Of a stretch of DNA of 64,000 bases, positions 1 through 64,000 are shown piece after piece. The stretch is taken from the NCBI GenBank assembly GCA_902526175.1, contig CABZJY010000004.1, forward strand, positions 64,174 to 128,173, written 5' to 3'. Positions within the stretch are counted from its first letter, which is position 1. Each line of letters starts with the position of its first letter. The position numbers were made by a program, and so were the translations under genes. The notes under the pieces are model-generated. The model ran no database searches and had not been told where the DNA came from. It saw only the letters and a list, made by a program, of their open reading frames with translations. This DNA comes from an uncultured Alphaproteobacteria bacterium. GTDB lineage: Bacteria > Pseudomonadota > Alphaproteobacteria > Methylaequorales > Methylaequoraceae.

Positions 1-1050
1 GACTTTATCAAAAATACATGTATGGATGAATGGAATTATTTCTACAGACGTATTTTAATTAAAGATCTTAGATGTGGTGTATCTGAAAAAACAATTAATA
101 ATGTTGCAAAAAAAAATAATTTTGAAAAATATCAGATTGCAGTTTTTAATTGTCAACTAGCGCAAGATTCGGAACTTCACCAAAAAAAATTAGTCGGTAA
201 TAAGATTATTGAAGTCAAATTAGATGGTGTAAGGGTCATAACAATTTTGTATAAATCTGGAAATGTAGTTATGTTTAGCAGAAATGGAAAAGAACTAAAT
301 AATTTTGATCATATTACTAGACAATTTAGAGACTCAACCCAAAAAAACACACTTAATGAATCTTTGGTTATAGATGGCGAAATTGTTAGTAAGAATTTTC
401 AAGAACTTATGAAACAAATCTATAGAAAAGATAATGTTCAAAATAGTGATGCAATTCTATATGTTTTTGATTATTTGGCATTGAAAGATTTTCAATCTGG
501 GAAAAGTAATGTTAAACAAATTGACAGAATTTCTATGTTATCAAAATGGTTCGCATTAAACAAACCATACCTTAAAAATGTAAAACTAATGCCAAGGGAA
601 TATATTAATTTAGAAACCACAGAGGGTAAAAATATTTTTAAAAACTTTAATAATCGTGCAGTTGAAAAAGGATATGAGGGAATAATGATTAAAGATCCTA
701 ATGCTAATTATGAATGTAAAAGATCAACTTCATGGCTAAAATCAAAACCTGTTATAGAAGTGTCACTTAAAGTCAAAAGTATTGAAGAAGGTACTGGCAG
801 AAATTCTGGAAAATTAGGTGCAATTGCTGTAGAAGGTCAAGATAATGATAAATACTTTCAATTAAGTGTTGGTTCTGGTTTTTCAGATAAACAAAGAATA
901 GAATTTTGGGAAAAAAAAAAAGATCTTATAGGTCAAATAATTGAAGTTAAAGCTGACGCAGTTACTAAAAGTCAAGATGGTGAATTCTGGAGTTTAAGAT
1001 TTCCAAGATTTAAAACATTTAGAGGTTTTAAAAAAACAGAAAAGTTATAA
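1..1050 (+). CDS. ATP-dependent DNA ligase (5' end cut by window edge)
   Basis: Frame 1 is open from base 1, so the ATG at 22 is probably internal. KxDG adenylation motif (EVKLDGVR), later ligase-like motifs (ILYVFDY, EGIMIKD) and a C-terminal LRFPRF segment are present. Confidence 0.8.
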   Translation, partial: DFIKNTCMDEWNYFYRRILIKDLRCGVSEKTINNVAKKNNFEKYQIAVFNCQLAQDSELHQKKLVGNKIIEVKLDGVRVITILYKSGNVVMFSRNGKELNNFDHITRQFRDSTQKNTLNESLVIDGEIVSKNFQELMKQIYRKDNVQNSDAILYVFDYLALKDFQSGKSNVKQIDRISMLSKWFALNKPYLKNVKLMPREYINLETTEGKNIFKNFNNRAVEKGYEGIMIKDPNANYECKRSTSWLKSKPVIEVSLKVKSIEEGTGRNSGKLGAIAVEGQDNDKYFQLSVGSGFSDKQRIEFWEKKKDLIGQIIEVKADAVTKSQDGEFWSLRFPRFKTFRGFKKTEKL

Positions 1051-1090
1051 TTTCCATTGATTTTTTTAAAGGAAATTTTAATTAATATGT

Positions 1091-1558
1091 ATGAAGTTAA
1101 AAAAAATTTTATTATTATTTATATTTATCTTTATTGTTAAAAGTTGTTCATCAGAAGCAGATAATAAAAAATTGGGACAAATATTAGGATCAACAGTTGG
1201 GGCTGTTGTTGGTGCAGAATTTGGTTCAGGAAGCGGCAAGGCTATTATGACAATTCTTGGTGCCGCAACTGGGTACTTAATAGGTGGAGAAATAGTTGAA
1301 ATTCTAAGCAGAAGTGAACAAGACGAATTAAATGATGAAATAATTAATTCGTTGGAAACAAGTCCTCCTAATCAAAGAAATGTTTGGCGTAGTAATGAGG
1401 ATAATTCAACTGTAGCTGAAATTGTTCCAGGTGAAGAATTTTTTAGTAATCAAAAGGTATGTAGAAATTACAAAAAAACTGTTATAAAAAATGACAAAAA
1501 ATATTTAACGGATGCAACCGCCTGTAGAAACCAAAAAGGTAATTGGGTATTACTCTAA
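1091..1558 (+). CDS. 17-kDa surface antigen family lipoprotein (glycine-zipper N-domain)
   Basis: Signal peptide ending ..VKSC. Gly-zipper GSTVGAVVGAEFGSGSG. The C-terminal half aligns by eye with the Rickettsia 17-kDa antigen (..ETSPPNQ.NVWRS.., ..CRNYKKTV.., ..ACRNQKGNW). Confidence 0.75.
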   Translation: MKLKKILLLFIFIFIVKSCSSEADNKKLGQILGSTVGAVVGAEFGSGSGKAIMTILGAATGYLIGGEIVEILSRSEQDELNDEIINSLETSPPNQRNVWRSNEDNSTVAEIVPGEEFFSNQKVCRNYKKTVIKNDKKYLTDATACRNQKGNWVLL

Positions 1559-4041
1559 CTTTTTTCTAAACTCTTAATAATAAATGGAAGTACTACTAAG
1601 CAGTTAAACAGAGTCATTAATAAACTCAAAAATAATAAGATCCCCATCGAAGATGTTCCAGAATGATTAGAAAGTGCTAAAGTTGAAAATGATCCTATTG
1701 TTGTTAAACCACTAAATATTACTGCATTAGGAGTAGAACTTTCCATTAGCTTTTTATATGAATTATTACTTCTATATCTCTTTAATATAAATATAGTGTA
1801 GGACATACCAAGACTGAAAATCAAAGGGAGTGCAATCATGTTAGCAAAATTCAAATTTATAGAGAATACTGACATCAATAAAACTGTTAGTGGAACTGAT
1901 ATAAAAATTGGCAAAAAACTTAATAATAAATATTTAAAACTTTTAAAAACTACATAGCAAAAGATACTCAATATTGACAAAGTGATAATTAAAGCGGTAA
2001 CAAATGATTTAATTACAACTTTACCTGCCTCTTCCTGAATAACAGGCATTCCAGTGGCATTTGGATAAACCTTTAAAACATTATTTACAAAATTACTTAA
2101 ATTATTTTCTTTTAATGTAATTTCATTAGGGTAAATTTCTATTCTTTTAAATTCATTTTCTGCAATATATCTCTTTTGAAAATAATCTGGGATTTCATTT
2201 TCATTAATGGGTTTTAAATTTATGAAGCTATTTATGTTATCCACTAGTTTACTAAAACCACTAAACCATAATTCTTCAATCGAATTTAATTTATCTTCAT
2301 CTAACTTATCTATATTTTGAAATAGATATTCAGGAATTTTACCGTTCTTATCATAATCAGAATTTTCTAAAGATTTCAAAAGATTTTTTAATCTTTCAAA
2401 TTCATTAATATTTGAATAAAATTGGTTATTATTTTTTGGGCTAAGTAAAAATTTCAAATGTATTAAGTCCTCATCTAGAGTCTCTGCTTTATACAAATCC
2501 TCAATTGAAAAAACTGATTCAACTTCAAAAATACTATCAATTTCATCTATTTTTTCTTTTTTAAAATCTTTAGCAAATACAGATATTTTATAATCTGAGG
2601 ACGGATCTTTATCTAGTAATTTTAAAGCTAATTTAACTGACTGACTTTCTTGATCTTTTAATTTAAGTGGATCTGAATCAAAATTTATATTTCTGTATGA
2701 AAATAATGCGACAATTATTATTAAAATAAAAAAAGAAATTGTAATAGTTTTTTTTTTTAAAAGAATATCTAATAGATTTATAAGATTACCATTAAACAAA
2801 AAGGTTGTTTTCTGATTTTTAAATGCGTCAAAGTTTAAAAGTAATGAGGGCAACAAAAAGATGTTTGTTACTATACCTACTAGTACTCCAATCGTTGAAA
2901 CTAATCCTAATTCAGATAAACCTATATATTCTGTTGGTACAAATGACAAAAAACCAATAATCGAGGTTGTGCCAACTATTATTATTGATCGTGAAATATC
3001 TTTTATAGAAGATATAACATTTTTTGTTTTGTAGGTTTTTATCTCTCTCATCCTTAATGATAATTGAATACCAAAATCAACAGAAATTCCTATAAATAAG
3101 ACTGCAAACGCAACAGATATCATGTTCAAAGAACCAACCGTAACTGCGATAATTCCAAGTGTTATACTTAAACCGACAAAAATAGTAATTATTAGAGATG
3201 CTATGTAAGAAATATTTCTGAAAGCAATCCATAATAAAGCTCCAACTATAAAAATGCTAAACAAGGATGCCTTTAAAGCACCGTTAGTCACAGAATTTAA
3301 TTCTTCGTAGTCAAGAATTTGAGAGCCAGTAAAGTTAATTTCTATTTCTGAATTGTAATCTTTTATTTCATTTAAAAAAACATAGAAATCTGAAAAATTA
3401 TTTTTTTCTAAGTAATTTTTCGTAAATCCAAAAATGATAAAAATTTCATTACTATTATTAAACTCATTTTTCCAATTAATCTTTTCGGCATTATTAATTG
3501 AATAATTCATTTTTGTAAGAATTTCTAAAAATAAACTGATATCTGCTTTATTATTGATTGCTTGTTCAAATAAATTATTAAATCCAAATAATTTTGGATT
3601 ATTATTTATTTCTGTTAAAAAAGGTTGGAATTTATAAATTTTTTCTAACACATCATCTCTATTTTTTTCATTCAATAATTTAAATGCATTTTTTTTAAAA
3701 AAATTATCGATTTGCGGGCAAAAGAAAAAATTAAAGTTATCTGCTCTTTCTTGAAACTTCGCTAGTATATCTTTTGCGATAAACTCCAGCCTTTCATTAT
3801 TTTGGCTTTTTAAGACTATAATATTGTTATTACTTAGATATGGAAAAAGTTTTCTTAATTCATTTTGCTTTTTTTTAAATTCAGATTTTTCTGATATTAA
3901 GCTGTCAGTTGAAGAATTAATTTGAATATTATTTAAAAAAAAATTCAAAGATACAAATGTAAGGCAGAAGAAAATAAAAATATTAGATTTAGGGTAAATT
4001 ACGCTATAATAAATAAAAAAATTAACTATCCTTTTTAACAT
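1555..4041 (-). CDS. MMPL/RND-superfamily membrane transporter (HpnN-like lipid exporter family)
   Basis: Two ~6-helix hydrophobic bundles separated by large soluble loops, ~830 aa. Start moved to the ATG at 4041 (MLKRIVNFF..). The longer ORF-track start at 4188 would overlap the divergent gene at 4084. Confidence 0.7.
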   Translation of the reverse strand: MLKRIVNFFIYYSVIYPKSNIFIFFCLTFVSLNFFLNNIQINSSTDSLISEKSEFKKKQNELRKLFPYLSNNNIIVLKSQNNERLEFIAKDILAKFQERADNFNFFFCPQIDNFFKKNAFKLLNEKNRDDVLEKIYKFQPFLTEINNNPKLFGFNNLFEQAINNKADISLFLEILTKMNYSINNAEKINWKNEFNNSNEIFIIFGFTKNYLEKNNFSDFYVFLNEIKDYNSEIEINFTGSQILDYEELNSVTNGALKASLFSIFIVGALLWIAFRNISYIASLIITIFVGLSITLGIIAVTVGSLNMISVAFAVLFIGISVDFGIQLSLRMREIKTYKTKNVISSIKDISRSIIIVGTTSIIGFLSFVPTEYIGLSELGLVSTIGVLVGIVTNIFLLPSLLLNFDAFKNQKTTFLFNGNLINLLDILLKKKTITISFFILIIIVALFSYRNINFDSDPLKLKDQESQSVKLALKLLDKDPSSDYKISVFAKDFKKEKIDEIDSIFEVESVFSIEDLYKAETLDEDLIHLKFLLSPKNNNQFYSNINEFERLKNLLKSLENSDYDKNGKIPEYLFQNIDKLDEDKLNSIEELWFSGFSKLVDNINSFINLKPINENEIPDYFQKRYIAENEFKRIEIYPNEITLKENNLSNFVNNVLKVYPNATGMPVIQEEAGKVVIKSFVTALIITLSILSIFCYVVFKSFKYLLLSFLPIFISVPLTVLLMSVFSINLNFANMIALPLIFSLGMSYTIFILKRYRSNNSYKKLMESSTPNAVIFSGLTTIGSFSTLALSNHSGTSSMGILLFLSLLMTLFNCLVVLPFIIKSLEKS

Positions 4042-4083
4042 AAAAAACTTAAATTTAAATTTTAAATAATTAATTATATAAAT

Positions 4084-4302
4084 ATGGGGCTTGTCGTAAA
4101 TGATATTTTGGAAAAGATAACAGATTCTCATTTTGTTGGTGAAAAATTTAGAATTGTTAGGCTTAAAAATATAAGTGGAAATGTTCATGCATATATTGTA
4201 AATATAAAAGATGAGAAAACCGAATTTATGGTAGCTCTATCTGTTTTAGAAGACGTGAAGAGATTTAAAGTTGTAAATAAAAGTGGAAAGGTCTTAATAT
4301 GA
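4084..4302 (+). CDS. small hypothetical protein (72 aa)
   Basis: Intact ORF whose stop overlaps the next start in an ATGA junction (4299-4302). No family recognised. Confidence 0.4.
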   Translation: MGLVVNDILEKITDSHFVGEKFRIVRLKNISGNVHAYIVNIKDEKTEFMVALSVLEDVKRFKVVNKSGKVLI

Positions 4303-4829
4303 TTGTCAGGAATTTAAAATTTTACGCTTGTTTTTTATTTATTTTTTTTATTTCATTTGAAATTATTTCTCACGGTCCATCTAGGCAAAAAGTAGTTGAG
4401 AAAGTAGTTATCAATGCAGAACTAACAAAAGTGTGGGAAATTGTTTCAAATTTTTCAGATTTTTCCTGGAATCCACTTGTAGTTTCTACTGATTCTAATG
4501 GAAATGAAATTGGTTCTTTGAGAAAAATAAAATCAAAAAATGGCTCAAATATTTCTCAGTCATTAGAAAAGCTTAATGAAGAAAAAAAAATGATCAGTTG
4601 GAGGATTAAGGAAACAGACCAAAAACTTTTACCAGTTAATAGTTATCAAGCTACTTTGATACTCAAAGACCAAGGAGGAAAAGTTGAAGCAACCTACAAA
4701 GCTGGATTTTATAGAGGTTTTATGGGTAATGATCCTCCTGATGAACTAAACGATGAAAACTCAAAAAAAAAAGTTAAAGAGTTCATTAGCTCAGCTTTAC
4801 AAAACCTAAAAACAATATTAGAAAAATGA
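4299..4829 (+). CDS. secreted SRPBCC (START/polyketide-cyclase-like) ligand-binding protein
   Basis: N-terminal signal peptide. The segment VVINAELTKVWEIVSNFSDFSWNP is typical of the SRPBCC N-terminus. Size ~150 aa mature. Confidence 0.6.
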   Translation: MIVRNLKFYACFLFIFFISFEIISHGPSRQKVVEKVVINAELTKVWEIVSNFSDFSWNPLVVSTDSNGNEIGSLRKIKSKNGSNISQSLEKLNEEKKMISWRIKETDQKLLPVNSYQATLILKDQGGKVEATYKAGFYRGFMGNDPPDELNDENSKKKVKEFISSALQNLKTILEK

Positions 4830-5763
4830 CTTTTTTTTTTTTTCAATTCTTTATTTTTTAAGTAATTCAATCAAAAGTGAACCCCTAGCTTTTATAACAT
4901 GCCAAGAAAGCAATCAAGTTGATGTAGTCAATTTAAAGTCTCTAACTATTCAATATAGTTACAAGGTTGGATCTGCGCCTGCTGCTATTGATATAGATAC
5001 AAAAAAAAAGCTAGTTTATGTTGCAAACCCAAATAGTAACAACGTGAGCATTATTAATCTTAAAACTAAAGAAGTTGAAAATATTGATGCCAATAAAAGT
5101 CCATTAGGTATCAAGTTTCATGGAATATACAACAAAATAATCGTATCTAACTGGTATGACGATACCATTACAATTATTGATCAAGAAAAAAAAGACAAAA
5201 AGACTATAAAAGTAGGAAAATCGCCTGCTGGCATTGATATTCATCCTAAAACTGGTCAGATAGTAGTAGCTAACAGAGATAGTAATACTGTAACTATCAT
5301 TGAAGATTTAAATAAAAAAATCATTAATACAATAAAAGTTCAAAAATCTCCATTTGGTGTTTTCTTTAGCAGTGACGGCAAAAAGATTTATGTTTCAAAT
5401 GTACAATCAAATTCTATAAGTGTGATAGATTTTAAATTACGTAAAATAATAAAAAATTTTAAAGTTAAAGAATGGCCTTATCAAGTATCAATTTTTCCAG
5501 AAAACAATGAATTATTTGTCTCTAATCAAAGAGATGACAGTATTTCAATACTGAATTTGCAAACATACCAATTGAAAAATGAGATTTCTAATGTTTGTGG
5601 ATACCCGGAAGGACTAAATATTAATAAAAAATTAAATTTAATTATTATTGCTTGTTGGTTTGATAACGAGGTTGTAATTTTAAATTTAAGAAATAAAAAG
5701 GTTATAAAAAAAATAGAAGTTTGTGAGGGACCAAGATCATTTGGAAAGTTTGTGATAGATTAA
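4826..5763 (+). CDS. YVTN-family beta-propeller repeat protein; needs one frame change inside the T13 tract
   Basis: Six ~40-aa repeats of the type K.IYVSN..SN.ISVID. Frame 1 is open back to 4822 and encodes another repeat plus a signal-peptide-like FFFFSILYFLS. It has no ATG/GTG/TTG before the GTG at 5044. The ATG at 4826 (ATGA overlap with the SRPBCC stop) lies in frame 2 and stops after 11 codons. Confidence 0.6.
4831..4843. repeat. T13 homopolymer at the 5' end of the beta-propeller gene
   Basis: Counted directly: c4830, 13 x t, c4844. Confidence 0.95.
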
Positions 5764-5766
5764 ATT

Positions 5767-7734
5767 ATGTTTAGTAAAAGTAAGAAAAAAGAATTAACTT
5801 TGATGGCTAACGCAATCAGGAGTCTCACTATAGATTCGGTAGAGAAAGCAAATTCTGGACACCCTGGTATGCCTCTTGGAATTGCTGATGTTGCAACCGT
5901 ATTATTTAGTTTTTTCTTAAAATTTGATCCTGAATACCCAAAATGGCCTGATAGAGATAGATTTATTTTATCTGCTGGACATGGATCAATGCTACTTTAT
6001 GCACTTTCATACTTAGTTGGGTATAAAGATAGTTCACTTAATCAATTAAAAAAATTTAGACAGCTTGGAAGTAAAACTGCTGGCCATCCAGAGTATGGCT
6101 TATTAAAATGTATAGAAACCACAACTGGACCTCTAGGGCAAGGACTTGCTAATGCTGTTGGAATGGCATTATCGGAAAGTTTATTAAATTCTATTTATGG
6201 GAAATCAATTGTTAATCATAAAACTTACGTTATTGTTGGAGATGGATGTTTAATGGAAGGAATTTCTCAAGAATCAATCTCAATTGCTGGACACCTTAAA
6301 CTAAAAAATCTAATTGTAATATTTGATAATAATGGTATTTCGATAGATGGTCCAACAAGCCTAGCGTCATCTGAAAATCATATGTTGAGATTTAAATCTT
6401 GTGGTTGGGATACAATCGAAATTGATGGCCATAACTTTGACGAAATATTTAACGCATTTAATAAAGCAAAAAAGAACCTAAAACCAACTTTTATTAGTTG
6501 TAAAACTACAATAGGATTTGGATCACCAAATAAATCAGGTAAATCTTCCTCACATGGATCACCTTTGGGTCAAGATGAAGCTATTGCTACTAGGAATAAT
6601 CTTAATATTTTAGAATGGAAAAACTTCAAGCTACCAAAAAAAGTATTAAATCTTTGGGCAAAGTGCTCTAAAAAAGGCAATAGGGAAAGAATCAATTGGG
6701 ATAATAGGCTAAATAAAAGTAAAAAAAAAAATATATTTCTTAGACAAATTAAGCCTTTGCGGTATCTTAGAAATAAAATTTCAAAGGATTATTTAAGAAA
6801 GATTCTAGAAGAAAAAAAACCTGAAGCTACAAGGAAATCTTCACAAAATTCAATAGAAATACTTTCTCAAAGTATAAAAAACTTTTTAGGTGGCTCAGCT
6901 GATTTAACAGAATCAAATTTAACAAAGGTTAAAGCCTCAAAAGTATCTGGGAAAAAAATTAATTATATTCATTATGGGATTAGGGAACATCTAATGGCTG
7001 CTGCTATGAACGGTATTTCCTTACATGGAGGATTTATACCTTATGGAGGTACTTTTTTAATTTTTTCTGACTATTGTAAAAATGCTATAAGATTATCGGC
7101 ATTAATGAAGCAACAAGTTATCTACGTTTTTACACATGATTCTATCGGATTAGGTGAAGATGGCCCAACTCATCAACCTGTAGAACAATTAGTTGGACTA
7201 AGAGCAATTCCAAATTTATTAGTTTTAAGACCGTGTGACTCAATTGAAACATTTGAATGTTGGGAATTAGCGCTAATAAATAATGATAAACCTTCATGCT
7301 TAATTTTATCCAGACAAGGCTTACCCCTTATTAGGAATGATATCAAAACGAATGAATGTAAAAAGGGCGGCTATTTCATTGAAGAAAACAAAAATTCTAA
7401 ACTAACACTTTTTGCGAGCGGGTCAGAGGTAAGTCTTGCCTTAAAAGTTTACCAATTACTAAAGAAAAAAAAAATTTTATCAAATTTGGTTTCTATGCCC
7501 TCCATTGAATTATTCGAGAGTCAAAGTCAATTATATAAAAATAAAATTTTAGGAAAAAATCCCAGAGTTTTTATAGAGGCTGGTGCTTCAATGAATTGGT
7601 ATAAATTTAAAGAAAAAAATGATATTATTATTGGTATAGATACATTTGGGGAGTCAGGGAAAGGAAATGAAGTTATGAAACATTTTGGATTCGATGAAAA
7701 TTTAATTTTAAACAAAATTTTAGATAAAATTTAA
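5767..7734 (+). CDS. tkt: transketolase
   Basis: 655 aa with motifs SGHPG, GDGCLMEGIS and THDSIGLGEDGPTHQP. Confidence 0.95.
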   Translation: MFSKSKKKELTLMANAIRSLTIDSVEKANSGHPGMPLGIADVATVLFSFFLKFDPEYPKWPDRDRFILSAGHGSMLLYALSYLVGYKDSSLNQLKKFRQLGSKTAGHPEYGLLKCIETTTGPLGQGLANAVGMALSESLLNSIYGKSIVNHKTYVIVGDGCLMEGISQESISIAGHLKLKNLIVIFDNNGISIDGPTSLASSENHMLRFKSCGWDTIEIDGHNFDEIFNAFNKAKKNLKPTFISCKTTIGFGSPNKSGKSSSHGSPLGQDEAIATRNNLNILEWKNFKLPKKVLNLWAKCSKKGNRERINWDNRLNKSKKKNIFLRQIKPLRYLRNKISKDYLRKILEEKKPEATRKSSQNSIEILSQSIKNFLGGSADLTESNLTKVKASKVSGKKINYIHYGIREHLMAAAMNGISLHGGFIPYGGTFLIFSDYCKNAIRLSALMKQQVIYVFTHDSIGLGEDGPTHQPVEQLVGLRAIPNLLVLRPCDSIETFECWELALINNDKPSCLILSRQGLPLIRNDIKTNECKKGGYFIEENKNSKLTLFASGSEVSLALKVYQLLKKKKILSNLVSMPSIELFESQSQLYKNKILGKNPRVFIEAGASMNWYKFKEKNDIIIGIDTFGESGKGNEVMKHFGFDENLILNKILDKI

Positions 7735-7736
7735 AA

Positions 7737-8933
7737 ATGATGATTAACCTTAGAAAGAGTTTTTTAGACTCTCTTGAGTTTGTAAATAATAAAACAGCTA
7801 TTTTACGCATTGATTTAAATTTACCAATTGTTGACGGAAAAGTTTCAGACTTCACTAGAATGGATAAAATTTTGCCTACTATAAAAGGTATTTTAGATAG
7901 AAATGGTAAAATTATAATAATATCTCATTTAGGAAGACCTAAAGGGATTAATAATAAAGAACTTTCATTGAAACCACTACTTCCATTTTTAGAGGAAAAA
8001 ATTGGGTCAAATATAACATTTTGCAACGAAGATATTTTTGGAAAAAAAATTGAAAGACTAATAAAAAAAATGATCCCGAAGGATATTTTATTATTAGAAA
8101 ATATTAGATTTTATCATCAAGAAGAAGAAAATGATTTATCATTTTCAAAACGACTTGCAAGTTTTGGTGATATATTTATTAACGAGTCTTTTTCTACTTC
8201 ACATAGAAATCATTCTTCAATATCAGGAATTGGGACGTTTTTACCAAGCTTTCCCGGTTCATTATTTGAATTTGAAATTAAAAATCTTAGTAAAATATTT
8301 AGAGACTCAAATAGAAAAACAGTAGCAGTTTTAGGAGGTGCTAAAGTATCTACAAAACTTAGTCTTATTCATAATCTTGCAAAAAAATTTGACAAAATTC
8401 TTATTGGTGGTGCAATGGCGAATACGTTTTTAGCTTCTTTAGGTATTGATATAGGTAATTCTATTAAAGAGTCTAAGTTAGAACAAGATGCTAAGCAACT
8501 ATTGAATGACTTTAAGGGAAAAATCATTATTCCAGATGATGTTATTGTTGTAAACTCAGAAAAACCTGATTCAAATCTAACTATTAATGTTGATAGTTTG
8601 AGCGGTTCAGAAAATGTAATTATGGACATAGGCCCTAAAACTAGAAAAAATTTTTATAATATTATTAGTAAATCAGAAATATTATTATGGAATGGACCTT
8701 TAGGATTTTTTGAAAAAATACCTTTTGATAATGGCAGTAACTATGTTGCTTCCGTAGTAAAAGTTATGTATTCAAAAAAATTTTTTTCAGTCGCAGGTGG
8801 TGGAGACACAATTTCTTGTATAAAAAACTCTGGATTCTATGAATTTTTCTCTTTTATCTCAACAGGCGGAGGTGCATTTCTTGAATTAATCGAAGGAAAA
8901 AATTTACCAGGTATTGAGATTTTAAATAAGTAG
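7737..8933 (+). CDS. pgk: phosphoglycerate kinase
   Basis: 398 aa with RIDLNLP, SHLGRPKG, STGGGAFLE. Confidence 0.95.
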   Translation: MMINLRKSFLDSLEFVNNKTAILRIDLNLPIVDGKVSDFTRMDKILPTIKGILDRNGKIIIISHLGRPKGINNKELSLKPLLPFLEEKIGSNITFCNEDIFGKKIERLIKKMIPKDILLLENIRFYHQEEENDLSFSKRLASFGDIFINESFSTSHRNHSSISGIGTFLPSFPGSLFEFEIKNLSKIFRDSNRKTVAVLGGAKVSTKLSLIHNLAKKFDKILIGGAMANTFLASLGIDIGNSIKESKLEQDAKQLLNDFKGKIIIPDDVIVVNSEKPDSNLTINVDSLSGSENVIMDIGPKTRKNFYNIISKSEILLWNGPLGFFEKIPFDNGSNYVASVVKVMYSKKFFSVAGGGDTISCIKNSGFYEFFSFISTGGGAFLELIEGKNLPGIEILNK

Positions 8934-8947
8934 TTTAACTTATAATC

Positions 8948-9970
8948 ATGGATAAAGAAAAATTAAATATTATTGCTAAAAAACTTGTTGAAGAACCCAA
9001 AGGGATTTTAGCAGCAGATGAAAGTACTGGGACCATTGGAAAGAGGTTTGACCAAATAAATCTAGAGTCAAATATTGAAAATAGAAGAAAGTATAGAGAT
9101 CTTCTTTTTTCTACTGCTCAATTAGAAAAATATATAAGTGGAGTGATATTATTTGACGAAACGATTAGGCAAGATAGTGATCAAAATACAAGTTTTGTAA
9201 ATCTATTAAAAAAAAAGAAAATCGCAGTTGGAATTAAAGTTGATTTAGGCGCCAAAACATTAATTGGTTCTGAAAAGGAAAAAATTACAGAAGGATTGGA
9301 CGGTCTTTCGTCAAGAATAGAAAACTATAATGAATTAGGTGCAGAATTTACAAAATGGAGGGCGGTAATTACCATAGGTGACAATATTCCATCCAAAAAA
9401 TGTATTTATTTGAATTCTATATATCTATCTAGTTATGCTAGAATAGTTCAAAGCTATGGTCTAGTGCCGATAGTAGAACCTGAAGTTCTAATGGATGGTA
9501 ATCATGATATAAATAAATGTCTTGATGTCACCTCAGAAGTTTTGCAAGTACTCTTTCAAGAATTAAAAAAACAAGATGTATATTTAGGAGGTATATTACT
9601 CAAACCGAATATGGTAATATCAGGTAATGAATGTGAATCGCAAGCAGATCCAGAAACTGTTGCTGAACTTACCGTAAAATGTCTAACTGACAATGTTCCA
9701 AGTGAAGTTCCTGGTATTGTATTTCTATCAGGAGGACAGTCTAATGAATTAGCAACTGAACATTTAAACTTGATGAATAAATTTAATAATTTACCATTCA
9801 AACTAAGTTTTTCTTATGGAAGAGCTCTCCAACATCCTGCAATTTCAAGTTGGTTAGGAAAAGATTCAAATATCAAACTAGCACAAGATGCACTTTATAA
9901 AAGGTCGGAATTAAATTCTCTCGCTACTTTAGGAAAATATAATCTAAGTCTTGAAGAAAATAGTATATGA
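8948..9970 (+). CDS. fba: fructose-bisphosphate aldolase, class I
   Basis: 340 aa. ILAADESTGTIGKRF and LLKPNMV (Schiff-base Lys region) are typical of class I aldolases. Confidence 0.9.
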   Translation: MDKEKLNIIAKKLVEEPKGILAADESTGTIGKRFDQINLESNIENRRKYRDLLFSTAQLEKYISGVILFDETIRQDSDQNTSFVNLLKKKKIAVGIKVDLGAKTLIGSEKEKITEGLDGLSSRIENYNELGAEFTKWRAVITIGDNIPSKKCIYLNSIYLSSYARIVQSYGLVPIVEPEVLMDGNHDINKCLDVTSEVLQVLFQELKKQDVYLGGILLKPNMVISGNECESQADPETVAELTVKCLTDNVPSEVPGIVFLSGGQSNELATEHLNLMNKFNNLPFKLSFSYGRALQHPAISSWLGKDSNIKLAQDALYKRSELNSLATLGKYNLSLEENSI

Positions 9971-10614
9971 GTTCAGTTAAAATTGCACCGTCAATTTTAT
10001 CAGCTAATTTTGCCAAATTAGGTGAGGAAATATCAATGATTGATAAAGCGGGCTGCGACTATATTCATATAGACGTAATGGACGGACATTTTGTACCTAA
10101 TATTACATTCGGTCCTGAAATTATAAAAAAGATTAGACCTTATACAAAAAAGATTTTTGATGTACATCTTATGATTAATCCAGTAAAAAAATTTATACCT
10201 GATTATATTAATGCTGGTGCAGATATAATTACTATTCATGAAGAAATAAATGATGATGTCGAGAATTGTCTTAGACTAATAAAGAAGCATGGTCTAAAAA
10301 CAGGAATATCAATCAAACCAAATACATCAGAAAAAAAATTGGAAAAATATTTGGATCTTCTTGATTTAATTCTTGTTATGACTGTGGAGCCTGGATTTGG
10401 AGGTCAAACTTTTATGCATTCTCAACTTAAAAAAATCAAAAATATCAGAGAAATGATAGGCGAAAAATCGATTGACCTAGAAGTTGATGGTGGAATTAAT
10501 AATTCTACATCAAAATTAACAATTGAAGCCGGAGCCAATGTTCTTGTTGCGGGATCAGCAGTTTTTAGAAATTGTAATTATAAACATAACATCGAAGAAT
10601 TAAGATCTATCTAA
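9967..10614 (+). CDS. rpe: ribulose-phosphate 3-epimerase
   Basis: 215 aa with IAPSILSA, HIDVMDGHFVPN, VMTVEPGFGGQ. Confidence 0.95.
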   Translation: MSSVKIAPSILSANFAKLGEEISMIDKAGCDYIHIDVMDGHFVPNITFGPEIIKKIRPYTKKIFDVHLMINPVKKFIPDYINAGADIITIHEEINDDVENCLRLIKKHGLKTGISIKPNTSEKKLEKYLDLLDLILVMTVEPGFGGQTFMHSQLKKIKNIREMIGEKSIDLEVDGGINNSTSKLTIEAGANVLVAGSAVFRNCNYKHNIEELRSI

Positions 10615-10615
10615 A

Positions 10616-11650
10616 GTGTCATATCGTTTATCTTTCATAAAATGCTTGGTTTTAATTATTTCTCTATTTTCAGTGGTAGAAAACAATATATATTCACAAG
10701 AAAAAAAAAGTTTTGTTAATGTAAAAGTAATTAACCCAAAATTTATAGTCTTTAAAAATGAAATTAAAATTACAGGATCTATTGAGGCTAATGAAAATGT
10801 AAATATAACTTCAGTTGTGTCAGAGAAAATTAGGGAAATTAAATTTAATGAGGGTTCGTTGGTAAAAAAAGATGATGTTTTAGTAATTTTAGAAAATTCT
10901 GAAGAAAAGGCTCAATTAAAACAGGTACAAGCTGAATTAGAGGAATCAGAAATAAATTTTCTTAGAGCCCAAAAGTTATTTAAGGAAGGTAATACTTCAC
11001 AAGCAGTTCTAGATAGAAGATTGAAAGAAAAGAAAAAGTTAGAGGGACGATACGAAGAAGTCCAAGCAAAAATTAATGATTTAATATTAAAAGCTCCTTT
11101 TGATGGTATTCTAGGAACAAAAAACTTTAGTGAAGGTTCGTTTTTAGTGCCGGGAGATGTTGTTGTTTCAATTTATGATATTAAGCAAGTTAAAGTAAAA
11201 ATAAATATTCCTGAAAGATATAGTAACAATTTAAAAATAGGTCAAAAATTTGAGGCAATTATACCCAGTAATAAAAAAGAAAAATTGGTGGGAAATATTT
11301 TTGCAATAGATCCATTAATAGATAAAAGTACGAGAACGTTTATTGTTCTTGGAATAATCAAAAATGATAAAAATAGATCTTTTAAACCAGGTATGATGGT
11401 TAATGTAGGCATAATTTTAGAATCTAATAATCAGTTGTCTATCCCAGAAGGTTGTATCATACCTGAAGATGATGAGACATTCATCTACGTTGTTAACAGC
11501 GAAAATATAGTTATTAAAAAAAAAATAGAAATTGGGAAAAGAAAAGACGGATTGGTTGAGGTATTAGACGGATTATCTACTGATGAAAATGTAATTTTTG
11601 AAGGCACAAATAAAGTTAGGAATGGAATTAAGGTTGTAATAAATAAATGA
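10616..11650 (+). CDS. RND efflux membrane-fusion (periplasmic adaptor) protein
   Basis: GTG start, signal/anchor, coiled-coil hairpin region, lipoyl-like LKAPFDGILG. The stop overlaps the downstream RND pump. Confidence 0.85.
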   Translation: MSYRLSFIKCLVLIISLFSVVENNIYSQEKKSFVNVKVINPKFIVFKNEIKITGSIEANENVNITSVVSEKIREIKFNEGSLVKKDDVLVILENSEEKAQLKQVQAELEESEINFLRAQKLFKEGNTSQAVLDRRLKEKKKLEGRYEEVQAKINDLILKAPFDGILGTKNFSEGSFLVPGDVVVSIYDIKQVKVKINIPERYSNNLKIGQKFEAIIPSNKKEKLVGNIFAIDPLIDKSTRTFIVLGIIKNDKNRSFKPGMMVNVGIILESNNQLSIPEGCIIPEDDETFIYVVNSENIVIKKKIEIGKRKDGLVEVLDGLSTDENVIFEGTNKVRNGIKVVINK

Positions 11651-14600
11651 ATATTTCAAGTTTTTTTATTAAAAAATCAATTTTTTGTATTGTAATTTTT
11701 TTATTAATAATATTGTTGGGACTATTATCTTTAAACAGAATTCCACTGAGGGAATATCCAGATATAGAAAAATCACAAATTACAATTGATACTAGATACC
11801 CTGGATCCTCTGCAGCTACTATTGAGACTAAAATAACAGAGATTATTGAAAATCAGATAAGTGGCATAGAAGGAATTAAATCTATTTCATCGGTTAGCAG
11901 AGACGGTAGATCTAGGATTAAAATTGAATTTAATGCAGAGAAAAATATAAATGAAGCTGCGAACGATGTTCGTGATTCAGTATCTAGAATATTTGGAAGA
12001 TTACCAAAAGATTCTGAAGCACCAGAAATTTATAAGATTGATGCAGATGCTGATGCAGTAATGTATCTCAATCTTTCAAGTTCCAGTCTTAACCAAATGG
12101 AATTAACTGAATATGCAGAGAGATACTTAATTGATAGACTTTCAGTAATACCTGGTGTTGCTAAAATTAATGTTTCTGGAAAGAAAAGAAAATCTATGAG
12201 GGTTTGGATTGATCCAGAAAAACTATCATTTTATAACGTCACAGTTTTAGATATTGAAAACAAATTGCTCGAGGAAAATGTTGAATTTCCAGCTGGCAGA
12301 TTGGAGTCAAAAACAAGAGATTTTTCTGTTCGATTAGAAAGTGGATTAACAAATGTTAAAGATTTTGAAGAGTTGGTTGTTAAGAAAGGTAATCAATTTT
12401 CATACGTAAAATTAAAAGATGTTGCAAAAATTGAGTTAGGACCAGAAGAACCAAGAGAGTTATTTAGAGGAAATGGAGAAGAAATGATTAGTTTTGGAAT
12501 CGTTAAACAAACTTCAGCTAATCTAATCTCTATGTCAAATTTAGTTTTAAAAGAATTCGAAAAAATTAAAAGGGATTTACCTCCTGAGGTAAATATTTAC
12601 AAAAGCTGGAATACTTCTTCATTTGTTACAAAAGCACTAGAAGAAGTTCTAATAACACTATTGCTAGCAATTTCACTTGTTACAATTGTAATTATTTTCT
12701 TTTTAAAAAATGTATCTATTTCTTTTATTCCATTTTTGACAGTCCCAGTTTCAATATTATCTACATTTATTTTTTTAAATTTTTTTGGATTCTCAATTAA
12801 CTTAATTACTCTTCTTGCACTTGTATTATGTACAGGTCTAGTTGTTGATGATTCAATAGTAATGCTGGAAAATATTTATAGAAAAATTGAAGAAGGAAAA
12901 TCATTGGTACAATCATCTCTAGAGGGTTCCAAAGAAGTTTTCTTTGCGATTGTTTCAACTTCTGTAGTACTAATAAGTGTTTTTTTACCAATCATTTTTT
13001 TAAAAGGAGATACTGCAAGGTTATTTGATGAACTTGCTGTGACAATTATAGGAGCAATTTTTTTTTCTACGTTTACATCTTTAACACTTACACCGATGCT
13101 TTGTTCAAAAATATTAAAGATTGGTAATATTAGTTCAAAAAAAATAATTAATACATCAAAATATCTTTATTATTTAAATATATTTATCAAAAATAAATTT
13201 ATTGTTCCTTTAATTTTTGGAGTTTCAATCGTATTTTCATTTATTATTTTTTTAAATTTGCAAAAAGAATTATCACCTAGTGAAGACAGGGGTGCTTTTT
13301 TCTTAATTATGAATTCTCCAGAGGGTAGTAGCTTTAACAATACAGTTAATCAAATGTTAGCACTTGAAAAACAATTAATGAAATTGAATGAAAATAAAGA
13401 AGCTACAAGAGTATTACTTAAAGTCCCAAGAAGTTTTTCAGGTTCAGAAAATTTTAGTGATGGCATTGGTATAATTGTTCTAGACGATTGGTCTAAAAGA
13501 AGACCAATAAATGAAATTATAAGTGAAGTAAAAAAGACGACTGACGTGTCAGATTCTAGAGTAATTATCTTTCCCCCCAGAGGTTTGGGTCAAAGAAGGT
13601 CTGGATCTCAAGTACAATTTGTAATTGAAGGTAATGATTATAATATAATTCAGGATAATATGAACGTTATTTTAGATGAACTAAAAAAAAATGCTAATTT
13701 CACTTTTTATGATGTTGACTATAAAAAGACTCGTCCACAACTTAAAGTTTACATAGATAGGAGCAAAACAGCTGAACTTGAAATTTCATCTAATGATATA
13801 GGTAGAACACTTGAAATACTTTTAGCTGGAAGAAAAATTAACACATACCTAGATAAAGGCGAGGAATACTACGTAATACTTCAGTCAAAAAAATCCAATA
13901 GACGGTTAAAAGATGATTTATCTCAGATTAAAGTTAAAACATCTAATGGTGAGTTTGTTCGTCTAGATTCAGTAGTTTATTTTGAGGAGTTAGCAGAAGC
14001 TAAAGAACTTAATCGTTATAATAGAAGTAGGGCAATCACATTAAAGGCGAGTATATCAAAGGATTATTCTCTAGGAGAAGCAATCTCTTTTTTAGAAAAA
14101 GTTGCAGATGAAAAATTTGATAAAAATGTAAAGATAGATTTTAAGGGACAGGGTAAAGAATTCAAAGAATCATCCAAGCAATTTTATTTTTTATTTTTGG
14201 TTTCTTTTTTAGTTATTTATCTTGTTTTGAGTGCACAGTTTGAGAGTTTTATTTATCCTGTAATAATAATTATTACAGTGCCATTATCATTATTTGGGGG
14301 AATCTTTGGTCTTTGGATATTTGGAAGTTCTTTAAATATATTTAGCCAAATTGGTATAATTATATTACTTGGTATATCAGCAAAGAATGGTATTTTGATA
14401 GTTGAATTTGCTAATCAGTTAAAAAACAAAGGTATTGAACTACATGACGCCTTAATGCAAAGCTGTGAGCAAAGAATCCGTCCAGTCATAATGACTGCTT
14501 TATCAACAATGGTTGGCGCAATTCCCTTAATATTAAGTACAGGTGCTGGCAACGAATCTAGAACGACCATTGGTGTAGTGATATTTTTTGGACTATTATT

Positions 14601-14667
14601 CTCTATTTTTCTAACATTATTTCTTACACCTTATTTTTATAGTAAAGTTGCTAAATATGCAAAATAA
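11647..14667 (+). CDS. RND efflux pump inner-membrane subunit (AcrB/HAE1-like)
   Basis: 1006 aa with a 12-TM layout and two large periplasmic loops. The VVDDSIVMLENI motif is present. Confidence 0.9.
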   Translation: MNISSFFIKKSIFCIVIFLLIILLGLLSLNRIPLREYPDIEKSQITIDTRYPGSSAATIETKITEIIENQISGIEGIKSISSVSRDGRSRIKIEFNAEKNINEAANDVRDSVSRIFGRLPKDSEAPEIYKIDADADAVMYLNLSSSSLNQMELTEYAERYLIDRLSVIPGVAKINVSGKKRKSMRVWIDPEKLSFYNVTVLDIENKLLEENVEFPAGRLESKTRDFSVRLESGLTNVKDFEELVVKKGNQFSYVKLKDVAKIELGPEEPRELFRGNGEEMISFGIVKQTSANLISMSNLVLKEFEKIKRDLPPEVNIYKSWNTSSFVTKALEEVLITLLLAISLVTIVIIFFLKNVSISFIPFLTVPVSILSTFIFLNFFGFSINLITLLALVLCTGLVVDDSIVMLENIYRKIEEGKSLVQSSLEGSKEVFFAIVSTSVVLISVFLPIIFLKGDTARLFDELAVTIIGAIFFSTFTSLTLTPMLCSKILKIGNISSKKIINTSKYLYYLNIFIKNKFIVPLIFGVSIVFSFIIFLNLQKELSPSEDRGAFFLIMNSPEGSSFNNTVNQMLALEKQLMKLNENKEATRVLLKVPRSFSGSENFSDGIGIIVLDDWSKRRPINEIISEVKKTTDVSDSRVIIFPPRGLGQRRSGSQVQFVIEGNDYNIIQDNMNVILDELKKNANFTFYDVDYKKTRPQLKVYIDRSKTAELEISSNDIGRTLEILLAGRKINTYLDKGEEYYVILQSKKSNRRLKDDLSQIKVKTSNGEFVRLDSVVYFEELAEAKELNRYNRSRAITLKASISKDYSLGEAISFLEKVADEKFDKNVKIDFKGQGKEFKESSKQFYFLFLVSFLVIYLVLSAQFESFIYPVIIIITVPLSLFGGIFGLWIFGSSLNIFSQIGIIILLGISAKNGILIVEFANQLKNKGIELHDALMQSCEQRIRPVIMTALSTMVGAIPLILSTGAGNESRTTIGVVIFFGLLFSIFLTLFLTPYFYSKVAKYAK

Positions 14668-14704
14668 ACTACACAAGACATGTATATTTTAATACAATTT
14701 TAAT

Positions 14705-14983
14705 ATGTATATAAGAATAGTAAATGTAAAATTTGCTTCAGAAATTGAAGCTGATGCCATGCATGCTTTTGCAGAGCATGAACTTATAAATAAGTTACCT
14801 GGTATATTGTCAGTAGAGAATGTAAGGATATCAAAATTACATAGTATTGTTATCAACAAATTTGACTCTCAAGAGTCAGCAGAAAAATCAAAAGAAATTA
14901 TTATAAATAAAATGAAACAAAATCCTAATATTAAGATAGAAGTTTATGAGGGTAAGAGATCATTTATCAAAGAAAAATCATAG
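14705..14983 (+). CDS. small hypothetical protein, possibly ferredoxin-fold (ABM/Dabb-like)
   Basis: Intact 92-aa ORF. Only a weak resemblance in size and pattern. Confidence 0.35.
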   Translation: MYIRIVNVKFASEIEADAMHAFAEHELINKLPGILSVENVRISKLHSIVINKFDSQESAEKSKEIIINKMKQNPNIKIEVYEGKRSFIKEKS

Positions 14984-14986
14984 TTT

Positions 14987-15790
14987 TTATTGACAAGGTT
15001 CAATAAATACTTTCGATTCTAACGATTCGTTACCATTATAATTTAGTTTTATACCTTTAATAATTGAAGCATCTAAAAAATCAAAACCAGAATTAATTCT
15101 TATATATTTATCATCAACACATTTTTTGTGAGATGGGTCAAAACCTACCCATCCAACTTCTTTAAGAAATAACTCTCCCCATGCATGTGTAGCATTTTCT
15201 GAAGCATTTAAATCATCATACAAGAAACCATTAACATATCTCGCTGGAATATCACAATACCTTGCAGCAGATATCAATATATGAGCATAATCCTGACAAA
15301 CACCCTCTCCTTGCTCTATTGCTTCTCTTGAACTAGTTGATGTTGAAGTTGACCCACTAACATATTTGATTGAGTTAGATACACTAAGATTTAATTCATG
15401 AGCAAATTCAATTAAGTTTCTTTTTTTAATTTTTTTTGTTAAATTTTCTATCATCTTACATGGAAGTGTTAAGTTTGTATTTCTTAAAAAACATAAAGGA
15501 TTAACCTTTTCTGACAAACCCTTCATTATACCTGAAAGGTCTTTTGTCTTAACAATTCCTTTAGACGTAATTTCTAATTCTCCGCTAAAATTTTTATTAT
15601 AAATATTAAGTATTTTATGACCTAATCCATCAATATGCGATTCAACAATTTTACCACTATTACAATTAATTTCCCATTCCATAATTTTTTGATTTTCGCA
15701 CTGTGTGGGATATAACTTTACACACTGAATCAATTTCGGAACCTCTGTACTATATTTATATAATGTTTTGTGATTTACTTTTATTATCAC
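14987..15790 (-). CDS. transglutaminase-like cysteine peptidase-fold protein
   Basis: Putative Cys-His-Asp triad context: GVCQDYAH .. ATHAWGE .. GFDPSH. The start overlaps the alpha-E gene stop by 4 nt. Confidence 0.85.
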   Translation of the reverse strand: MIIKVNHKTLYKYSTEVPKLIQCVKLYPTQCENQKIMEWEINCNSGKIVESHIDGLGHKILNIYNKNFSGELEITSKGIVKTKDLSGIMKGLSEKVNPLCFLRNTNLTLPCKMIENLTKKIKKRNLIEFAHELNLSVSNSIKYVSGSTSTSTSSREAIEQGEGVCQDYAHILISAARYCDIPARYVNGFLYDDLNASENATHAWGELFLKEVGWVGFDPSHKKCVDDKYIRINSGFDFLDASIIKGIKLNYNGNESLESKVFIEPCQ

Positions 15791-16746
15791 TCTTCAGTTC
15801 CAAAAAAATATTTCTTTTCTAAATTTGAATATATTACGTTTATATCTTTAATAAACGATCTTAAAAATTCATGTAATCCAATATTAGAAATTTCGTTTGC
15901 ATTCAATTTTTTTAAATCCCTATACATTAACTTTACTTGTGATTTAGCTTTAGTTTTCTGTTTATAAAATTTACATAATCGTTCTAAATGATGATTAATC
16001 TTTTCCACAGAAAAAATTAATGAACGAGGACATGTCATATTCAATATTAAAAAGTCAATAATTTTTATATAATTAATTTGTTCTTCACCATATGCCCATT
16101 TGAACGCTCTAAAAGATGAAATGGACCTCAACATCATACTCCATTGAAAATTATCAACCTCGCTTCCTACATAATTCACACTTGGCAATAATATAAAGTA
16201 TTTAACATTAATTATCCTTGCAGTGAAATCTGCTCTTTCAAAATAGGTTCCTAAAATTAAAAAATCATAACCATCATTAATCAATTGCGTATTTAGTATT
16301 GTTCCACGAATAAGATTTACTTGCCTTTTTACCCATTCAATAATTTCTGGTAATTCTTTAAGAATATTTTTTGTTGATCGAGTATTCGATTCAAGATCAT
16401 GAAATGTTGAATTAATTGCATTCCATACCTCAAGAGTTACTGCTGTTCTAACCATTCTGATATTTTCCCTTGCATTTTTAATACAATTTTTGATAGATGA
16501 AGGGTTGTTTGTATCAAACAATAAAAACGAAATAATTTTTTCTTTTGTAATTTTGTGGTTTTGTTGAAGATATGTTTCTTTAATTCCAGAGGTTTCTAAA
16601 ATTGATTCCCACTCATTAATATACCCTGATTTAGTATTTGGAATAAGTGATATTCTGTATCCTACTTCTAAAAGTCTAGCCAATGAATCTGCTCTTTCAA
16701 TATATCTTGCAGACCAAAATAAATTTTCAGCTGTTCTACTTAACAT
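15787..16746 (-). CDS. alpha-E domain protein (DUF403 family)
   Basis: The N-terminus MLSRTAENLFWSARYIERA is the hallmark of alpha-E proteins that follow circularly permuted ATP-grasp genes. Confidence 0.85.
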   Translation of the reverse strand: MLSRTAENLFWSARYIERADSLARLLEVGYRISLIPNTKSGYINEWESILETSGIKETYLQQNHKITKEKIISFLLFDTNNPSSIKNCIKNARENIRMVRTAVTLEVWNAINSTFHDLESNTRSTKNILKELPEIIEWVKRQVNLIRGTILNTQLINDGYDFLILGTYFERADFTARIINVKYFILLPSVNYVGSEVDNFQWSMMLRSISSFRAFKWAYGEEQINYIKIIDFLILNMTCPRSLIFSVEKINHHLERLCKFYKQKTKAKSQVKLMYRDLKKLNANEISNIGLHEFLRSFIKDINVIYSNLEKKYFFGTEE

Positions 16747-16749
16747 ATC

Positions 16750-18156
16750 TTACTCATTTATTACCCAAGTATCCTTTACTCCACCACCTTGTGAAGAATT
16801 TACAACTAATGATCCTTTTTTTAAAGCTACTCTTGTTAACCCACCACTTACTAACTTTGTTTTCTTAGCGCCAACTAAGCAAAATGGTCTTAGGTCAACA
16901 TGGCGAGGGGATAATTCCTTTTTTGAAAAAATTGGTACTGATGATAAATCAAGAATTGGCTGAGCAATATAATTACTTGGGTTAGCTTCAATTTTTTTCT
17001 TAAAAACTTCAATCTCCTTTTTTGATGATTTACTACCTATTAGTAATCCATAGCCTCCTGATCCATGAACCTCTTTTACAACTAATTTATGTAAATTATT
17101 TAATACATATTTCTTTTCATCAGCTTTAAAACATCTCCATGTTTTAACATTATCTAAAATAGCTTCTTCACCTAAGTAAAACTTAATTATTTCGTGCATA
17201 TATGCATAAATAGCCTTATCATCAGCCACACCGGCTCCAGGAGCAGAACAAATGTTTAGATTACCGGATTTATATGAATCAAATAATCCAGGCACACCTA
17301 TTAAAGAAGTACTATCAAATGATATAGGATCAATAAAATTATCATCAATTCTTCTGTAAATAATATCTACTTTTTCTGGACCTTTTGTTGTTTTCATATA
17401 TGTAATATTTTCATCAACATATAAATCTGGACCTTGAACAAGCTCAACACCCATAAGATCAGCTAAAAAACTATGTTCATAATAAGCACTATTAAAAGAA
17501 CCTGGAGTTAGAATTACAATCTTAGGTTCATTTTCGCACTTAAGAGGTGTTAATGTTTTTAAAATTTCAAGTAAATAAGTTGGATAGTTTTCAACTGTTT
17601 CAATTTTGAGTTTTTCGAATAATTCTGGAAACATTCTCATCATAATTTCTCTGTTCTCAATCATATAGGATACCCCAGATGGTGTCCTACAATTATCTTC
17701 TAAGATTTTAAAACTTTTATCGTTTATCCTAATAATGTCTGATCCAATAATTGGACTATAAATATTTTTGGGCACTTTAAAACCAACCATTTTAATTTCG
17801 TAAGCTGGATTTTTAAATATTAAGTCCTCAGGAATAATTCCTGCCTTAACAATTTCTGCAGTGTTATATATATCGTTCAAAAAAGCATTAATTGCTAGTG
17901 CTCTTTGAATTACACCCTTTTCAATAGTTTTCCATTCCGATGATGATAAAATTCTTGGGAACATATCGAAAGGTATTAGTCTCTCGGTAGAGTCAAAATT
18001 ATTATATACTGAAAAAGTAATGCCTATTCTCTTAAATAAGCTCTCTGCCTCATTTTTTTTTTTTACAATGACATTCTCAGGAAGTGATTTGGCCCAATCA
18101 ATAATTTGATTGTAAGGTTTTCTAACCTTAGAATTTTTATAAACTTCATTAAACAA
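16750..18156 (-). CDS. circularly permuted ATP-grasp (type 2) amidoligase-family protein
   Basis: 468 aa of the family usually found with alpha-E and transglutaminase partners. The only in-frame start after the upstream TGA is TTG at 18156. Confidence 0.8.
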   Translation of the reverse strand: MFNEVYKNSKVRKPYNQIIDWAKSLPENVIVKKKNEAESLFKRIGITFSVYNNFDSTERLIPFDMFPRILSSSEWKTIEKGVIQRALAINAFLNDIYNTAEIVKAGIIPEDLIFKNPAYEIKMVGFKVPKNIYSPIIGSDIIRINDKSFKILEDNCRTPSGVSYMIENREIMMRMFPELFEKLKIETVENYPTYLLEILKTLTPLKCENEPKIVILTPGSFNSAYYEHSFLADLMGVELVQGPDLYVDENITYMKTTKGPEKVDIIYRRIDDNFIDPISFDSTSLIGVPGLFDSYKSGNLNICSAPGAGVADDKAIYAYMHEIIKFYLGEEAILDNVKTWRCFKADEKKYVLNNLHKLVVKEVHGSGGYGLLIGSKSSKKEIEVFKKKIEANPSNYIAQPILDLSSVPIFSKKELSPRHVDLRPFCLVGAKKTKLVSGGLTRVALKKGSLVVNSSQGGGVKDTWVINE

Positions 18157-18194
18157 TTTTTTATACTCATATCAGAAGAGGGAGAGAGACTTAG

Positions 18195-18245
18195 AATGCG
18201 TTCCTTCGGTGTCTAACCTACTTCCGACCATAAGGTTGAACGTTT
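18195..18245 (-). promoter_or_regulatory. glutamine riboswitch (glnA RNA motif) candidate
   Basis: Minus-strand RNA: AAACGUUCAACCUUAUGGUCGGAAGUAGGUUAGACACCGAAGGAACGCAUU. P1 is CGUUC/GAACG, and there is a hairpin ACC-UUAU-GGU. The signature strings CGGAAGUAGG and ACCGAAGGAACGC are recalled from memory of the published consensus. It forms a GC-rich island in an AT-rich spacer. Confidence 0.75.
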
Positions 18246-18250
18246 TATAA

Positions 18251-18279
18251 AGCTTATTATTAAAATAATTAAAAATCAA
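18251..18279 (-). promoter_or_regulatory. candidate sigma70 promoter for the riboswitch transcript
   Basis: Minus strand TTGATT-N17-TAAGCT. The predicted start falls at the base of riboswitch P1. The -10 element is weak. Confidence 0.3.
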
Positions 18280-18306
18280 GGTGTTAATTATTCTGTAGAT
18301 AATTAA

Positions 18307-20034
18307 TTAAAATTTTTTATTTGTTAACCAAATACTCTGATAAGGTAATAAAGTAAAATCTCCAGATATATCTTTGACAGTTTTTTTACTTAAAATATCA
18401 TACCAACTGTTTGTTGCAATTAAGTTAATTTCAAGCAATGAAATTTTTTTCTTTTTTTTTGATAGATTACTAATACAGAAAATACTTTGGCTTCTATCCA
18501 AACTTTGTCTCCATATACCGAACAAATATATTGGGAGTTGTAATGTGAACTGTGTAGCATTAGGGTGAAAAGCAGGCTGTTTTTGTCTTAATAATATTAA
18601 TTTTGTAATTGAAGAGTAGACTTTACTATTAAGAGAATTTTTTTTTTCTAGAAGCCTTTTAATTTCCTCGAAATTCCAATTTCGTCTATTAATTGATCTA
18701 TTCGATTTAGTAAGTTTGAATTTTACGATATCATTTTTAGAACCTAATAAATTTTGAATATAAATTGCTGGAATTCCTTCCATTGAAAGTAATATTTCAT
18801 GAGCTAATAAAAAACGTTTTATATTGAAGTTATCTTTTCCTGAATACGTATTTTTTAAAGCATCTAATAATGTAGTATTGACCTCATATACGGTCTTTTT
18901 CTTTTGTGATATTCTGTATGTCAGATGTGCCCCAGAATTTTGTAAAGTACTTATAAATTTTTCTAATTCATTATTAGGTAAAATACCCTCTAATGGACGT
19001 AAGCCTATTCCATCATGTGTTGATAAAAAATTAAGATATGAATTACCAAATTGTGCTGGTGGCATACTTCTAGACCATTGCTTTAAATAAGTACTATTGC
19101 CAGATATAACTGCATGAACTAATAAGGGTGCTAAAGAAAAATTATATATACAATGCGCTTCGTTATTATTCCCAAAATAACTCAAATTTTCATGGCTTGG
19201 TATATTTGTTTCAGTTATGATTAGACAATTACCTGAATAAAACTCAACTAAAAGTCTTATAAGTCTTATTATTAGATGGGTTTCTGGTAGATTAATACAT
19301 TTTGTATCTTCTTCCTTCCAAAGAAAGGCCACAGCATCTAATCTTAAAGCTTTTGTACCTTTATCAAGATATAATTTAATAACTTCCAAAAAATAAATTA
19401 AGACTTTTGGATTCTTAAAATTAAAGTCTACTTGGTCATGACTAAATGTACACCATACAAATTCATTTTTACCGTCTACCTTTACCTTCTTTGATAACTC
19501 AGATGAGCGAGGTCTTACTACTTTTGAAAATCTACTGAAGTTTTTCTTACTTGAAATAAAAAAATCTGACCCAGGTTCAGTTTTATTTAAAAAATTTTTA
19601 AAAAGTTGATTTTCAGTTGAGCAATGATTGATCACCAAATCACTCATAATTTTAAATTTTGATGATAACTTTGAAAAATCATTCCAATTTCCATGTTCTT
19701 TTTTAATTTTTTTATAATCTTTAACAGCAAATCCATCGTCAGAAGTATATGGATAAAACGGCAGAATATGAATAAATGAAAAATTTTTACAAAATTTATT
19801 TAGAAAACTATTTAGTATCTTAAAATTATTTTGTTTTTGATCAATGATTGAATCTGCATAAGTAATTAAAAAACAGTCTTTTTCATCCCATAGTTCTTTA
19901 CTTACCTTTTTATTAGAATACCTTGAGAAAATTTTTTTTATTTCACCAGATAAAGTCTTTATCTCTTTTTGACTATAATTTTTGTATATTGAGCTAAGAT
20001 AATTTTGTAAGGTTTTTAAATTTAATTGATTCAT
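18307..20034 (-). CDS. GH13 sucrose-phosphorylase-like glycoside phosphorylase (candidate glucosylglycerate phosphorylase)
   Basis: 575 aa with FLITYADSI, ILPFYPYTSDDGFAVKDY, DLVINH and LRLDAVAFLWKE (nucleophile Asp region). The substrate is guessed from the gene neighbourhood. Confidence 0.7.
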   Translation of the reverse strand: MNQLNLKTLQNYLSSIYKNYSQKEIKTLSGEIKKIFSRYSNKKVSKELWDEKDCFLITYADSIIDQKQNNFKILNSFLNKFCKNFSFIHILPFYPYTSDDGFAVKDYKKIKKEHGNWNDFSKLSSKFKIMSDLVINHCSTENQLFKNFLNKTEPGSDFFISSKKNFSRFSKVVRPRSSELSKKVKVDGKNEFVWCTFSHDQVDFNFKNPKVLIYFLEVIKLYLDKGTKALRLDAVAFLWKEEDTKCINLPETHLIIRLIRLLVEFYSGNCLIITETNIPSHENLSYFGNNNEAHCIYNFSLAPLLVHAVISGNSTYLKQWSRSMPPAQFGNSYLNFLSTHDGIGLRPLEGILPNNELEKFISTLQNSGAHLTYRISQKKKTVYEVNTTLLDALKNTYSGKDNFNIKRFLLAHEILLSMEGIPAIYIQNLLGSKNDIVKFKLTKSNRSINRRNWNFEEIKRLLEKKNSLNSKVYSSITKLILLRQKQPAFHPNATQFTLQLPIYLFGIWRQSLDRSQSIFCISNLSKKKKKISLLEINLIATNSWYDILSKKTVKDISGDFTLLPYQSIWLTNKKF

Positions 20035-20042
20035 TGAAAAAA

Positions 20043-21257
20043 TTAAGCCTCATTATCTTTTTTAACGGTTTGTTTTAAATCTTCTAAAAAATTTGGCAAG
20101 GCTGTATCTACCCTACTCCATGTTGGTATATTCGGTGACTCCATAGGTGAATCTAAAAATGTTTGGCCCGCTATCATAATATTTTTAGCAAACAATTCAA
20201 CTGCTGTTTCCTCTTCATGTACATCAATTTCAAAGTTATTCATTAATGCGTCTTTTTTATAAATTTGAACAAAATCAAGTGCTTCCCTGTAATATGTTGC
20301 TTTAAGTGATCTAAAAATTGACATTGAAAAAGTCTCACCTTGAGAGGCTAACTTTCTTATAATTGCCTTAATGATGTCAATTGACATTTTTGAAAGACCC
20401 TTTGAAGTATTTGTCAATGAGATATCCTGGTGTTTATGATCATAGTTATCAGCTATATCAACTTGGCATAATCTGTTACCGGCATAGTTTCTATACATTT
20501 CTGAAAGAACTCCAATTTCTAAACCCCAATCATACGGTATTCTTATATCTTTCAACACTCTCCTTCTAAAAGAAAACTCACCGGCTAATGGATACCTAAA
20601 AGAATCGATAAAAGAAATATATTCTTTAAAACCAATAGTTTTTTCTAATGCTCTTAAAATTGGGGTAACTAGAAGTCTTGCAACTCTTCCTCTAACTTTT
20701 GTTTTTGAAACTCTAGGATAATAACCTTTGCAAAAATCAAAATTAAATTTTGGATTTGCTACTGGATAAACTAGTCTAGCAAGAAGATTTTTATTGTAAG
20801 TAATTATATCACAGTCATGTAATGCTATTGCTTCTGAATCACCAAGAGAAAGAATATAACCCATACAATACCAAACATTTCTACCCTTACCCATTTCTTG
20901 CGGGGCTAAGTTTTGCGACTCCAATTGCGAATTTAGTTTTTTTAGTCCTGGTCCGTCATTCCATAGTATTTCATGTTTTTGTGGAAGTTTAGAGAAAAAT
21001 TCCTTTGCATTTATAAATTCTTTTTTATTTGCTTGATCTAAACCAATAACAATATTCTTTAAAAATTTTACTTTAGATATTTCATCTATAATTTTTGGAA
21101 GAGCATTACCTTTAAGTTCAGTATACAAGGAGGGCAAAATTAAAGTAATAGGTCTATATTTACAAAAATCTACTAATTCCTTTTCTAAATCTTCAAAAGA
21201 TCTATTAGAAAAATTATGTAATGTAGCAACAATACCATTTTGATAGAAATCAGAAAT
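20043..21257 (-). CDS. gpgS: glucosyl-3-phosphoglycerate synthase-like GT-A glycosyltransferase (GpgS/MpgS family), proposed ATT start
   Basis: GT-A core with GKGRNVW .. ALHDCDI. The frame is open 43 codons upstream of the ORF-track TTG (21137) with no ATG/GTG/TTG. ATT at 21257-21255 lies 6 nt after AAGGAG (21269-21264). Confidence 0.65.
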   Translation of the reverse strand: MSDFYQNGIVATLHNFSNRSFEDLEKELVDFCKYRPITLILPSLYTELKGNALPKIIDEISKVKFLKNIVIGLDQANKKEFINAKEFFSKLPQKHEILWNDGPGLKKLNSQLESQNLAPQEMGKGRNVWYCMGYILSLGDSEAIALHDCDIITYNKNLLARLVYPVANPKFNFDFCKGYYPRVSKTKVRGRVARLLVTPILRALEKTIGFKEYISFIDSFRYPLAGEFSFRRRVLKDIRIPYDWGLEIGVLSEMYRNYAGNRLCQVDIADNYDHKHQDISLTNTSKGLSKMSIDIIKAIIRKLASQGETFSMSIFRSLKATYYREALDFVQIYKKDALMNNFEIDVHEEETAVELFAKNIMIAGQTFLDSPMESPNIPTWSRVDTALPNFLEDLKQTVKKDNEA

Positions 21258-22071
21258 ATTTTTCTCCTTTCAAAATATTTTCTATTGACTCTTTCCAACC
21301 TTCAGGAGCTGGTAATTTACTTCTAAAAATATTTTTATTTTTTAACGTTAAGTTTGTATTCTTTTTAGATTTTATGATACATGCGTAATCTGTAAGTTCA
21401 AGCATAGGGATATCATTTTCGCTATCACCAAGTGAAATCGATAAATAACGAGAGTCTATTATGTTTTTAATTTTAAAAAACTTTTTTAGTGCTACACCTT
21501 TGTTGTAATTATCTAAGATGTGTAAAAACCTCCCACCATCTAAAACTTCAAGTTTTTTATTTTGCTTTTTGACTTCATTAATAAACTCACTTCTTTTTTT
21601 TTCAGTATCTTCCCAATAGATTGGGTTAGAAAACTTTCTTAATTTACTCAAACTTATATCACTATCTTTAAGATTGGTAATTTTACCAATTTTTTTATTT
21701 GATAAATTATCGTAAAAACTAAATTTATATTTATTTTTTAAAAAGTTAAATTTTTCCTTAATTTTATTTGAATCAAATCTAGTTAATGGAAAACCAATAT
21801 GATTTTTATATTTAATAAATTTATACATCATTTCTTTTCCTTCAAAATATTTTAATGGAAAAAAAATACATGCTCCGTTTTCTGCAATAAATGGGAAATT
21901 AATATTTAAGTATTTATTGATTTGAGTTATTTCTTCATAGGTTTTACTTGAAACAAATATAATCTCAAAACTTGTGTCTAACTTGTTAATAAATTTCTTT
22001 AAAGTTCCAAATGAGTATGTTTTACGGTTTAAAAAAGTTCCATCCAAGTCTGAAAAAATTAAAAACTTCAT
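21250..22071 (-). CDS. HAD-IIB phosphatase, mannosyl/glucosyl-3-phosphoglycerate phosphatase family
   Basis: The DLDGTF nucleophile motif and GDSENDIPML motif are present. 273 aa, the size of YedP/MpgP-type enzymes. Confidence 0.75.
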   Translation of the reverse strand: MKFLIFSDLDGTFLNRKTYSFGTLKKFINKLDTSFEIIFVSSKTYEEITQINKYLNINFPFIAENGACIFFPLKYFEGKEMMYKFIKYKNHIGFPLTRFDSNKIKEKFNFLKNKYKFSFYDNLSNKKIGKITNLKDSDISLSKLRKFSNPIYWEDTEKKRSEFINEVKKQNKKLEVLDGGRFLHILDNYNKGVALKKFFKIKNIIDSRYLSISLGDSENDIPMLELTDYACIIKSKKNTNLTLKNKNIFRSKLPAPEGWKESIENILKGEKYF

Positions 22072-22226
22072 TGTATTTAATCTTATATTTGATTTTTATT
22101 ATTTCAATCTTTTTGAATTATTATCTAAATTAAAAGTTAAATTAAAAATTATTGAATTTGTAAATGCATTTTAACTTTGCAATAATTTATGTTGAAAAAA
22201 TTATTAATTAGATAGAAGATATAATT

Positions 22227-23060
22227 GTGAAAGATAACATAAAAAAATTTAACTTATCTGATGGCACCTATATCAGATATAAAGTCTTTGGAAAAGGAAA
22301 GCCGTTAATTCTGTTTCATACTTTTAGAAATAGGTTAGAATATTCAGAAAATGTTGCTGAATTTTTAAAAAATAAATTTACTATATATCTTATTGATCTT
22401 CCAGGTTTCGGCGATTCTCCTATTAATAGAAATACAAATTATAATCAGGATTTTTTTACTAACTCAATAGTACAATTTATTAAAAGTTTTAAAATTAAGG
22501 AAATAACTCTTGCTGGTGAATCGATTGGTGGTGTGCTTCCTGCTACAGTAACGGTTAAAATACCAAAACTTATCAAAAAAATTTTTTTATTTAATCCTTA
22601 TGATTATGATACTTATTTTGGTGAGGGCATCGGCAGAGGTAACTTTTTTGCGAAATTTATTATGTTTCATATTGGTCTACCAATAATTGGAAATTTATTT
22701 TCACGTTTAGAAAACAAAATAATACTCAAAAATGTTATGAAAGGTGGATTTGTCAATAGTAAGAATTTTTCTATTGAATATTTAAACTTACTTTCCTCAT
22801 CAACAAAAAAAAAAAACTATGTTTACCATTTTAGAAATGTTTTATCAAATTTCAAAAGTTGGGCTGAAGCCAAAAGCATTTATCACAAAATACGTATACC
22901 TGTTAAATTAATTTACGGTAGTGATGACTGGGCCAATGAAACTGATAGAGTAAATTCCCAAAAATTTTTAGGATTAAAAAAATTTGAAATAATTGATAAT
23001 TGTGGTCATTTCTCATTTCTAGAAAACCCAAAAAAAGTTTCTGAAATTATATTAAAATAA
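22227..23060 (+). CDS. alpha/beta-fold hydrolase
   Basis: GTG start, nucleophile elbow GESIGG, C-terminal His region NCGHFSFLE. Confidence 0.8.
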   Translation: MKDNIKKFNLSDGTYIRYKVFGKGKPLILFHTFRNRLEYSENVAEFLKNKFTIYLIDLPGFGDSPINRNTNYNQDFFTNSIVQFIKSFKIKEITLAGESIGGVLPATVTVKIPKLIKKIFLFNPYDYDTYFGEGIGRGNFFAKFIMFHIGLPIIGNLFSRLENKIILKNVMKGGFVNSKNFSIEYLNLLSSSTKKKNYVYHFRNVLSNFKSWAEAKSIYHKIRIPVKLIYGSDDWANETDRVNSQKFLGLKKFEIIDNCGHFSFLENPKKVSEIILK

Positions 23061-23090
23061 ATTCTTGTATTTTTTTTTTTTAAATAACAT

Positions 23091-23603
23091 ATGATTTTTA
23101 TGCGTATCGTATTTTTTACCTCTATACTTGTGTTTGCTTTTGATCTTAATTCAAAATGTAAATTTAAAAATGTAACAACAAGTAATGAAGTTAAATACAC
23201 AATACAAAAATCAATTAATGTAAATGACCAAGAAGGACATGTAATAAGGATCTTCAAAACTGAAACCTCTCACCTAAATCCTAAAAAAAATTGTGAAGGA
23301 TTAAAACTAATAAAAACTGATTTCTTCGGCATTAGCGATTATATAAAAAAAAATGGTAAAGTTACAGGTTATTCAATAGGAACTTATGATAATGGAAGTA
23401 AAATTTTCTCTAAAGTTAACGGTATTGCACATACACCAGAAGATCTTACAAAAAATGGTATAGTTAATACAACTATCTCAATAACAGGAGGCTCAGGTGT
23501 TTACAAAGGTGTAAATGGCTATGGTAGAGGAACAGTTGAATTTAACCCTGAAACCGGATACTCATCTGGTTCGACTGAAATTTTTTACTCTATAGCGAAA
23601 TAA
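23091..23603 (+). CDS. secreted hypothetical protein
   Basis: Signal peptide. The C-terminal ITGGSGVYKGVNGYG pattern is reminiscent of dirigent/AOC-barrel-like proteins (weak). Confidence 0.45.
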   Translation: MIFMRIVFFTSILVFAFDLNSKCKFKNVTTSNEVKYTIQKSINVNDQEGHVIRIFKTETSHLNPKKNCEGLKLIKTDFFGISDYIKKNGKVTGYSIGTYDNGSKIFSKVNGIAHTPEDLTKNGIVNTTISITGGSGVYKGVNGYGRGTVEFNPETGYSSGSTEIFYSIAK

Positions 23604-23666
23604 ATAATATGAATTTATAAATTTTTTTAACAATTAATTCTATATTATCGAATGAAAATTTATTCT

Positions 23667-25100
23667 TTACCTCTTCATACTCGCATGTTTCAAAACAATA
23701 CCTTTTGAAATTTCCTTTGCTTCGGGCTTTTTTCTTACTGACCAAATCATTTCTCTAGCTAACTTTGATCTAGATTTATTATCAATTATCGGTTCATAGT
23801 AGTTTTTATTTAATTTAAAATTATATTCCTTTTCTTCTATAAAATTTATCTCCCAAGGCTCATGAATAAGATTTACTGGTAAATTTTTTAACTCAGGAAC
23901 CCATCTTTTTATAAAAATACCATTTGGATCCTGATCGTATGATTGTTTTACTACATTATACATACGAATAGTATTTATTCCAGTTGTACCAGACTGCATT
24001 TGTATTTGCGGATAATGAATTCCCGGTTCATAGTCTATGAATTTTTTTGCTAAAAACTTCGAAGTTATTTTCCAATCTAACCACAATTGATAAGATGCAA
24101 ATGATATAACCATCGCACGCATTCTAAAATTTAACCAACCTTTTATATTTAAAAATCTCATACAAGCGTCTAGAAAAGGGAACCCTGTGGTTCCATTTTT
24201 CCATCTTGCATAATAGTCATAGTTGAAACTATTTTCTCTTAATCCGTTATAAAGTGGATGTAGATTTTCATATTCAATCCTTGGTTCGTCATATAATTTT
24301 TGAATAAAATGACAATGCCATGCTAATCTTTTCTTAAAAGAATTTATAGAACTGTTTTCAAGTATATTTCTATTCTCATATTTACTAATATTTCTCAGTA
24401 TTGACTTAATAGTAATTGTCCCAAAGGTAATATGTGGACTAAGTCTCGAACAAGAATTTTCAGCAGTCAAAGGACTGGACATTTTTTTAGAGTAGTTTTT
24501 ATGTCTTGTATTTAAAAATGATTCTAGATTTAAAAAGGCCCTACTTTCCCCTCCTCTTTGACAACTTGAAATAGAAGAGGTTGATTTTATTATCTGTGTA
24601 TCATCACTCAAGAAATTTTTACTTTCAATTTTCGGGCTTATTGGATTAGTAACAAACTTATGCCAATCCAAAGACCATTTTCCTCTTACTCTTTTATCTA
24701 GCTGAATACCAAACTGATTTTTTTGATGCCAAGTCACACCTCTTTCCATTAAAAATGAATTAATGTCTCTATCTAAATTATTAAAATATTTTCCTTTAAA
24801 TATCTTGTTTGAATAAACATTGTCAATTTTATGTTTTTTTATTAGATGATCTAATATTTCAATAGTTTTTCCTTTGTAGCAATTTATTGAAGTATTATAA
24901 TTTTTTTTTAAATTATTATTTAAATCAATCAAAGAATCATTTATGAAACTTAAATGAAAATTACTTGTGGTCTCAAGTTTTAAAAAACCATTATCAAAGA
25001 TGAAAATTGGCAGACAATTTTGGTTTTCTAATGCTGCAAAAAAAGCTTCATTATCTTTTATTCTTAGATCATATCTAAACCACATCAATGAATTTGTCAT
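23667..25100 (-). CDS. photolyase/cryptochrome-family FAD-binding protein
   Basis: N-terminal photolyase fold ([11 protein letters not shown]). The C-terminal block [27 protein letters not shown] parallels the FAD-binding domain of photolyases. Confidence 0.8.
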
Positions 25101-25261
25101 GTTATTGATTTTTTTATTTTAAAAAAAAATTCAATAAAAATATTGTGCAATCTTTTTACAGAATAAAAACATAAAGATAGATCTGTATGTATTTATTTTG
25201 CTCGACTGATTAGCACCTACTAAAATTTAAGTCCTCACTTAGATTCGAAAATATTTAGGTT

Positions 25262-25993
25262 TTACCAAGGTAAAACATCATTCTCATGAAAGAGACCGCC
25301 ACTAGGTCCATCTTGATCTAATGTAGCTAGACGTAGCGATGTTTTATAACTATCTTCAACGTCCATTGGAGCTTTAGGACCTCCTAATTCTGTTTTAACC
25401 CAACCTGGATGACCTGAATTGACTTTGATGTTTGTATCTTTTAATTCAAGTGCTAAATGAATTGTAAAGGCATTTAGCGCAGTTTTGGATGCATTATATG
25501 CTAATTCCTTTGCTGGAGAAATAGGTGAATCTTTAGCAGAATGTAAAGTTAATGAACTTAAAATAGTTGAGACATTAACAATTCTCCCAGCATCAGATTT
25601 TTTTATTAATGGGAGTAATTTTTGAGTAAGAGAAATTACAGAGAAAAAATTTGTTTGGAAGGTCTCTTTTAAATCTTTATCACTAACTGTAGAACTGTTA
25701 ACAACAAAAATATCACCTGTCAGAAGCACGCCAGCATTGTTAATTAATATGTCTAATTTTTTATATTTGTCTGAAATGTAGTCAAAAACTTTTTGGGGGG
25801 CATTTTCATCAAAAGCATCATATTGGGTTAAGTCAGTTTCAATCCCAATTGATCTTAATTTTTTGACTGCTTCTTCTCCTTTCTCCAAATCTCTTGACCC
25901 TAGAACAACTTTTACACCTGTCTGAGCTAATTTTTTTGCAGTTTCAAATCCAATACCTCTATTTGCCCCACTTATAAATGCAACCTTTTCCAT
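25262..25993 (-). CDS. short-chain dehydrogenase/reductase
   Basis: SGANRGIG cofactor motif, NNAG, and a YNASK catalytic motif. Confidence 0.9.
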   Translation of the reverse strand: MEKVAFISGANRGIGFETAKKLAQTGVKVVLGSRDLEKGEEAVKKLRSIGIETDLTQYDAFDENAPQKVFDYISDKYKKLDILINNAGVLLTGDIFVVNSSTVSDKDLKETFQTNFFSVISLTQKLLPLIKKSDAGRIVNVSTILSSLTLHSAKDSPISPAKELAYNASKTALNAFTIHLALELKDTNIKVNSGHPGWVKTELGGPKAPMDVEDSYKTSLRLATLDQDGPSGGLFHENDVLPW

Positions 25994-26152
25994 TATAATA
26001 ACTCCTTTTAAATTTTAAGTTTATATTTTAAACATTAAAATAAATATAAATATTTGTCAGCTTGATTTATAATCTAACGCAGTATTCTAAAAAAAATTTT
26101 AACATTCATTTTAAAATATAAGATTGAAACATGGTCTGATGCAAACTAGAAA

Positions 26153-26230
26153 TGGGGTGGCTGAGGGGATTTGAACCCCCGGCCTCCGGTACCACAAACC
26201 AGCGCTCTAACCAACTGAGCTACAGCCACC
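26153..26230 (-). tRNA. tRNA-His (anticodon GTG)
   Basis: Hand-folded cloverleaf. Acceptor GTGGCTG/CAGCCAC with an extra G-1 opposite C73, anticodon loop TTGTGGT, T-loop TTCAAAT, encoded CCA. Confidence 0.9.
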
Positions 26231-26319
26231 ATACTATTGACTAAAATAAACTAAAAAAAAAAATCTTCTATAATTTTTTTCAAATTTGCATATTTAATTA
26301 ATTACATTATATTCTTCTC

Positions 26320-27489
26320 ATGGATGGACTTAATAAATCAATGTTCCAAATCGGAAGTGATACAGCTTTTGCAGTTTTATCAAGATCTAACGAGTTGAGC
26401 CAGCTAGGTAATGAAGTTATTAATCTCGGTATAGGTCAACCTGATTTCAATACTCCACAAAATATTGTTGAAGCTGGTATCAAAGCACTTAAAGATGGAC
26501 ACCATGGCTATAGTGCTTCAAATGGAATTTTGGAACTCAGAGAAAGTGTGTGTGAATACTATTCTAATCAAGGAATTAATGTTGATCCGGGACAAGTACT
26601 TATAACACCTGGAGCAAAGGCTATAATCTTTTATACTTTACTTATGTTTGGTCAACCAGATGCTGAAATTATTGTACCAAATCCTGGTTTCATTGCCTAT
26701 AAGTCAATGGTAGACTATACAGGTGCAAAGATAATTAGCCTTCCACATCAAATGCAAAATAACTTTTCATTTGATGCAGAAGAATTACTTTCTCTCATAA
26801 CACCTAAAACTAGATTAATAATATTTAATTCTCCAGGTAATCCTACTGGAGGAGTAGTTCGAGAAAATGAATTTAAAAAACTAGTAAAAGGTTTAGAAAA
26901 TTATCCAAACTTGTACATTCTTTCAGATGAAATTTATGAAAGAATAATTTTTAATAATCAAAAACACATTAGTTTGCTTTCATATCCGGAAATTAAAGAT
27001 CAAGTAATTTTGCTTAATGGCTGGTCCAAGACGTATTCAATGACTGGTTGGAGACTTGGTTATGGAATATATCCAAAGAAAATATTCTCTTTTGCTGAGA
27101 AACTTGCGATAAATTGTCATTCTTGTGTTAGTAATGTTTCTCAATATGCAGGCATTGAAGCGCTGAGGGGATCGCAGTTATTTGTTACTAATATGGTAAA
27201 GGAATTTGAGGATAGAAAAAACTTTCTGGTAGAAGAACTTAATAAGATTAAAAATATTGAGTGTATTGATCCAGGAGGAGCATTTTATGTTTTTCCTAAA
27301 ATAACAAAAAAAGGATTGTCTTCTAAACAAATTTCGAATGACTTACTTGAAAAGAAATTTTTAGCTACGGTTCCTGGTTCATCTTTTGGAACTTTAGGTG
27401 AAGGGTTTATTAGATTATCATACGCAAATAAAATGCATAATTTAGAAAAATCAATTCTTTTAATAAAAGATTATTTGAATGAAAATTAA
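26320..27489 (+). CDS. class I/II pyridoxal-phosphate aminotransferase (aspartate aminotransferase-like)
   Basis: 389 aa with NPGNPTG and a SKTYSMTGWRLGY PLP-lysine region. Confidence 0.85.
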   Translation: MDGLNKSMFQIGSDTAFAVLSRSNELSQLGNEVINLGIGQPDFNTPQNIVEAGIKALKDGHHGYSASNGILELRESVCEYYSNQGINVDPGQVLITPGAKAIIFYTLLMFGQPDAEIIVPNPGFIAYKSMVDYTGAKIISLPHQMQNNFSFDAEELLSLITPKTRLIIFNSPGNPTGGVVRENEFKKLVKGLENYPNLYILSDEIYERIIFNNQKHISLLSYPEIKDQVILLNGWSKTYSMTGWRLGYGIYPKKIFSFAEKLAINCHSCVSNVSQYAGIEALRGSQLFVTNMVKEFEDRKNFLVEELNKIKNIECIDPGGAFYVFPKITKKGLSSKQISNDLLEKKFLATVPGSSFGTLGEGFIRLSYANKMHNLEKSILLIKDYLNEN

Positions 27490-27521
27490 TTTTGGTCAAA
27501 ATTTAATCAAATTTTGTTTAA

Positions 27522-27980
<459 letters not shown>

Positions 27981-28001
27981 CATAAAGAAAGGGAGATTAA
28001 A

Positions 28002-29408
28002 ATGTCTGTAAAAAATGTAATGAAGCTTATTAAAGAAAAAGAGGTAAAGTTTGTAGATTTAAGATTTACTGACACCAAAGGTAAATGGCAACATACTGCC
28101 CAGACCGTTTCAACAATAGATGAAAGTACGTTTAAAGACGGAATAATGTTTGATGGATCATCAATTGCTGGATGGAAAGATATTAATGAAGCAGATATGA
28201 TTTTAAAACCAGATCCATCTACTGCTGTTATGGATCCATTTACAGCACAACCTCAACTTATATTATTTTGTGATGTTATCGAGCCGGCTGATGGTAAACC
28301 GTATGAGCTTGATCCTCGAAGCACAGGAAAAAAAGCTGAAGAATATCTAAAAAAGTCAGGAATAGGTGATAAGTGTTTTTTCGGGCCTGAAGCAGAGTTT
28401 TTTATTTTTGATGATGTAAAATGGGCAACCGATCAAGAATATACTTTTTTTAGTATTGATTCAGAAGAGGGAGCATATAATACAGGTTCTGAAATGGATG
28501 GTGGAAATATGGGACATAGACCAAAAGACAAAGGTGGTTATTTTCCAGTCCCACCAGTAGATTCAGCAACAGATATAAGGGCAGAAATGGTATCAACTAT
28601 GATGGAGATGGGTCTTGATATGGAAAAACACCATCATGAAGTTGCTCCTTCTCAACATGAACTTGGAATGAAGTTTGGCTCACTGATTGAAAGTGCTGAT
28701 AATCTTCAAAAATATAAATACTGTGCACATATGGTTGCACAAGCCTACGGAAAAACAGCTACATTTATGCCTAAACCAGTATATAATGATAATGGATCAG
28801 GTATGCACGTACACCAGTCAGTCTGGAAAAATAATAAATCAGTATTTTCTGGAAATGGATACAATGGACTCTCCGATGAGTGTTTGTTTTACATAGGTGG
28901 TATTATTAAACATGCAAAAGCCATTAATGCTTTTTCTAATGCTACTACAAATAGTTATAAAAGACTTATACCAGGATTTGAAGCACCAGTTCTTTTAGCT
29001 TATTCTTTTAGGAATAGATCAGCGGCATGCAGAGTACCTTATGTTAGTAGTCCCAAAGCAGCAAGATTTGAAGTAAGATTTGGGGATGCTTCAGGTAATC
29101 CATATTTCACTTTTGCTTCAATGTTAATGGCAGGGATTGATGGAATAAAAAATAAAATTCACCCTGGAGAAGCTATGGATAAAGATTTGTATGCTTTATC
29201 TGAAAAAGAACTTAAAGGAGTACCTACAGTGTGTGGTTCTCTGAGAGAGGCACTCGATTCATTGGATAAAGATAGAGACTTCTTGAAGGCTGGTAATGTT
29301 TTTACTGACAATTTGATTGACGCATATATTGGTCTTAAGATGGAAGAAGTATTACAATTAGAGCATACGCCTCATCCTGTAGAGTTTAAAATGTATTATT
29401 CAGTATAA
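28002..29408 (+). CDS. glnA: glutamine synthetase type I
   Basis: 468 aa with FDGSSI, GPEAEFF, KPVYNDNGSGMHVH and the adenylylation-loop Tyr context KDLYAL. A GGGAG Shine-Dalgarno sequence lies upstream. Confidence 0.95.
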   Translation: MSVKNVMKLIKEKEVKFVDLRFTDTKGKWQHTAQTVSTIDESTFKDGIMFDGSSIAGWKDINEADMILKPDPSTAVMDPFTAQPQLILFCDVIEPADGKPYELDPRSTGKKAEEYLKKSGIGDKCFFGPEAEFFIFDDVKWATDQEYTFFSIDSEEGAYNTGSEMDGGNMGHRPKDKGGYFPVPPVDSATDIRAEMVSTMMEMGLDMEKHHHEVAPSQHELGMKFGSLIESADNLQKYKYCAHMVAQAYGKTATFMPKPVYNDNGSGMHVHQSVWKNNKSVFSGNGYNGLSDECLFYIGGIIKHAKAINAFSNATTNSYKRLIPGFEAPVLLAYSFRNRSAACRVPYVSSPKAARFEVRFGDASGNPYFTFASMLMAGIDGIKNKIHPGEAMDKDLYALSEKELKGVPTVCGSLREALDSLDKDRDFLKAGNVFTDNLIDAYIGLKMEEVLQLEHTPHPVEFKMYYSV

Positions 29409-29409
29409 T

Positions 29410-29952
29410 TTATTTTATAAGCTCAGTAACCTTTTTGAAATGATCGCTTTTTGAGTTTTCTAAAAGCTCAAAAACGATCATTTCGGTTGTTACAATATTT
29501 ACACCATTTTTAGCCAGTCTGCTGATAGCTCTGTCATGATCTACAGTGTTCCTCGATCCAACAGCGTCTGACACGACAAATGGATTATATTTCTCTATCA
29601 AAAGATCTGCTGCAGTTTGTAAAATACATATATGTGTTTCTATACCACAAATTATAACTTGAGTTTTTTTTTTTTTATTAATTTCATTTAATACAACTTT
29701 TTCTTTAATGCAGGAAAATGACGTCTTTTGAATATAATCTTCTCTTGAAATTTCACTTTGTAGTATTGAGTGCGAGCTACCTAGACCCTTTGGATATTGT
29801 TCTGTCACAACAATAGGAAGATTAAGTGTTTTAAAAGATTTTATTAGTATATCAGTATTCCTTAATAAATTAAACTTGCATTCTATTTTAGATAATAGTT
29901 TATCTTGTAAGTCTACAACAAGTAATAAACAATCATTTTTACTAACAAGCAT
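29410..29952 (-). CDS. isochorismatase-family hydrolase
   Basis: 180 aa with LLVVDLQ near the N-terminus and ICGIETHICILQTA (catalytic Cys region). Confidence 0.8.
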   Translation of the reverse strand: MLVSKNDCLLLVVDLQDKLLSKIECKFNLLRNTDILIKSFKTLNLPIVVTEQYPKGLGSSHSILQSEISREDYIQKTSFSCIKEKVVLNEINKKKKTQVIICGIETHICILQTAADLLIEKYNPFVVSDAVGSRNTVDHDRAISRLAKNGVNIVTTEMIVFELLENSKSDHFKKVTELIK

Positions 29953-30491
29953 TAGTATAAAACAGTTTCAATTTCTTTTTTCAAGCTTTCTGACGTTGGA
30001 CTGGTCATTGAAGAATACCAGTTAACTATTTCACCCTTTTTGTTTATTAAATATTTGTGAAAATTCCACCTCGGCGTACCTATCATAGAAACATTATCAG
30101 ATATCCATTTGTATAATGGATGAGCATTATCACCCCTAACATGCATAATTTTTGTAAGGGGAAAATTTACACCATATCTAATTTCGCAAAACTCTTTTAC
30201 ATCGGTGTCTTTTGAAAATTCTTGATTAAAATCGTTAGATGGGACACCAAGAACTATCAATCCGTCATCTTTATATCTATCATAGAGCTTTTGCAGACCA
30301 GCGTATTGAGGTGTAAAACCACATTTCGAAGCAGTATTTACAAGTAATACGACTTTATCTTTATAAGCAGATAGCTTAACTTCTTTACCTTCGATAGATT
30401 CAACACTAAAATCATGAAAAGAAGTTTCTGAAGAAAATGAACTAGTAGAAAAAAACATAAATAATAAAAAAACAACTATATTTTTCATCAA
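29952..30491 (-). CDS. glutathione peroxidase (Cys-type, signal peptide)
   Basis: NTASKCGFTPQY active site with a Cys codon, plus the WNFHKYLI motif. Confidence 0.9.
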   Translation of the reverse strand: MMKNIVVFLLFMFFSTSSFSSETSFHDFSVESIEGKEVKLSAYKDKVVLLVNTASKCGFTPQYAGLQKLYDRYKDDGLIVLGVPSNDFNQEFSKDTDVKEFCEIRYGVNFPLTKIMHVRGDNAHPLYKWISDNVSMIGTPRWNFHKYLINKKGEIVNWYSSMTSPTSESLKKEIETVLY

Positions 30492-30534
30492 ATTAATATA
30501 ATAATTATTTATTAAAAAAAAAAGATTTATTTAC

Positions 30535-30972
30535 ATGTTTTTCAAAATTATTTCTAAGGTAAAATTATTATTTTTATTTATTTTTTTAGTATCTTGTACT
30601 GGTGAAACTCTAATTCCAATAAAAGGTCCTGAAACAGAAGGAGTTCCAGAGCTAAATTTTGCGCAATTCGACGATATTCCTATTCCAATCGGCTCTACCT
30701 TAGATCAGAAAAATTCAATTATAATCTCAAAAAAAGAAGCATGGTTAGGTAGACTGACTTTCGAGTCAAATAAATCTCAATTAGAGGTATTTGATTTTTT
30801 TAGAAATGAGCTTCCTAAATTTGATTGGAAAAAACTATCTGAAGTTAGAGCGGATTCAAGTTTACTTAACTATACAAATAATCAAAGAATTGCATCTATC
30901 TTAATTGATTCAAAAACACTGCTAGGGTCAGTTGTAAGAATAACTGTTACTGAAATGGATACTTCTCCTTGA
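30535..30972 (+). CDS. hypothetical lipoprotein
   Basis: Lipobox-like FLVSC after a hydrophobic leader. No family recognised. Confidence 0.5.
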   Translation: MFFKIISKVKLLFLFIFLVSCTGETLIPIKGPETEGVPELNFAQFDDIPIPIGSTLDQKNSIIISKKEAWLGRLTFESNKSQLEVFDFFRNELPKFDWKKLSEVRADSSLLNYTNNQRIASILIDSKTLLGSVVRITVTEMDTSP

Positions 30973-31104
30973 AATAATCATCAGTCACTGGATAATTTTC
31001 CAGAGTTTCACGATTTCACTATTTGTATCACCTTAAATTTATTTTATCATTGATTTTGGAAAATCTACTGCCTTGCTATTAAATCTATAAGATTTACCAT
31101 GTTA

Positions 31105-31192
31105 TGGTGCGGTCGAGAAGACTTGAACTTCCACGAGATATTATCTCACAACGACCTCAACGTTGCGCGTCTACCAATTCCGCCACGACCGC
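31105..31192 (-). tRNA. tRNA-Leu (anticodon GAG), long variable arm
   Basis: Hand-folded. Acceptor GCGGTCG/CGACCGC, anticodon stem CAACG/CGTTG with loop TTGAGGT, T-arm GGAAG-TTCAAGT-CTTCT, encoded CCA. Confidence 0.9.
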
Positions 31193-31194
31193 AA

Positions 31195-33183
31195 TTATTC
31201 AAATTCAATTATATTCTGATCAACAATTAGACTATCACCAACTTTAGAAAAAATTTCTTTAACTATTGCATCTTTTTCAGCTTTTAAAATATTTTCCATC
31301 TTCATTGCCTCCACTACAGCCAAAGCCTCTCCAGCTTGAACTTTTTGTCCTTCTTTTACCATGACCGAAACAAGCAATCCTGGCATCGGTGACATTAAAA
31401 ACTTTGAGGTATCTTTTTCTTTCCTCTTTAACATCAAAGCATTTAACTCTGAATGTCTATTTGATAATACAATTAAATTATACTTGTTACCATGGTGAGA
31501 TACAGAATAGTAAGGACCATTTCTTGAGATTTCAAAATATAGTAATTTATTTTCAATTAAAGCTGCAACTAGAGGAAAACCTATTTGCCAATCACTTTTT
31601 ATCTTAAAATATTTTTTATTCAAAATAATATCATAATTTTTATTGTATGAATTATAAGTTATTTTAGTAATATGTTTTTCATCTTCTGTAATAACATTCC
31701 AATCGTTTGGAATTAATCTTTGGAACCCTTTAACCTGATTAGATATAGATGCTGCACGCAGCAAATATTTATAGTGAATAAACGTAGCTATAAGTATTAC
31801 TTCATCAATTAATTTGTTATCCTTATTTTCTGAGTCATAGCCTTCTGGATAAAATTCAGAAATAAAATTTGTAGAAAAGTCTGCTTTTTTAAATGAATGA
31901 TTTTGAACAATATTTGATAAGAAATCTTTATTTGTATTTACACCATTAATCAAATATCTATCTAACGCCATTGTCATCAGGTTTATTGACTTTTCTCGGT
32001 TTTCACTATGTATACATAATTTTGAGATCATTGGATCATAATACATACTGATCTCTGATCCCTCTACAACACCTGAATCAAGTCTTATATTTTTTCCAAC
32101 AGGTTCAATATATCTAGTTAATCTTCCGATAGACGGCAAAAAATTTCTTTTTGAATCCTCAGCATATATTCTTGCTTCAATAGCCGCACCATTAAATTGA
32201 ACATCTTTTTGATTAATCGGTAATTTTTCATCTGCTGATATTCTTATCATTAATTCAACAATATCTAGACCGGTTATTAATTCTGTCACGGGATGTTCTA
32301 CCTGTAGTCTTGTATTCATCTCTAAAAAATAGAAATTCTTAGAGTCATCAACAACAAATTCAACAGTACCTGCGGAAAAATAGCCCACCAACTTTGATAA
32401 ATTAATTGCTTGTTCAGCCATTGACTCTCTTAAATTAACATCCACAAACGGACTTGGTGCTTCTTCGATAACTTTCTGGTGTCTTCTCTGAATTGAACAT
32501 TCTCTCTCTCCTAAATGAATGTAATTACCAAATTTATCTCCTAGTACTTGTATCTCTATATGTCTGGGATTTTGAATATATTTTTCAATAAATACTCGTT
32601 CATCACCAAAACTAGATCTAGCTTCATTTATAGCTGAGTTATAACTTTGTTCTAAATCTTTTTCTTTGAAAACAACACGCATTCCCTTACCACCTCCTCC
32701 AGCAGATGCTTTAATAATTACAGGATAACCAATAACTTTTGCTTCTTTTTTTGCATCATTAATATTTTTAATACTATCGAGGTTTCCAGGGATAATTGAA
32801 ACATTTGCTTCCTTAGCAATTTTTTTTGACCTTATTTTATCACCCATAATTGAAATAGCATCTAGTGGTGGACCTATAAATACTTTTCCAATATTTTCAA
32901 TTTTTTCAGCAAAATCTCTATTTTCAGATAAAAAACCATAACCAGGGTGCACTGCATCTGAATTTGTTTTTTTGACAGCATCAATTATTTTATTTATATC
33001 TAAATAACTCTCTTGGGATGTAAGACCACCAATATTTATACTTTCATCTGCATGCATTACATGAGTTGAATTATTGTCTGCTTCTGAATGTATAGCAACT
33101 GTTTTAATTCCCATCTTTCTAGCCGTTTTAATAACACGACATGCAATTTCTCCTCTATTAGCTATTAGAATTTTAGAAAACAT
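31195..33183 (-). CDS. pccA: propionyl-CoA (acyl-CoA) carboxylase alpha subunit (biotin carboxylase + BCCP)
   Basis: 662 aa with an N-terminal biotin carboxylase (KILIANRGEIA, GGGGKGM) and a C-terminal EAMKMEN biotinylation motif. Confidence 0.9.
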   Translation of the reverse strand: MFSKILIANRGEIACRVIKTARKMGIKTVAIHSEADNNSTHVMHADESINIGGLTSQESYLDINKIIDAVKKTNSDAVHPGYGFLSENRDFAEKIENIGKVFIGPPLDAISIMGDKIRSKKIAKEANVSIIPGNLDSIKNINDAKKEAKVIGYPVIIKASAGGGGKGMRVVFKEKDLEQSYNSAINEARSSFGDERVFIEKYIQNPRHIEIQVLGDKFGNYIHLGERECSIQRRHQKVIEEAPSPFVDVNLRESMAEQAINLSKLVGYFSAGTVEFVVDDSKNFYFLEMNTRLQVEHPVTELITGLDIVELMIRISADEKLPINQKDVQFNGAAIEARIYAEDSKRNFLPSIGRLTRYIEPVGKNIRLDSGVVEGSEISMYYDPMISKLCIHSENREKSINLMTMALDRYLINGVNTNKDFLSNIVQNHSFKKADFSTNFISEFYPEGYDSENKDNKLIDEVILIATFIHYKYLLRAASISNQVKGFQRLIPNDWNVITEDEKHITKITYNSYNKNYDIILNKKYFKIKSDWQIGFPLVAALIENKLLYFEISRNGPYYSVSHHGNKYNLIVLSNRHSELNALMLKRKEKDTSKFLMSPMPGLLVSVMVKEGQKVQAGEALAVVEAMKMENILKAEKDAIVKEIFSKVGDSLIVDQNIIEFE

Positions 33184-33196
33184 TTATTTCTCAAAA

Positions 33197-34729
33197 TCAA
33201 AGGGGTATGTTGTCATGTTTTTTCCAGGGATTTGAAAGTTTTTTATTCCTCAACATTTCAAGTGATCTACAAATTCTTTTCCTAGTTGTACTTGGAATTA
33301 TTACATCATCAATAAATCCTCTACTACCAGCAATAAATGGATTCGCGAATCTATCCCTATACTCGTTAGTTTTTTTGTCTATTTTTTCTTTATCACCAAT
33401 ATCATTTCTAAAGATTATCTCAACAGCACCCTTTGGTCCCATTACAGCAATTTCAGCATGTGGCCAAGCAAAACTAACATCACCTCTTAAATGTTTAGAA
33501 CTCATAACATCATAAGCACCTCCATAAGCTTTTCTTGTTATTATTGTAATTTTAGGAACTGTTGCTTCAGCAAAGGCAAAGAGTAGTTTTGCTCCATGCT
33601 TTATTATCCCGTTATATTCTTGTGATGTGCCAGGTAGAAATCCTGGAACATCAACAAATGTTATAATTGGTATATTAAAACAATCACAAAATCTGACAAA
33701 TCTAGCTGCTTTTCTAGAAGAATTATTATCAAGACAACCTGCTAGGACCATTGGTTGATTTGCGACAATCCCAACAGGTGAACCAGTCATTCTTCCAAAA
33801 CCTGTAAGAATATTAGGCGCATATTCAGGTTGCAATTCAAAAAAATCCCTATCGTCTACAACCTTAGTAATTAATTCTTTCATATCATATGGTTGATTTG
33901 TATTGTTTGGTACTAAAGTATTTAAAGAATTTTCAAGTCTGTCAGCCGGATCTTCGGATACTCTATTAGGTGGCATCTCTTTATTCGATGAAGGTAAAAA
34001 TCCCATAAATCTTCTTAATTGAAACAATGCTTCTATGTCATTTTCAAATGCTAGATCGGCAACTCCAGACTTTTGAGTATGTGTGGATGCACCTCCTAGT
34101 TCTTCGTGACTCACTTCTTCATGTGTTACTGTTTTTACTACATCCGGTCCAGTAACAAACATGTATGACGAATCTCTTACCATGAAAATAAAATCTGTCA
34201 TTGCAGGGCTATAAACAGCTCCTCCAGCGCAAGGACCCATAATAACTGAAATTTGTGGAATAACTCCAGAAGACAACACATTTCTTTGAAAAACTTCAGC
34301 GTAACCAGCAAGAGATGCAACTCCTTCTTGTATTCTTGCACCACCCGAATCGTTTAAACCTATTACAGGAGCACCGACCTGAAGTGCTTTATCCATTATT
34401 TTGCAAATTTTCTCGGCATGCGATTCAGAAAGTGATCCACCAAATACTGTAAAATCTTGACTAAAAACAAAGGTTAGTTTCCCATTGATAGTTCCATAAC
34501 CAGTTACAACACCATCTCCCGGTATTTTTTGCTTATCCATTTCAAATTCAGAACATCTGTGTTCAACAAACATATCCCATTCTTCGAATGTCCCTGGATC
34601 CAATAAAACTTCTATTCTTTCTCTTGCAGTTAATTTTCCTTTTTTATGTTGAGAATCTGTTCTCTTCTTCCCACCACCATCTATAGCTAGTTTTCTTTTT
34701 TCATCTAATTTTTTTAATATATCATGCAT
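33197..34729 (-). CDS. pccB: propionyl-CoA carboxylase beta subunit (carboxyltransferase)
   Basis: 510 aa, a typical PccB/MmdA-type sequence ([17 protein letters not shown]). Confidence 0.9.
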
Positions 34730-34766
34730 TGTATTCTCTCATTATTGAATAGGTATTATAAAGCAA

Positions 34767-35438
34767 TTAAGGCAATAAATTAAAGAATTTTGAAATATTT
34801 TTAATATTTTTTTTTCTTTCATTAATGGAATTATTTAACTCATCACTTATTTTTTTTTTATCTAAATTGTAAATAAATTCTATATTAGAAAGTTCATAAA
34901 ACATTTGGTAACTGATTAATTTTGAAAAAAAAAAATAGCTTAAAATTGGCGAAGATTCAAGTTTACTTAATTTATACAAAACCGTTAACATATCATTATT
35001 TAAGCTTTCCAAAAATTTTTTAAATTTGCTAACTTTTAGATTTTTCTGATGAAATAATCTTTTTGATGATGTTTTAAAGTTAATCTCAAATTGATCTTCG
35101 AAACTCGAAATATACTTTTTTAATTTTGTATCCATAATTTTGTTAATTTTTGGGTTATCAGTTCTATAAAGAATTTCATCAAAGTTTAATTGGTATAGAA
35201 TTTCATTTATGATTTTTTTTCTATCAGTTTTACTTAAATTCTCTACGAAACATATAATTTGTATGATTTCATCACTAAGTTCACTTTTGTTAATTGAATT
35301 TAATCTATTGACTACTGTCTGAATAAAATCTCTTGACGATGAAAGTATTTTTTTATTGTTACCTAATTTTAAAATTTCATTGTATTTTAAAATTATAAAG
35401 TTTGTTTTTACTTTTTTAAAACCAAATATTGTTGTCAT
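34767..35438 (-). CDS. hypothetical protein, possibly ATP12-family F1-ATPase assembly chaperone
   Basis: The size, its position after rluC and a by-eye alignment to the alphaproteobacterial ATP12 pattern (..ILKYNEILKLGNNKKIL.. / ..DEILYRTDNP..) support this. Start chosen at the second ATG. Confidence 0.4.
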   Translation of the reverse strand: MTTIFGFKKVKTNFIILKYNEILKLGNNKKILSSSRDFIQTVVNRLNSINKSELSDEIIQIICFVENLSKTDRKKIINEILYQLNFDEILYRTDNPKINKIMDTKLKKYISSFEDQFEINFKTSSKRLFHQKNLKVSKFKKFLESLNNDMLTVLYKLSKLESSPILSYFFFSKLISYQMFYELSNIEFIYNLDKKKISDELNNSINERKKNIKNISKFFNLLP

Positions 35439-36366
35439 AAAATACTTTTTTAAAATCCAGATTTTGAAATTCATAGTCTAAATTAAAATTAACTAAATTT
35501 CTTTTCATATGATCAGGTATTTCGGCATGGAAAAACTTTTCAATACCATTTATATTTTTAAAATTAACTAAAAAAGCATGCAAATTTAAATCATATTTTC
35601 CAATTTTACTTTCTTCATATTTATATTTCCTATCACCAACGATTGGGTGTTTAATCGAATACAAATGTTTTCTTATTTGATGTTTTCTGCCAGTGGTTGG
35701 GAAGATTAATAACAAAGAATATAACTTATTTTTTAACAATGTTTTGTAATTTGTGCATGCATCATAAATTTTTCTATTTGTTTCTATATCAACATTAATT
35801 TTACCTGTTTTTAACTTAGACTCCCCATAAACAATTGCCAGATAAACTTTTTTAATCATTCTTTTTTTAAATAAGTCTGTATAAAAATTTGCGTAATTTT
35901 TTGTTCTAGCAACAATAAGCAGGCCTGAAGTATCTTTATCCAACCTATGAACAAGTCTTGGTCTTTCTTTTTTTTCAAATTTTAAAGCTTGCAAAATATT
36001 GTCAATACTTGTTTTTACTTTACTTCCGCCTTGAACAGCCAGACCATTAGGTTTATTTATAACTATAACTTCATTATCTTTATACAAAATAAGGCTTTTT
36101 ATCTTTTCTTCTAAAAATTTATCGATCTTAACTTTATGCTCAAGTTTATTTTGTTTCAAAAGTGTAGGAATTTTTATTTTATCATTAAGTTTTAATATAT
36201 GATTAGTCTCGCATCTAGAGCCGTTAACTCTTATATTACCTTTCCTCACAAGCTTACATAAAAGGGTATACGGGTAGTCAGGGTAGAATTTTTTTAACCA
36301 GCCAATTAATTTTGAATCATTAAACTCATCAGTAATAATTCTTATGAATTTATTACTAGGATTCAT
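35416..36366 (-). CDS. rluC: RluA-family 23S rRNA pseudouridine synthase (RluC/D-like) with S4 domain
   Basis: HRLDKDTSGLLIVA catalytic Asp motif, plus an N-terminal S4-like segment. Confidence 0.85.
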   Translation of the reverse strand: MNPSNKFIRIITDEFNDSKLIGWLKKFYPDYPYTLLCKLVRKGNIRVNGSRCETNHILKLNDKIKIPTLLKQNKLEHKVKIDKFLEEKIKSLILYKDNEVIVINKPNGLAVQGGSKVKTSIDNILQALKFEKKERPRLVHRLDKDTSGLLIVARTKNYANFYTDLFKKRMIKKVYLAIVYGESKLKTGKINVDIETNRKIYDACTNYKTLLKNKLYSLLLIFPTTGRKHQIRKHLYSIKHPIVGDRKYKYEESKIGKYDLNLHAFLVNFKNINGIEKFFHAEIPDHMKRNLVNFNLDYEFQNLDFKKVFYDNNIWF

Positions 36367-36372
36367 TTTAGC

Positions 36373-36882
36373 CTATTTGGTTTGATCCTTATTTTCTTTT
36401 TTTTTTTCTTCTTTGATATTTGGTAAGTCAGATGATGAATCATCAATTGTTGGAACAGGTTTTCCTGATTTAGTATTTTCTAATTCTTTTATTCTCTCCC
36501 TATCTTTAAGACCTTTTGCTTCTTTATCCCTATTAAGAAACTCTATAATCGCCATTGGTGATGAATCACCATATCTGAAACCCGATTTAATTATTCTAGT
36601 ATATCCTCCAGGTCTTTTTTGATATCTTTTTGATAATACGCTAAAAACTTTTTTAACACTTTCTTTATCTCTAAGAATGGAGAAAACTCTTCTTTTTGAA
36701 TGCAAATTATTATTTTTACCAATGGATATGATTTTCTCAATAAAAGGTCTTAAGTCTTTTGCCTTAAAGAGAGTTGTCTTTATTTGCTCATTTCTAATTA
36801 ACGAATTAGATAGATTCACAAACATTGACTTTCTGTGACTAGACTTTCTGTTAAACTTTCTTCCTGAAATTGCATGTCTCAT
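36373..36882 (-). CDS. rplQ: 50S ribosomal protein L17 (with acidic/basic C-terminal tail)
   Basis: MRHAISGRKFNRKSSHR start; conserved operon position. Confidence 0.95.
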   Translation of the reverse strand: MRHAISGRKFNRKSSHRKSMFVNLSNSLIRNEQIKTTLFKAKDLRPFIEKIISIGKNNNLHSKRRVFSILRDKESVKKVFSVLSKRYQKRPGGYTRIIKSGFRYGDSSPMAIIEFLNRDKEAKGLKDRERIKELENTKSGKPVPTIDDSSSDLPNIKEEKKKENKDQTK

Positions 36883-36890
36883 GGGTAACT

Positions 36891-37907
36891 CTAATAAGGT
36901 TCTTCAAGTTTTCTTCTAATATCTTCAATATTTTCTGGAGGCCATCCCTCAATTTTCATACCAAGTTCTAGAGACATTGAAGTTAAAACTTCTTTAATTT
37001 CATTTAGAGATTTTCTTCCAAAATTTGGTGTTCTCAACATTTCAGACTCAGATTTTTGTACTAGGTCACCAATATAAACAATTTCATCATTTTTTAGACA
37101 GTTTGCAGATCTTACAGATAATTCTAATTCTTCAACTTTTCTTAATAAATTAATATTTAAACTTGATTCCTCAGGAACAACAACGTCCTTTTCCTCTTCA
37201 GGTTCATCAAAGTTAATAAACATTTTTAATTGTTCATCTATAATCCTTGCAGCATAAGCAACAGAATCTTCAGGTACAACAGAACCGTTTGTTTCAATGT
37301 CCATTATTAATTTATCATAATTTGTAACCTGTCCAACTCTAGAATTTTCAACTTTATAAGAAACCCTTTTTACAGGTGAAAAAAAAGAATCTATTGCTAT
37401 TGTTCCCAAAGGCATTTCGTCAGCTGCATTTGAAACAGCAGGAACGAAACCTTTTCCCTCAGAAACATGCATAGTTATATTTACAGTGGCTTTTGTATCA
37501 GTTGTGCATATATGCAAATCTTTATTTAATATCTCAACATGCGCTCCACAGTCAATATCAGCAGCAGTAAGTTTTTTAGCTCCAGATGAACGCAAATAGA
37601 TCTTAGTACTTTCAACATCGTTTAACTTAATTGCTAACTGTTTAATGTTGAGTATTATTTCTGTTACATCTTCAATTACACCTGGTATTGATGTAAATTC
37701 GTGAGTAACTCCTTCAATCATTATAGAGGTAACTGCAGCTCCTCTTATTGAAGAAAGAAGGACTCTTCTTAGCATATTTCCAAGTGTTTGTCCGTAACCA
37801 CTTTCGAGAGGTTCTGCAACAAGCTGTGCAGAAGTTAAATTATTTTTATTTTTTTCAAAAATAATTTTTTTTGGTTTTATAAGCTCTTTCCAATTTTTGT
37901 TTATCAC
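36891..37907 (-). CDS. rpoA: DNA-directed RNA polymerase alpha subunit
   Basis: 338 aa with [11 protein letters not shown] and a C-terminal domain [12 protein letters not shown]. Confidence 0.97.
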
Positions 37908-37939
37908 TCTTATACTTCCTTAAAATTTAAAGTTAATAT

Positions 37940-38329
37940 TTAAACCCTTCTTCTTTTGGGTGGTCTGCAACCATTATGTGGTATTGGTGTTATATCCTTT
38001 ATAATTGTAATATTTAAACCTGCTGAACCAAGCGCTCTAATAGCAGATTCCCTTCCAGCTCCAGGCCCTTTTATTATCACTTCAACGTTCTTCATACCAT
38101 GTTCCATAGCTTTTTTACCTGCCTCCTCCGCTGCAAGTTGTGCTGCAAAAGGGGTTGATTTTCTTGAACCTTTAAAACCTTTATTACCTGAGGAAGACCA
38201 AGAAACGGTATTCCCATTTAAGTCAGTAATTGTTATTATGGTATTGTTAAAAGAGGAGTTGATGTAAGCAATTCCAGCAGGAACATTTTTTTTTGCTTTT
38301 TTTTTTGTTTTCTGATTTTTGGCTACCAT
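37940..38329 (-). CDS. rpsK: 30S ribosomal protein S11
   Basis: Conserved sequence and operon position. Confidence 0.97.
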
Positions 38330-38333
38330 TTAG

Positions 38334-38708
38334 TTAAACCGCTTTTTTCTTTCCAGCTATTGGTATAGCTTTACCTTTTCTAGTCCTAGCATTTGTATGT
38401 GTTCTCTGCCCCCTAACTGGAAGCTTATTTCTGTGCCTTAAACCTCTGTAGCAACCTAGATCAGTTAATCTCTTAATATTTGTGGAAACTTGACGCCTTA
38501 AGTCACCTTCAACGGAATAATTACCGTCTATGTATTCTCTTATTTTAATTACTTCTGACTCGTTTAATTGATTAACCCTTTTATTTTTATCAACATTTAC
38601 AGATTCACAAATCACTTTAGAAAACTTAGGTCCTATACCATAAATATATGTTAATGCTATTTCTAATCTTTTGGATGAAGGTATATTTACACCAGCAATT
38701 CTTGCCAC
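38334..38708 (-). CDS. rpsM: 30S ribosomal protein S13
   Basis: [10 protein letters not shown] start; operon position. Confidence 0.97.
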
Positions 38709-38770
38709 CAGACTCTCCCTAAAGTAAATGAGAAATTGGAATTATAGTTTTTTTTGTTTTCAAGTCAATC

Positions 38771-39346
38771 TTAATTTGTAATTATTGTATTAATTTTTTT
38801 GCTAATCGATTCTATAGAATCCATCCCATTAATCTTAGTCAACTTATTTTGGTTAGTATAGTATTGCACTAACGGCATTGTCACACTTTTGTAAGTCTCT
38901 ACTCTTTTTGTTAGTGTATTAATATTATCATCCTGCCTTACATTCTCATTACCTGCTTCTTTAATCCTCTTTTCAATTCTTTGCTCTAAAATATCCAGTT
39001 TTACATCCAACAAAACTACAAAATCTATTTTAATTTTTTTTTCTAAAAAGGCTTCATCAAGTTTCTCTGCCTGATTTAAATTTCTTGGGAATCCATCAAA
39101 AATAAAATTCTTTCCATAGTTATTGGTTATCTCATCAAGTATCATTTTAATTACAACATTATCAGGGACTAAGTCACCTTTTTTCATAATATTGTTAATT
39201 TCGTTTCCAAAAGAAGTTTTCGTGTCAGCTGTTCTTCTTAATAAATCACCGGTTGATATTTGTAAAAACCCCTTTTCCTCAACTAAAATTTTTGATTGGG
39301 TGCCTTTACCACAACCTGGAGGACCAAGTAAGATTATATTTGTCAT
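38771..39346 (-). CDS. adk: adenylate kinase
   Basis: P-loop GPPGCGKGT, short lid type, positioned between secY and rpsM. Confidence 0.95.
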   Translation of the reverse strand: MTNIILLGPPGCGKGTQSKILVEEKGFLQISTGDLLRRTADTKTSFGNEINNIMKKGDLVPDNVVIKMILDEITNNYGKNFIFDGFPRNLNQAEKLDEAFLEKKIKIDFVVLLDVKLDILEQRIEKRIKEAGNENVRQDDNINTLTKRVETYKSVTMPLVQYYTNQNKLTKINGMDSIESISKKINTIITN

Positions 39347-40686
39347 CTCCTTCTACTTCTTAAATTAGATTTTTTTATCAAGCCTTCATATTGATGAGCC
39401 AGTAAATATGACTGAATTTGAGTCACGGTGTCCATTGTAACACTCACAACAATTAGTAAACTTGTGCCACCAAAGTAAAAAGGAACACTGTATTTTGAAA
39501 TAAGTAGTTCAGGTAACAAACATACCGCAGAAAGATATAGTGCCCCGACAACTGTTAACCTAGTCAAAACAAAATCTAAATAATTAGCCGTATTTTCTCC
39601 AGGTCTAATACCTGGAACGAAGCCCCCATATTTTTTTAAATTTTCAGCAGTATCTTTTGGATTAAAGACAATAGCTGTGTAAAAGAAGGCAAAAAATACA
39701 ATTAGCCCGATATAAAGAGACAAATATACTGGATGACCTCTACTTAAAAAAATACTTAATGTATTTAACCATTCCGGACCAGATCCAGAATTGAAACTAA
39801 CAAAAGTGACCGGCAATAGTAATAAAGAACTTGCGAATATAGGAGGTATTACACCTGATGTATTTATTTTTAATGGCAAATGACTTGATTCAGCCATTCT
39901 ACCCCCTGAACCTGTTTGACGTTTAGGATATTGTATTAAAATACGTCTTTGAGCTCTTTCAATAAAAACCATAAAAGCTATTACTGAAACTGACATGATC
40001 AATAAAAAAATTATAAAAATAGTCGATAATGCTCCGGTACGCCCCAACTCAAATGTTGTACTCAACGCTGCTGGAAGCTGAGAAACTATGCCAGTAAAAA
40101 TTATTAAGGATATTCCATTACCAATTCCTCTTTGAGTTACTTGTTCTCCTAGCCACATCAAAAACAATGTACCACTTACTAAAGTTATAACTGTAATAAA
40201 TCTAAAGTACAAACCAGGGTTAGTCACAGCGCTGACTCCTTGCGATGTCATATTTTCAATTCCAACTGCTACACCATAACCTTGAACCGTTGCTAAGATA
40301 ACCGTTCCATATCTGGCGTATTGGTTAATTTTCTTTCTGCCACTTTCTCCTTCCTTTTTTAACTGTTCCAATTGTGGCGAAATCACGGTTAATAGCTGCA
40401 TTATTATACTGGCAGAAATATAAGGCATAATATTTAGTGCAAAAATAGTCATTCTCCCAAGCGCACCCCCAGCAAACATATCAAACATTCCTAATATTCC
40501 ACCAACATTCTGATTAAAAATATCTTTAAGAGAGGCAGGATCTATCATAGGTATTGGTATGTAAGTCCCAATCCTATATACAATCAATGCAACTAGTGTA
40601 AACCAAATTCTTTTCTTAAGATCCTCAGCTTGTGCAATTGAACTGAGATTTATATTTGAAGCTAATTGTTCGGCAGCAGAAACCAT
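39343..40686 (-). CDS. secY: preprotein translocase subunit SecY
   Basis: 447 aa, 10-TM pattern, operon position. Confidence 0.97.
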   Translation of the reverse strand: MVSAAEQLASNINLSSIAQAEDLKKRIWFTLVALIVYRIGTYIPIPMIDPASLKDIFNQNVGGILGMFDMFAGGALGRMTIFALNIMPYISASIIMQLLTVISPQLEQLKKEGESGRKKINQYARYGTVILATVQGYGVAVGIENMTSQGVSAVTNPGLYFRFITVITLVSGTLFLMWLGEQVTQRGIGNGISLIIFTGIVSQLPAALSTTFELGRTGALSTIFIIFLLIMSVSVIAFMVFIERAQRRILIQYPKRQTGSGGRMAESSHLPLKINTSGVIPPIFASSLLLLPVTFVSFNSGSGPEWLNTLSIFLSRGHPVYLSLYIGLIVFFAFFYTAIVFNPKDTAENLKKYGGFVPGIRPGENTANYLDFVLTRLTVVGALYLSAVCLLPELLISKYSVPFYFGGTSLLIVVSVTMDTVTQIQSYLLAHQYEGLIKKSNLRSRRR

Positions 40687-40688
40687 AT

Positions 40689-41321
40689 TTATTTACTATC
40701 TTTTTTATTATTTTTTAGTGGCTTATCATCTTTTTTTAAAGCTACTTTTCTTTTATCTTTCTCATTTTTTTTTAATTTTGATTTTACGCTTTCTTCAGAC
40801 TCTAGTGGAGACTTTGTTTTATTTTTTTTATCCTTTTTAAATAACGTTGAGAATTTTTTTTTATCCAAAATATCTATTTTACCCCCAGCTTTTTTGAATA
40901 AGTCTAGGGCTTTCTTGGACGCAGCATTAGCTTCAATCTCAATTTTTGCATTCAAATTAGAACCTGATAAAATTTTAATTCCTTTATATTTGTTATTAAT
41001 TTTTATATTCATTTTGACAAAGTCAGCTATAGTTATTTTTTTTGAAGAAGATATTTTTTTTGTTTTAACCAAATCGTTTATTAGATCTGTACTTATTAAA
41101 AAATAGTTTTTTTTAAAATTATTTTTAAATCCATGCTTTGGTAATCTCATGTGCAATGGCATTTGACCACCTTCAAATCCATTTATACTAACTCCGCTCC
41201 TTGATTTTTGTCCTTTCATTCCTCTTCCACATGTTTTACCCTTTCCAGAACCAATACCTCTACCAATTCTTTTTGGTTTACGTTTAAGAGAATTATCAAT
41301 TTTAATTTCATTAAGCTTCAT
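40689..41321 (-). CDS. rplO: 50S ribosomal protein L15 (with ~55-aa Lys-rich C-terminal tail)
   Basis: [17 protein letters not shown] core; 210 aa in total. Confidence 0.95.
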
Positions 41322-41326
41322 TTTAA

Positions 41327-41509
41327 TTACCCAACTCTTTCAACTTTTACTAAATGCTTAATCTTTTCAATCATTCCAAGAATACTAGGAGTATTCTCAA
41401 GCTCTTTAGTCCTATTAATTTTATTCAAACCTAACCCAATAAGTGTGTCTCTTTGTGTTTTATTTCTTCCGATTGGGCTTTTAATTTGTGTAATCTTAAT
41501 TTTAGGCAT
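41327..41509 (-). CDS. rpmD: 50S ribosomal protein L30
   Basis: 60 aa; operon position. Confidence 0.95.
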
Positions 41510-42410
41510 CTTGGTTACCTTCTAAATTGATATTTGCGTTTTTTCTCCTCTTTGTTATATCATTAATTTTTAGACCTCGTCTAATAGCAATTAATTTTGG
41601 AGAAGAAACTGATTCAAGTGCTTTAAAAGTTGCTCTAATCATATTGTGAGGATTTGAACTACCAACTGATTTAGCAACAATATCTTGAATACCTAGAGCT
41701 TCAAAAACGGCTCTCATAGGTCCACCTGCAATCACGCCGGTACCTGAAGGTGCACTCCTTAAAAAAACTCTTCCTGAATCAAATCTTCCTGAAATATCGT
41801 GATGTAAAGTTCTCCCTTGACGCAGTGGAACACGCAACATATTTAGTTTTGCCTCATCTGTAGCTTTTTTAATTGCCTCAGGAACCTCTTTAGCCTTTCC
41901 TTTTCCATGCCCTACTTTACCATTACCATCACCTACCACAACTAATGCCGCAAAACTAAATCTTCTACCACCTTTTACGACTTTAGCAACTCTATTAATA
42001 CTAACTAGTTTTTCTATAAATTCGTTATTTTCATCTGACGACTTGTTAGACTTCGATACATTATTTAACTTGTCTTTTTTCTTTGGGTTTTTTGAAGATT
42101 CTGAAACCTTTACACTCTTCTGAGTTTTAGGCTGATCTAATTTTTTTGTTTTGTCACCATTTTTTTGACTGTTTTCTTCCAATGAATTTTTCTGTGTATC
42201 TTGACCAGTAATTTCCTTTGATTCACTTTTACTTTCAGATTTTTGTAAATTATCAGCACCGGTATCTTTAGATACTTTACTATTTATAGAGTTATTTTCA
42301 GACCCCTTATTTAATACAGTTTCTTTGCTTTCTAAATCTTTTTTCTCAAGACCTTTAGTTTTATTGGTCTTTAAATTATTATTAGTATCGTTGTTCTTAT
42401 CTTCAGCCAT
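41502..42410 (-). CDS. rpsE: 30S ribosomal protein S5 (with ~129-aa low-complexity N-terminal extension)
   Basis: The S5 core starts near [20 protein letters not shown]. The only in-frame start upstream of the core is the ATG at 42410, preceded by AGGAAA. Confidence 0.9.
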
Positions 42411-42417
42411 AATTTTC

Positions 42418-42771
42418 CTATATTTTTAAACCTTTTGATCTTGCACCTTCAGCAACTTCTTTTATTCTCCCATGATACTTATATGTACCCCTATCAAATG
42501 TAATCTTATTTTTAAAACCTTTTTCTTTAGCAATAAGTGCTATTTTTTCACCAACTTTAAATGCAGATTCTTTTGTAGAACCAGTTTTCAGTTTTAAGTC
42601 TGAATCAAGAGTTGAAGAAGAAAAAAGAGTTTTATGATTTTTATCATCAATTACTTGAGCATAGATATGTTTGTTTGACCTAAAAACTGACAATCTACAA
42701 TCACTCTTGCTCTTTTTTGATAATCTATACCTATTTCTTTTAAGTCTATTAATTTTATTCATATCAGTCAT
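42418..42771 (-). CDS. rplR: 50S ribosomal protein L18
   Basis: Conserved sequence and operon position. Confidence 0.95.
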
Positions 42772-43304
42772 TATTTCTTTTTTCCTTCTTTTCGTCTTAT
42801 GATTTCATCGCTATATTTTATACCCTTACCTTTGTATGGTTCTGGTTTTCTAAATGCTCTTATATTTGAAGCAATTTGACCTACTTTTTGTTTATCAACT
42901 CCGAATATATTGATCTCCGTTGGCTTAGAAACACTTATTTTGATATCTTCAGGAATATTAAAATTAATTGGATGAGAATAGCCTAAATTCAATTCAAGAA
43001 TTTTACCTTTCAATATTGCTTTATACCCTACTCCATTTAATACTAAATTTTTGTTAAAACCCTCAGTAACCCCATGAATAATATTAAAAATTCTTGATCT
43101 AACCGTACCCCACATTTGCTTAGATTTTTTTGTATTATCTTTTGGAGACACTTTAATTGAATTGTCAGAAAGTTCAACCTTAGTAAATTGGTCCAATTTA
43201 TATTTCATTTCACCGAGTTTACCTTTTGCAGAAATAAAGCCATCAGCTATATTCACCTGAGTTGAATCAGGTACTTTTATTTCTATTCTTCCACTTCTTG
43301 ACAT
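42771..43304 (-). CDS. rplF: 50S ribosomal protein L6
   Basis: Conserved sequence and operon position. Confidence 0.95.
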
Positions 43305-43313
43305 AATTTTTAC

Positions 43314-43709
43314 CTAAAACACTTTACACAAAATTTCGCCACCAACATTTTCTTGTCTAGCCTCGTTATCTGACATAACACCTTTTGATGTAGATAGTAT
43401 TGAAATTCCTAGTCCGTCAAAATTTCTTGGAAGATCCTTAATTTTCGAATAAACGCGTCTTCCTGGGGTCGAAACCCTGGCGATCTTTTTTATTACAGGT
43501 TCACCTTCCAAATACTTAAGTTCAATTTTAAATTCTGGTTTATTGTCTGCACTAATTTTTTCATAGCCCCTGATATATCCTTCTCGCTGAAGAACTTCAA
43601 GAACATTCTCCCTGAATCTAGAAGCAGGCATGTTGACACAATCTTTTCTTCTAATTTGCCCATTTCTAATTCTTGTTAGCATATCGCCCATTGGATCTGA
43701 TAAACTCAT
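43314..43709 (-). CDS. rpsH: 30S ribosomal protein S8
   Basis: [17 protein letters not shown] start. Confidence 0.97.
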
Positions 43710-43726
43710 CTTTCTACCTTTCTATT

Positions 43727-44032
43727 TTACCAACTCGATTTTGTTATTCCTGGAATTTGCCCCATAGAAGACAATTCTCGGAATGCAATCCTTGACAAAT
43801 TAAATTTTCTTAAAACGCCTCGACCTCTTCCAGTCACAATGCACCTATTTCGAATTCTTACTTTTGAGGCATTTCTTGGGATTTTTGACAGTTTTAGTCT
43901 TGCTTTAAACTGCTCCTCCGGGGAAATATTCTTGTTGTTAGCAATTTTTAAAAGTTTGTCGTGTTTATTTTTATACTTTTTAAATAAACGTACTCTTTTT
44001 TTATTTCTCTCTACAATACTTCTTTTTGACAT
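43727..44032 (-). CDS. rpsN: 30S ribosomal protein S14 (long, non-zinc form)
   Basis: 101 aa, a single Cys and no CxxC pairs. Confidence 0.95.
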
Positions 44033-44042
44033 ACTATCTCCT

Positions 44043-44579
44043 TTAGTTAAATGGAAAGTTGAAGCCTTTTAAAAGCTCCATTGCTTCACTATCCTTCTTT
44101 GCCGATGTTACTATTGTTATATCCATTCCTCGAACTTTGTCTATTTTGTCATAGTTAATTTCTGGGAAAATAATTTGTTCTTTTATTCCTAGAGAATAAT
44201 TTCCATTACCATCAAAACTCTTCTTTGACAATCCTTTAAAATCTCTAACTCTAGGAAGAGCAATAGTTATTAATCTATCAATAAATTCATACATCCTATC
44301 TTTTCTTAAAGTAACTTTACAACCAATATTCATTCCTTTTCTCAACTTAAAACCAGCAATAGATTTTTTAGCTTTTGTTACAGATGGTTTCTGACCTGTA
44401 ATTAAAGCTAAATCGTCTACAGCAGCATTAATCTTCTTCGAATCTGCAACGTTCTCTCCAACACCAATATTGACAACAATTTTTTCTAACCTTGGTGTTT
44501 GCAAAATGTTACTATAATTAAACTTTTGCATTAAGGAAGGTCTTAACTTTTCAGTATAAAATTGTTTTAATCTAGCCAT
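44043..44579 (-). CDS. rplE: 50S ribosomal protein L5
   Basis: Conserved sequence and operon position. Confidence 0.97.
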
Positions 44580-44581
44580 AA

Positions 44582-44890
44582 TTAACCAACTGTTTCTCCA
44601 GACTTTTTAAAAAATCTTATTTTTTTTCCATCTTCTAAAAATTTAAAACCCACTCTAGAAGGTTTATTTGTCTTTGGGTCAAGCATCATCAAGTTCGACA
44701 AATGAATTGGCATTTCCACAGTTTCAATACCACCTTTATTTGTTTGAGATGGCTTGGTATGCTTTTTTACAAGATTAATGCCTTCAACAAATGCTTTTGA
44801 CTTTTTTGTCAATATTTTGGTAACCTTACCAGTTTTACCTTTATCTTTGCCAGAAACAACACTAACCATATCACCTTTTTTTATTTTCAT
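44582..44890 (-). CDS. rplX: 50S ribosomal protein L24
   Basis: Start placed at the ATG giving MKIKKGDMV... The ORF-track start two codons upstream is a GTG that overlaps the rplN stop. Confidence 0.93.
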
Positions 44891-44895
44891 ACTCA

Positions 44896-45264
44896 CTATA
44901 AGACCTCCGGTGCAAGTGATATTATTTTCATATACTTCTTAGACCTTAACTCTCTAGTTACAGGTCCAAAAATTCTTGTGCCAAGGGGCTCGCCATTGTT
45001 ATTTATTAAAACAGCAGAATTGTTGTCAAACTTAATTGAACTCCCGTCATTTCTATATATTTCTTTTGCTGTACGAACAATCACAGCTTTATGAATTTCC
45101 CCTTTTTTAACTTTTCCACGAGGAATAGCGTCTTTAACAGTAATAACAATTACATCTCCAATTGAGGCTGACTTTCTTTTAGACCCACCAAGAACTTTTA
45201 TACATTGCACAGATTTCGCTCCTGAATTGTCTGCTATATTAAGTGTACTTTGCATTTGAATCAT
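44896..45264 (-). CDS. rplN: 50S ribosomal protein L14
   Basis: [17 protein letters not shown] start. Confidence 0.97.
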
Positions 45265-45271
45265 AATATTC

Positions 45272-45499
45272 CTAACTAACTAATACCCATTTCTTAGTTT
45301 TAGAAATTGGTTTATTTTCTTGTATTTTTACAATCTGACCAATTTTACAAGAGTTTTTTTCATCATGTGCAGCATACTTTTTTGTTCTTTTAATATATTT
45401 TTTATATACTGGGTGCATAATTCTTCTTTCTACTAAAACAGAAATTGTTTTATCAGCTTTATTAGATACAACTACTCCTTGTAATACTCTCTTTGGCAT
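45272..45499 (-). CDS. rpsQ: 30S ribosomal protein S17
   Basis: Conserved sequence and operon position. Confidence 0.95.
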
Positions 45500-45504
45500 T
45501 TATT

Positions 45505-45699
45505 TCACTTCCTAAAATTTTCGTTATAAATTGTCTTTAATCTCGCTATTTCCTTCCTAACAATAGAAATTCTAACTGTATTTTCTAACTGCCCACTAGC
45601 CTTTTGAAATCTCAGGTTTAAAGATTCTTTTCTAAAATCTTTAATTTTTTCAATGATCTCTTTTGCTTTTAAATCTCTATACTCTTTTATTTTTTTCAT
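45505..45699 (-). CDS. rpmC: 50S ribosomal protein L29
   Basis: 64 aa; operon position. Confidence 0.93.
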   Translation of the reverse strand: MKKIKEYRDLKAKEIIEKIKDFRKESLNLRFQKASGQLENTVRISIVRKEIARLKTIYNENFRK

Positions 45700-45701
45700 A
45701 T

Positions 45702-46115
45702 CTACCTTCCAAGCCTCGCCACAAATTTACTATTATTTGGTAATTTTTCCGATGCAAGCGTTAGTGCTTCTTTTGCCAGATCTCTAGCTACTCCATCAAT
45801 TTCAAACATTATTTTTCCTGGCTTTACTTTGGCTGCCCAAAATTCCACAGCACCTTTACCTTTTCCTTGTCTTACTTCTGCTGGTTTCTTTGTAACTGGT
45901 ACATCAGGAAAAATTCTAATCCAAACTCGCCCAGATCTCTTTAAATGTCTTGAAATTGTTCTTCTGGCAGCTTCAATTTGCCTTGAGGTAATTCTAGCTG
46001 GAGACAAGGCTTTTAGTCCAAAGGACCCAAAGTTTAAAAGATTTCCACCTTTTGAAAACCCGTGCATCCTTCCTTTAAATTGTTTTCTATATTTTGGTTT
46101 TTTTGGTTGTAACAT
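45702..46115 (-). CDS. rplP: 50S ribosomal protein L16
   Basis: [16 protein letters not shown] start. Confidence 0.97.
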
Positions 46116-46137
46116 AATTTTAAAATCCTTTTAAGTT

Positions 46138-46827
46138 TTATAAGATATTAGTATCAGCCTTTTTTACTTCTTCATTATTCTTTTCTGAGGCCATCGGGTC
46201 ATGCTCCATAATCTCACCTTTGAAAATCCAAACTTTTATACCACAAATACCATACGTTGTATTTGCTCTCGATACACCATAATCAATATTTGCTCTTAAA
46301 GTGTGTAGAGGGACCCTACCTTCTCTATACCACTCCATTCTTGCTATTTCCGCTCCACCAAGTCTTCCGCTACAATTTATTCTTATACCTAAAGCACCTA
46401 CCCTGATAGCAGACTGAACAGCTCTTTTCATTGCTCTTCTAAATGCTACTCTTCTTTCTAATTGTTGAGCAATATTATCTGCCACGAGTTTAGCGTCAAC
46501 CTCAGGTTTTCTTATTTCAACTATATTTAAACTCGCATCACCACCAACCATTTTTACAATATCGTTCCTCAACTTTTCGATATCAGAACCTTTTTTTCCT
46601 ATAATAACTCCCGGTCGTGCTGTATGAACTGTAATTTTAGCGAGTTTAGCTGGTCTCTCTATTACAATCTTGGAAATACCTGCTGAAGCCAATCTTTTTT
46701 GAATAAATTTTCTTAGTTTAAGATCTTCTTCTAATAATTTAGAGTAGTTTTTTTCAGCAAACCATCTCGATTCCCAGGATTTATTTATACCAAGCCTTAA
46801 ACCAATTGGATTAACTTTTTGACCCAT
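46138..46827 (-). CDS. rpsC: 30S ribosomal protein S3
   Basis: Start moved to [13 protein letters not shown]. It overlaps the rplV tail by 17 nt. Confidence 0.95.
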
Positions 46828-47419
46828 CTTTTTTTCCTTTTTCATTATTATTCTCAATCTTACTGATTAAAGAATCTTTATCACTTTGTTCATTTTGCAC
46901 ATTTTTTTTAACATCTTCTTTTGTTTCAACTTTTTCTATTTTCGAGTTATTTTCATTACTCGAAATATTTTTATTTTTTACCTCAACAGAATTGTCTATT
47001 TTATTAGACAATTTTTGTTTATTTTCTGGATTATCTTTACTTTCTTGTTGCTCTTTTAAAATTATCTTGATTTTTGAAAAAGGCTTTAAAATTTTTCCAG
47101 ACCTACCTCTTGCTCTAGGTCTAAATCTTTTCATAACCATTGATTTACCTACTAAGGCCTCATGGACAACGAGTTTATCAATATCCAATTGGTGATTATT
47201 TTCAGCATTAGAAATAGCAGATTTTAATATTTTCTTAATTTCATTTGAAATTCTTTTATTAGAAAATTCCAGAATATTAAGTGCTTCTTCAGCCTCTAAT
47301 CCTCTAATTAATCCCAAAACTAGATTAGCTTTTTGCGGACTTATTTTAATAGATTTTGCGGATGCTTTTGCTAATAATATTTGATTATCCTGAGTTTCAT
47401 TTATTTTCTTTTCTGCCAT
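46811..47419 (-). CDS. rplV: 50S ribosomal protein L22 (with ~78-aa low-complexity C-terminal tail)
   Basis: Start moved to MAEKKINE.., directly after the rpsS stop. The L22 core ends near ..KIKIILKEQ. Confidence 0.92.
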
Positions 47420-47420
47420 T

Positions 47421-47696
47421 TTATTTACCTGTTTTCTTATCTGCGGTGTGTCCTTTATAGGTTCTTGTAGGTGAAAACTCACCAAATTTATGTCCGACCA
47501 TATTTTCACTTACTGTTACAGGAACATGTTTTTTTCCATTATGAACTCCAAAAGTTAATCCTACAAATTGTGGTAATATAGTAGATCTTCTAGACCAAGT
47601 TTTAATAACATCATTTCTACCTGATTGTCTTACTGTTTCTGCTTTTTTCAACAAATAAGAGTCTACATAAGGTCCTTTCCATACTGATCTTGCCAT
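47421..47696 (-). CDS. rpsS: 30S ribosomal protein S19
   Basis: [12 protein letters not shown] start. Confidence 0.97.
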
Positions 47697-47704
47697 AATA
47701 AAAC

Positions 47705-48532
47705 CTATCTTTTATGCCTGCTTTTAATAATTAATTTATCAGTTCTTTTGTTATTTCTAGTCCTCTTACCTTTTGCAGATTGCCCCCAAGGTGAAACAGG
47801 GTTTCTTCCTCCCGATGTTCTTCCTTCACCCCCACCATGTGGATGATCAACTGGATTCATAGCTACACCCCTAACTGAAGGCCTTTTCCCAAGCCATCTA
47901 TTTCTTCCGGCTTTACCAAGTTTTTCATTTTTCCTGTCAGGGTTTGAAACCATTCCGATTGTTGCTCTGCACTCTACTCTAACAGATCTCATCTCGCCAG
48001 ATACTAACTTAACTTGAGCATATTCTTGGTCTTTGCCAGCTAATTGACCAAAAGTGCCAGCTGACCTAATCATTTGACCTCCTTTTCCAGGTTTCATTTC
48101 TACATTATGTATAATACTACCAACAGGTATATTTTTAATCTTCAAACAATTTCCTGGTTTTATCTCAGCACTGTCAGATGAAAGAACCTGATCACCAACA
48201 GATAATTTTTGCGGACAAATTATATAATTGTATTCATTATCAGCATATTTTATTAAAGCAATGAAAGAAGACCTATTTGGATCATATTCTATTCTTTCTA
48301 CCTTTCCAGTAACATCTGTTTTATTTCTTTTAAAATCTATAATTCTGTATTTTCTTTTGTGTCCACCACCTTTTCTTCTAGATGTAACATGACCGTGATT
48401 ATTCCGACCACCTGAAGAACTCAAACCAGTTGCTAGAGCCTTAAAAGGTTTTCCTTTATATAATGACTCTTTACTTGTAAGGACTAGACCTCTTTGACCA
48501 GGTGTCATCGGTTTAAATTTTTTTAAAGCCAT
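47705..48532 (-). CDS. rplB: 50S ribosomal protein L2
   Basis: 275 aa with [19 protein letters not shown] and [11 protein letters not shown]. Confidence 0.97.
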
Positions 48533-48534
48533 TC

Positions 48535-48840
48535 TTATTTAACTCCCACTGAAACATCTATTGTGTTATCTTTTTCAAGCTTAACATAAGCTTTTTTAAC
48601 GTTAACTCTTGACCCAATTTTACCTTTAAATCTTTTTTTCTTTCCTTTTTGTATTAAGGTATTAACAGATTTCACTTTTACATTAAAAATCCGTTCAACA
48701 GCTGTTTTAATTTCAACCTTCTTTGAATCAATTGAAACTTTAAATACGTAATGATTAAACTGAGATACAAAAGTTGACTTTTCCGAAATAAGCGGAGATC
48801 TAATTACTTCAAATGACCTTCCTTGTGAGATATTACCCAT
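48535..48840 (-). CDS. rplW: 50S ribosomal protein L23
   Basis: Start placed at the second ATG (AAGG 8 nt upstream, 8-nt overlap with rplD), giving 101 aa. Confidence 0.9.
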
Positions 48841-49459
48841 GCTTAAACCTTTCATTGATTAAATTTAGGGCATCTTCGGAGATAAACAAATAATCTCTCT
48901 TTAGTATATTGTAAACGTTAAGACCTTGAGATGGTAAAACATCAATATTAGGAATATTTTTAGATGCATTTAAGAAGTTTTTTTCAATTTCCTTTCCGCC
49001 GATAAACAAAATAGATTTAGCTTCAAATTTTTTGATTTTGTCTTTAAGAAATGATGTTTTAGATTTTGATAAGGTTAAGTCACTTAGTATTTTAATTTTT
49101 CCCTCACTACATTTTTGAGACAAACTCATTTTTAAAGCTAATGATCTAATTTTTTTTGGTAGTTTGTGAGCGTGTGATCTTACTCTAGGTCCAAACATAG
49201 CAGAGCCTCCCCTCATATGAGGAGATCTTCTACTTCCTTGTCGAGCACTACCAGTACCTTTTTGTTTAAAGGGTTTTTTTGTAGTTCCAGAAATTTCAGA
49301 AATACTTTTAGTACTGTGATTCCCAGATTGCTTTTTTGCTAGCTGATATCTAACCATTCTATAGATAATTTCGTTTTTGACTTCAATTTGAAAGATGTTC
49401 TTATCAAGATTAACCTCTTTTAATGTTTTATTATCAAGTGAACAAACATTTATTTTCAT
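48833..49459 (-). CDS. rplD: 50S ribosomal protein L4
   Basis: Conserved sequence and operon position. Confidence 0.95.
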
Positions 49460-50310
49460 TTGCTTTCACCTTGCTTTTCAGTTTTATTATCTTCATCAAC
49501 AGATTTATCATTTACATTAGGGGTTGCTTTCTTATTTTCATCCATTTTTTGTGAAGTCACATTGTTATTTTCGATATTGTCATTAGTTACTTCATTGGTA
49601 GGATCTTGGTTTAAGTCTTGGTCAGAATTATTTTCTTCTTTTTGAACAGATTTATTAAATGTTGGATACGGTAAATCCTGCTTAAGTTTTACAGCATCAG
49701 CAATTGTTACATATAACCCTCTAGGCCCAGGTACTGATCCTTTCACAAGGATTAAATCATCTTCAATCACGGTTTTAACAACTTCTAAATTCTGTACAGT
49801 CCTTTTTACATTTCCTAATCTACCAGCCATTTTTTTTCCTTTAAATACTTTTCCTGGATCCTGGCATTGACCGGTGGAACCGTGCGATCTGTGAGAAATA
49901 GAAACGCCGTGAGTTGCTCTATTCCCAGCAAAATTATGTCGTTTCATGCCTCCAGCAAAACCTTTACCAATCGTAAAGCCAGTAACATCAACTTTTTGTC
50001 CAATAACAAAATGTTGACATGTAATTTTTGTGCCTTTTTCTAAAAAACCGTTATCAGAAACTCTAAATTCACGTAACATTTTAGAGATAGGCATTTTATT
50101 TTTTTTATAGAATCCTTTAGTTGGTTTATTTGCATTTTTTTCCTTTTTTCCAAATGAAACTGACACAGCATTGTAACCGTCAAGATTTTCAACCTTTTTT
50201 TGAATAACAGTACAATTATCCATTTGCAAAACTGTCACAGGAATATTAGAGCCATCATCTTTAAAGATTCGGCTCATTCCAATTTTTTTTGCTATCACAC
50301 CAGTTCTCAT
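49456..50310 (-). CDS. rplC: 50S ribosomal protein L3 (with ~65-aa acidic/Asn-rich C-terminal tail)
   Basis: MRTGVIAKKIGMSRIF start; 284 aa in total. Confidence 0.95.
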   Translation of the reverse strand: MRTGVIAKKIGMSRIFKDDGSNIPVTVLQMDNCTVIQKKVENLDGYNAVSVSFGKKEKNANKPTKGFYKKNKMPISKMLREFRVSDNGFLEKGTKITCQHFVIGQKVDVTGFTIGKGFAGGMKRHNFAGNRATHGVSISHRSHGSTGQCQDPGKVFKGKKMAGRLGNVKRTVQNLEVVKTVIEDDLILVKGSVPGPRGLYVTIADAVKLKQDLPYPTFNKSVQKEENNSDQDLNQDPTNEVTNDNIENNNVTSQKMDENKKATPNVNDKSVDEDNKTEKQGESK

Positions 50311-50318
50311 AGATTCCC

Positions 50319-50627
50319 CTAGAGTTTAATCTCAACATCAACACCAGAAGCGAGCTCCAACTTCATTAAAGCGTCAACTGTTTGTGGAGTCCAATCAACT
50401 ATATCCATCATCCTCTTATGAGTCCTCATTTCAAGTTGATCTCTCGATTTTTTATCAACATGCGGAGATTTTAAAATAGTAAATTTTTCTATTCTGGTAG
50501 GCAAAGGTATGGGACCTTTAACATTTGCTCCAGTTCTCTTTGCAGTACTAAGAATCTCTTGCGCACTTTGATCAAGTACTCTGTGATCGAACGCCTTAAG
50601 TCTAATCCTTATGTTTTGATCCGCCAT
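50319..50627 (-). CDS. rpsJ: 30S ribosomal protein S10
   Basis: [16 protein letters not shown] start region. Confidence 0.97.
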
Positions 50628-50649
50628 TTTTTATAATCCAAATTCAGTC

Positions 50650-51840
50650 TTATTCTACAATCTCAGACACAACACCAGCACCTACCGTTCTTCCACCTTC
50701 TCTAATAGCAAACCTTAGGCCTTTATCCATTGCTATTGGAGTAAGTAGTTCTACGGACATTGCTACATTATCGCCTGGCATGACCATCTCAGTTCCTGAA
50801 GGTAACTCAATTTGACCGGTAACATCAGTTGTCCTAAAGTAAAATTGCGGTCTATAATTTTTAAAGAATGGCGTATGTCTACCTCCCTCATCTTTATTCA
50901 AAATATAAGCCTCAGCTTTGAATTTTTTGTGAGGTTTTATTGAACCTGGTTTTGCTAAAACTTGGCCCCTTTCAACATCTTCTCTTTTTGTACCTCTTAA
51001 CAAAACGCCAACGTTGTCTCCAGCCTCCCCTCTGTCAAGAAGTTTTCTGAACATTTCTACACCAGTACACACAGTCTTTGTTGTATCTTTTATACCAATA
51101 ATTTCAATTTCCTCGTTGACATTAACTACACCTTTTTCTACTCGACCAGTAACAACTGTGCCTCTACCAGATATAGAGAATACATCCTCAATTGGCATTA
51201 AGAAGTCTTGATCAAGAGGTCTAGCTGGCTGTGGTATAAATTCATCAATTTTACCCATCAATTCAAGTATAGCTTTTTTGCCAGTTTCCTCATTAGATGA
51301 CTCAACAGCTGCTAAGGCGGACCCTTTAACGATTGGTATATTATCTCCATCGAACTCATACTTAGTAAGTAAGTCTCTAACTTCTACTTCAACAAGCTCT
51401 AAAAGTTCTGGATCATCAACCTGATCGACCTTATTCAAGAAAACTACCAATGATGGCACACCAACTTGTCTTGCTAATAATATATGTTCTCTTGTTTGTG
51501 GCATTGGACCGTCTGCAGCAGATACTACTAAGATAGCCCCGTCCATTTGGGCTGCGCCTGTAATCATGTTTTTTACATAATCAGCATGACCTGGACAATC
51601 TACATGAGCATAATGCCTCTTATCTGTTTCATATTCAACATGAGCAGTTGATATAGTAATGCCTCTCTCTTTTTCTTCAGGAGCCTTATCAATTTGTGCA
51701 TAATCCATGGCAGTTGCGCCTCCAGTTTCTGCAAGTACTTTAGTAATAGCTGCCGTCAAAGTGGTTTTGCCGTGATCAACATGACCAATTGTACCAATAT
51801 TACAGTGTGGCTTACTTCTATCAAATTTTTCTTTAGACAT
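50650..51840 (-). CDS. tuf: elongation factor Tu
   Basis: 396 aa with [22 protein letters not shown]. Confidence 0.98.
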
Positions 51841-51864
51841 ATTTATCTCCTTAATTTAAAATTA

Positions 51865-53943
51865 TTATCCAGAAACTTTTTCTTTAACTTCTTCAGCAAC
51901 ATTTTGAGGTACTTGCTCATAATGATCAAAGGTCATTGTATAACTTGCTCTACCTTGACTCATAGAACGAAGATTATTAACATAGCCAAACATATTTGCC
52001 AAAGGAACCATAGAGTTCACAACATGATTAACACCCCTTTGTTCCATACCGGAGACTTGTCCTCTTCTTGAATTTAAATCACCAATTATATCCCCCATAT
52101 ACTCTTCAGGTGTAACAACTTCTACTTTCATCATAGGTTCTAACAGCACTGCCTTAGCTTTTGGCATAGCTTCACGAAACGCTGCTCTTGCCGCAATTTC
52201 AAATGCCATAACACTTGAATCAACATCATGGTAAGCCCCGTCGACAAGCTTGCATTTAAAATCTATGACTGGAAAACCGGCTAAAAATCCTGACTCTGTT
52301 GATAGTTTAATTCCTTTTTCAACACCTGGTATATACTCCTTTGGAACACGACCTCCAACAATCTTACTTTCAAACATTACACCACTACCTTTTTCTAATG
52401 GTTCAAATTCAAGCACTATTTTTGCAAATTGCCCAGCACCGCCAGATTGTTTCTTATGAGTGTAATCAACTGTTGTCGGGTTTGTTATTGTTTCTCTGTA
52501 GGCGACCTGAGGAGCACCAACAGAGGCATCTACTTTGAATTCTCTTTGCATTCTATCAACAAGTATTTCAAGATGAAGCTCCCCCATACCCTTCATGACA
52601 GTTTGCCCAGATTCGTGATCGACACTTACTTTGAAAGAGGGATCCTCAGCAGCTAATCTTTGTAACGCAATACTCATTTTTTCTTGATCAGCCTTAGTTT
52701 TAGGCTCAACAGCCACTTCAATCACAGGATCTGGAAATTCCATTCTTTCTAATATGACTCCTTTTTCTGAGTCGCAAAGTGTATCACCTGTTGTTGTATC
52801 TTTTAAACCTGCAACTGCAATAATATCACCTGCATAAGCGGTTTTAATATCTTCTCTTGAATTAGAGTGCATTTGTAACATTCTACCAAATCTCTCTTTT
52901 TTATCTTTGACAGAATTTAATACCGAAGATCCTGCTTCAACAGAGCCAGAGTAAACTCTCATAAATGTTAAACTGCCAACAAACGGATCATTCATTATTT
53001 TAAAGGCTAAAGCAGAAAATGGTTCTGAATCCGAACTTTTTCTAATCTCAACATCTTCACTTTTATATTTAATACCTTTTATAGCAGGTACATCCAGTGG
53101 AGAAGGAAGAAAATCTATCACAGAATCAAGCATTGGCTGAACACCTTTATTTTTGAAGGCACTTCCACATAGAACTGCAACAAACTTTGATTCAATTGTC
53201 CCTTTTCTAATTAAATTTTTAATTTGTTCTTCACTAGGCATCTGTCCTTCCAAATACTTTTCCATAATCGAATCGTCCATTTCAACTATAGTTTCTATCA
53301 ATTCTTCTCTATATTTTTTTGATTTTTCAAGCAAATCAGATGGTATCTCACTGTAATTAAACTTTGCACCTAAAGATTCGTCTTCCCAAATAATGGCTTG
53401 CATCTTAATTAAATCAACACAACCTCTAAAGTCTGCTTCTGAGCCAATTGGCAGTTGAATTACAAGTGGTACAGCTCCAAGTCTATCTTTAATCATTTCT
53501 ACACATCGATAAAAATTTGCACCAGTTCTATCCATTTTGTTAACAAAACACATTCTCGGGACACCATATTTGTCTGCTTGTCTCCAAACAGTTTCTGACT
53601 GAGGCTCAACTCCAGCCACTGAATCAAATACACAAACTGCTCCGTCTAAAACACGTAAAGATCTCTCAACCTCAATGGTAAAATCTACATGTCCAGGTGT
53701 ATCAATTATGTTAATTCTCTTGTCATTCCAAAAACAGGTCGTAGCAGCAGAAGTTATTGTAATCCCTCGCTCTTGTTCCTGCTCCATCCAATCCATAGTA
53801 GCTGCTCCATCGTGAACCTCACCTATTTTATGAGACACTCCAGTGTAATATAAAATTCTTTCAGTTGTGGTTGTTTTTCCGGCATCAATATGTGCCATTA
53901 TACCAATATTTCTATAATCTTTTAATTCGGTTTTTCTTGTCAT
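51865..53943 (-). CDS. fusA: elongation factor G
   Basis: 692 aa with [24 protein letters not shown]. Confidence 0.98.
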
Positions 53944-53944
53944 T

Positions 53945-54415
53945 TTACCACCTGTAATGAGAAAAAGCTCTGTTTGCCTCGGCCATTTTATGAGTGTCTT
54001 CTCTTTTTTTTACTGAATTACCCTTGTTTTCAAAAGCATCAACTAGTTCAGCAGATAATCTTTCAATCATAGTTTTTTCATTTCTGTTTCTTGAAGCATT
54101 TACAAGCCATCTTATGGCCAAAGCTTGGGCTCGGTCTGCTTTTACCTCTACAGGTACTTGATAAGTTGCCCCGCCAACCCTTCTAGATCTAACTTCTATA
54201 CCAGGCTTTACGTTATTTAGTGCACCACTAAAAATTTCAATTGGTTCTTTTTTAACGACAGTTTTAGCTTTATCAAGAGCTTTATATACAATTTTTTCAG
54301 CGAGTGACTTTTTTCCATCAACCATTAAAATGTTTATAAATTTTGTAAGTACCAAGTCATTAAATTTAGGATCTGGATAAATACTTCTTTTTTCTGCAGC
54401 TCTTCTTCTAGACAT
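53945..54415 (-). CDS. rpsG: 30S ribosomal protein S7
   Basis: Conserved sequence and operon position. Confidence 0.97.
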
Positions 54416-54786
54416 TATTTTGGCCTCTTTGCACCATACTTGGATCTTCTTTGTTTTCTATCTTTAACACCTTCTGTATCAAGTATACCTCTTAAAACAT
54501 GATATCTAACACCTGGTAAGTCTTTCACTCTTCCTCCTCTTATTAAAACTACTGAATGCTCTTGCAGATTATGTCCTTCACCAGGAATATAACTTGTTAC
54601 CTCAAATCCATTAGTTAACTTAACCCTTGCCACCTTTCTTAGTGCTGAGTTTGGTTTTTTAGGTGTTGTCGTGTAAACCCTTGTGCAAACTCCTCTTTTT
54701 TGAGGAGAAGCATTTAGAGCTGGTACCTTATTTCTTTTTTGTTGTTTCGCTCTAGGAGAACGAATCAACTGATTAATTGTTGGCAT
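54415..54786 (-). CDS. rpsL: 30S ribosomal protein S12
   Basis: MPTINQLIR start and [10 protein letters not shown]. Confidence 0.98.
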
Positions 54787-54850
54787 TATCTTTCCTTAAT
54801 TAAACTGTTATTGTGTTTGGTTTACACCACTACCAATACAATTAATCCGG

Positions 54851-54878
54851 ATATTAATACATCTTAGAAATCAGTCAA
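54851..54878 (-). promoter_or_regulatory. candidate sigma70 promoter of the str operon
   Basis: Minus strand TTGACT-N16-TAATAT, ~65 nt upstream of the rpsL ATG. Confidence 0.5.
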
Positions 54879-54906
54879 CAAAAGAATTATATATTTTCAA
54901 AAAAAA

Positions 54907-57900
54907 TTAATTAGAGGAACTTTGAATCTCTTGATCCTCTGATGATTTTAGAAGTTCCTTATCTTTTTTATTAGCTTCTATCTTTGCTTGGGCTAAAAAT
55001 GAACCCGTGCCACAAGGAACTAATCTTCCTACAATTACATTTTCTTTTAAACCAACTAAACTGTCAATTTTTCCTGAAACAGAAGCTTCTGTAAGAACTC
55101 TGGTAGTTTCCTGAAATGATGCTGCAGAAATAAAACTGTCAGTTTGAAGAGAAGCTTTTGTAATCCCCAGTAATAATGGTGTACCAGTTGCCTCTTTTTG
55201 TTTTTGATTTTTTGTATTTGAATTAATCTGGTTAAGTTCAATCTTACTTATCTGCTCCCCAACAAGTAAAGTTGTATCACCAGGATCTGTAATTTCAACT
55301 TTCTGCATCATTTGCCTAATAATTACTTCAATATGTTTATCATTTATTTTAACTCCTTGAAGTCGATAAACATCCTGTACCTCTTTAATAAGATACTCAG
55401 AAAGAGCTTCCACCCCTTTAATACGAAGAATATCATGTGGAACTGCACTACCATCGACAAGCACATCTCCCACTTCAACATAATCACCCTCCTGAACAGA
55501 TAGATGTTTTGATTTCGAAATCACATATTCAGTTGGTTCAACTTTTTTGTCATCTGGAACAATCATAATTTTTCGTTTCATTTTATAATCTTTACCAAAT
55601 TCAATTTTCCCAGAAGTTTCTGCAATTATAGCATGATCTTTTGGAATCCTTGCTTCAAAAAGTTCTGCAACTCTTGGGAGACCACCGGTAATATCTTTTG
55701 TCTTTGATGATTCTTTTGGAACTCGGGCAATAAAATCACCTTCATTTATAATTTGTGAGTCAGATACTCCAAGGATAGAATCAACAGGAAGTTCATATGA
55801 AGCTGGACTACCATTATCAAGTTTTAAAATTTTACCACTTTTTTGCTTGTCGTGAATTTCAATTCTTGGGTTAATTGACTTATTTTTGGACTTTTGTTTC
55901 CAATCAATTATCATTTTACTAGATAAACCGGTTGACTCATCAATTACTTCTCTAGTTGAAACACCATCTTCAAGATCTTTTGCGACTACATAACCTTTCT
56001 TTTGAGCTATTATCGGCAGAGTAAATGGGTCCCATTCCGCTAAAATATCTCCTTTTGAAATTTTATCATTTTCTTTAACATTTAGCTTTGCTCCATATGG
56101 TAACCTGTGTTTAGCCTTTTCTTTTCCATCTTGATAAATACAAAGTTGAGAATTTCTAGATAAATTAATAGAATTATTATTGGAATCTTTAGCTAGAACT
56201 AGATTATGGTATTTTGCATCTCCATCTAGTTGAGATTCAATATTAGAAACCTCAGATCCCTTCTGAGCGGCTCCTCCAATATGAAAAGTTCTCATCGTAA
56301 GTTGTGTGCCTGGTTCTCCGATTGATTGTGCAGCAATAACACCAACGGCTTCTCCGATATTTACGGCGGTTCCTCTTGCTAAATCTCTCCCATAGCATTT
56401 AACACAAACACCAAATTTAGCCTCACAACTTAGTACCGACCTGATTTTGACCTCCTCAATATTTGCAGCTTCAATTAAAGGAATATGTTCTTCCGAAATA
56501 ATTTCTCCTTTGCTTGCTATTATTTTTTTTGCATTCTTATCCATTAAATCAACTGCTACAGTTCTACCTAGAATTTTATCGCTTAAAGAATCAACTACTT
56601 CACCTCCTTCAACAATTGCTCTAACAGAGATATAGTTTGAGGTAAAGCAATCATCGATAGTTACAATACAATCTTGGGCAACATCAACTAACCTTCTTGT
56701 TAAATACCCTGAATTAGCAGTTTTTAATGCTGTATCTGCTAAACCTTTTCTAGCCCCGTGTGTAGAATTAAAATATTCTAGTACTGTCAAACCTTCCTTA
56801 AAATTTGAAATTATTGGGTTTTCAATTATTTCGCCAGATGGTTTAGCCATAAGCCCTCTCATTCCTGAAAGCTGCTTGAGTTGAGCTGCTGATCCCCTCG
56901 CACCTGAATCTGCCATCATATATACTGAATTGACATTGTTTGTACCTTCTGACTCTTTTGGTATTAATTTATTCATCATCGAATCGGCAACATCATCTGT
57001 ACATTTTGCCCATGCATCAACTACTTTATTATATTTTTCACCTTTAGTTATTAAGCCTTCTGAATATTGCCTTTCGTAATTTTTTACTTGTTTAGAAGTT
57101 TGTTCTAATAATTCTTTTTTATTTTCAGGAATTATTAAATCATCTTTTCCAAAAGATATTCCTGCCTTGCAGGCTTCCTGAAAACCTAAATCCATTAGCT
57201 TGTCTGCAAAAATAACAGTTTGCTTTTGCCCACAATGTCTGTAGACCAGATCAATCGCATTACTTATTTCTTTTTTTGTTAATGTTTTATTTATTATATC
57301 AAAATTAATTTTGGGATGTTTTGGAAGAATTTCTCCAATCTTCATTCTACCGGGTGTTGTTTGAACAGTCACGTCAACACTTTCATAATTACTATTTAAT
57401 GTTGAATATCTTGCAACTATTTTTGATTGAAGAGTGACTATGTTGTTATCAAGTGCGATCTGAATTTCACCAATATTGCTGAAAAGCATTCCTTTACCTG
57501 GAGCACTTTCTGATTCAAGACTTAAGTAGTAAAGTCCTAAAATCATGTCTTGCGACGGAACAATAATAGGCTTACCATTTGCTGGAGAGAGAATATTATT
57601 AGTAGACATCATTAGAACCCTTGCCTCCAATTGAGCTTCAAGAGAAAGGGGTACATGCACTGCCATTTGATCTCCATCAAAATCAGCATTAAAAGCTGTA
57701 CAAACTAGTGGATGAAGTTGGATAGCTTTTCCTTCAATCAGTTTAGGTTCAAAAGCTTGGATACCTAATCTATGTAATGTGGGCGCTCTATTTAAAAGTA
57801 CTGGATGCTCTCTTATTACTTCAGCGAGAATATCCCAGACCTCCGGCCTTTCTTTTTCAACCATTTTTTTTGCAGCTTTGATGGTTGTAGCAAGATTATA

Positions 57901-59061
57901 TTTCTCTAGTTTTGAGTAAATAAAAGGTTTAAATAATTCGATTGCCATCTTTTTTGGAATACCACACTGATGAAGTTTTAACTCTGGACCAACAACAATT
58001 ACAGACCTACCAGAATAATCAACTCTTTTTCCTAACAGATTTTGTCTGAATCTTCCTTGTTTTCCTTTTAACATATCTGACAAAGACTTAAGTGGCCTCT
58101 TATTTGTCCCAGTAATTACTCTTCCTCTTCTGCCATTGTCAAATAAAGCATCTGCAGCTTCTTGTAACATTCTTTTCTCATTTCTCACTATAATTTCTGG
58201 CGCCTTTAAAGAAAGAAGTCTTTGTAATCTATTATTTCTATTAATTACTCTTCTATAAAGATCGTTTAGATCTGATGTGGCAAATCTTCCGCCATCAAGT
58301 GGCACAAGCGGTCTAAGTTCAGGGGGAATTACCGGAATTACATTTAATATCATCCATTCTGGCTTTAATTTGGATGTTTGAAAAGCCTCAATGAGCTTAA
58401 GTCGTTTTACCAATTTCTTTTTTTTAGTATCAGAATTAGTAGATTTTAGTTCTTCTCTAACAGTTTCTTTGTCTTTTTCTAAATCAACTTCGCTTAAAAG
58501 CTTTTGAATTGCTTCCGCCCCGATCATACTTTCAAACTCGTCTCCGAACTCTTCGACATAATTAGCATTTTCTTCTTCGCTTAAAATATCAAATTTTTTT
58601 AATCCTTTTACCATTCCAGGTTCAGTTACTATAAAACTTTCAAAATAAAGAACCTTTTCTAAATCTTTTAAAGTAATATCCAATAACAATCCAATTCGGC
58701 TTGGTAAGGATTTTAAAAACCAGATATGTGCTACAGGTGCAGCGAGATTAATATGCCCCATTCTTTCTCTTCTTACTTTAGTAACTGTAACTTCAACACC
58801 ACACTTTTCGCAAATAACACCCTTAAACTTCATTCTTTTATATTTGCCGCAAATACACTCATAATCCTTTATGGGTCCAAAAATTCTAGCACAAAAAAGA
58901 CCACTTCTTTCGGGTTTAAATGTTCTGTAATTTATAGTTTCTGGTTTCTTAATCTCTCCGTGAGACCAAGAAATCATATTTTCAGGGCTTGCAATAGAAA
59001 TTTTTATATGATCAAAATTATTAAAATTTGGTTTCTCTATAAATTTAATTACTTCATTCAT
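54907..59061 (-). CDS. rpoC: DNA-directed RNA polymerase beta' subunit
   Basis: Contains NADFDGDQM. Start placed at the ATG (MNEVIKF..) 6 nt after GGAG. The ORF-track start is a TTG abutting the rpoB stop. Confidence 0.97.
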
Positions 59062-59073
59062 TAAAATCTCCAA

Positions 59074-62000
59074 TCAGTTTCTTTCTAAAAGTTCAACATT
59101 TAAACCGAGTGATTTAAGTTCCATTATCAAAACATTAAATGACTCAGGTATACCAGATTCAATATTATCATCACCTCTTACAATTGTTTCGTAAGCTTTA
59201 GTCCTTCCAGAAACATCATCTGATTTAACAGTTAACATTTCTTGCAGAGTGTAAGATGCTCCATAAGCTTCTAAAGCCCATACCTCCATTTCTCCAAATC
59301 TTTGGCCTCCAAATTGAGCTTTACCTCCTAAAGGTTGTTGAGTTACTAAACTGTAAGGACCAATTGAACGAGCGTGTATCTTATCATCAACAAGATGATG
59401 TAATTTTAACATGTAAATTTGTCCTACGGTAATTGGCCTATCAAAGTAAGTTCCTGTTCTACCGTCAATTAATCTCTTTTGTCCGCTAGTATTAGAGCCA
59501 GCTAATTCAAAATAATCATTAAGATTTTTTTCTTTAGCACCATCGAAAACTGGGGTCGCAAAAGGCACGCCATCTTTGAGATTTTTAGCATGATAGATCA
59601 ACCCATCTTTATCAAGTTTCCCAAACTTATTTTTAAATAAGTCTTCTCCATATACATCCTTAAATAAGTCTTTTAATTCCTTTACCTTATTTGTATCATC
59701 TGAAGCTTCTTGAGATAATTTATAAAATTTTTTTCCTAAGTCAACTGATGCTGCACCCAGATGTGTTTCAAGAATTTGACCAACATTCATTCTTGATGGG
59801 ACGCCTAAAGGGTTAAGAACTATATCTACTGGAGTTCCATCTTCCATATAGGGCATATCTTCTACAGGAATTATCCTCGAAATCACTCCTTTGTTTCCAT
59901 GACGACCTGACATTTTATCACCTGGTGCTAATTGTCTTTTCATTGCAACAAAGACTTTAATTAATTTCATAACACCTGGGAGTAGATCGTCCCCAGATTG
60001 AACTTTATCGACTTTATCTTTAAAATTATCATGCAATAAATTTAAGCTTTGATCAAAAGCATCGCATAAAGATTCAATTTTCTTCATCACATTATCATCT
60101 TTAATTTTTATATTCCTAATTTCTTTTAGAGTTAAATCTGAAATCATATCTGTTGAAATTTTTTTATTTTTGGCAAGCTTTGAAGTATTGCCATCTACAG
60201 TTTGGCCTTCAAAAATCTCAAGCAAACTATTTTTGAAGCTAGATTCCAATATATGTTTTTCATCTTCCATATCTTTGTGTAATTGTTCAATTTGCTGTCT
60301 TTCATTTGATAAAGCTCTTTCATCTTTATCAATTCCTCTTCTCGAAAAAACTCTTACCTCAACAATAGTTCCAGATACCCCAGGAGGTAATCGTAGAGAG
60401 GTATCTTTAACATCGGCAGCTTTTTCTCCAAAAATAGCTCTTAATAATTTTTCTTCAGGAGTCATTGGTGATTCACCCTTTGGTGTAACTTTACCAACAA
60501 GAATATCGCCTGGACTAACTTTTGCACCGATCTGAATTATTCCAGCCTCATCTAAATTTGTTAATGCTTCATCACCAACATTAGGAATGTCTCTTGTAAT
60601 TTCCTCTTGACCAAGTTTTGTATCCCTAGCCAAAACTTCAAATTCCTCAATATGAACAGATGTAAATACATCATCTACAACAATTTGCTCGGATATAAGT
60701 ATTGAATCTTCGTAGTTATAACCATTCCATGGCATAAAAGCTACAGTTACATTCTTACCAAGTGCAAGTTCACCTATTTTTGATGCTGGACCATCAGCGA
60801 TTATATCGTCTTTTTCTACATAATCACCAACATTTACAAGAGGTTTTTGATTAATACATGTATTTTGATTTGATCTTTGAAACTTACTCATTCTGTAAAT
60901 ATCAACACCTGTATCATTAGATTCTTTTTTGTCTGCTCTTATAACAATTCTCGATGAATCTACTTGATCCACTGTTCCTGATCTTCGAGCAACAACAACA
61001 ACACCTGAATCTCTTGCTACAACACTTTCCATGCCAGTACCGACAAAGGGCGCTTGAACCTTCAATAATGGGACTGCCTGTCTCATCATATTTGAACCCA
61101 TTAAAGCCCTATTTGCATCATCATTTTCAAGAAAAGGAATTAATGCAGCCGCAACAGAAACTAATTGTTTAGGAGAAACATCTATTAAATCAACCTTTTT
61201 TGGATCCACTAGTATGAACTCACCGTCTTTTCTACAAGATACAAGATCATTTTTAAATGAGCCATCATTCATAAGCTCTTCATTAGCCTGAGCTATAGTG
61301 TGATTGCCTTCATCCATTGCAGACAAATAAACCACGTCACTACTAACCTTTCCATTAGAAACTTTCCTATACGGTGTCTCAATAAATCCGTAGTTATTTA
61401 CTTTCGAATAGGTTGCTAATGAATTAATTAAACCAATGTTTGGTCCTTCTGGGGTTTCAATAGGACATATTCTTCCGTAATGCGTTGGATGCACATCTCT
61501 TACTTCAAAACCAGCTCTCTCCCTAGATAGTCCCCCAGGTCCGAGGGCTGAAAGCCTTCTTTTGTGAGTGATCTCAGACAATGGATTGGTTTGATCCATA
61601 AATTGCGATAGTTGGCTCTGTCCGAAAAATTCTCTGACAGAAGCTGATGCGGGTTTTGGATTAACAAGATCATTAGGCATTACAATTTCAATTTCAGCAT
61701 TACTCATTCTTTCTTTAATTGCTCGTTCCATTCTAATAACTCCAATAGTATACTGATTTTCAAGCAATTCTCCCACAGACCTTACTCGCCTGTTACCTAG
61801 ATGATCAATATCATCTATTTCGCCGAATCCATCTTTTAGTTCAGCAAGATACTTCACAATATGCAAAATATCATTAGGTACTAAAACTCTATTTTCTAAA
61901 TTATCACTATGTTTAAGTCTAGAATTAATTTTTAATCTTCCAACTGCAGACAGATCATATCTATCACGCTTGAAAAATAAATTTCTAAATAATTCATCTG

Positions 62001-63234
62001 CTGATTCAATTGTAGGAGGTTCCCCAGGCCTCATTACTTTGTAAATTTCAAATAATGCATCAACTCTGTTTTTATTTTTGTCCGCAAAAAAGGTATCCCT
62101 GACATAAGACCCCTGTCTATCATTATTAATATCAAGTATTTTGAACTCCTCGATATTTTCTTTATTTAAAAAATCTATTACTTCGTCATCTATTTCTGCA
62201 CCAGCTTCAAAATAAATAATACCGTTTTCTTTATTGAAAATATCTTCTGCTAAGAAATTACCCTTAATATCCTCATTCGATATAAAAGCTTCTTTAAGTG
62301 CCTTTTTTTCTACTTCTTTTGCCAAGACAACATTAAACTTACTGCCTTTCTCAGCAATAATTTTTCCATCTTCTGAATTAATAAGATCAAAATTTAATTT
62401 GGAGCCTATAAAGTCTTCTTTTTTGAATTTAAATTTCCACCCATTGTTTGTTTTAAAATAAGATTTAACAGAATAAAAAAAGTTATATAAATCCTCGTGT
62501 GAATACCCTGTAAGTTTATTTTGATCAATTTCAGAACCATTGCTTTTTTTTCTATACTCTTCAGAATTTTTGTTATCTAAAGCTAGTAATAAAGTGGAAG
62601 CTAAAATCTTTCTTCTTTTATCGATCCTTACATACATTAGGTCTTTTGCATCAAATTCAAAATCGATCCATGAGCCATTGTATGGAATTAATCTCGAGGC
62701 GAACAAAAACTTACCAGTTGAATGACTTTTGCCTTTATCGTGATCAAAAAAAACACCAGGTGATCTGTGCATTTGTGAAACAACAACTCTGGTAGTACCA
62801 TTGAATACGAAAGTGCCTTTATCAGTCATCAATGGCATGTCCCCTAAATAGACATCCTGTTCTTTTATATGCTTTATAGACTTGACTTCTGTTTCTTCAT
62901 CAATTTCCCAGATAATCAACCTTAACGTGACTTTTAGCAATGATGCAAAAGTGCCGCCCCTTTGTATGCATTCATCTACATCATATTTAGGGTCCTCAAG
63001 CTCATATTTTACAAATTGTAATTCTGCTTTTTCTGAAAAATCTCTTATTGGAAATACTTTCTTGAAAACAGCTTGCAATCCAATTTCATCACGATCTTCT
63101 GGTTTCACATCGCGTTGTAAAAAAAGCTCATAAGAATTCTTTTGTATCTCAAGAAGATTTGGCATTTTGGTAAGTTCTGGAATCTTTCCAAAACTTTTTC
63201 TGACATTATGTTTATGAACAAATGATTGTTTCAT
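59074..63234 (-). CDS. rpoB: DNA-directed RNA polymerase beta subunit
   Basis: 1386 aa with conserved blocks (e.g. [27 protein letters not shown]). Confidence 0.98.
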
Positions 63235-63244
63235 GAAAATATAC

Positions 63245-63622
63245 CTATTTAAGTTCTACAGTAGCGCCAGCATCTTCCAGCTGTTTTTTAAATTTTTCTG
63301 CATCCTCCTTTCCAACCCCTGTTTTGATTTCTTTTGGTGCAGCTTCAACTAAATCTTTTGCCTCTTTTAAACCAAGACCAGTGATTGTTCTAACCTCTTT
63401 GATAACATTTATTTTTTTTTCACCAGATGCACTTAAGAAAACTGTAAATTCAGTTTTTTCTTCAGCAGCTGCTGTATCACCACCAGCAGCAGCAGGAGCG
63501 ACAGCGGCAACAGGTGCAGCAGCAGAAACTCCCCACTTTTCTTCTAAAATTTTTGTAAGTTCTGAAGCCTCAAGCACCGATAGATTCGATAAGTCTTCTA
63601 CTATTTTTTCCAAATTGGCCAT
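63245..63622 (-). CDS. rplL: 50S ribosomal protein L7/L12
   Basis: 125 aa with an Ala-rich hinge and a C-terminal [12 protein letters not shown]. Confidence 0.97.
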
Positions 63623-63640
63623 TATTTCTCCTTAGTTAAA

Positions 63641-64000
63641 GTTAGTTGTTGTTTTGTTCAGGTTTTTTATTTATTAGTCTGGTAAGAGATGATTGTGGTT
63701 CAGATATAATTCTAACTATATTTGACAGAGGGCTAGATATAAGACCAACTATTTTAGCCCTCAATTCATCCAAACTTGGTAAGCTTGCTAATGTTTTAAT
63801 TTCATCAACACTTAATTCTTTGTTACCAATTGCTCCACCTACAATCTTCAGATTTTCATTATTTTTAGAAAAGTCAAAAACTGCCTTTGCACACGAGGCA
63901 GGGTCATCAGAATAAGTGACTGCTACCGGACCATTAAAATATTTTTCAAGGGCCTCATAACATGTATCTTTTATAGCAATTTTTACAAGACTATTTTTTG
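63641..64000 (-). CDS. rplJ: 50S ribosomal protein L10 (3' part; 5' end beyond window)
   Basis: Hand translation of the minus strand gives ..GPVAVTYSDDPASCAKAVFDF..IVGGAIGNKELSVDEIKTLASLPSLDELRAKIVGLI..NNN*. This gene is absent from the ORF track because it has no start in the window. Confidence 0.85.

Follow-up and report, generated by a model that had tools for sequence, protein, structure and literature searches.

A predicted glutamine riboswitch precedes a conserved ATP-grasp, Alpha-E and transglutaminase-like operon in SAR11-type Alphaproteobacteria

Operons of ATP-grasp, Alpha-E and transglutaminase genes (plus Anbu) were reportedly described by Valas & Bourne in 2008 and by Iyer et al. 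in 2009, and the structure of a type-1 glutamine riboswitch is said to have been given by Ren et al. in 2015. The three genes (the triad) form the core of the 'Anbu operon', and the question of their function dates from 2008-2009, although several of the components have crystal structures. The ATP-grasp orthologue of Yersinia was reported to release phosphate from ATP, and pull-downs in Yersinia gave no stable complexes (PMC6376114). The homologous cluster of Burkholderia cenocepacia was found among the genes most strongly dependent on NtrC/sigma-54 under nitrogen limitation, with log2 changes of -8.2, -9.4, -9.4 and -6.0 for I35_5080-83 in the ntrC mutant (PMC5491218). In Pseudomonas putida, PP_2688 and PP_2685 were raised by 4.0 and 4.4 log2 units (about 16-22-fold) on nitrate compared with ammonium (PMC8050072), and published transcriptome support for homologous clusters is also present in PMC5666114 and PMC6376114.

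Glutamine-binding RNAs of the glnA motif were described by Weinberg et al. 2010, and the triad is absent from the published list of genes associated with this motif (PMC2864571). Klahn et al. 2018 presented the class as made up of cyanobacterial sequences and unassigned marine metagenome sequences (PMC6212724). No paper reporting a linkage between a glutamine riboswitch and the triad was found in the literature.

The window, which is the whole stretch of 64,000 nucleotides analysed, was found to contain a triad preceded by a predicted glutamine riboswitch (Table 1). Our preferred reading, given a probability of roughly 0.5, is that of a nitrogen-status module in which a promoter would lead into a type-1 glutamine riboswitch, the leader would control a translationally coupled triad in the OFF sense, and the triad would carry out a ligation/hydrolysis cycle. 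The three minus-strand reading frames lie exactly as the initial annotation had described them, with a 3-nt gap between the ATP-grasp and Alpha-E genes followed by a 4-nt overlap between the Alpha-E and transglutaminase-like genes.

Table 1. Coordinates of the triad and of the elements in its leader
Feature	Positions	Strand	Details
Promoter-like element	18251-18279	minus	TTGATT 18279-18274, 17-nt spacer, TAAGCT 18256-18251
Glutamine riboswitch aptamer, type 1 (glnA motif, RF01739)	18195-18244	minus	58.3 bits
Expression platform	18157-18194	minus	C/U-rich, G-poor tract, then A-rich spacer to the TTG start
ATP-grasp gene, circularly permuted amidoligase	16750-18156	minus	468 aa, TTG start
Alpha-E gene	15787-16746	minus	319 aa
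Transglutaminase-like gene	14987-15790	minus	267 aa, GTG start

The start call is sound, since the TTG of the ATP-grasp gene aligns with an ATG in other lineages and, within its own lineage, with a GTG in five contigs. The order ATP-grasp, Alpha-E, transglutaminase-like was kept in 80 of 80 related loci as far as the contigs extend. Alpha-E is the obligate, helical partner of ATP-grasp, and its gene was located immediately 3′ of the ATP-grasp gene in all 79 related loci with a contig reaching past that gene (L018, with a contig that stops inside the ATP-grasp gene, was left out of this count). The operon stops after the transglutaminase-like gene, which is followed by a convergent 92-aa reading frame with no Pfam match and then by an AcrB-family gene. 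No Anbu (proteasome beta-like) gene was found 3′ of the window triad or in the SAR11-type loci, and no second large transglutaminase gene was found at the window locus.

The ATP-grasp protein was found to match Pfam CP_ATPgrasp_2 (PF14403, E 2.3e-152) and CP_ATPgrasp_1 (PF04174, E 7e-134), with 178 near-invariant residues among the 81 sequences compared. Its closest solved structure is PDB 3N6X (E 1.5e-167), a 'putative glutathionylspermidine synthase', a name that is the depositor's guess. The Alpha-E protein matched PF04168 (E 3e-81) and contained the Glu-Arg motifs E17-R18 and E170-R171, invariant in 76 sequences; a sequence search of the PDB gave no relative, and its poor AF2 model (pLDDT 58.7) gave no fold match. 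The transglutaminase-like protein, a predicted cysteine amidase or peptidase, matched Transglut_core (PF01841, E 3e-22) and Bact_transglu_N (PF08379, E 4e-9), and its Cys, His and Asp residues align with PDB 3ISR, a putative cysteine protease (E 3.4e-12). The Cys-His-Asp set from which an active enzyme had been proposed was recovered in the segments GVCQDYAH, THAWGE and GFDPSH; Cys165, His202 and Asp218, predicted to be catalytic, are invariant bar at most one exception in 76 homologues of 32-67% identity. Pfam gave no CHAP domain for any of the three proteins. The earlier statement that the substrate and role of the triad are undefined agrees with the structural papers of 2017-2018, with NCBIfam, in which no naming model was found for the triad proteins, and with PDB relatives that come from structural genomics only.

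The glutamine-sensing RNA that had been proposed upstream was identified as a full-length RF01739 match (model positions 1-53) by cmscan, with a gathering score of 35 for the family and an E value of 2.8e-10 over the whole window, and it is a predicted glutamine binder. Its 3′ end lies 38 nt before the TTG start. The aptamer contained the stems P1 (CGUUC/GAACG), P2 (ACC/GGU) and P3 (GGU/ACC) and the invariant cores CGGAAGUAGG and GAAGGAACGC, together with the purine-rich core segments CGGAAGUA and GAAGG. Every strongly conserved core nucleotide of the family model was matched, including the C immediately 3′ of P1. Folding of 13 leaders with RNAalifold gave exactly P1, P2 and P3; no compensatory changes were present in the helices within this closely related set, so that helix support comes from the RF01739 family model.

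The aptamer and the triad were found together in 12 of 12 SAR11-like GTDB species representatives, in an unrelated alphaproteobacterial MAG of the streamlined kind (L023), and in five of five contigs of the window lineage that cover the leader; in all of these sets the aptamer ends 38-49 nt before the start codon. The related leaders contained RF01739 matches of 52-62 bits at the same position (L001-L011, L020, L023, L201 and L205; 17 counted). While the flanking genes vary among lineages, the aptamer and the triad are both retained, at a fixed position relative to each other. None of 120 sampled metagenomic glutamine aptamers stands before a triad, which makes the triad a lineage-specific member of the regulon. 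Canonical cases were also recovered, namely glnB-riboswitch-glnA (L012), tandem aptamers before amt (L139, L175, L187), and aptamers before GS III (L127, L162) and gltB (L092, L156). At L012 the triad adjoins glnB-riboswitch-glnA.

Upstream of the leader lie glucosylglycerate genes and a GH13 gene that ends at 18307. With the promoter-like element, transcription would begin near 18244, at the aptamer's first base. The TTG(A/C)TT and TATAAT/TAAGCT blocks of the element hold their position in 14 leaders taken from distinct loci (alignment A1) and are identical in six contigs of the window lineage; a generic sigma-70 scan did not list the element, so conservation is its only support. This omission, the lack of any terminator predicted between the GH13 gene and the aptamer, and the generally sparse transcriptional regulation of SAR11 (PMC3870248) would all suit an aptamer that is a passenger or relic, with constitutive expression of the triad, for example by read-through from the glucosylglycerate genes. 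Such an origin is nevertheless very improbable: the aptamer core is invariant and its distance to the start codon is kept despite differing upstream genes, conservation extends to the C/U tract with complementarity to the core, and a read-through transcript would still obey a cis-acting translational switch.

The sigma-54 motif TGG(C/T)A(C/T)-N5-TTGCA was found before the triad at L013, L014, L015, L017, L022 and L058, which accounted for six of the eight strict matches listed (output total nine) in a scan of 398 kb on both strands. These related triads belong to marine gammaproteobacteria and Rhodobiaceae MAGs and carry the motif instead of the aptamer. Within 350 nt upstream of the window-type and SAR11-type loci, no sigma-54 -24/-12 element (GG-N10-GC) was found. 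The ATP-grasp protein of L023, a riboswitch locus, shares 79-80% identity with its L022 and L058 counterparts, and such identity under different control indicates a regulator swap. One operon is preceded in sister lineages by a glutamine riboswitch or a sigma-54 motif, or is under published NtrC control, a clean case of non-orthologous regulator replacement, and this pattern strengthens the case for a role of the triad in the nitrogen economy.

The link between triad and nitrogen status, as the initial annotation had drawn it, is well supported, because the unit is conserved amid changing flanks, relatives carry sigma-54 motifs and the homologues respond in published transcriptomes (PMC5491218, PMC8050072). 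A triad unrelated to nitrogen metabolism, serving for instance in cell-envelope cross-linking, defence or stress proteolysis, with coincidental regulatory associations, is the least probable explanation considered here. It would accord with a triad that has no assigned biochemical function, with the many roles of transglutaminase-fold proteins, and with Anbu-operon expression reported as unchanged in several other conditions (PMC5666114). Against it stand three independent nitrogen-linked controls on homologous triads (glutamine riboswitch, sigma-54 motifs and NtrC dependence demonstrated by experiment; PMC5491218, PMC8050072), the neighbourhood at L012, and the correlation of triad domain abundances with urea-metabolism domains in marine metagenomes (PMC3597751). 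What is new is the type of regulator: control would be by a glutamine riboswitch, in a group said to lack PII and NtrBC (PMC3870248).

In the window leader, the aptamer core and P2 (18235-18221) have a possible pairing partner in the pyrimidine run at 18189-18174 together with GAUAUGAG (to 18166). Every leader was found able to form this anti-aptamer hairpin, in which the invariant core UCGGAAGUAGG pairs with the downstream C/U-rich tract. The unconstrained minimum free energy of the window leader, in the anti-aptamer fold, was -20.6 kcal/mol versus -8.6 with the aptamer enforced, and among 13 leaders the anti-aptamer helix was the minimum-energy fold in 10, by a margin of 2-15 kcal/mol over the aptamer secondary structure. 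Across the 13 leaders 81.7% of alignment cells pair in this register, compared with 41-55% when the partner is slid, and an A-to-G change within the lineage preserves an anti-aptamer pair as G-U. The tract was the only sense-strand intergenic tract of such C content found in the window. A platform predicted to compete with the aptamer is therefore located in the 5′ leader, the arrangement by which a cis-regulatory glutamine riboswitch is recognised. No intrinsic terminator was found in the leader, and the aptamer presumably acts on translation.

Under the preferred reading, the promoter would fire straight into the riboswitch, and the leader would govern translation of the coupled ATP-grasp, Alpha-E and transglutaminase-like operon. 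The absence of glutamine would allow the anti-aptamer hairpin to form and tie up the C/U tract. The presence of glutamine would lock the aptamer and free the tract, which in L023 and the majority of SAR11-type leaders could next pair with the purine-rich ribosome-binding region; the C-rich, G-poor tract might also act as a Rho-loading site. Glutamine would lower the operon, leaving it to be expressed when glutamine is scarce, which is the same logic as NtrC/sigma-54 control in Pseudomonas and Burkholderia. That glutamine switches translation of the triad off is slightly favoured. The direction of the switch decides whether a starvation-type or a storage-type role applies; a gamma-glutamyl metabolite, an N-storage peptide and the modification of an enzyme are candidate products from the initial annotation. 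The tract CCUCUA of L023 has two alternative partners, the aptamer segment AGUAGGU and the Shine-Dalgarno UAGAGG; duplexes of tract and ribosome-binding site of -6.5 to -11 kcal/mol were found in 10 of 15 leaders, and modelled accessibility of the binding site falls in the aptamer state in L001, L008, L010 and L011. The tract/ribosome-binding-site helix was not clearly above slid controls on the alignment (68.5% vs 28-62%), and mononucleotide-shuffled tracts often pair with the site equally well.

The window lineage itself points the other way. A purine-rich Shine-Dalgarno is absent there and the tract/ribosome-binding-site helix is unconvincing (-2.6 to -3.7 kcal/mol). The anti-aptamer hairpin comes within about 10 nt of the weak TTG/GTG start, and enforcing the aptamer raises the modelled accessibility of -18..+9 from 0.47 to 0.66, so that the binding site is more open in the aptamer state, which argues against the OFF direction. 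An ON switch like that of the gifB leaders is a tentative alternative, with odds clearly short of even: in the absence of glutamine the long anti-aptamer hairpin would lie against the ribosome landing zone and block it, glutamine would dissolve the hairpin and expose an unstructured C/U- and A-rich leader, and the triad would be made at glutamine plenty, serving a nitrogen-excess physiology by building a gamma-glutamyl or amide-linked store, by detoxification or by modifying an enzyme of assimilation. Accessibility behaves similarly in L005 and L020, and the tract/ribosome-binding-site helix is absent in L009 and L020 as in the window lineage. The only experimentally characterised glutamine riboswitches, the gifB leaders, are ON switches (PMC6212724), according to Weinberg et al. 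the experiments of the time suggest that nitrogen depletion leads to downregulation of genes by glnA-motif and Downstream-peptide RNAs (PMC2864571), and an ATP-consuming ligase suits a synthetic, surplus-state role. Against an ON switch, homologous triads are induced by nitrogen limitation and not by surplus in P. putida (PMC8050072) and B. cenocepacia (PMC5491218), the aptamer is replaced by sigma-54 motifs in sister lineages, and only the aptamer state leaves free the anti-Shine-Dalgarno-like tract that L023 and most SAR11-type leaders contain. The cyanobacterial anti-ribosome-binding-site segment, moreover, lies immediately 3′ of P1, whereas the tract here is displaced downstream by a further 10-12 nt and has the aptamer core as its partner.

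In the ligation/hydrolysis cycle proposed for nitrogen starvation, the ATP-grasp protein would activate a carboxylate as an acyl-phosphate followed by its ligation to an amine (Iyer et al. 2009, as summarised in PMC5666114, PMC6376114 and PMC3597751). Judging from family knowledge, Alpha-E would be a specificity or scaffold subunit of ATP-grasp, or the acceptor, and the Cys-His-Asp enzyme would hydrolyse, transfer or deamidate the resulting amide or isopeptide bond. The target may be a peptide or protein (tagging and turnover, as in pupylation) or a small amide conjugate (as with glutathionylspermidine synthetase/amidase).

Control by a glutamine-sensing RNA would name the intracellular signal that governs the triad in an organism with almost no protein regulators, and it offers a simple in vitro handle of RNA, glutamine and a reporter. 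The glutamine-riboswitch regulon would gain a non-canonical target, and the class is now placed in SAR11-type alphaproteobacteria, where nitrogen sensing without PII and NtrBC is a puzzle. A farther-reaching proposal, judged unlikely as a whole, is that in SAR11-type bacteria the glutamine riboswitch replaced NtrC/sigma-54 as controller of the triad, OFF through a new anti-aptamer/anti-Shine-Dalgarno platform. The triad would then be a core nitrogen-starvation effector in the ocean's most abundant heterotrophs, with ATP-dependent peptide/protein tagging or amidation and thiol-dependent cleavage, a minimal, proteasome-free analogue of pupylation that recycles nitrogen.

The Pup-proteasome system belongs to actinobacteria, and in mycobacteria it matters for amino-acid recycling under nitrogen starvation. 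It resembles the triad by analogy only, in combining an ATP-dependent isopeptide ligase (PafA) with a deamidating and cleaving enzyme (Dop deamidase/depupylase); PafA has a glutamine-synthetase-like fold in contrast to the ATP-grasp found here, and no Pup-like tag or proteasome-like gene is present at the locus. For the Anbu operon, one of the proposed functions is protein tagging, an idea that PMC6376114 credits to Iyer et al. Escherichia coli GspSA likewise contains an ATP-grasp amide ligase and a papain-like Cys-His amidase able to undo the bond; here the activities would be on separate proteins, with a transglutaminase-fold and not a CHAP amidase, and with Alpha-E in addition.

Among the riboswitches, the glnA-motif RNAs before glnA, amt, gltB and PII genes (Weinberg et al. 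2010, PMC2864571) belong to the same class and likewise come from contigs of low-GC marine heterotrophs. The genes behind them are canonical ones of nitrogen assimilation, and their leaders are long, of another kind, and frequently carry tandem aptamers, whereas the triad leader contains a single aptamer and a short platform of 38 nt. The Synechocystis type-1 riboswitch in front of gifB (Klahn et al. 2018, PMC6212724) shares the aptamer, the 5′ leader position and the lack of an intrinsic terminator. It differs in being followed by a small glutamine-synthetase-inactivating factor in place of an enzyme operon, in its host, which here is a SAR11-type alphaproteobacterium, and in its platform, which here is a C/U tract 10-12 nt after P1 pairing with the aptamer core; regulation may also run in the opposite sense. 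The Anbu operon of Pseudomonas, Yersinia and Burkholderia (PMC5666114; PMC6376114) has the same families, gene order, tight coupling and Cys-His-Asp set, and the nitrogen link is found there too, through NtrC/sigma-54 dependence (PMC5491218) and nitrate induction (PMC8050072). The window triad differs from it in being without Anbu and the second large transglutaminase gene, and in having a predicted metabolite-sensing RNA where the Anbu operon has an enhancer-binding protein.

The glutamine-sensing RNA that the initial annotation had placed ahead of the triad (the unit of ATP-grasp, Alpha-E and transglutaminase-like genes) was found as a predicted type-1 glutamine riboswitch aptamer (glnA motif, RF01739) on the triad strand, 38 nt 5′ of the TTG start of the ATP-grasp gene. 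The aptamer was located directly upstream of the ATP-grasp gene in 12 of 12 SAR11-like species representatives (L001-L011 and L020), and its sequence was identical in all five leader-covering contigs of the window lineage, two of which (L201 and L205) were scored with Rfam. It was also present ahead of the triad in L023, a 1.4-Mb 'Rhizobiales-LRMED-257' MAG with an ATP-grasp that shares only 68% identity with that of the window. The genes flanking the aptamer-triad unit vary between loci, and the conserved entity is therefore the leader together with the three genes. The window has a G+C content of 30.6%. Among genomes taken at one per GTDB species, its ATP-grasp was most similar (82-86% identity) to those of SAR11-type single-cell genomes and MAGs labelled as Pelagibacteraceae, 'Rickettsiales' or uncultured Alphaproteobacteria, and TARA metagenome contigs contained the same gene order with a 97% identical Alpha-E. 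The triad was absent at all 120 loci (797,841 bases) from a metagenome scan for the aptamer, which is not a measure of triad-linkage frequency, and gifB-like peptides, amt, GS III, gltB and glnA were found there as other targets. The published gene associations of the glutamine riboswitch are PII, GS, GOGAT, amt and PMT1479 (PMC2864571), and full-text searches for the riboswitch with Pelagibacter/SAR11 or with transglutaminase found no paper tying it to the triad.

Features of the triad, its leader and the adjoining genes in the window
Feature	Position	Strand	Details
MPGP-family phosphatase	21250-22071	minus	
Glucosyl-3-phosphoglycerate synthase (GpgS)	20043-21137	minus	NF040724 E 6e-97, below cutoff
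GH13 sucrose-phosphorylase-like enzyme	18307-20034	minus	
Glutamine riboswitch aptamer RF01739	18195-18244	minus	Rfam full-length, 58.3 bits (gathering score 35), E 2.8e-10 for whole 64-kb window
C/U-rich, G-poor tract	18189-18174	minus	between aptamer and start codon
ATP-grasp gene	16750-18156	minus	468 aa, TTG start; Pfam CP_ATPgrasp_2 E 2.3e-152, CP_ATPgrasp_1 E 7e-134
Alpha-E gene	15787-16746	minus	319 aa; Pfam Alpha-E, E 3e-81
Transglutaminase-like gene	14987-15790	minus	267 aa, GTG start; Pfam Bact_transglu_N E 4e-9, Transglut_core E 3e-22

The three genes, annotated initially as tightly packed, were found as open reading frames at precisely those coordinates, with a 3-nt gap between ATP-grasp and Alpha-E followed by a 4-nt overlap between Alpha-E and the transglutaminase-like gene, and this gene order was kept in 80 of 80 related loci, as far as the contigs extend. 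At the position of the ATP-grasp TTG (18154-18156), other lineages have an aligned ATG and five same-lineage metagenomic contigs a GTG, so the start call was considered sound. Non-ATG starts were specific to the window lineage (TTG in the window, GTG in the five TARA contigs, from L201-L207), all other lineages having ATG, and no purine-rich Shine-Dalgarno sequence was found before the ATP-grasp gene in the window lineage. The motifs of the expected Cys-His-Asp set were found in the transglutaminase-like protein, where Cys165, His202 and Asp218 did not vary, apart from one exception at most, among 76 homologues of only 32-67% identity to the window protein and were aligned with the putative cysteine protease 3ISR. 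Alpha-E accompanied the ligase always in the related loci and contained invariant E17-R18 and E170-R171 in the homologue alignment. It has no solved relative, and its low-confidence AlphaFold2 model (pLDDT 58.7, from a 36-sequence alignment of relatives 77-97% identical) gave no Foldseek match in the PDB below E 0.3.

The neighbourhood of the triad was found to contain a glucosylglycerate-type gene set (18307-22071, minus) directly 5′ of the riboswitch on the same strand, and the GH13/GpgS pair was also found next to the triad in L009, L016, L201 and L205. As a compatible solute, glucosylglycerate is favoured when nitrogen is scarce, and this set may therefore be a second nitrogen-related neighbour of the triad. 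On the other side, a 92-aa ORF (14705-14983, plus) without a match in Pfam or NCBIfam converges on the transglutaminase-like gene, the stop codons being 3 nt apart; it was kept in the window-lineage contigs and in L010 (80% identity) was located just 5′ of the riboswitch instead.

Among low-GC marine relatives that lack the aptamer, the ATP-grasp gene was preceded by a strict sigma-54 -24/-12 motif, TGG(C/T)A(C/T)-N5-TTGCA. Its first base was located 27-28 nt before the ATG in the gammaproteobacterial loci L013, L014, L015 and L017, and at a distance of about 119 nt in the Rhodobiaceae MAGs L022 and L058. Six of the eight strict matches listed (nine by the summary count) on both strands of 398 kb of low-GC loci were triad-upstream sites. 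Between L023, which carries the riboswitch, and L022 and L058, which carry the sigma-54 motif, ATP-grasp identity is 79-80%, so that closely related operons contain one control element or the other; as judged from sequence, the riboswitch and the putative sigma-54 promoter are interchangeable in sister lineages. With simple patterns, the upstream regions of the Rhodobacterales triads yielded neither a sigma-54 nor an NtrC-type motif. Neither the riboswitch nor the sigma-54 motif was found upstream of ATP-grasp in L016, L019 and L021 (the 'Rhodospirillaceae' SAG type), which share AT-rich near-palindromes about 40-70 nt 5′ of its start (e.g. TGCAACTTTGGTTTGCA in L016) that may represent regulator sites of a third kind.

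In three gammaproteobacterial genomes the whole triad was apparently located within the spacer of an rRNA operon (L015:2125-9257, L017:2263-8532, L013:1-174). L015 and L017 were found to contain, on one strand, 16S rRNA and tRNA-Ile(GAT) followed by the sigma-54-like promoter, the ATP-grasp, Alpha-E and transglutaminase-like genes, tRNA-Ala(TGC) and 23S rRNA, the last being matched in L015 only, as the L017 sequence stops just beyond tRNA-Ala; the L013 sequence opens with the same tRNA 3′ end. The sigma-54 motif of these triads ends 11 nt 5′ of the ATG, and the mRNA would be almost leaderless. A second strict motif was found on the opposite strand between the transglutaminase-like gene and tRNA-Ala (L015 about 7495-7510, L017 about 8263-8278, both minus), directed in L015 at an 82-aa ORF (7058-7306) without an NCBIfam match.

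The wiring of the triad to nitrogen status, suggested initially from the RNA, is supported by the riboswitch linkage, by the sigma-54 motifs in relatives and by the published induction of homologues under nitrogen limitation. In Pseudomonas putida on nitrate versus ammonium, PP_2688 (ATP-grasp) and PP_2685 (Anbu) changed by +4.0 and +4.4 log2 (PMC8050072), and the PP_2688 promoter was responsive to nitrogen starvation (Hervas 2008, as cited in PMC5666114). In Burkholderia cenocepacia, I35_5080-83 (DUF404/407, DUF403 and two transglutaminase-like genes) were among the genes most dependent on NtrC/sigma-54 under nitrogen limitation, with log2 changes of -8.2, -9.4, -9.4 and -6.0 in an ntrC mutant (PMC5491218). 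The abundances of the triad domains in marine metagenomes correlate with those of urea-metabolism domains (PMC3597751), and SAR11 has been reported to be without glnB, glnD, glnK and ntrBC (PMC3870248). The nitrogen response of the triad is already documented, though little noticed, for Pseudomonas and Burkholderia. The novelty lies in its regulator: SAR11-type genomes, and one further streamlined alphaproteobacterium, have a glutamine riboswitch whose anti-aptamer platform is distinctive.

Immediately 5′ of the aptamer, every leader contained a TTG(A/C)TT ... TATAAT/TAAGCT block, a candidate promoter, proposed from its conservation, from which the transcript would begin at the first aptamer base; a generic-consensus promoter scan did not list this block. 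The C/U-rich tract, the only sense-strand intergenic stretch of such composition in the window, was found to be complementary to the invariant aptamer core UCGGAAGUAGG in every leader. When leaders were folded without constraint, 10 of 13 adopted the anti-aptamer hairpin as the minimum-free-energy structure, and this hairpin was more stable than the aptamer secondary structure alone by 2-15 kcal/mol; P1 was disfavoured by a soft penalty where it was to be absent. Across the alignment, 81.7% of cells paired in register versus 41-55% with the partner slid, tract-side C/U changes retained G-C or G-U pairs with the core, and an A-to-G change within the window lineage retained its pair as G-U. Shuffle tests of the tract/core and tract/RBS duplexes were weak, as base composition alone yields pairing. 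Of all features of the expression platform, this competing anti-aptamer structure has the strongest support. No intrinsic terminator was predicted in the leader; the likely output is therefore translational control, or possibly the loading of Rho onto the C-rich tract once exposed.

As to the direction of the switch, glutamine is slightly more likely than not to turn triad expression down (probability about 0.55), a logic favoured by the sigma-54 swap and by the fact that homologous operons are induced when nitrogen is limiting. In L023 the tract CCUCUA could base-pair with the aptamer segment AGUAGGU or, alternatively, with the Shine-Dalgarno UAGAGG; this textbook case of mutual exclusion was counted for the OFF design. 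In most SAR11-type leaders an anti-SD-like CUCUUUC can pair with GAAAGAG just 5′ of the AUG, tract/RBS duplexes of -6.5 to -11 kcal/mol were found in 10 of 15 leaders, and modelled RBS accessibility was lower in the aptamer state in L001, L008, L010 and L011. The tract/RBS helix, however, did not clearly exceed slid controls and is not taken as established, and the window lineage, L009 and L020 contained neither a purine-rich RBS nor such a helix. In the window lineage the anti-aptamer hairpin extends to about -10 and modelled RBS openness rose from 0.47 to 0.66 in the aptamer state, as would be expected if glutamine raised expression; the class has been described from cyanobacteria and unassigned marine metagenome sequences, and its characterised members are ON switches (gifB, PMC6212724). 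An ON switch is a serious though less probable alternative to the OFF design, and a riboswitch exerting no effective control is very improbable. SAR11 paralogues of known nitrogen response (amtB versus amt, glnA versus glnT; PMC3870248) were set aside as a guide to direction because the riboswitch-linked amt contigs do not contain the HTCC1062 neighbours, which left the paralogues unmatched.

Glutamine riboswitches were also observed away from the triad. In L012 (1643-3588, minus), the alphaproteobacterial MAG TMED62, glnB was followed by a glutamine riboswitch (43.8 bits) and a type-I glnA, divergent from the triad with tRNA-His between; this gives a taxonomic home for the 'glnA-upstream' metagenomic riboswitches, the affiliation of which was called unknown in PMC6212724. 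Low-GC metagenome contigs (L139:3710-3822, L175:2475-2591, L187, L166, L127, L162, L092 and L156) contained glutamine aptamers at nitrogen genes, in tandem before ammonium transporters and type-III glutamine synthetase (itself preceded by a PII gene) and singly before GOGAT large-subunit genes. The gltB leaders contained mutually exclusive hairpins, CACCAAACU/AGUUUGGUG versus UAGAGUUUG/CAAACUCUA, and the platforms of the amt, gltB and GS III leaders are unrelated to that of the triad. Most of the sampled metagenomic aptamers (L081-L200, e.g. L084, L090, L100 and L116) precede 50-70-aa ORFs ending in ...RKEV.INGNGTSG, which resemble the gifB/IF17-type glutamine-synthetase-inactivating factors, and further ones are located ahead of unrelated small basic ORFs that may be phage-derived.

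By family knowledge, an acyl-phosphate is formed by ATP-grasp enzymes and then ligated to an amine. The Cys-His-Asp enzyme of transglutaminase fold would act on an amide or isopeptide bond by hydrolysis, transfer or deamidation, and Alpha-E could be a specificity subunit or the acceptor. Glutathionylspermidine synthetase/amidase, in which a ligase and a thiol amidase share one bond as their target, and the Pup ligase/deamidase pair are the nearest working analogies; membership of either system was rejected, as CHAP, GS-like, Pup and proteasome-like components were all absent at the locus by Pfam. The triad forms the core of the 'Anbu operon', for which a role in peptide synthesis or tagging was predicted (Iyer et al. 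2009, as related in PMC5666114, PMC6376114 and PMC3597751). The Yersinia ATP-grasp released phosphate from ATP, stable complexes not being found (PMC6376114). The earlier statement that substrate and role are undefined agrees with the 2017-2018 papers, in which the role of the operon was still unconfirmed (PMC5666114, PMC6376114), with the absence from NCBIfam of a naming model for any of the three proteins, and with solved relatives that are structural-genomics entries only (3N6X and 3ISR). The finding joins a known riboswitch class to a known uncharacterised operon and gives a direct, testable handle on SAR11 nitrogen sensing and on an operon that has resisted functional assignment for more than 15 years, of which the window locus is the three-gene version, without Anbu.

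Follow-up and report, generated by a model that had tools for sequence, protein, structure and literature searches.

A glutamine-I riboswitch aptamer with its own promoter in the leader of an ATP-grasp/Alpha-E/transglutaminase operon of a SAR11-type alphaproteobacterium, and its predicted glutamine-OFF logic

Results

The operon and its leader

The window, i.e. the whole 64,000-nt stretch of DNA that was analysed, carries on its minus strand a three-gene operon whose products were originally predicted to be a circularly permuted ATP-grasp protein, an Alpha-E protein and a transglutaminase, and Pfam returns the corresponding families (CP_ATPgrasp_2, Alpha-E and Transglut_core). The same gene order is found in relatives' assemblies, where gene callers also report the same 468-aa ATP-grasp product, and the TTG start of the window gene aligns with the ATG of its orthologues. 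No Anbu peptidase gene was found after the transglutaminase-like gene, with which the operon ends at 14987; the neighbours past this point, on the plus strand, encode a 92-aa protein without a Pfam family and then AcrB. The nearest relatives are SAGs and MAGs labelled as Pelagibacteraceae, Rickettsiales or Alphaproteobacteria, in agreement with the predicted alphaproteobacterial origin. A search for recent functional literature on the triad gave nothing relevant. The features of the locus are as follows:

14987..15790, minus strand: transglutaminase-like gene, 267 aa, last in the operon (Pfam PF01841 and PF08379)
15787..16746, minus strand: Alpha-E domain gene, 319 aa (Pfam PF04168, E = 3.1e-81; synteny in other assemblies)
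16750..18156, minus strand: circularly permuted ATP-grasp type 2 gene, 468 aa, first in the operon (Pfam PF14403, E = 2.3e-152; also PF04174)
18154..18170, minus strand: A/U-rich ribosome-binding region with the TTG start codon (18156-18154)
18171..18196, minus strand: platform (anti-aptamer) segment (MFE folds, duplex energy, unpaired fraction; equivalent pairing in 36/44 leaders)
18189-18174, minus strand: all-pyrimidine run UCUCUCUCCCUCUUCU, 16 nt (sequence)
18195..18244, minus strand: glutamine-I (glnA RNA, RF01739) aptamer (Rfam match, P2/P3 covariation, orthologous leaders)
18198, minus strand: C after P1 (sequence)
18242-18238 with 18203-18199, minus strand: P1, CGUUC with GAACG (sequence, covariance model)
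18207-18204, minus strand: GAAG (sequence)
18218-18208, minus strand: P3, GGU-UAGAC-ACC (sequence)
18226-18219, minus strand: core strand CGGAAGUA (sequence)
18236-18227, minus strand: P2, ACC-UUAU-GGU (sequence, covariance model)
18251..18256, minus strand: -10-like hexamer TAAGCT, separated by a 17-nt spacer from the -35 (local version of the TATAAYCTT block)
18274..18279, minus strand: -35-like hexamer TTGATT (CTTGATTT block conserved in orthologous upstream sequences)

The aptamer-bearing spacer (150 nt) is the biggest in the minus-strand gene block. It had been described as the only sizeable one, which does not hold, as a second spacer of 112 nt lies at 21138-21249.

Identity and structure of the aptamer

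The sequence, strand and coordinates first reported for the element proved correct, and its proposed membership of the glnA/glutamine riboswitch class was upheld by the Rfam covariance model RF01739, which aligned over its full length (positions 1-53) to the minus strand without truncation and scored 58.3 bits, well above the gathering score of 35 (E = 2.8e-10). The Downstream-peptide model (glutamine-II, RF01704), which the original prediction had named as related, returned nothing at its gathering score in any part of the window, and no other Rfam family matched at the aptamer locus. Across all gene contexts, representative aptamers reach 54-65 bits.

All three stems, P1 enclosing P2 and P3, are found in the window copy. 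P1 and the ACC-UUAU-GGU hairpin are present at 18242-18199 as originally drawn, and P3 is an additional hairpin that was absent from that first description. The core strands CGGAAGUAGG and GAAGGAACGC, including the C after P1, match the model consensus at each upper-case position and are unchanged across all 45 unique leaders described below. The predicted covariation of the hairpin is likewise observed: in a set of 178 unique aptamers, retrieved with search patterns that fixed P1, covariation is seen in P2 and P3. P2 pairs 1-3 are canonical in 99-100% of these aptamers, with pair 1 occurring as A-U (87), U-A (69), G-C (12) and C-G (9), and pair 3 of P3 is C-G in 70 and U-A in 65. The G+C content of the aptamer is 46%, compared with ~28% for the window. 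Judged by its sequence, the element is a genuine glutamine-I riboswitch aptamer, with glutamine binding as a predicted property.

Promoter

A promoter of the form TTGATT-N17-TAAGCT had been proposed upstream of P1. It is the local version of a CTTGATTT...TATAAYCTT block that recurs in 51 unique upstream sequences, always equally far from P1; the -10 position in the orthologues is TAAYCT within TATAAYCTT, and the window retains the T-A-n-n-n-T pattern. The leader promoter was not picked up by a generic sigma-70 consensus scan of the window; its assignment is based on cross-locus conservation and not on that scan. The position of the promoter would place the transcription start 1-4 nt before P1; the Red Sea TSS map (PMC5069720) does not cover the element.

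Conservation of the leader and promoters of aptamer-free orthologues

The expected conservation in orthologous spacers was found at 58 loci (45 unique leaders) in SAR11-type genomes and marine metagenomes, where the riboswitch leader precedes the ATP-grasp/Alpha-E/transglutaminase operon at a distance of 3-50 nt from aptamer to ATP-grasp start. Past the promoter, the upstream DNA of the different loci is unrelated, and the aptamer, the promoter and the pyrimidine-rich platform are kept regardless. At least three independent assemblies carry leaders identical to that of the window (L207/L312 and L311); the spacer is 150 nt long in both, and L311 also has the same Rfam score as the window copy.

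The aptamer class is known, and matches to RF01739 outside cyanobacteria have already been mentioned in passing (PMC9004378, PMC12379486). A full-text search for glutamine riboswitches together with SAR11 or Pelagibacter gave passing mentions only, and in the text of Weinberg et al. 2010 and the part of its glnA alignment that was available neither these leaders nor DUF404, DUF407 or COG2308 were found. Within this coverage, the gene association, the host group and the predicted regulatory sign appear to be new.

Orthologous operons without the aptamer (L315-L330, L013-15, L017, L022 and L058) carry TGGCAT-N5-TTGCA sites of the sigma-54 type, which are pattern matches whose nitrogen dependence is assumed; the L315-L330 leaders gave no Rfam match. 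The Anbu-type operon of Pseudomonas putida is reported to be induced by nitrogen limitation (PMC6376114 and PMC5666114, citing Hervas 2008). As a sigma-54, i.e. nitrogen-starvation, promoter stands at the relatives' operon, plentiful glutamine probably makes the RNA switch the operon off.

Expression platform and regulatory sign of the family

The pyrimidine tract had been regarded as a plausible platform because of its partial complementarity to the purine-rich aptamer strands, and the folding models bear this out across the family. Free-state MFE folds of 44 leaders lack P1 in 41 cases and pair the invariant aptamer strand UCGGAAGUAGG with the platform in 36; the mean duplex energy across the leader family is -17.6 kcal/mol. 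In these models, this pairing is the best-conserved feature of the platform. Both the anti-aptamer and the pyrimidine:SD duplexes (SD, Shine-Dalgarno sequence) are stronger than composition-matched shuffles (z = -1.7 and -1.5), and cognate duplex pairs beat swapped pairs (0/5000 permutations reach the observed value), statistics that overstate independence since the leaders are phylogenetically related.

The sign was modelled by locking the aptamer and calculating the energy needed to open the ribosome-binding region, using nearest-neighbour secondary-structure models that ignore the tertiary E-loop/pseudoknot, the ligand energy and co-transcriptional folding. Upon locking, the opening energy rises in 39/45 unique leaders (mean +4.4 kcal/mol), and with 33 nt of coding context the region becomes harder to open in 35/43. 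The same calculation on phage-type short platforms gives -2.7 kcal/mol, with 83/87 easier to open and none harder, and on glnA leaders +0.2 to +4.3 kcal/mol (10/10). The SD-sequestering hairpin is made of differing sequences in different lineages. Moreover, the minimal leaders L210 and L225, from two lineages, read GAAGGAACGCAAAUG with the start codon 3 nt after the aptamer, and the SD is consequently located inside the aptamer: it is the 3' strand, GAAGGA, 7 nt before the AUG.

The following mechanism would account for these models. In the absence of ligand, the platform segment (consensus CYACU-CCGA with flanking pyrimidines) would pair with UCGGAAGUAGG and unfold P1, so that the SD and start codon stay accessible. 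Once glutamine is bound, this invariant strand would remain with the aptamer, and the pyrimidine segment thereby set free could fold back onto the SD and AUG as a hairpin. In the two platform-less lineages, where the SD is the aptamer's own 3' strand, direct occlusion would give the same logic, and in the aptamer-free orthologues the sigma-54 promoters would give the same outcome, expression at low nitrogen. In combination, the locking model, the minimal leaders and the sigma-54 promoters at aptamer-free orthologues indicate a glutamine-OFF switch.

Three other platform elements were considered and rejected. No intrinsic terminator was found on the minus strand at the leader, and the single plus-strand call (18225-18238) is merely the complement of P2. 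An ON-type CAUC:GAUG helix, rejected as the main mechanism, can form in some leaders, shows no covariation and is absent from the window. A small uORF at the recurrent AUGAGU motif has frames and stops that are inconsistent across leaders; an ACUC:GAGU helix, with the motif as its 3' arm, explains it better.

The opposite sign has the precedent of the validated class members, as the two glutamine riboswitch types characterised by experiment both act as ON switches (PMC6212724, PMC6698751). In such a scheme, resembling that of cyanobacterial gifB, binding would free the ribosome site or expose the tract for ribosomal protein S1, with more translation when nitrogen is plentiful. However, the modelled sign is the reverse in the 39 leaders noted above, by a method that correctly separates the phage ON-type platforms, and the ON-type helix, formed by the nucleotides just 3' of P1 with the SD, is not conserved in ATP-grasp leaders. 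The SD inside the aptamer in the minimal leaders, the sigma-54 promoters at orthologues and the induction of the operon by nitrogen starvation in Pseudomonas (PMC6376114) also speak against an ON switch, which we regard as quite unlikely.

The leader of the window

The original prediction placed a 16-nt all-pyrimidine tract exactly at 18189-18174, followed by a TTG start with a poor SD, and both are there: the TTG stands at 18156, and GAG (18168-18166) is the sole SD-like triplet in the ribosome-binding region. Outside the view of that prediction were the apparent family-level glutamine-OFF logic and the atypical character of the window copy, which is without an SD-sequestering arm.

In MFE folds of the free state, the window platform pairs with aptamer positions 18228-18205 (GUCGGAAG:CUUCUGAU and further pairs), with a duplex energy of -16.3 kcal/mol. 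Locking the aptamer raises the unpaired fraction of the platform from 0.35 to 0.67, while the predicted accessibility of the ribosome-binding region is almost equal in both states. The tract:SD duplex is weak, at -2.6 kcal/mol (z = +0.9), the platform has a folding energy of -1.3 kcal/mol in the locked state, and SD sequestration was not found in the window leader with +12, +33 or +36 nt of coding context. The energy gap between locked and free ensembles is 13-14 kcal/mol, compared with a family median of 6.3 (interquartile range 5.2-8.4). L009, L306 and L020 behave as the window leader does. The aptamer, promoter and anti-aptamer pairing are all retained in the window copy, which is without the SD-sequestering arm or a real SD and has TTG as its start codon. 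As the arm is missing, the output of this leader is uncertain; the switch may be weakened, under kinetic control, or using its exposed (UC)n tract otherwise.

Pyrimidine-rich tracts upstream of start codons can boost initiation via S1, a general type of enhancement that would be open to the tract exposed upon locking in the window. The opening energy of the ribosome-binding region also falls slightly here (-1.6 or -1.3 kcal/mol), opposite to the family trend, as an ON switch would have it. However, this effect is small and reverses for positions -14 to -1 with more context.

Riboswitches that control Rho access are known, and (UC)n acts as an artificial rut site. For the window-type variants (window/L207, L009/L306 and L020), the glutamine-exposed run could accordingly serve as a Rho loading or decay entry site and cause attenuation, which would still be OFF. 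Exposure of the tract is the only predicted state difference in the window leader, the run is 16 nt of pure pyrimidine within a 41-nt platform of 9 C and 4 G in a genome of ~28% G+C, and, as noted, an intrinsic terminator is lacking on this strand. Still, a rut site would be expected to be longer, pairing with the G-rich aptamer strand is enough to account for the C content of the tract, the coding sequence downstream is not C-rich, and most leaders have a simpler mechanism. Such attenuation is considered unlikely.

Alternatively, the window aptamer could be a decaying or largely non-regulating relic, in which the anti-aptamer conformer dominates and TTG supports weak constitutive expression. 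The wide locked/free gap, the missing sequestering arm and the TTG start without an SD would fit this description. Conversely, all conserved aptamer positions are intact with a score equal to that of typical copies, the identical leader recurs in independent assemblies, and the anti-aptamer complementarity has been kept despite sequence change, which argues for continued selection. A relic is hardly probable on this balance.

Discussion

A glutamine-I riboswitch with its own promoter forms the 5' leader of the ATP-grasp operon in this SAR11-type alphaproteobacterium and, across the family, would most likely turn translation off at high glutamine. With this logic, the operon would be expressed under nitrogen limitation. 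The same aptamer subtype also has glnA and amt among its targets. SAR11 is without PII, GlnD and NtrBC, and how it senses nitrogen has been a question since Smith et al. 2013 (PMC3870248). We tentatively suggest, as a possibility short of an even chance, that SAR11-type bacteria without this cascade sense nitrogen status directly via a regulon of OFF-type glutamine-I riboswitches (glnA, amt, secreted and porin-like proteins, and most often the triad), with the RNA replacing the sigma-54 promoter one-for-one. If true, the most abundant heterotrophs of the ocean would have the amidoligase triad as a core module for nitrogen starvation.

For the glnA RNAs of marine metagenomes, neither the host nor the regulatory sign was known in 2018, as was explicitly stated then (PMC6212724). 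The present locus ties SAR11 nitrogen sensing to these RNAs, a large share of which would be assigned to SAR11-type genomes, and adds a predicted glutamine-OFF switch to a class of which only ON members are known. The same operon has a sigma-54 promoter in some lineages and a riboswitch in others, and the widespread ATP-grasp/Alpha-E/transglutaminase system gains a predicted physiological cue, low glutamine.

Comparison with known systems

The glutamine-I class, discovered by Weinberg et al. 2010 (PMC2864571), is exemplified by the Synechocystis gifB 5' UTR (Klahn et al. 2018, PMC6212724). The present element shares with the gifB type the three-stem aptamer, all conserved core nucleotides and the 5' UTR position, here that of the ATP-grasp operon. 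Its own link to nitrogen is indirect, through the sigma-54 promoters at orthologues, the nitrogen-starvation induction in Pseudomonas (PMC6376114) and the presence of glnA and amt among the targets of the aptamer subtype. It differs in its host (a SAR11-type alphaproteobacterium instead of a cyanobacterium), its target (the ATP-grasp/Alpha-E/transglutaminase operon instead of gifB/DUF4278), a P2 cut to 3 bp, a platform that is ~20 nt longer with anti-aptamer and anti-SD segments, and its predicted sign, OFF instead of ON. The aptamer is single, whereas many class copies are in tandem, and the cyanobacterial-type ON helix, in which the nucleotides 3' of P1 pair with the ribosome-binding site, is not conserved in ATP-grasp leaders.

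The short-platform riboswitches of phages and cyanophages (viral contigs L081-L200) have the same aptamer class, some of them the same CGUUCAACC...GGUCGG subtype, and Pelagibacter phage Mosig and OM43 phage Melnitz have also been reported to carry glutamine riboswitches (PMC9004378). In the viral copies, which precede ~65-aa or DUF4278-like peptides, CACCU or CAUCU directly 3' of P1 pairs with a strong SD (GGAGGGUG or GGAGAUG), and the ON sign predicted for 83/87 matches the published ON model. The marine-metagenome glnA RNAs before glutamine synthetase share with the ATP-grasp leaders the aptamer subtype, low-G+C contigs and the predicted OFF sign, but differ in their downstream gene, tandem aptamers, ~85-nt platform and conserved motif UUUCAUAACUAGAGCAUGA.

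In SAM-II and preQ1-II, which are translational OFF riboswitches, the SD is part of the aptamer. L210 and L225, the minimal leaders, resemble them in SD placement and differ in fold and ligand; the window leader is not of the minimal type. The Anbu-type operon corresponds to the amidoligase system of Iyer et al. 2009; the window operon shares its gene order ATP-grasp, Alpha-E, transglutaminase-like and is without its fourth gene, which encodes the Anbu proteasome-like peptidase. The first three genes of the window operon and of the Pseudomonas putida Anbu-type operon are orthologous, and the proposed logic is the same as that of the sigma-54/NtrC-type control in P. putida, i.e. expression when nitrogen is scarce, whereas the device would here be a glutamine-sensing RNA and is there a protein cascade.

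An RF01739 aptamer in front of the ATP-grasp operon

On the minus strand, 18244-18195 is recognised by the Rfam Glutamine model (RF01739): the score is 58.3 bits (E = 2.8e-10), where the gathering cut-off is 35, and the match spans model positions 1-53 with all strongly conserved consensus positions identical. The glutamine (glnA-motif) riboswitch identity originally predicted for this spacer is thus upheld by the covariance-model search that had been proposed along with it, whereas the Downstream-peptide model gave no match at the locus. P1, the small P2 hairpin, the core strings CGGAAGUAGG and ACCGAAGGAACGC, the pyrimidine run and the TTG start were all found within 18250-18150 of the minus strand as described, and a further hairpin, P3, is added here. 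Likewise, the three downstream genes were found as stated, on the same strand as the aptamer.

Features of the locus and its surroundings
18242-18238 with 18203-18199, minus: P1, CGUUC with GAACG
18236-18227, minus: P2 hairpin, ACC-UUAU-GGU
18218-18208, minus: P3 hairpin, GGU-UAGAC-ACC
18189-18174, minus: 16-nt all-pyrimidine run (exact limits)
18156, minus: TTG start of a 468-codon ORF
16750-18156, minus: circularly permuted ATP-grasp type 2 protein
15787-16746, minus: Alpha-E protein
14987-15790, minus: transglutaminase-like protein
ending at 18307, minus: upstream alpha-amylase-family gene (575 aa)
26156-26229, minus: tRNA gene (Rfam)
31108-31192, minus: tRNA gene with long variable arm (Rfam)

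Besides RF01739, the two tRNAs are the only Rfam matches in the 64-kb window. Judged by its sequence, the window aptamer is an ordinary RF01739 member that displays every defining feature tested, and it is predicted to bind glutamine. The sole terminator-like match in the region (18225-18238, plus strand), consisting of the P2 reverse complement followed by a T-rich run, was rejected as an artefact of the aptamer on the opposite strand.

With about 28-33% G+C, the window is unremarkable chromosomal DNA. At 36-63 kb, two ORFs of ~1,390 aa are followed by ORFs of 692 aa and 396 aa and then by a series of small ones; by size and position they look like rpoB/rpoC, EF-G/EF-Tu and a ribosomal-protein cluster. 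No Anbu peptidase gene follows the transglutaminase-like gene among the neighbouring window genes. Upstream, the minus-strand genes at 18307-22071, possibly a sugar or compatible-solute module, encode the alpha-amylase-family protein, a 364-aa protein without Pfam family and a HAD/sucrose-6F-phosphate-phosphohydrolase-like protein; this neighbourhood is not kept in relatives. Four samples yielded at least four contigs, TARA contig MDTE01141373.1 among them, that carry the exact Alpha-E protein in the same synteny. For the ATP-grasp protein, the nearest genomic relatives (82-86% identity) come from single-cell genomes and MAGs whose records are titled Pelagibacteraceae, Rickettsiales or uncultured Alphaproteobacteria, and these record titles point to a SAR11-type alphaproteobacterium.

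Conservation of the leader

All 12 close loci in the genome collection have the aptamer core 45-70 nt ahead of the ATP-grasp start, and a more distant MAG (L023), whose ATP-grasp protein is 68% identical, carries the core too. The region upstream of the promoter differs between loci, with an opposite-strand tRNA in several and the amylase-family gene in the window; since these sequences are unrelated, it is the ATP-grasp operon that the element travels with. When metagenomes were scanned completely for the aptamer subtype pattern CGTTCAACC-N3-8-GGTCGGAAGTAGG, 110 loci were returned. The ATP-grasp gene is next in 43 of the 103 parsed copies, to which four truncated leaders of this type can be added; the overall count of ATP-grasp leaders is 58 loci (45 unique). 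The element is thus kept in orthologous spacers, and the hairpin covariation that had been suggested as a check is seen in P2 and P3: both covary strongly across 178 unique aptamers, P2 pair 1 being A-U in 87, U-A in 69, G-C in 12 and C-G in 9, and P3 pair 3 being C-G in 70 and U-A in 65, with P2 pairs 1-3 canonical in 99-100%. Representative aptamers from every gene context score 54-65 bits, all past the Rfam threshold.

A promoter-like block, CTTGATTT...TATAAYCTT, stands at constant distance from P1 in 51 unique upstream sequences. It can be read as TTGATT-N17-TAAYCT, i.e. the originally proposed TTGATT-N17-TAAGCT, which therefore has comparative backing even though a generic consensus scan of the window did not call it. 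Transcription would start 1-4 nt before P1.

Platform architecture and regulatory sign

After P1, the ATP-grasp leaders read CAUCC-N-UCUGUCUCUUUC-CYACU(U)CCGA, followed by a purine-rich Shine-Dalgarno (SD) sequence and AUG. CYACU-CCGA and its flanks are complementary to the invariant aptamer strand UCGGAAGUAGG, except in one lineage, where they complement the P3 strand and loop. CAUC and the pyrimidines immediately 5' of CYACU-CCGA complement the SD and start codon. The anti-aptamer and SD helices are topologically crossing and therefore cannot coexist in a nested fold. In free minimum-energy folds P1 is missing in 41/44 leaders and the invariant strand is paired with the platform in 36/44; with the aptamer locked (P1, P2 and P3 enforced), most platforms fold into a single hairpin with the SD and AUG as its 3' arm. 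These sequestering hairpins are lineage-specific (UCUCUUUC/GAAAGAGA, CCUCUAU/AUAGAGG, UUGUCU/AGACAA, UACUC/GAGUA, CAUC/GAUG). Two lineages of about 70-76% protein identity, L210 and L225, are without any platform; their sequence, ...CCGAAGGAACGCAAAUG, implies that the only SD (GAAGGA, 7 nt before AUG) is the invariant aptamer 3' strand itself, and here a folded, ligand-stabilised aptamer can only occlude the SD. L252 and L285 have a second copy of CGUUCA, the P1 5'-strand sequence, right behind the aptamer (GAACG-CGUUCAUUGGUC...); it could be a decoy for the P1 3' strand or a second-aptamer remnant.

The regulatory sign was modelled by comparing the unconstrained ensemble with the locked one, in which the remaining aptamer nucleotides were also unavailable, using the opening energy of the ribosome binding site (RBS, positions -13 to +3) as readout.

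Modelled effect of aptamer locking on RBS opening energy (unique leaders) and predicted sign
ATP-grasp, n = 45: mean +4.4 kcal/mol, harder in 39; OFF
ATP-grasp with +33 nt context, n = 43: harder in 35; OFF
Phage-type short leaders among the matches listed, n = 87: mean -2.7 kcal/mol, easier in 83, harder in 0; ON
glnA, same aptamer subtype, n = 10: +0.2 to +4.3 kcal/mol; OFF

Repression of glnA by glutamine is physiologically expected. As the glnA result agrees with this expectation and the phage-type result with published behaviour, the method separates platform types. The aptamer:tract duplex averages -17.6 kcal/mol (z = -1.7 against composition-matched shuffles) and the tract:SD duplex -9.3 kcal/mol (z = -1.5). 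Cognate partners outdo swapped ones, with 0/5000 permutations attaining the observed value, a kind of statistic that sequence kinship inflates. The modelled conformer gap has a median of 6.3 kcal/mol (interquartile range 5.2-8.4), so that in typical leaders the two conformers are calculated to be near in energy, as a ligand-tipped switch requires. In combination, secondary-structure modelling and comparative inference predict that the ATP-grasp leader family is a glutamine-OFF switch.

The window leader

L207, which is the same TARA contig as L312, matches the window leader without a difference from aptamer to start codon +12; L311, compared by spacer length and score, has the same 150-nt spacer and 58.3-bit match. 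The window leader retains aptamer, promoter and anti-aptamer pairing. In this pairing, CUUCUGAU (18178-18171) is the partner of GUCGGAAG (18228-18221), more pairs extend back to 18196, and 9/12 invariant-strand nucleotides are paired with the platform. The complementarity proposed between the pyrimidine tract and the purine-rich aptamer strand is thereby substantiated, the duplex reaching -16.3 kcal/mol. An intact aptamer with maintained complementarity argues against the locus being a relic.

The copy is nevertheless an atypical variant within the family, resembled by L009/L306 and L020. It is without the 3' arm of the sequestering hairpin, AUGAGUAUAAAAAA preceding a UUG start codon; the energies are -2.6 kcal/mol (z = +0.9) for the tract:SD duplex and only -1.3 kcal/mol for the fold of the locked platform, with a conformer gap of about 14 kcal/mol. 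Locking changes the RBS opening energy by -1.6 or -1.3 kcal/mol, leaving RBS accessibility about unchanged, while the unpaired fraction of the tract rises from 0.35 to 0.67, exposure of the tract being the sole predicted ligand-dependent change. Given the absent arm and the unchanged accessibility, the sign is not derivable from the leader's own sequence. Of three readings, an OFF switch acting kinetically or via the exposed (UC)n tract, e.g. through Rho access, ranks first, favoured by orthology and physiology; a weakened switch ranks second and an ON effect third.

An out-of-frame 35-codon ORF (18063-18170, minus) has its AUG at 18170, 3 nt past the tract, and crosses the ATP-grasp TTG; it may be meaningless or may disturb initiation. 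Other leaders also contain the AUGAGU motif, but in inconsistent reading frames.

Nitrogen physiology and other targets

Orthologous operons lacking the aptamer bear sigma-54-type -24/-12 elements (pattern matches to TGGCAT-N5-TTGCA). In an abundant group (~75% identity, contigs of ~1.1 Mb; L315-L330:1455-1475), TGGCAT-ATAAT-TTGCA or TGGCAT-ATTTT-TTGCA stands ~40 nt before the ATG in 16/16 loci read, and Rfam gave no match at these leaders. Similar sites (background 0.008 per 250 nt) occur at six more loci, which represent at least two other lineages; the sites lie about 118 nt upstream of the start in L022 and L058 and about 26 nt in L013-L015 and L017. In gammaproteobacterial SAGs the site is near enough to the ATG for an almost leaderless mRNA. 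Riboswitch and putative sigma-54 promoter thus alternate at one operon between lineages. Sigma-54 with NtrC is the classic nitrogen-limitation system.

The same aptamer subtype precedes glutamine synthetase genes and an Amt ammonium transporter gene, both Pfam-confirmed. GS-I genes on low-G+C marine contigs lie behind it at L209:1568-1696 and at L208, L230, L239, L244, L249, L262, L281, L291 and L307; the aptamers are often tandem, followed by a ~85-nt platform with the conserved motif UUUCAUAACUAGAGCAUGA, and OFF was modelled in 10/10. Tandem aptamers also precede a 126-aa protein without Pfam family and with a signal-peptide-like N-terminus (MEVYMKKLYLITFLL...; L203:241-412, L222, L223, L261, L269, L272, L280, L284). 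Single aptamers precede a ~385-aa protein, likewise without Pfam family and with a signal-peptide-like N-terminus (L267:5076-5127, L308:1721-1772, L270:844-894), which may be the 'porin' mentioned beside a glutamine riboswitch in a Pelagibacter MAG (PMC12379486).

Two papers citing Hervas 2008 (PMC6376114, PMC5666114) describe induction by nitrogen limitation, in Pseudomonas putida, of an Anbu-type operon with the same first three genes. SAR11 genomes are without glnB, glnD, glnK and ntrBC (PMC3870248). Together, these observations fit expression at low glutamine, i.e. an OFF switch.

Comparison with known glutamine riboswitches

Overall, the original observation is confirmed and its interpretation supported. 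The aptamer class is known and no new kind of element is involved; the predicted platform logic, the host group and the target operon are new. The locus joins two open questions, SAR11 nitrogen sensing and the identity and sign of marine glnA RNAs, and the riboswitch association gives the uncharacterised ATP-grasp/Alpha-E/transglutaminase amidoligase system a physiological cue. No earlier report of the association was found in the literature covered. Klahn et al. 2018 placed genomic copies solely in cyanobacteria and called hosts and sign of the marine-metagenome copies unknown (PMC6212724); RF01739 matches in pelagiphages, SAR86 and one Pelagibacter MAG have received passing mentions (PMC9004378, PMC12379486).

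Scanning viral contigs for the glutamine-I core gave at least 120 matches (L081-L200), in contrast to the stated rarity of riboswitches in phages (PMC5473149). The viral copies among the matches listed precede ~65-aa peptides (MTKRFTHLFK...NGTSGY...) or DUF4278-like M..YRGV.Y peptides. Their platforms, among the matches listed, are always of the short ON type: CACCU, CAUCU or CACUUUAC directly after P1 is complementary to a strong SD (GGAGGGUG, GGAGAUG, GUAAAGGAG), and both sides covary. It is this ON-type arrangement that has been proposed for cyanobacterial gifB (PMC6212724), whereas the ATP-grasp leaders are built otherwise. The literature describes the two validated glutamine riboswitch types as ON (PMC6212724, PMC6698751), and from these the ATP-grasp leaders differ in platform architecture as well as in their predicted OFF sign.
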